Below, piece by piece: positions 1-20,000 of a stretch of DNA of 20,000 nt; within the stretch, counting starts at the first letter, position 1, and each line of letters opens with the position of its first letter. The stretch lies in the IMG/VR virus record IMGVR_UViG_3300020727_000702; one strand, written 5' to 3'. Under the pieces are notes generated by a model. It made no database searches and was not told where the DNA came from. It was given only the letters and a program-made list of their open reading frames with translations. This DNA comes from an uncultured virus (IMG/VR IMGVR_UViG_3300020727_000702). Lineage: Duplodnaviria > Heunggongvirae > Uroviricota > Caudoviricetes. The translations under genes were made by a program, and so were the position numbers.

Positions 1-377
1 ACCAATTTATTTCTTGATTTATTTCTTTGTATTGAACCAACACCACGATAATACCCCTCAGGGCATCTATCTGATTTAACACTATCTCTTCCTTTAACGC
101 CGCCCGGCCCTCCCCCTGTTTCAGGTATACGATTTGCCCAATTATTGCTTTCGGCAACATTCCATAATTTGCTGTAGTATCTTCCAGCAGATTTCATTTC
201 TTCTTTATTATCAGTTTCTAATAAAATTTCGGTATCGACGTCATAACCATAATCTTGTATATGCAAAGTCCAATCAACACCCGAACCTTCATATTTAAAT
301 GGATTTTTAGATGGTTGACCTAAATATTGTAACCCTGTTATTCTGCGAGTCTTTTTGTAGAGATAGTAAATACTCAT
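1..377 (-). CDS. GIY-YIG-type (Seg-like) free-standing homing endonuclease, 3' end runs off the window
   Basis: Not in the ORF track because it has no stop in the window. Manual translation from ATG at 377: MSIYYLYKKTRRITGLQYLGQPSKNPFKYEGSGVDWTLHIQDYGYDVDTEILLET...WNVAESNNWANRIPETGGG. It has the YLY...YLG motif, YxGSG, a conserved E and an N-x-x-x-E-x-G-G end of the nuclease domain. SD AAGGAG lies at 391-386. Confidence 0.8.
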   Translation of the reverse strand, partial: MSIYYLYKKTRRITGLQYLGQPSKNPFKYEGSGVDWTLHIQDYGYDVDTEILLETDNKEEMKSAGRYYSKLWNVAESNNWANRIPETGGGPGGVKGRDSVKSDRCPEGYYRGVGSIQRNKSRNKL

Positions 378-438
378 GCTGATTGCTCCTTTAAAGCATT
401 AGGGTAGTTGGGGATTACAGTCCCGCGAACTACACTTC
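378..438 (-). promoter_or_regulatory. Structured 5' leader of the endonuclease gene (stem-loop plus SD-sequestering hairpin)
   Basis: The minus-strand RNA forms GUAGUU-CGC-GGGA-CUGUAA-UCCC-C-AACUAC (433-404). It is followed by UGCU-UUAAAGG-AGCA (398-384), which covers the SD. Confidence 0.55.
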
Positions 439-461
439 TATTTAGTTAATTTAACTAAATA
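439..461. promoter_or_regulatory. Perfect inverted repeat forming back-to-back T4-late-like TAAATA promoters
   Basis: TATTTAGTTAA-T-TTAACTAAATA has 11-bp arms. TAAATA reads outward on both strands, toward the endonuclease (-) and dps (+). Confidence 0.6.
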
Positions 462-486
462 ATAGATAATATATAAAGGATTTATA

Positions 487-927
487 ATGCTTGCTGAATT
501 ATTAAAAGTGCTACTTGCTTCTACATTTACTTATTACCTTAAAGCACACTTTTTTCATTGGTCAGTAGAAGGCAAAGACTTCTATCAATATCACAAATTC
601 CTACAAAAAATCTACGAAGATGCTTACGGGGCTGTAGATACTATTGCGGAATTTATTCGCACACTAGACGAATATGCCCCGGGAAGCCTAACTCGTTATC
701 AAGAACTATCACGTATTCAAGATCAAACTAAAGTGCCAAGAGCACAACTAATGATAGAAGAGTTATTGCATGACTCACATATTATGATTGAACTTCTCAA
801 TGAATGTTTTGCTGCTGCCACAGCAGAAAATAAACAAGACATCGCAAATTTTATTGCTGAAAGATTAACTGCTACTAATAAGTATATCTGGATGCTATCA
901 AGTTTTTTAAAAGAATCTAGAGAGTGA
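487..927 (+). CDS. dps: Dps / ferritin-like DNA protection protein
   Basis: Dps signature HFFHWSVEGKDFYQYH...DTIAE (ferroxidase His/Asp/Glu), C-terminal KYIWML, 146 aa four-helix size, SD AAGGA. Confidence 0.85.
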   Translation: MLAELLKVLLASTFTYYLKAHFFHWSVEGKDFYQYHKFLQKIYEDAYGAVDTIAEFIRTLDEYAPGSLTRYQELSRIQDQTKVPRAQLMIEELLHDSHIMIELLNECFAAATAENKQDIANFIAERLTATNKYIWMLSSFLKESRE

Positions 928-928
928 T

Positions 929-2158
929 ATGGATAATGAATTTTACAGCATAGTAGAAAAATTAGCTATTCTTGAAGGACGTATTGCTCCCAAGGATAAA
1001 GAAACATTGTCTGCGGCAAAACAAAAGAAGCCAGCACTTTTTAATAATTTAAAAAAAGCTGATGAAAATGTTATACCTGATGTTGGCGGCGTTCCTGTTG
1101 CTGAAGCTAATATGGAAGAAGATGTAGTATCCAAAGTAAAAGCATCACTAGCTGATTATTTAAAATCTGCCGAAGAAGAATTAAAACAAGATTCAGATTT
1201 AATCAAAAAGAAAAAACAAGATTTAGATCTAAAGAAAAAAGAATTAAAGGATTTAGACTTACAACAAAAAGCTCATCAAGAAGTTGACGAAGCTGATGAA
1301 GACGATGAAGACGATGAAGAAGGTGATGACGATTTATTCTATGTTGTTTTACATGACCGCGATGATGACTCAACATTTGTTGGCGAAATTTATAAGCAAG
1401 ATGGCCGTTGGCGCGAAGGCAATGTCAGTGGAAATCCTCCATATAATTGGGGTGGATCACACACTTATATGAGTTATTTGACACCTCAAGATATCTGGCA
1501 ACATATTCAAAATGATTTCCGTCGCGGGTTTGATATTGCTGGCCCATTTAGCGACCAGCAAAAAGCATTAGACTACGCAGAATATGAATTTGGAACTGAA
1601 GAATTAGACGAAGACCACAGAAAACTTGAAGTAGGCGACCGCGTTATGGTTATGGGACCAAATCATTATCAAGGTGAATTTGCTAAGGTTGAAGAATTTA
1701 GTCCGTCAGGTAAATTTGTTGTAGTAAAATTTGACAATGGCGATGAAGCAAGTATGCATTTATCAGATGTTGAATTTCACAATGATCAAGAAGATGTCGA
1801 AGATTGGGAAGAAGAATTGGATGAAAACCCAACAGAAGCTCCTCCGCAATCAGCTTCAGGTGGTGGAGGGAATCCCACATACGCAGAAAGTACTACAGCG
1901 CCAGTAAAAACAGTTCATGTACCAGTGGAATGTGGCGATACTGCTATTGGCGGAGCAGGTGGAGCAGGCGGTGGCACACTATTAGTTGAACTACATGGTG
2001 ATGAACGTGATGGATTTTGTATTAAACGTGCTGGACGAGAATTACCAACAAGATTTAAAACATTAGCAGAAGCTGAATTAGCATTAGAAATGTATGTAGC
2101 GCATCGTAAGACCAAACACGATGCTGAACAATCTACTGATTATCTTGAAGAAAAATAA
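929..2158 (+). CDS. Acidic mosaic hypothetical phage protein with a KOW/SH3-like module; possible virion internal protein
   Basis: 409 aa ORF with acidic and Gly-rich linkers and a KOW-like segment LEVGDRVMVMGPNHYQGEFAKV. Repeated [LIVM]-x-E linker sites. Confidence 0.6.
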   Translation: MDNEFYSIVEKLAILEGRIAPKDKETLSAAKQKKPALFNNLKKADENVIPDVGGVPVAEANMEEDVVSKVKASLADYLKSAEEELKQDSDLIKKKKQDLDLKKKELKDLDLQQKAHQEVDEADEDDEDDEEGDDDLFYVVLHDRDDDSTFVGEIYKQDGRWREGNVSGNPPYNWGGSHTYMSYLTPQDIWQHIQNDFRRGFDIAGPFSDQQKALDYAEYEFGTEELDEDHRKLEVGDRVMVMGPNHYQGEFAKVEEFSPSGKFVVVKFDNGDEASMHLSDVEFHNDQEDVEDWEEELDENPTEAPPQSASGGGGNPTYAESTTAPVKTVHVPVECGDTAIGGAGGAGGGTLLVELHGDERDGFCIKRAGRELPTRFKTLAEAELALEMYVAHRKTKHDAEQSTDYLEEK

Positions 2159-2160
2159 AC

Positions 2161-4074
2161 ATGAATATATTTGATTTGTTCGAAGGCGACTCTGCTCGCG
2201 ATAAATGGAATAAAGAATCCGCCAAACGTGATGCGGCCGCTAAAAAGCGTGAAGAAGAAATGACAGCACGACATAATCGAGGCAAAGAAGATATGTCAGG
2301 CGCAATTGATCGTTTAGAAAAACATTTAAATACTCCTGTTAAAGAACATGATATGTCGGAAGGCTGGAGTGACGCGATTGTTAGTCAAAGAACCGGCCGA
2401 CCACGCACACCCTACTCAGTGTATATCAAAGGTAAGAAGTGGCGAGATTTTGAAAACGAAGATCATGCAGAAGCTGTAGCAAATAAATTACGAGCCAAAT
2501 TCAAAGCTGACGGTCGTGACGCCAGTGTTATTACTATTGCCCCTACTGACTATGATAAAGATATAGTAAAAAAAGAAGCAGCAGTAAACGACGTAAACTT
2601 TGGTCATACAGTAACTAAAGGTGCTTGGATTGTACACCAGGATGGCAAGAAACCAATTAGATTTAAGACACACATCGGCGCTAAAAAATATGCTGAAAAA
2701 AACGGCGGCAAAGTTTACTCAAGTGAGTTCTACGCAGACAAGATTCAATCACAGGTTGATGAGCATGGTGGTGGTGTAAACGCTATGAATAAATATATTT
2801 CATGGCGCAATAGTGCTAACAAAGAACGTGGAATCACAAAATACCAACCTGTAGGCAAACCTGCCGAAAGTTTACGAGAGTTTGCCCTAGGTGATGAAGG
2901 TGAGGAAGATACTTTACTCAAGTTTGCTCGCTTATGGTGGAATGGTGACGAAGCTACACAAAATAAAGTTGAAGAAGTATTAGCCAAGATGGGTTGGACT
3001 ATTGGTGAAAATGAATCTGGCGATGAAAACGATGCTTGTTTTGTTGTTCGCAATGGTGACATGAACGGCGATAGTTATATTGCGTTTGGCAAAGAAGATT
3101 TAAATGAAGGTTCAATGTCCACTGCCGCACATCATCATGCTGGTCCAGAATTTCCAGGATATTGGAAAGGAACTGACTCTGCTAGTTTATCACGTAGACG
3201 TATGGTGGGTGATGATATAGAAGAAGGTATTGAAGGTAACATGACCGTTAAGTCCTCACCACTATCAGAGCCATTACGTAAACGTAATTTTGTTGCTAAA
3301 AATTCTCCCATTACCGGTGCTGGAAAACACACCAATCAGTTAAAAAAAGCCATGGCAGCAGGCCGCAATGCCAAGCATAAAGCACAAACTATTCCATTCG
3401 ATGAAAGTATGAATTTTATGGAGTGGGCAGTAAACAATGACTATAATTTTGCAAAAAATCCCGCTGTTTACAAAGAAGCCAAAGAAGCATTTAAAAAAAA
3501 AATAAACGAAATATCTAAAGATAAAATTGAAAAGTACTACACTGATGTTATTAAAAAACAAGCTGACAACATTGGTATCCAGCCTAATATGTATAGCAAG
3601 CTAGAACCAAAACATCAACGTGGTATTGATAGAGCAAATAATCGTTTATACAAAAATAATGAAGAGCGCGGACCAATAGCGCCGCACGAAACATATTATG
3701 GCGCAATGGATGAAGCCAAAGGTTTAGGTACACAAGTTAAAATCATCAAAGGCAGTGATGCGGGCAAAATTGGATGGATTAGAGAAATTAAACTTGGTTC
3801 TTTTAAAGGAGCTCCAAAAACTTATTATATTGATCTCGAAGATGGTGGGCAAGCAAATAATTTACCTGGCACTGCATTACGCATAATTAAAAACAAAGTA
3901 GATGAAAGTTTACAGCCAGGCGAATACTATGTTTGGACCGTATACTTTGATAATGGCGGTAAACAAAATATTAAAGTAACCTCAGATAATTTTGATCCAA
4001 CAGCATATTATGCCAATCAAAACAAAGCGGTAGTAAATGTAGATTATAATTGGGAGAAACATAATGAAATTTAA
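2161..4074 (+). CDS. Large mosaic hypothetical phage protein with a KOW-like module; possible virion internal polyprotein
   Basis: 637 aa ORF of short modules separated by [LIVMF]-x-E sites (LFE, VKE, MSE, VDE, LRE, LNE, IEE, FDE, INE, MDE, VDE). KOW-like segment GTQVKIIKGSDAGKIGWI. Confidence 0.6.
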   Translation: MNIFDLFEGDSARDKWNKESAKRDAAAKKREEEMTARHNRGKEDMSGAIDRLEKHLNTPVKEHDMSEGWSDAIVSQRTGRPRTPYSVYIKGKKWRDFENEDHAEAVANKLRAKFKADGRDASVITIAPTDYDKDIVKKEAAVNDVNFGHTVTKGAWIVHQDGKKPIRFKTHIGAKKYAEKNGGKVYSSEFYADKIQSQVDEHGGGVNAMNKYISWRNSANKERGITKYQPVGKPAESLREFALGDEGEEDTLLKFARLWWNGDEATQNKVEEVLAKMGWTIGENESGDENDACFVVRNGDMNGDSYIAFGKEDLNEGSMSTAAHHHAGPEFPGYWKGTDSASLSRRRMVGDDIEEGIEGNMTVKSSPLSEPLRKRNFVAKNSPITGAGKHTNQLKKAMAAGRNAKHKAQTIPFDESMNFMEWAVNNDYNFAKNPAVYKEAKEAFKKKINEISKDKIEKYYTDVIKKQADNIGIQPNMYSKLEPKHQRGIDRANNRLYKNNEERGPIAPHETYYGAMDEAKGLGTQVKIIKGSDAGKIGWIREIKLGSFKGAPKTYYIDLEDGGQANNLPGTALRIIKNKVDESLQPGEYYVWTVYFDNGGKQNIKVTSDNFDPTAYYANQNKAVVNVDYNWEKHNEI

Positions 4075-4639
4075 AAATATTGTAGCAATGACGCTAGTAG
4101 TATTTGCAGGCGCAGTTTCAGCCGAGCCATTACACATTTGCAAAAACATTGACTATGCACTTTGTGCTGCTAGTCCAACAACACCAACAGGTAAAACTAT
4201 GAAGGTTGATGGCAAAACATTCAAAGAAGGTATGGCAGTTTGTCCCATACTTCACGGCGATGCTGTAGCCAATTTGAGTTTAATGAATGGATCGTGTGAT
4301 GTTCCTGGACCAGGTAAAATTTGGAGTTTGTTTGGAGTTCCGGCTCAAACAAACTATCCGCAACAACCAACATGGGCAGTAGCCCCAGCCGCATTTAGAA
4401 GTTTTACAATTGGCACAACATCAACAACCGGTATGAGCAATATGTGGAGTTTTCCATGCGATATACAAGCACAAAAAGTCAATGGCGTAAAATTGGCATC
4501 TTGCTACGGTCCTATCATGGAAAGTCCTTGGACAAATGACCATGTCAAACCAGGCCAAATTGGATTTACGCAAGCCGCCGAAGGTGTAACATATCCTGTT
4601 GGTGGTAATGCTCCTGCTAATATCGTAATTAAAAAGTAA
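4064..4639 (+). CDS. Secreted/periplasmic Cys-rich hypothetical protein
   Basis: Sec signal peptide MKFKNIVAMTLVVFAGAVSA|EP, six Cys, SD GGAG upstream. Confidence 0.7.
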   Translation: MKFKNIVAMTLVVFAGAVSAEPLHICKNIDYALCAASPTTPTGKTMKVDGKTFKEGMAVCPILHGDAVANLSLMNGSCDVPGPGKIWSLFGVPAQTNYPQQPTWAVAPAAFRSFTIGTTSTTGMSNMWSFPCDIQAQKVNGVKLASCYGPIMESPWTNDHVKPGQIGFTQAAEGVTYPVGGNAPANIVIKK

Positions 4640-4640
4640 T

Positions 4641-4718
4641 ATGAATCCAAACGAGTATCCGGTATACCCAGAAGATGATGGGTATGACACTCCAAAAAAT
4701 CCATTTTCTCCAGTTTAG
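4641..4718 (+). CDS. Putative 25-aa Pro/Tyr/Asp-rich peptide
   Basis: MNPNEYPVYPEDDGYDTPKNPFSPV*. The ATG is 1 nt after the upstream stop (translational coupling) and the ORF exactly fills the gap to the next promoter. Confidence 0.45.
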   Translation: MNPNEYPVYPEDDGYDTPKNPFSPV

Positions 4719-4747
4719 TTGACTAGTCAAGATAAATATGCTATCAT
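4719..4747 (+). promoter_or_regulatory. Sigma70-type promoter with an embedded TAAATA late motif
   Basis: TTGACT-N17-TATCAT with extended TG. TAAATA lies at 4733-4738. The -35 is part of the palindrome TTGACTAGTCAA. Confidence 0.6.
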
Positions 4748-4752
4748 AGCAT

Positions 4753-6117
4753 ATGACACTTAAATCTACTAAACGAATTGGTATACTGGTTGCCCGCACT
4801 AACTTTGTTTATCGCGGGGTAGGTGCTTATGCTAAAAGTATTATTGATTGGGCATTAAGTTTAGGATACCACGTTGATGTCATTTCTGATGCTCCTGTAA
4901 GACGTGATGGTTTATTTGATCAATATGAATTACGGGTTCAGTGGATTAGTCCTCCTACTACCATAGATGATAATGTTTACAAAGAACTGGCTTCTTTTTC
5001 AAAACCATTTGATACCACACTGAGCATTAATTTTCGTAACGCATTAGTTTACGCATTGCGTCATCATACTTACGATATGATAATTACAAATACTGGCGAA
5101 GCATTGGATGCTGTAACTGGTATTGGTGTACACAAATATTGCACAGTACTACATCCTACGCATCATGAATCCGAAGCTGGAGTTAAAGTTAAACATGACA
5201 TTTTTGCTCCTGGTGTAACCGATCGTTATCGCGCTTTATGTAACTTACCCGATGTACTACTGGCTTGCCAAAGTGATTGGATACAAGAAAATGCTCAAAC
5301 ACAATATCCTGACAAAGTGACTGAATGTTTAGTTGTGCCTCCATTAGTTCCAGAAAAAGAATTACTTGATTTTAGCACATTGCCAACAGAACGTTGGGGA
5401 GTAGGATTTGTTGGCCCTTGGGAACCACGTAAAAATCCCGAAGCATATATTGCCGCACTTAAAGCCTCGGGATTACCTGGCGTAGTACTGGTGCCATCAG
5501 AAACATCTGCTAAGAAATTTAAGGAACGTTTTAAACAAGAAGGTATTGAGTATAAAATTCACGTGGGTGTCACTGGCGCGGAAAAAACAAGAATTATACA
5601 AAGTTTGGCGGCTGCATATCATCCAGCAGTTAGTGAAACTTTTGGATTAGGAGCATTAGAAACTGCTCACAGTTGCCCTACTGTATTACTATCTAAACAT
5701 GATTGGAGCTACGCACATAAAGACTATGCTGTTATAGTGGAAGAAAGTGAAGCCGCTGATGTACTTAAATCAGTATATGGAGCAGGAGTTATCAAAGAAG
5801 TACAAGACATATTAACAGCACGTCATAAAACTATTAGTGAGCAATTAGTCAAATTGGCTACCCGAAAAAAAATCACAACCGTTCACAAAAATAACTTTCA
5901 CACAGAATTGGGAACCGTGGGTTTAATAAATCATAAAGAATTTACTGATACTCATAATTCTTTTTGTACAGATGAAATATATAAAATGTTACGACTACCG
6001 GCGGTAGAAGCTGTAGAAGTGTTACATAGTTATAACGAAACATATTATAGAAATCGAGGAAGTAACTTGTTGCCGGAGGAAAAATCAGATCCTAGCAGTT
6101 TGTTTACTTTCGAATAG
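4753..6117 (+). CDS. GT-B fold glycosyltransferase (GT4-like)
   Basis: N-terminal RGVGAYAKSI...GYHVDVI, central GFVGPWEPRKNP, and the E-X7-E motif ETFGLGALE. Confidence 0.8.
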   Translation: MTLKSTKRIGILVARTNFVYRGVGAYAKSIIDWALSLGYHVDVISDAPVRRDGLFDQYELRVQWISPPTTIDDNVYKELASFSKPFDTTLSINFRNALVYALRHHTYDMIITNTGEALDAVTGIGVHKYCTVLHPTHHESEAGVKVKHDIFAPGVTDRYRALCNLPDVLLACQSDWIQENAQTQYPDKVTECLVVPPLVPEKELLDFSTLPTERWGVGFVGPWEPRKNPEAYIAALKASGLPGVVLVPSETSAKKFKERFKQEGIEYKIHVGVTGAEKTRIIQSLAAAYHPAVSETFGLGALETAHSCPTVLLSKHDWSYAHKDYAVIVEESEAADVLKSVYGAGVIKEVQDILTARHKTISEQLVKLATRKKITTVHKNNFHTELGTVGLINHKEFTDTHNSFCTDEIYKMLRLPAVEAVEVLHSYNETYYRNRGSNLLPEEKSDPSSLFTFE

Positions 6118-6120
6118 AAT

Positions 6121-6208
6121 GGCCTTAGGACCGGTAATTCGTTACCGTAGGCTGGGCGGCTACTGCCTTGAGTAATCCGATTCGCTACCGGAACCTCTAA
6201 AAGTAGCA
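6121..6208 (+). ncRNA. Candidate structured ncRNA or cis-regulatory RNA
   Basis: GC-rich intergenic island with CGGTAA-TTCG-TTACCG (UUCG tetraloop) nested in GGCCT/AGGCT. Further stems are GGCGG/CTGCC and TCCG/CGGA. GCTAC(T) could pair with (A)GTAGC at 6202-6207. Confidence 0.5.
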
Positions 6209-6270
6209 TTACCAATTTACTACAATTTAATTAATTAATCGTGTATAATACTACATCAAAGGAGATTTAA

Positions 6271-6531
6271 ATGTCAGACAGAATTTTTACCGCAGAACAA
6301 ACTAATAAACTTACTCAAGTCATTAATGAAGGCATGCAGGTTATGCAAGAAATTGAAACACTGACTGGCGGATTAAGTGACACTGTCAAAGCAGTTGCTG
6401 AAGAATTGGAAATCAAACCCAACATTCTCAAAAAAGCCATTCGCTTGGCACATAAATCTGAATTTGGTCGTGAACAAGATGACCATGCTTTACTTGAACA
6501 AATTCTCACACAAGTTGGTAAGACACTATAA
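6271..6531 (+). CDS. Small dsDNA-binding protein (T4 DsbA / GapR-like)
   Basis: 86 aa helical protein, DTVKAVAEELEIKPNILKKAIRLAHK resembles T4 DsbA. Strong SD AAGGAG, upstream TATAAT at 6244-6249, next to the polymerase. Confidence 0.6.
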   Translation: MSDRIFTAEQTNKLTQVINEGMQVMQEIETLTGGLSDTVKAVAEELEIKPNILKKAIRLAHKSEFGREQDDHALLEQILTQVGKTL

Positions 6532-6607
6532 ATATTATAGTTAGAAGTAAGAGTCGTTCACTTAAAGAACATGAGACACGGCTTACCGGCCATAAACGGA
6601 GAATAAT
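6527..6607 (+). promoter_or_regulatory. T4-type late promoter TATAAATA plus structured leader of the polymerase gene
   Basis: TATAAATA at 6527-6534. Nested stems GTAAG/CTTAC, GTC/GAC and GTTC/GAAC, plus a CCG/CGG stem overlapping SD GGAG (6598-6601). The start codon is TTG. Confidence 0.5.
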
Positions 6608-9265
6608 TTGAGTTATGTAGATTGTCTATACGATCGCGAACATGATCGTATCCATGTTGTAGAACGTGTCAACGGCGAACGTGTTTACAAAGAATATCCA
6701 GCTGATTATATCTTTTACTACAACGATCCGCGTGGTAAATTTACTTCAATATATGGCACTCCTGTTGCTCGTTTTTCCAGTCGCAACGCCAAAGAGTTTC
6801 GAAAAGAAGTTGCTATCCAACGTGGCAAACAACTTTATGAATCGGATATCAATCCTATATTCCGTTGTTTAGAAGAAAACTATAAAGGCAAAGATGCTCC
6901 TGAGCTTCAAACAGCGTTTTTTGACATTGAAGTAGACTTCCACAAAGACAAAGGATTTTCTCCTACCACTGATCCGTTCAACGCCATTACTGCCATTTCA
7001 GTTTACCTACAATGGATGAATCAACTGGTTACTTTAGTTGTTCCGCCCGCACATATGAGTTTGGCAACAGCGCAGGAAGTTGCCGCTGACTTTGAAAATT
7101 GTATTGTGTTCGAGCATGAAGCTGATATGCTTAAAACATTCCTTGACTTAATTGAAGATGCTGATGTTATATCCGGCTGGAATAGTGAAGGATATGACGT
7201 GCCATATACTATCAATCGTATTACTAGAATACTAAGCAAAGACGACACCCGTAGATTTTGTTTATGGGGCCAATACCCTAAACAACGAGAATTCGAACGC
7301 TTTGGCGCCACTAGTACAACTTATGATATTGTTGGTCGTGTACACATGGACTACATGCAATTATATCGCAAATACACATACGAAGAGCGACATAGTTACA
7401 GTTTAGATGCTATTGGTGAATATGAATTAAGTGAAAGTAAAACAGCATACGAAGGTACGCTAGATCAATTATATAATCAAAATTTTAAAAAGTTTATTGA
7501 ATATAATAGACAAGATACATTGTTACTTGACAAGTTAGATAAAAAGTTGCGGTTTATCGAATTAGCAAATGAATTAGCTCACGCCAATACTGTATTACTT
7601 CCAACTACAATGGGAGCGGTGGCTGTAACTGAGCAAGCTATTATTAACGAAGCACATGAACGTGGGCTTGTTGTGCCAAATCGTAAACAAAGATTAACTG
7701 ATGATGAAACTGCGGCTGCTGGTGCCTATGTTGCGTATCCCAAAAAAGGAACACATGAATGGGTAGGTGCTGTAGACATTAACTCTCTATATCCAAGTGC
7801 TATCCGCGCACTAAACATGGGAATGGAAACAGTAGTTGGGCAACTAAGACCTGTAATGACTGAACGTTATATCGACGAATTAGTATCTAAAGGAAAAACA
7901 TTTGCCGCGGCTTGGGAAGGTGTATTTGCCAGTTTGGAATATACAGCAATCATGGAACAACAGCGTGGCACTGAAATTACTATTGACTGGCAGGACGGGG
8001 AACATTCAGTACATTCTGCTTCTGAAATATGGGAAATGATTTTTAATAGTAATCAACCTTGGATGTTAACAGCCAATGGCACTATCGTTACTTACGAAAA
8101 GAAAGGTGTCGTTCCTGGATTATTAGAGCGTTGGTATGCCGAACGAAAAGAAATGCAAGAAAAGAAAAAAGAAGCTACCGATCCTAAAGAAATTGCATTT
8201 TGGGATAAACGACAACTTGTAAAAAAGATTAACTTGAATAGCCTATACGGGGCAATTCTTAATCCGCATTGTAGATTTGCGGACAAACGTATTGGACAAT
8301 CAACCACATTATCTGGACGCAGTATTGCTCGGCATATGGCAGGTTATATCAACGAATGTATTACCGGCAAGTTTGATCATTTGGGTGATGCTATTGTATA
8401 TGGCGATACAGACTCGTGTTATTTTAGTGCCTGGCCCGTTCTCAAAAAAGAAGTTGCGGCAGGCAATATGGAATGGAGCAAAGAAATTTGTATTCAATTA
8501 TATGATTCAATTGCTGAACAAGTAAATTTATCGTTTCCAGCATTTATGGAACAAGCGTTCCACTGCCCTAGAGAAGCTGGTGAATTAATCAAAGCCGGTA
8601 GAGAATTAATAGCATCTAACAGTTTGTTCATTACTAAAAAACGTTATGCTGTATTAATTTATGATTTAGAAAATAAACGTCTTGACATTAATGGGTCACA
8701 TGGCAAAATTAAAGCTATGGGCTTAGATTTAAAACGAAGCGATACACCAAAAGTTATTCAAGAATTTTTGTATGAAATTTTAGAAAAAGTATTGACAGGT
8801 ACTACGAGAGATGAAATCGTAGACCGTATTCGAGAATTTAAATATGCGTTTGCTGAGCGTCCAGCCTGGGAAAAAGGAACTCCTAAACGTGTCAACAATT
8901 TAACCAAATATGGAAAAGCCGAAGAAGCTGAAGGCAAAGCAAATATGCCAGGGCATGTTCGAGCAGCATTGAACTGGAACAATATGCGTCGCATGAACAG
9001 CGACAATTATTCTATTGCGGTAGTTGACGGAATGAAAACCATTGTGTGTAAATTAAAACCCAATCCCATGGGATGGACTAGTATTGGATACCCAACTGAC
9101 GAACAACGATTACCGGATTGGTTTAAAGAATTACCCTTTGACGATGGATTAATGGAAGCTACTATTGTAGATCAAAAAATTGACAATTTATTAAGTGTAT
9201 TAAACTGGGATTTAGCAAGTGCTACTAACACAGAAAATACATTCCAAACATTATTCGAGTTCTAA
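6608..9265 (+). CDS. Family B DNA polymerase (T4 gp43-like) with 3'-5' exonuclease
   Basis: ExoI FDIEVD, ExoII GWNSEGYDVPY, ExoIII YNRQD; polymerase motifs DINSLYPS, KKINLNSLYG, YGDTDS and KKRYA. Hydrophobic clamp-binding-type C-terminus FQTLFEF. Confidence 0.97.
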   Translation: MSYVDCLYDREHDRIHVVERVNGERVYKEYPADYIFYYNDPRGKFTSIYGTPVARFSSRNAKEFRKEVAIQRGKQLYESDINPIFRCLEENYKGKDAPELQTAFFDIEVDFHKDKGFSPTTDPFNAITAISVYLQWMNQLVTLVVPPAHMSLATAQEVAADFENCIVFEHEADMLKTFLDLIEDADVISGWNSEGYDVPYTINRITRILSKDDTRRFCLWGQYPKQREFERFGATSTTYDIVGRVHMDYMQLYRKYTYEERHSYSLDAIGEYELSESKTAYEGTLDQLYNQNFKKFIEYNRQDTLLLDKLDKKLRFIELANELAHANTVLLPTTMGAVAVTEQAIINEAHERGLVVPNRKQRLTDDETAAAGAYVAYPKKGTHEWVGAVDINSLYPSAIRALNMGMETVVGQLRPVMTERYIDELVSKGKTFAAAWEGVFASLEYTAIMEQQRGTEITIDWQDGEHSVHSASEIWEMIFNSNQPWMLTANGTIVTYEKKGVVPGLLERWYAERKEMQEKKKEATDPKEIAFWDKRQLVKKINLNSLYGAILNPHCRFADKRIGQSTTLSGRSIARHMAGYINECITGKFDHLGDAIVYGDTDSCYFSAWPVLKKEVAAGNMEWSKEICIQLYDSIAEQVNLSFPAFMEQAFHCPREAGELIKAGRELIASNSLFITKKRYAVLIYDLENKRLDINGSHGKIKAMGLDLKRSDTPKVIQEFLYEILEKVLTGTTRDEIVDRIREFKYAFAERPAWEKGTPKRVNNLTKYGKAEEAEGKANMPGHVRAALNWNNMRRMNSDNYSIAVVDGMKTIVCKLKPNPMGWTSIGYPTDEQRLPDWFKELPFDDGLMEATIVDQKIDNLLSVLNWDLASATNTENTFQTLFEF

Positions 9266-10183
9266 ATGCCTTTAAGCGATATTGTACTTGTAAAAACACA
9301 ATTAGATAAATTATCGGCTATTCCAATTCAAAAAGTAGCTGTTCATTCATTAAATGAAATTACACAATTATCCAACAGACTGAATGATACAAAACAAACC
9401 ATAGAACAAGCATTTGATAATTTTGAACATGAGCTTGACCAAGTTAAATTAGGAATAAAAAAAGACATAGAAGAAAGTGAAAAACACTGGTTTCAAGAAA
9501 GTTATAAATCTTATAAAGAAGTAATTGAATGGGAGTTATCTGAAGATCCTGATACTATATTTAAAATTAGAAAAGGGTATGTTGAGGATATGGAATTGTT
9601 GCGTAGTAGATTACGATTATACGTAGATTGGAAATATGCCGCTATCGTTATTCATCCAGGACAAGAAGAATTTATAGAAGATATGGTAGGATTTGATCCA
9701 TTATACATAATAGACGTAAAACACGATTTACTGTTATCAGCATTAGGAAAATTCCCTGAACAATATCAAAATCGATTACGCTCTTATACCATTACTGAAA
9801 ATTTTGATAAAGATATTTTAGATAAGATACCCGATAGTCAATTTGGGTTATGTTTGGCCTATAATTATTTAAATTATCGTCCGTTTGAAATGATAAAAAA
9901 ATATTTAATTGAAATTTATCAAAAACTCAAACCAGGCGGAACATTTATCTTAACTTTTAACGATTGTGATAAAACAAGTGCTGTTAAACTAGTAGAAAAA
10001 AATGAACGGCCTTACACACCAGGGCATTTGATTAAAAGTTTTGCTGGGAGTTTAGGATACCAAATTGTATATACTGACAATACCGACCAAGCCAGTACTT
10101 GGTTAGAATTGTGTAAACCTGGTGAATTAACAACAATAAAAGGTGGTCAAAGTTTGGCAGAAATAGTTTCAAAACCGTTGTAA
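9266..10183 (+). CDS. Class I SAM-dependent methyltransferase-fold protein with N-terminal coiled coil
   Basis: IPDSQFGLCLAYNYLNY...YLIEIYQKLKPGGTFILTF is typical of class I MTases. Motif I is degenerate (IHPGQE). Confidence 0.6.
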   Translation: MPLSDIVLVKTQLDKLSAIPIQKVAVHSLNEITQLSNRLNDTKQTIEQAFDNFEHELDQVKLGIKKDIEESEKHWFQESYKSYKEVIEWELSEDPDTIFKIRKGYVEDMELLRSRLRLYVDWKYAAIVIHPGQEEFIEDMVGFDPLYIIDVKHDLLLSALGKFPEQYQNRLRSYTITENFDKDILDKIPDSQFGLCLAYNYLNYRPFEMIKKYLIEIYQKLKPGGTFILTFNDCDKTSAVKLVEKNERPYTPGHLIKSFAGSLGYQIVYTDNTDQASTWLELCKPGELTTIKGGQSLAEIVSKPL

Positions 10184-10206
10184 AATCTAAATAAAGCTGT
10201 TATACT
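10178..10206 (+). promoter_or_regulatory. Sigma70-type promoter with embedded TAAATA
   Basis: TTGTAA-N17-TATACT with extended TG. TAAATA lies at 10188-10193. Confidence 0.6.
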
Positions 10207-10232
10207 ATTAACATTACATAAAGGAAATATAA

Positions 10233-10955
10233 ATGCGTGATAATCTTTTGGACTTAGTTAGTCATACTTTTGACTTGGGTTGTATTGATCAAGTTAAAGT
10301 TGTTGGAACTGATAAAGAAACAAGCATCAGTGGTTTAGCTGAAGACCGTTCAGTTGTAGTAGAGGGAACTTTGTCTAACCCAGTGGCTGAATTTATTGGT
10401 ACATTTGGCATGCCAAATTTATCCAAACTTAAAATTCTTTTGAACTTACAAGAATATAAGGAAAATGCCAAGTTAACCATTAATCGTAAAGATACTGGTG
10501 CTCCAGATCAACTTAACTTTGAAAATAAATCTGGTGACTTTAAAAATAGCTATCGTTTTATGGCGGCAGAAGTTGCCAATGAGCGTATTAAAACTGTTAA
10601 ATTTAAAGGTGCTAAATGGAATATTGAATTTGAGCCAACAACGGCTGCGATTCAGCGTTTGAAAATGCAAGCGGCTGCTAATTCAGAAGAAAATAATTTT
10701 CAAGCTAAAACAGAAGATGGCGACTTAAAGTTTTACTTTGGCGACCATTCAACTCACGCTGGTAATTTTGTATTTCAAACTAACGTAGAAGGCACACTTA
10801 AACGTGCTTGGTCTTGGCCAGTTAAAACTGTGATTGGCATTCTTGATTTGTATGGCGATAAAGTTATGCGCATTAGTGATGATGGAGCGGCACAGATTAC
10901 TGTTGATTCTGGGCTTGCTGTTTACAACTTTATTTTACCAGCACAATCTAAGTGA
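10233..10955 (+). CDS. DNA polymerase sliding clamp (gp45/PCNA-like)
   Basis: 240 aa with the alternating beta/alpha pattern of clamps. FGMPNLSKLKILL resembles gp45 FxIYDLNxFL, and the C-terminus is YNFILPAQ. Located near the polymerase. Confidence 0.65.
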   Translation: MRDNLLDLVSHTFDLGCIDQVKVVGTDKETSISGLAEDRSVVVEGTLSNPVAEFIGTFGMPNLSKLKILLNLQEYKENAKLTINRKDTGAPDQLNFENKSGDFKNSYRFMAAEVANERIKTVKFKGAKWNIEFEPTTAAIQRLKMQAAANSEENNFQAKTEDGDLKFYFGDHSTHAGNFVFQTNVEGTLKRAWSWPVKTVIGILDLYGDKVMRISDDGAAQITVDSGLAVYNFILPAQSK

Positions 10956-12676
10956 TCAAAGAAAACACCCCAACACCTGAACCAATAGTACAGGACGATC
11001 TTACTGCCAAGCAGTCGGACTATGCATTGTTCCTTCCGGCTCTTAGCGGCTTCTATGGTACTTTTATTGGCAAACAGCGTAGTGGACCTTTTGTAGCTCC
11101 TACTCGTATGCCTGCAAAGATCAAAGATATGGAAATGCTTAACTGGTTAAACAAACAAAAAGGATTATTTCCATACAAGTGGAGTTTGTATTCGGCTGGT
11201 CATGCCAACTTAGATCTCACTAAGCAAGATTGGAACGAAGATATGATACGAAATCGTGACCGTGCTAATACATTTGTATTGGGTGATTCGGGTGGTTTCC
11301 AAATTGGTAAAGGTGTGTGGGCCGGTGAATGGCGTGATCCCAATGGACCAGAAGTTCGAGCTAAGATGGCAGAAGCTCAAGCTAAAGGCATTGAACAAGT
11401 TCCTGCGCTTAAACCAGATGGCACACCCAAACATGATAAAAATGGTAACACCAAGTACACTAAAATTGATCACGTAAAAGATTATCAAAACAAATTAGAT
11501 GCGGCACAGAAAAAACGTGAAGCGGTCCTCACTTGGATGGATGGTATTATGGACTATGGCATGGTTCTTGATATCCCGGCTTGGGTAGAACGCAGTCCGG
11601 CGGGTCGTAAAGCAACAGGTATTGAATCATATCAACAAGCGGTTGAAGCTACCAAATATAACAACGAATACTTTATTAAACATCGCAATGGTAACTGTAA
11701 GTTTTTAAATGTACTACAAGGTGAGAATCACGCACAAGCAGATGACTGGTATGCACAAATGAAAGACTTTTGCGATCCAAACATCTACGGTGATAAAGCA
11801 TTTAATGGTTGGGCCATGGGCGGCCAGAATATGTGTGATGTAGACTTAGTCTTGCGGAGATTGGTAGCCTTGAAGTTTGATGGATTGCTTAAAGAAGGGC
11901 AACACGATTGGATGCATTTCTTAGGCACAAGTAAATTAGAATGGGCATTACTATTAACAGATATTCAGCGTGCCATTCGCAAGTATGTAAACCCAAGTTT
12001 TACTATATCGTTTGACTGTGCCAGTCCATTTTTGGCAACTGCTAACGGTCAAGTGTATCATCAAATAGATATTGAAGACAGACAAAAGTGGTGTTATCGT
12101 ATGAGTTTTATTGCTGACAATAAAAAGTACTCCACTGATACACGTTCATACCGCGATGCTGTGCTACAAGATGGATTAATTGGTCATTTTGATGATAGTC
12201 CTGTTAGTAAAAATTTACAAATTAAAGATGTTTGTTATTATCAACCAGGAATGCTAAACAAAATTGGTAAAGAAGGTAAAACCTCTTGGGATTCGTTTAG
12301 TTACGCATTACTAATGAGTCACAATGTTTGGTTGCATTTAGAATCGGTACAACGTGCTAATCGAGAATACGATGCTGGCAAATGTCCCAATATGCTTGTA
12401 GATGAACGCTTTGATACTGTATACTTTAAAGATGTAATAGAAGCTATATTTTCTGCTCCAGATCGCGAAACTGCCATTGCTATTATTGATTTGTATGATA
12501 AGTTTTGGCAAAGCATTATTGGCACCCGCGGGGCTACAGGCAAAAAAACTGTTAATGCTAGTACCATGTTTAGCAATTTATTTGCTGCAGAAGAACCAGA
12601 GCCAGATGAACATTATCTTGATGATTCTGGATTAGATGAATCTAAACTTGATGAATTGGAAAATAGTAATGCCTAA
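10952..12676 (+). CDS. dpdA: DpdA/TGT-like 7-deazaguanine transglycosylase
   Basis: TGT-barrel motifs in the correct order: LGDSGGFQ (catalytic Asp), MVLDIP, NVLQG, GWAMGG, MHFLG, SFDCASP (second catalytic Asp). Clustered with folE and queD. The GTG start overlaps the clamp stop. Confidence 0.8.
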   Translation: MIKENTPTPEPIVQDDLTAKQSDYALFLPALSGFYGTFIGKQRSGPFVAPTRMPAKIKDMEMLNWLNKQKGLFPYKWSLYSAGHANLDLTKQDWNEDMIRNRDRANTFVLGDSGGFQIGKGVWAGEWRDPNGPEVRAKMAEAQAKGIEQVPALKPDGTPKHDKNGNTKYTKIDHVKDYQNKLDAAQKKREAVLTWMDGIMDYGMVLDIPAWVERSPAGRKATGIESYQQAVEATKYNNEYFIKHRNGNCKFLNVLQGENHAQADDWYAQMKDFCDPNIYGDKAFNGWAMGGQNMCDVDLVLRRLVALKFDGLLKEGQHDWMHFLGTSKLEWALLLTDIQRAIRKYVNPSFTISFDCASPFLATANGQVYHQIDIEDRQKWCYRMSFIADNKKYSTDTRSYRDAVLQDGLIGHFDDSPVSKNLQIKDVCYYQPGMLNKIGKEGKTSWDSFSYALLMSHNVWLHLESVQRANREYDAGKCPNMLVDERFDTVYFKDVIEAIFSAPDRETAIAIIDLYDKFWQSIIGTRGATGKKTVNASTMFSNLFAAEEPEPDEHYLDDSGLDESKLDELENSNA

Positions 12677-12848
12677 CACTCGACTTAAAAAATTAGAAGA
12701 AGAACATATAGCACTCAACAAACGAATTGATGGTTTGGAAAGTACAGGCGTGTTTGATGATGTAACCCTTGAAGTTTTAAAAAAACAAAAATTACATTTG
12801 CGTGATAAAATTCTTAAATTAAAATATAACCACGAGTCCAACGATTAA
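12669..12848 (+). CDS. DUF465/YdcH-like small coiled-coil protein
   Basis: The likely start is ATG 12669 rather than 12636. RLKKLEEEHIALNKRI...LKKQKLHLRDKI matches the DUF465 pattern. Confidence 0.7.
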   Translation: MPNTRLKKLEEEHIALNKRIDGLESTGVFDDVTLEVLKKQKLHLRDKILKLKYNHESND

Positions 12849-13735
12849 TGAAAAGTCTTATTGTAGGAATGGGTATTGGTCAGTTATACAAACAGGTATT
12901 AACTGAACTTGGACATGAGATTGTAACTGTAGATCCAGATATTAGCCGCGGTGCTGATTTACCATCAGTTATGGCAGCTATTCTTGCTCATGATCGATTT
13001 GATACTGTACATATTTGTACTCCCAACTTTACGCACGAAGAAATAGCAAGACAAGTAGCACCATATAGTCGTGTTGTGTTTATTGAAAAACCAGGATTAG
13101 AATCTACAGTAGCTTGGCTTAATATAACTGAAGACTACCCCAAAACACGTTTTATAATGGTCAAAAATAATATGTGGCGTGATAACTTAGATGAATTGCG
13201 TAGCTATGTTGACAACAGTAATACTATAAAATTTAAATGGATTAACAAAAATCGTATTCCTGGTCCAGGTACTTGGTTTACTACTAAGTCATTAGCATAC
13301 GGCGGAGTTAGTAGAGATTTACTTCCACACTTATTGAGTTTGTACATAGCACTTGACAATAATTGGACTATGACACATGTGACTGGTTATGAATCGCGCC
13401 AAGTACACGCATTAGATACTATTGGTGATACTGAATATGGCGCTGTTGATAAAAACGGCATATACGATGTTGATGATATGTGTAAAATTAAATTTATGAG
13501 TCAACATAAAACTTGGAAATTAGAAGCCAACTGGGCCAGTGGTAAAGAAGACGATCGTGCTATAGAGTTTGAATTAAATGATGGAACAATAAAAAGATTT
13601 GAATTAGGATTATGTCCAGAATCCGCTTATCTAAATATGATTAAAGATGTTGTTGCCAATATTGATAACGATGAGTTTTGGCAAGACCAGTTAACCAAAG
13701 ATTTGTGGATCCATAAAAGAGTAGAAAACATATGA
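12848..13735 (+). CDS. Gfo/Idh/MocA family NAD(P)-dependent oxidoreductase
   Basis: Rossmann LIVGMGIG, HICTPNFTH, VFIEKP, and the catalytic D-x3-H in GGVSRDLLPH. Confidence 0.85.
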   Translation: MKSLIVGMGIGQLYKQVLTELGHEIVTVDPDISRGADLPSVMAAILAHDRFDTVHICTPNFTHEEIARQVAPYSRVVFIEKPGLESTVAWLNITEDYPKTRFIMVKNNMWRDNLDELRSYVDNSNTIKFKWINKNRIPGPGTWFTTKSLAYGGVSRDLLPHLLSLYIALDNNWTMTHVTGYESRQVHALDTIGDTEYGAVDKNGIYDVDDMCKIKFMSQHKTWKLEANWASGKEDDRAIEFELNDGTIKRFELGLCPESAYLNMIKDVVANIDNDEFWQDQLTKDLWIHKRVENI

Positions 13736-14625
13736 GAACTCGAATTTTATATACAGACGGTAAAGGTAAATTTGTAGAAACTATTTACGATAAACCTGAT
13801 TGCGGTGAAAATGAAATTGTAGTCAAGGCTTTAATGACTGGGGTATGTCGATCAGACATTGACATGATGCAGGGTAATTTTGGACCATTGCCACTTGATA
13901 TGAACGGCCACGAAGGCATCGGGGAAGTTATAATTGTTGGGGCAAATGTTAATGATATATCCATAGGAGATTATGTTGCTACCCGTGGGGAACCTGCCTA
14001 TGCTGATTATTACAATGTTAGAGATGGCGAATTTGTTAAAATACCAGAAGCACATCCACGCTACATATTAGAACCTGTGGCTTGTGGTATGAATGTGGTA
14101 CGTCAAGCAAGTAAAGAGATTGAACTACGCTCAGGTCCAGGTAAAAAATTATTGATACTAGGTAGTGGATTCTTGGCATGGGTAGCTTATCATACATTAA
14201 AGATTGAAGGTTACGATATAGAAGTTGATGTAGTAGGATCATCTAACATAGATATTTGGGGTGACATACTATTACTAGGTACAACTGAAAAATATGATGT
14301 AGTCATAGATCTCAGCGGAAAAGATGATGTATTCAATGGTGATTTATTAAACGAAGGCGCATTAATCATTATGGGTGCGCAAAAGAAAGTTACTACAGAT
14401 TTTGGTAATTTACTTTGGAAAGCCTGTACAATGATATTTCCAAGCCCTAGAAATCCAGATTTCCTTTATGCTATGAAACGAGCAGAATATTGGATAACTT
14501 CTGGTAAACTAAATGTTGATTATTTTTGGACCAGAAGTTATAATAGAAATACAGAATGGCAACAAGCCTTCGACGATGGCTTAAATCGTCCTAACAATTA
14601 TAGCCGCGGCTACATTGTTTGGTAA
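13732..14625 (+). CDS. Zn-dependent medium-chain (alcohol/polyol) dehydrogenase
   Basis: GVCRSD, GHEGIG, LEPVAC and ILGSGFLA motifs. It lacks the 4-Cys structural Zn lobe. ATGA overlap with the upstream gene. Confidence 0.85.
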   Translation: MRTRILYTDGKGKFVETIYDKPDCGENEIVVKALMTGVCRSDIDMMQGNFGPLPLDMNGHEGIGEVIIVGANVNDISIGDYVATRGEPAYADYYNVRDGEFVKIPEAHPRYILEPVACGMNVVRQASKEIELRSGPGKKLLILGSGFLAWVAYHTLKIEGYDIEVDVVGSSNIDIWGDILLLGTTEKYDVVIDLSGKDDVFNGDLLNEGALIIMGAQKKVTTDFGNLLWKACTMIFPSPRNPDFLYAMKRAEYWITSGKLNVDYFWTRSYNRNTEWQQAFDDGLNRPNNYSRGYIVW

Positions 14626-14630
14626 ATTAA

Positions 14631-15146
14631 ATGTTAGATACAAATGAACGACAAGCGGTAACTTATTTTGTAGGGTATGAAGTAGAACATACTATTTGTC
14701 ATGGTATGAAAACACTATTTGTAGTTGGTACACCTCCTGTTGATGAAATATTAGACAAAGCCAAAGCCAACGATTGCAAACATATCTATTTTGGAACTAG
14801 TCAAAGTTTTAACCCGGTCGCTGTATCGCATGAAGAATATAGAGCATGGGATTTAGTAATTGTTTCCTGTTTAGAGGCAGACTACTGGGTAACACTAGAT
14901 TTTGATGTTAAACACGCAGAAGGTATACTTGAATCTAGTTACTGCGAATATCAAAAGTTTGTTCCTATGATTAGCGTAAAACTTCCTTATATTAATCAAT
15001 TTAATTACAACGCTACAATTAAATTAGATGATTTAACTTGGGGCAAAACTAACCCTGGTGTTTGGACACATCAGCTCAATGAATTAATGACTAAAAACAA
15101 ATATACATATTGGGATCAATATACTCAAGATGAGGAAATCAAATAA
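14631..15146 (+). CDS. Hypothetical protein within the modification cluster
   Basis: 171 aa ORF, tightly packed in the operon, globular alpha/beta appearance, no recognised family. Confidence 0.7.
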   Translation: MLDTNERQAVTYFVGYEVEHTICHGMKTLFVVGTPPVDEILDKAKANDCKHIYFGTSQSFNPVAVSHEEYRAWDLVIVSCLEADYWVTLDFDVKHAEGILESSYCEYQKFVPMISVKLPYINQFNYNATIKLDDLTWGKTNPGVWTHQLNELMTKNKYTYWDQYTQDEEIK

Positions 15147-15442
15147 TGTTACCACGTAAATGGAGACTCGCTATGTTAAACTGGCTCGGTGCTGGCTACA
15201 TGACTATAGAAAAAAACGACGATTTTGACTCTATTGCGATTGAAGATTGTTCAGGCCCATCAATTGAAATTGAGGGATTGACTTTTAATGTAATGCCGGC
15301 ACAAGGAGGTACTATTGTACAACTTCGCAAGTATGATGACAAGCTCAATCGTAATAGTTATTCCACGCATATTATCGCAGAAGGCGAAGATGTGGCAGAA
15401 ACAATTGGTAAAATCGTAGCAATAGAACTTTGGAAGGCTTAA
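15146..15442 (+). CDS. Hypothetical protein
   Basis: 98 aa ORF coupled to its neighbours (TAATG overlap). Confidence 0.65.
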   Translation: MLPRKWRLAMLNWLGAGYMTIEKNDDFDSIAIEDCSGPSIEIEGLTFNVMPAQGGTIVQLRKYDDKLNRNSYSTHIIAEGEDVAETIGKIVAIELWKA

Positions 15443-15443
15443 C

Positions 15444-15896
15444 ATGGATCAAAGACAACAGATATTAGCAGAAACAGCTATTCGTATTATGGAAAAAGCT
15501 GAACGTAAAATTTGGGTTACGTTTCGCAAAGAAGGGATGCATCGCTATCCAGCGGCAGCCACAGATCCAAACTTATGTACAGCGGGAGAATATGATGTAT
15601 CGTTCCTTGCTAACGCTCACCGCCATATTTTTCATTTCAGGGTCTGGATTGATGTGTTCCATAATGATCGCGATTTGGAGTTCATACAATGTAAACGCTG
15701 GTTAGAAAGTTTGTATAGCAAAGATATTTTAGAACTCGATTTTAAGTCATGTGAAATGATAGCCGATGACTTGTATGTACAAATAGCCGCCAGGTATCCT
15801 GAACGTGCTGTATGGATTGAAGTAGCCGAAGATGGTGAGAACGGTTGCCTCATAAAGTATGAACTTTCTCGCCCAACAAATAGTATTAAATTTTAA
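15444..15896 (+). CDS. QueD-paralogous T-fold protein, DpdL-like (putative CDG decarboxylase)
   Basis: EGMH...FLANAHRHIF (LxxxHRHxF)...SCEMIA...IEVAEDGENG. It has PTPS/QueD-type topology but lacks the QueD catalytic Cys-x3-HGH. Confidence 0.65.
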   Translation: MDQRQQILAETAIRIMEKAERKIWVTFRKEGMHRYPAAATDPNLCTAGEYDVSFLANAHRHIFHFRVWIDVFHNDRDLEFIQCKRWLESLYSKDILELDFKSCEMIADDLYVQIAARYPERAVWIEVAEDGENGCLIKYELSRPTNSIKF

Positions 15897-15905
15897 GGAA
15901 ATATA

Positions 15906-16127
15906 ATGGGTAAGCAACAACACAAACCCAGTGCTCGCGCACTCGCTGTACATGATGATCTAGGTAAGTTTTTGGATTTCTGTGTTGAATACGGATACAG
16001 ATATAATGAAAACGATTTGTATAATTTCAAAGCATATGCTTGGCAACAGTATAACAAATTTGTTCAAGGCAAAAACGCTAAGAATATGTGGGTTGAAGAT
16101 GCACGCCGTTTAGGAAGAGCAATTTGA
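15906..16127 (+). CDS. Hypothetical protein
   Basis: 73 aa ORF with SD AAGGA, overlapping the next gene (TTGA). Confidence 0.65.
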   Translation: MGKQQHKPSARALAVHDDLGKFLDFCVEYGYRYNENDLYNFKAYAWQQYNKFVQGKNAKNMWVEDARRLGRAI

Positions 16128-17197
16128 CCGTTTTTTTAGTCGATCTCGAAAGTGTTTCCACTCGTTATACTTGCGAGTGGAAAACTCACTTACCAACACT
16201 TTTACGCAAGGCAGGACACAATGTTCAAGTTATCTCTGGGCCTGAGGATATTCCTTCAGCCACTACTCCTGGTGCTTTTCTTAATTTTGGTGGCACCAAT
16301 ATATACAAGTCTAGTCAAGTTGAACAAATGGGGCGTCTATTTTGCGCCGGATCAGTACAGCCTGGCGATCACTTCTTGTTTACCGATGCTTGGCATCCTG
16401 GTGTCATCAACTTAAAATACATGAGTGAGTTATTACAGATTCCTGTAACACTACACGGTTTATGGCACAGCGGTAGTTATGATCCTGAAGATTTTCTAGG
16501 GCGTTTAATTGGAGATAAACCTTGGGTTAGATTCGCTGAGAAGAGTTTCTTTGAAGCATTTGATCATAACTACTTTGCTACCGAATTCCATATCAATATG
16601 TTTTGTAAGAATTTGTTACATATTGGAATGACACAAACTATTGATGGTTTTAAAGAGTTAGGAAAGATTGTACAAACAGGATGGCCAATGGAATATATGG
16701 AGGAAACGTTGGCTCCATATAAAAATTTACCTAAACGCGATTTAATCGTATTCCCGCACAGAATCGCTCCAGAAAAACAAGTTGAAATATTTAGAGATTT
16801 GGCACATTGGTTACCAGACTATGAATTCGTTGTTTGTCAAGACCATCAATTAACTAAGCACGAATATCACACATTGTTAGGTGAAGCAAAAATAGTATTC
16901 AGTGCCAACTTACAAGAAACATTGGGAATTAGTTGTTACGAGGGAGCCATATTAGATTGTATTCCTCTTGTTCCCGATAGATTAAGTTATCGAGAAATGT
17001 ATCAAGATAATTTTAAATATCCCAGTGCTTGGACCAAAAACTTTAAATCATATGAATTACATCGAGCAGATATATGTAAAACTATATTTGAAGATATCGA
17101 AACATATGATATTCGAAGACCATACATTGCTAAACAAGCCAAAAGTTTAACCGAACGATTCTTTTCGGCGACAAATTTATTAAACAATTTAAAATAA
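16124..17197 (+). CDS. GT-B glycosyltransferase, GTDC1/QTMAN-like
   Basis: IVFPHRIAPEK, E-X7-E in ETLGISCYE, and CIPLVPDRLSYREM. TTG start overlapping the upstream stop. Confidence 0.8.
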   Translation: MTVFLVDLESVSTRYTCEWKTHLPTLLRKAGHNVQVISGPEDIPSATTPGAFLNFGGTNIYKSSQVEQMGRLFCAGSVQPGDHFLFTDAWHPGVINLKYMSELLQIPVTLHGLWHSGSYDPEDFLGRLIGDKPWVRFAEKSFFEAFDHNYFATEFHINMFCKNLLHIGMTQTIDGFKELGKIVQTGWPMEYMEETLAPYKNLPKRDLIVFPHRIAPEKQVEIFRDLAHWLPDYEFVVCQDHQLTKHEYHTLLGEAKIVFSANLQETLGISCYEGAILDCIPLVPDRLSYREMYQDNFKYPSAWTKNFKSYELHRADICKTIFEDIETYDIRRPYIAKQAKSLTERFFSATNLLNNLK

Positions 17198-17200
17198 CAG

Positions 17201-17230
17201 TTGACAAGAACCTAAATAAACCTGTATAAT
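17201..17230 (+). promoter_or_regulatory. Consensus sigma70 promoter for folE with embedded TAAATA
   Basis: TTGACA-N18-TATAAT, TAAATA at 17213-17218, SD GGAG before ATG 17249. Confidence 0.75.
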
Positions 17231-17248
17231 GTATTACACGGAGAACTT

Positions 17249-18049
17249 ATGACATCATTTACAACAGAAGATAGAATTAACGCAAATAAACTAGTTGAAG
17301 AAGCCCCGTATCATCCTGGATACGAAGATGCCGCAATGAATATGAGCGACAAAGGTTACAAAGAAACTAACCTAGCAGACGCTATCCGCTTTAAAATGAA
17401 GCGTGATAAAAAACGTTTTTGGGCTGGTGATAATATTAGTGATTACTTACACGAAGGTGATAAGGAAATCCTAATCAAGGAAGCCACAGAAGCTTTTGAA
17501 AAAGTGTTGGACACACTATTGATTGATCGTGAAAACGATCCTAATAGTCACGGTACAGCCAAGCGACTAGCTAAAATGTATTTTACCGAAATCATGGCTG
17601 GTCGCTATGAACCTGCCCCAGATTGTACAGCATTTCCAAATAATAGCAAGGATAGATATGAAGGTATGTTGGTTGTACGGAGTGAGCTCCGTAGTATGTG
17701 TAGTCATCACCATCAGCCTGTCGTTGGGGTCGCTTATATTGGGATCATTGCTGCTGACAGGCTTATTGGACTTAGTAAGTATACTCGCATTGCTCAGTGG
17801 TGTGCTCGCCGTGGTACACTTCAAGAAGAATTGTGTAACGACATCGCAAGAGAAATAATGAAAGCAACAGGTAGTAAAGATGTAGGGGTTTATATCGAAT
17901 GTGAGCATGGCTGTTGCATTAACAGGGGCATTATGGCTCATAGTTCGTTAACACAAACAGCGGTACTACTTGGGGCTTTTAATAGCGATATGGGTACTAA
18001 GAAAGAGTTTTACGATAATATTAAACTACAATCAAGAAACGGCAAGTAA
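17249..18049 (+). CDS. folE: GTP cyclohydrolase I
   Basis: TAKRLAKMY, SMCSHH (Zn ligands), GLSKYTRI, RRGTLQEEL and HGCCINRG. It has an N-terminal extension. Confidence 0.95.
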   Translation: MTSFTTEDRINANKLVEEAPYHPGYEDAAMNMSDKGYKETNLADAIRFKMKRDKKRFWAGDNISDYLHEGDKEILIKEATEAFEKVLDTLLIDRENDPNSHGTAKRLAKMYFTEIMAGRYEPAPDCTAFPNNSKDRYEGMLVVRSELRSMCSHHHQPVVGVAYIGIIAADRLIGLSKYTRIAQWCARRGTLQEELCNDIAREIMKATGSKDVGVYIECEHGCCINRGIMAHSSLTQTAVLLGAFNSDMGTKKEFYDNIKLQSRNGK

Positions 18050-18128
18050 TCCGAACCCATTATCTCTCCAAGTTTTTGTTGGATCGATATTTAAGTGATT
18101 GATTTTTTTGCTTGCCCTGCCGTTTTAG

Positions 18129-18157
18129 TTGATTTTATTTTATTAAACCTATATAAT
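18129..18157 (+). promoter_or_regulatory. Sigma70-type promoter
   Basis: TTGATT-N17-TATAAT. Confidence 0.6.
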
Positions 18158-18188
18158 AGTTTTATGATTAAACTGGATGTTGTGACAA

Positions 18189-18332
18189 ATGAGAAAAGTT
18201 CCACTAAGTCAGCAAAAATGTAAGTATAAAGGTTGCAAACACAAGCGGTTTTTAAGGTTGTGGGCAGTTGGGTATTGCTACGAACACGCTTTTGAAAACT
18301 TAAAGAAATCTAAAGAAAGAGTTTATGGATAA
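18189..18332 (+). CDS. Putative 47-aa basic zinc-finger peptide
   Basis: MRKVPLSQQKCKYKGCKHKRFLRLWAVGYCYEHAFENLKKSKERVYG*, with C-x4-C-x13-C-x2-H. It lies downstream of a promoter and has a weak SD. Confidence 0.45.
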   Translation: MRKVPLSQQKCKYKGCKHKRFLRLWAVGYCYEHAFENLKKSKERVYG

Positions 18333-18362
18333 TATTAAATTACAACAGGACTTCGCACCAAG

Positions 18363-18440
18363 ATGATTGATCAAATTTTACACGAAATTTATGTATATTG
18401 GATTATGCTTATCGCATTTATCCAGCATCTTTTTTCATAA
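18363..18440 (+). CDS. Putative 25-aa hydrophobic peptide
   Basis: MIDQILHEIYVYWIMLIAFIQHLFS*. ATGA overlap with the stop of the orphan folE tail; it ends right at the SD of the next gene. Confidence 0.45.
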   Translation: MIDQILHEIYVYWIMLIAFIQHLFS

Positions 18441-18449
18441 GGAAATAAC

Positions 18450-18674
18450 ATGGACAATATAAACATTCTAGCTAACAGAGCTATCGAACGAGCAAAAAAC
18501 TTACAAGAGTTTTTAGTTTTTCGAGATATGGATGAATTAGTGTTTGATGGCAATCCTATGCCGTACAGTATTAATCATGTTATGGGCGGTCCTGTAGAAA
18601 TTATGGTTCCTGCTATTAGTCAAGAAGAAGCTGAACAACGAGTCAATAATTGGTTAAAAGGTCAACGAGCTTAA
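18450..18674 (+). CDS. Hypothetical protein
   Basis: 74 aa ORF with SD AAGGA. Confidence 0.65.
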   Translation: MDNINILANRAIERAKNLQEFLVFRDMDELVFDGNPMPYSINHVMGGPVEIMVPAISQEEAEQRVNNWLKGQRA

Positions 18675-18753
18675 ATACAGTTAGCGGTCTTTCGGCGTCA
18701 TCCCGCTTTACAAATTCTGCCGCCTATGCTATAATTTAACATAGGAGAAACAA
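18672..18753 (+). promoter_or_regulatory. queD leader: TAAATA motif, putative pseudoknot, SD-sequestering hairpin and overlapping sigma70 promoter
   Basis: Stems AGCGG/CCGCT, CGGCG/TGCCG and CCTATG/CATAGG, the last covering AGGAG. TTTACA-N17-TATAAT at 18707-18735. Confidence 0.55.
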
Positions 18754-19257
18754 ATGGCAAACCAAGCAATTCAATACAAATATACAAGTACCAAAGAGTA
18801 TCACAACGCATTTCCTTGCGCTTATCGTCAATGGAGAGCAGACAGTCATTGTAACTTAATTCACGGCTACGCATTTAGTATGAAGTTTTATTTTGGCACA
18901 AACGACTTGGATGTGCGTAACTGGGCAGCCGATTATGGTGGCTTGAAAGAACTTAAAGGTATTTTAGAAAGTCAATTTGATCATACTTTACTAGTAGCAG
19001 AGGATGATCCAGAGCTAAACTTTTATAAAGAAATGGAAAAGCGTAAATTAGCCAAACTTACTATCCTTCCTAAACTTGGGTGTGAAGGTCTAGCAGATCA
19101 ACTTTACAAATATGTCAACGGTGTTTATATTCCAGATATGTGGGGTAGTGCTGAAGCTGACCGTTTATGGTGCTATCGTGTGGAAGTTCGCGAAACACAA
19201 TCAAATATGGCTTTTAGAGAGGGGCATAGATGTTGGGACGAAGACCTTTTTGCATAA
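18754..19257 (+). CDS. queD: 6-carboxy-5,6,7,8-tetrahydropterin synthase (QueD/PTPS family)
   Basis: HCNLIHGY, DYGGLK, FDHTLL, GCEGLA and VEVRET motifs. Near folE, strong SD. Confidence 0.85.
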   Translation: MANQAIQYKYTSTKEYHNAFPCAYRQWRADSHCNLIHGYAFSMKFYFGTNDLDVRNWAADYGGLKELKGILESQFDHTLLVAEDDPELNFYKEMEKRKLAKLTILPKLGCEGLADQLYKYVNGVYIPDMWGSAEADRLWCYRVEVRETQSNMAFREGHRCWDEDLFA

Positions 19258-19293
19258 TTTTATCACAATGTCCCTAACAAAACGCACATTTTG

Positions 19294-19301
19294 TATAAAT
19301 A
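19294..19301 (+). promoter_or_regulatory. T4-type late promoter of the endonuclease gene
   Basis: Exact TATAAATA followed by SD AAGGAG and ATG 19320. Confidence 0.65.
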
Positions 19302-19319
19302 CCAGTAAGGAGATCAAAA

Positions 19320-20000
19320 ATGTTCTATTACTTGTATGAAATTAAAAATACCGTAAACAATAAAATTTACGTAGGCGTCCATCAAACAAAAGATATAAAT
19401 GATGGATATATGGGAAGCGGGACTGTCATAAACAGAGCGTATGAAAAATACGGAAAAGAACAGTTTGTTAAAACTGTTCTTGAATATTTTAATACTCGTG
19501 AAGATATGATTAGTCAAGAAATAGAAATTGTAAATGAGGATTTCTTATTAAGAGATGATACTTACAATGTAAGACGCGGCGGAACTGGAGGGTTTGATTA
19601 CATCAACAAAAACGGATTAAACATAAATCACGCACCTAGGTCTGATGAATTTAAGAAGAACTTGTCTGAGAGGATGAAAAACGATAATCCGAGTAAACGA
19701 CCAGGGGCTAAAGAGAGAATGAGTGTAGCAACAAAAAAAGTAATGGAGCAAGGAACTCATCCGTTTTTGGACCCAGAAAAGCAAAGAGAATTATCTAACA
19801 GGCCGAGAAAAGATGGTAGAACCAAATCAGAAGTTTCAAAGGAAACAGCAAGTAGAATGGTAGAAAATGGAACTCATAGTTTTTTGAAAATGAATTCTGA
19901 AAAAATACCATGTGAGCATTGTGGTAAGGTGATATCTTACCCAAACTACAAAAGATGGCACGGAACAAAATGCCGTGAATGGAACGAAGATTTATTTGAG
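19320..20000 (+). CDS. GIY-YIG (Seg-like) homing endonuclease, stop codon beyond the window
   Basis: Not in the ORF track. Manual translation: MFYYLYEIKNTVNNKIYVGVHQTKDINDGYMGSG...QEIEIV...YNVRRGGTGG. It then has two GTH[P/S]FL repeats and a C-terminal CEHCGK...RWHGTKC zinc finger. Open for 227 codons. Confidence 0.9.
   Translation, partial: MFYYLYEIKNTVNNKIYVGVHQTKDINDGYMGSGTVINRAYEKYGKEQFVKTVLEYFNTREDMISQEIEIVNEDFLLRDDTYNVRRGGTGGFDYINKNGLNINHAPRSDEFKKNLSERMKNDNPSKRPGAKERMSVATKKVMEQGTHPFLDPEKQRELSNRPRKDGRTKSEVSKETASRMVENGTHSFLKMNSEKIPCEHCGKVISYPNYKRWHGTKCREWNEDLFE

Follow-up and report, generated by a model that had tools for sequence, protein, structure and literature searches.

WHO elements at the yeast FBA1 gene consist of an endonuclease gene with a host-gene 3′ end upstream and the old 3′ end downstream, the latter being proposed as a second homology arm; later elements displace earlier ones, relics of which remain, and allele-specific cleavage has been shown in yeast (accessible text of PMC7282813 and bioRxiv 10.64898/2026.08.13.744650). 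Gene hybrids are likewise made by the mORFs of fungal mitochondria, as in atp6 of Allomyces macrogynus and atp6, atp9, cox2 and nad3 of Glomus (PMC3630166, accessible sections). In phage T4, the Seg proteins are intergenic free-standing endonucleases that move by "intronless homing" and cut far from their own gene, self and non-self being told apart by sequence substitutions (accessible text of PMC2988022 and PMC13565253), and I-TevI is controlled by an operator over the late promoter and a hairpin that hides the ribosome-binding site (PMC2988022). The accessible text of PMC2988022 describes no duplicated gene end for Seg genes and that of PMC10448857 and PMC13565253 no gene-end replacement in phages; the literature searched, most subscription papers and supplements lying outside its scope, contained no paper on a homing endonuclease that replaces gene ends in phages.

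The locus analysed here lies in a 20,000-nucleotide stretch of DNA from an uncultured virus (the window), which is part of a 47-kb virus contig (G000) estimated to be 14% complete, an estimate that would imply a full genome of roughly 330 kb. DNA of G000 is present in freshwater and lake metagenomes. In the window a queD gene ending RCWDEDLFA* is followed by a 227-codon nuclease ORF (19320–20000) ending REWNEDLFE. The unit delimited below, element A, is about 780 bp long and is made up of a replacement queD 3′ end, a putative late promoter and a Seg-like GIY-YIG gene without a stop of its own.

Element A resembles WHO elements in that replacement 3′ end and nuclease travel as one unit (99.5–100% in three hosts), in that the recipient's own 3′ end is left downstream, though not recognisably in two loci (L089, L090), and in that the 5′ and 3′ parts of the gene have discordant histories (AU p=0.003). 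A displaced A-type tail in L445–L447 and a relic of element A in L427 may be traces of successive homing. WHO elements encode an HO-related LAGLIDADG enzyme with a zinc finger and sit at FBA1, whereas element A encodes a GIY-YIG enzyme and sits at queD; the former replace half a gene in the diploid yeast nucleus, whereas the latter would move during phage co-infection, displaces 9–13 codons and is fused to them in frame. Allele-specific cleavage has been shown for WHO elements, whereas element A is known from sequence comparison. Judged by its layout, element A works like a WHO element without being a member, by enzyme family and by target. With the fungal hybrids it shares a foreign C-terminus and an endonuclease ORF in a coding 3′ end with the native C-terminus behind, the Glomus atp9 case also being of the GIY-YIG type (PMC3630166, accessible sections); those hybrids lie in mitochondrial DNA, whereas G000 is a virus record. 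Shared with T4 Seg genes are the N-terminal GIY-YIG domain, Seg-like best matches and a late promoter with a ribosome-binding-site hairpin (both predicted here), but element A is inserted inside queD with both flanks in one coding sequence, while the Seg genes described are intergenic. Unlike the situation of group I intron endonucleases, the queD stop precedes a 62-nt spacer, and an intron or structured RNA in element A was rejected because Rfam gave 0 matches at E≤1 on L081:1500–3800. The earlier note on this DNA, made from the window alone, had seen here an intron-less way of invading a coding sequence without breaking it; allele comparison bears the layout out, but the principle is not new in biology, given WHO elements and the fungal hybrids.

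Features of the queD locus, in window coordinates
Feature	Position	Strand	Basis or remark
folE (GTP cyclohydrolase I)	17249..18049	+	Pfam GTP_cyclohydroI 6e-38
queD-like gene, 6-carboxytetrahydropterin synthase family, 167 aa	18754..19257	+	Pfam PTPS 7e-13, PHROG 2389
Element-borne replacement queD 3′ end, at least 21 codons including stop	19195..19257	+	63/63 nt identical in G000, L082 and L084
Cys160 codon, replacing family Glu160; candidate immunity determinant	19231..19233	+	allele comparison
Operator-like inverted echo of empty-allele queD codons 153–160	19263..19285	-	17/23, against 14/23 to own tail
TATAAATA, putative T4-type late-promoter motif	19294..19301	+	motif scan
Predicted RNA hairpin over ribosome-binding site (19307–19312) and start codon	19299..19337	+	consensus fold, 7 copies
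Seg-like GIY-YIG endonuclease body	19320..19975	+	PHROG 314 homing endonuclease 4e-46
C-terminal CxxC-x12-H-x3-C zinc finger of nuclease	19911–19973	+	last Cys is codon 218
Displaced native queD tail, the nuclease's last 9 residues	19974..20000	+	host-specific; stop at 20001–20003

Boundaries and spread of element A

The two tail 27-mers of the window have 16/27 nucleotides and 6/9 amino acids in common, exactly as the earlier note had reported. G000 itself differs from the window at 4 of 20,000 positions (19988, 19991, 19994 and 20000), all of them third positions of the final five codons of the nuclease ORF, where the differences are synonymous and leave the protein unchanged. Five loci (L081, L104, L137, L141 and L168) agree with G000 at these letters, as do contigs from three runs (X1, which is possibly the source sample, X5 and X8), with 0 other discordant letters over this site. 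On G000 letters the tail match becomes 17/27 and the synonymous differences fall at R, E and L, so that the R, D and L named earlier hold on window letters only, while the immediate stop looked for past position 20000 is present in G000.

A chance match or a generic nuclease ending was ruled out by tail scores and by nuclease ends at other loci: among 90 distinct sequences following the finger's last Cys in the fetched loci, only six score as queD tails, all queD-linked (+18 to +26 bits), while the 81 lowest-ranked average −42 bits with a best of −17. Unrelated nucleases with the same finger stop a few residues after the last Cys. The idea that every nuclease with this finger duplicates a gene tail was also rejected: by eye, no tail among the other distinct proteins listed resembles the end of the gene upstream.

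The Pfam PTPS match covers residues 18–155 of the 167 in queD, of which G000 has one copy, and the insertion point thus coincides with the end of the PTPS domain core. The tail itself is conserved, codons 155–166 being mostly invariant across 60 distinct nuclease-free alleles with 1–7 codons in use at each. QueD had no match among PDB sequences at E≤0.001, and the relatives in cultured phages are distant ones only (<60%). The folE gene belongs to the same 7-deazaguanine/queuosine pathway cluster. Four further genes of the cluster (10952–12676, 14631–15146, 15444–15896 and 16124–17197) gave no convincing Pfam or NCBIfam match; by motif we take this group to include transglycosylase-like, second T-fold-like and glycosyltransferase-like proteins. 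The cluster suggests a base-modification pathway, which the nuclease may have to tolerate. The next gene after the nuclease, presumably MazG-like by motif, had no NCBIfam match, and the ORF list of G000 holds, outside the window, several further ORFs on both strands that we assume by motif to be nuclease-like.

Ownership of the two tails was read from three phages (G000, L082 and L084) that are identical over the replacement tail (63/63), the spacer (62/62) and 653–655 of 656 nucleotides of the nuclease body. Their queD cores agree at only 257–326 of 420 nucleotides (61–78%), their displaced tails at 19–21/28 and their downstream DNA at 33–44/150 (22–29%). Since the upstream tail is identical while cores and downstream tails differ among hosts, the former is assigned to the element and the latter to the host. 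Upstream identity begins at 19195 against L082 and at 19192 against L084, and the right boundary lies at or just after 19975. On this comparison queD in the window is a chimera of a host 5′ part and an element 3′ end. The earlier proposal that the mobile gene brought a new queD end and pushed a host-derived one behind itself is thereby upheld, but the replacement block extends over at least 21 codons and not nine.

Insertion inside queD, also proposed at the outset, agrees with the relatives: in the best 80 of at least 599 queD matches, 78 end HREW, one ends HRIW and one, with the nuclease, HRCW. All nine distinct element-bearing alleles end HRCW. A nuclease-free queD with Ile160 (L011:2501–3004) represents a third state of the candidate immunity codon. 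The 34 nuclease loci comprise 10 full-length close copies, one C-terminal fragment and 23 distant copies; every full-length close copy lies 62–64 nt behind a Cys-type queD end, and all 23 distant ones lie elsewhere without a queD tail at their end, none (0/23) ending REWNEDLF. The 124 fetched loci reduce to 79 distinct ends, namely 59 Glu without nuclease, 9 Cys with it, 10 Cys without it and 1 Ile. The scan for Cys-type ends was complete (26 loci), while the Glu-type scan returned at least 120 loci and the protein scan at least 599, which makes the Glu:Cys allele ratio a bound only; search-pattern positions are invariant by construction, and unbiased counts come from L001–L080.

A core tree was built from 76 rows, rows being dropped if they had less than 390 nt of core, a stop inside or at least 98.5% identity to another row of their type that was retained. 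The eight element-bearing rows need at least six separate places on this tree, a single clade of element-bearing cores is rejected (AU p=0.003), and the 5′ and 3′ parts of queD accordingly differ in history. The nearest core relative of the window (L001) is an empty allele in which queD directly adjoins the same next gene. Occupied and empty-allele contigs are found side by side within runs: X17 has an L082-type occupied contig and also relatives' contigs that skip the element, their joints leaving out 758–806 nt. These comparisons indicate that element A spread recently and horizontally into distantly related freshwater giant phages.

The junction usually lies four codons earlier than in the window: in L088, L145 and L179 the nuclease is joined to queD codon 155 (R155; KC-REGHREW...), and codon 159 is the joining point in the window, L082 and L084. 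An Arg-Glu codon pair occurs twice, the copies being 12 nt apart, and the shorter form would be explained if the exchange resolved at the second copy or slipped to it. Host-specific downstream tails are recognisable in G000, L082, L084, L088, L087 and L145. In L087, however, a stop directly follows Cys-Arg with the queD tail still behind, and L089 and L090 have other short peptide ends without a clear downstream queD tail (−11 and −9 bits as queD tails, far below true tails; the best of unrelated ends is −15). Because these three end otherwise, the fused tail appears to be a dispensable by-product for the nuclease, and the fusion as a needed nuclease part was ruled out. The original queD tail kept as the nuclease's own end, as the earlier note had it, is thus correct in that the host tail is there, but not as a requirement. 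As read from the alleles, the displaced tail supplies the nuclease's stop codon. In G000 it also carries the likely start codon of the next gene (19996) and a GAGG-type motif, an overlap identical to that in empty allele L043, and the nearest in-frame start of the next gene lies inside the queD tail both in G000-type loci and in 9/9 empty loci with the same adjoining gene; the tail left in place would thus preserve translation of the neighbour.

The nuclease has its nuclease domain at the N-terminus and the finger at the C-terminus. Its match to Pfam GIY-YIG (PF19835/PF01541) is below cut-off; against the I-TevI catalytic domain it scores E 0.001 with the Tyr/Tyr/Gly motif and Tyr-Asn aligned, the catalytic Glu matched only within one residue and the Arg27 region gapped. 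The best matches in the phage collection are annotated Seg-like proteins (34–37%). Against five variants dN is about 0.07–0.09 and dS about 1.0, which indicates that the nuclease is under purifying selection.

Spacer signals and the candidate immunity codon

An inverted echo of the empty-allele queD end lies nine bases before a TATAAATA motif that we take to be of the T4 late-promoter type. It has its best match at the same place of queD in 6/6 spacers, which are mutually related, and in all six it agrees at 16–18/23 positions with the empty-allele majority versus 12–14/23 with the element's own tail. Its score was reached by 3, 0, 0 and 1 of 300 shuffles in G000, L089, L090 and L147 and by 31–32 of 300 in L087 and L088. 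Controls exceeded the window's value in 2/56 unrelated spacers and 1/68 post-queD stretches, and one GC-rich control matched the same place with a score above any element copy. With these controls the stretch is at most suggestive of an operator marking the empty-allele site.

The TATAAATA motif is present in 6/6 spacers and occurs twice in the 47-kb contig, both times on the coding strand, the other copy being at 6527–6534 of the window. The predicted hairpin has an energy of −8 to −15 kcal/mol on read-through RNA versus about −2 on the assumed late transcript; its z score is not significant in the window alone (−0.98) and reaches −2.0 and −3.9 in L088 and L089, and no two-sided covariation was seen across the seven copies.

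Glu160 is found in 59 of 60 distinct nuclease-free alleles (L001–L080), and Cys160 in 29/29 element-bearing loci. The Cys codon is retained in all nine distinct alleles of these loci although codon 162 varies and the nuclease variants differ by about one synonymous change per site. Since the displaced tail of L088 keeps Glu-type codons 155–167, the target must presumably also need sequence upstream of codon 155. An element-A nuclease is lacking behind 16 of the 26 Cys-type ends, and three of these 16 are displaced fragments. The nuclease-free functional Cys alleles number nine distinct ones; none has the exact ending RCWDEDLFA, whose presence in endonuclease-free relatives the earlier note had held decisive against insertion, although this minority does end RCW.... 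Arg159 is written AGR in 10/10 nuclease-free Cys alleles and 39/150 Glu alleles, and one or more of three further rare codons in 7/10 and 16/150, respectively; having these uncommon codons in common with the element's tail, the alleles share descent with it. Such alleles may be scars after nuclease loss between two tail copies, conversion products without the nuclease, or the lineage from which element A came.

Proposed homing and its alternatives

Boundaries, tail ownership, recent horizontal spread and purifying selection on the nuclease are shown by the comparison of alleles. The whole proposal, that element A is an intron-less homing element targeting the conserved last codons of queD, is in our estimation probable. 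An occupied and an empty phage would infect one cell, where the late-expressed nuclease would cut the empty queD, presumably near codons 153–160. Repair would copy the element in, upstream queD providing the homology on the left and the queD tail that remains behind the nuclease that on the right. The recipient would carry a chimeric full-length queD with the element's tail, its own tail being pushed behind the nuclease, where it would provide the stop codon and leave the next gene's start signals intact. The changed site in the replacement tail, presumably the Glu-to-Cys codon above all, would protect the occupied allele from cutting, while the displaced tail would escape for want of the upstream half of the site. 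The nuclease may repress its own gene through the operator-like stretch, and Cys-allele QueD is presumably active. The promoter and hairpin layout, which resembles that of T4 homing endonucleases (PMC2988022, accessible text), counts for homing. Against it counts the right-hand homology, which between sampled hosts amounts to about 28 nt at 68–75%, thin for homologous repair; in L084 the divergence starts with the very first base past the junction. Homing therefore has to assume donors outside the sample or repair by short homology. The nuclease-free Cys alleles, the weak operator support in L087 and L088, the control spacers that outscore the window, the imperfect I-TevI alignment and the want of a clear downstream tail in L089 and L090 also count against simple homing.

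The same Cys alleles fit a reading in which the tail is a carried-along foreign allele: the nuclease would first have settled behind a natural Cys-type queD and would cut elsewhere in or near the gene, the Glu-to-Cys change being a passenger. The nine functional alleles share the element's rare codons, a single origin of the nuclease-free Cys alleles is not rejected (AU p=0.13), and the cut sites of free-standing nucleases in T4 lie hundreds to thousands of bases away from the nuclease gene (PMC2988022, accessible text). However, the Cys alleles need 4–5 places on the best tree and the operator-like echo maps to codons 153–160. In two independent comparisons, moreover, the identical block reaches only 36–39 nt upstream of the Cys codon, so that cut and resistant change would be expected in the block or to its right. 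We regard a passenger tail as unlikely, yet as the most serious of the alternatives. The very short right-hand homology, together with family matches below curated cut-offs, would also suit a cassette moved by ordinary or illegitimate recombination with a nuclease that is inactive or cuts competitor or host DNA; the element has entered at least six unrelated backgrounds at the same codons, crossovers hug it on both sides and dN/dS is near 0.07–0.09, all of which makes this very improbable. An assembly chimera or chance similarity is hardly credible: four window letters disagree with G000 and many related queD alleles coexist in the samples, but the structure recurs in independent contigs and runs, single contigs span the queD end to the next gene (X1, X8), and nine distinct alleles carry host-specific tails. 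A chimera is already contradicted by these contigs, runs and alleles.

A second element and the meaning of gene-end exchange

Another GIY-YIG gene, of 286–287 aa, was found at the same gene end (element B). It matches TIGR01453 above cut-off and aligns with the element A nuclease at 37% over 99 aa only, the two being unrelated. All 20 element B loci found lie directly behind the queD end, which mostly reads ...GFE, and a displaced queD fragment is found downstream in 15 of the 18 in which the nuclease end is covered. In L432–L451 (e.g. L427:2045–2905) element B brings a replacement end of its own together with cargo ORFs, and the queD fragment it displaced measures up to about 30 codons. An operator echo was not found for element B, the best in seven spacers being 5–7 bits.

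In L445–L447 the displaced fragment matches the window without a difference along 63 nt (19183–19245), the longest run among 150 Glu alleles being 30, which argues that element B entered an allele bearing element A's tail. In L427 element B is followed by 69 nt (3232–3300) that are a relic of the zinc-finger end of element A (83% identical). The relic precedes a membrane-protein gene, presumably queuosine-precursor transporter-like. No locus with two intact nucleases was seen among those fetched.

We tentatively propose, as a possibility that falls short of our main proposal, that a WHO-type arms race takes place at the last queD codons of freshwater giant phages: at least two unrelated GIY-YIG elements with their own immune gene ends would displace each other's tails, immune Cys alleles would be left on loss, and element A would carry an inverted operator copy marking its empty-allele site. 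If this reading is true, target and immunity-conferring bases would be predictable and directly testable.

Because both flanks lie inside one conserved gene, element A can enter genomes whatever gene follows. The unit offers a compact testable system: its length of 780 bp is defined, presumably sensitive as well as candidate resistant alleles exist in nature, and a binding site is predicted. Phage marker genes can carry 3′ ends whose history is foreign, and the change Glu160Cys in a metabolic gene of phages would be explained as a product of genetic conflict. A third homing route, a gene-end swap with neither intron nor intein, known from yeast nuclei and fungal mitochondria, would thus operate in phages.
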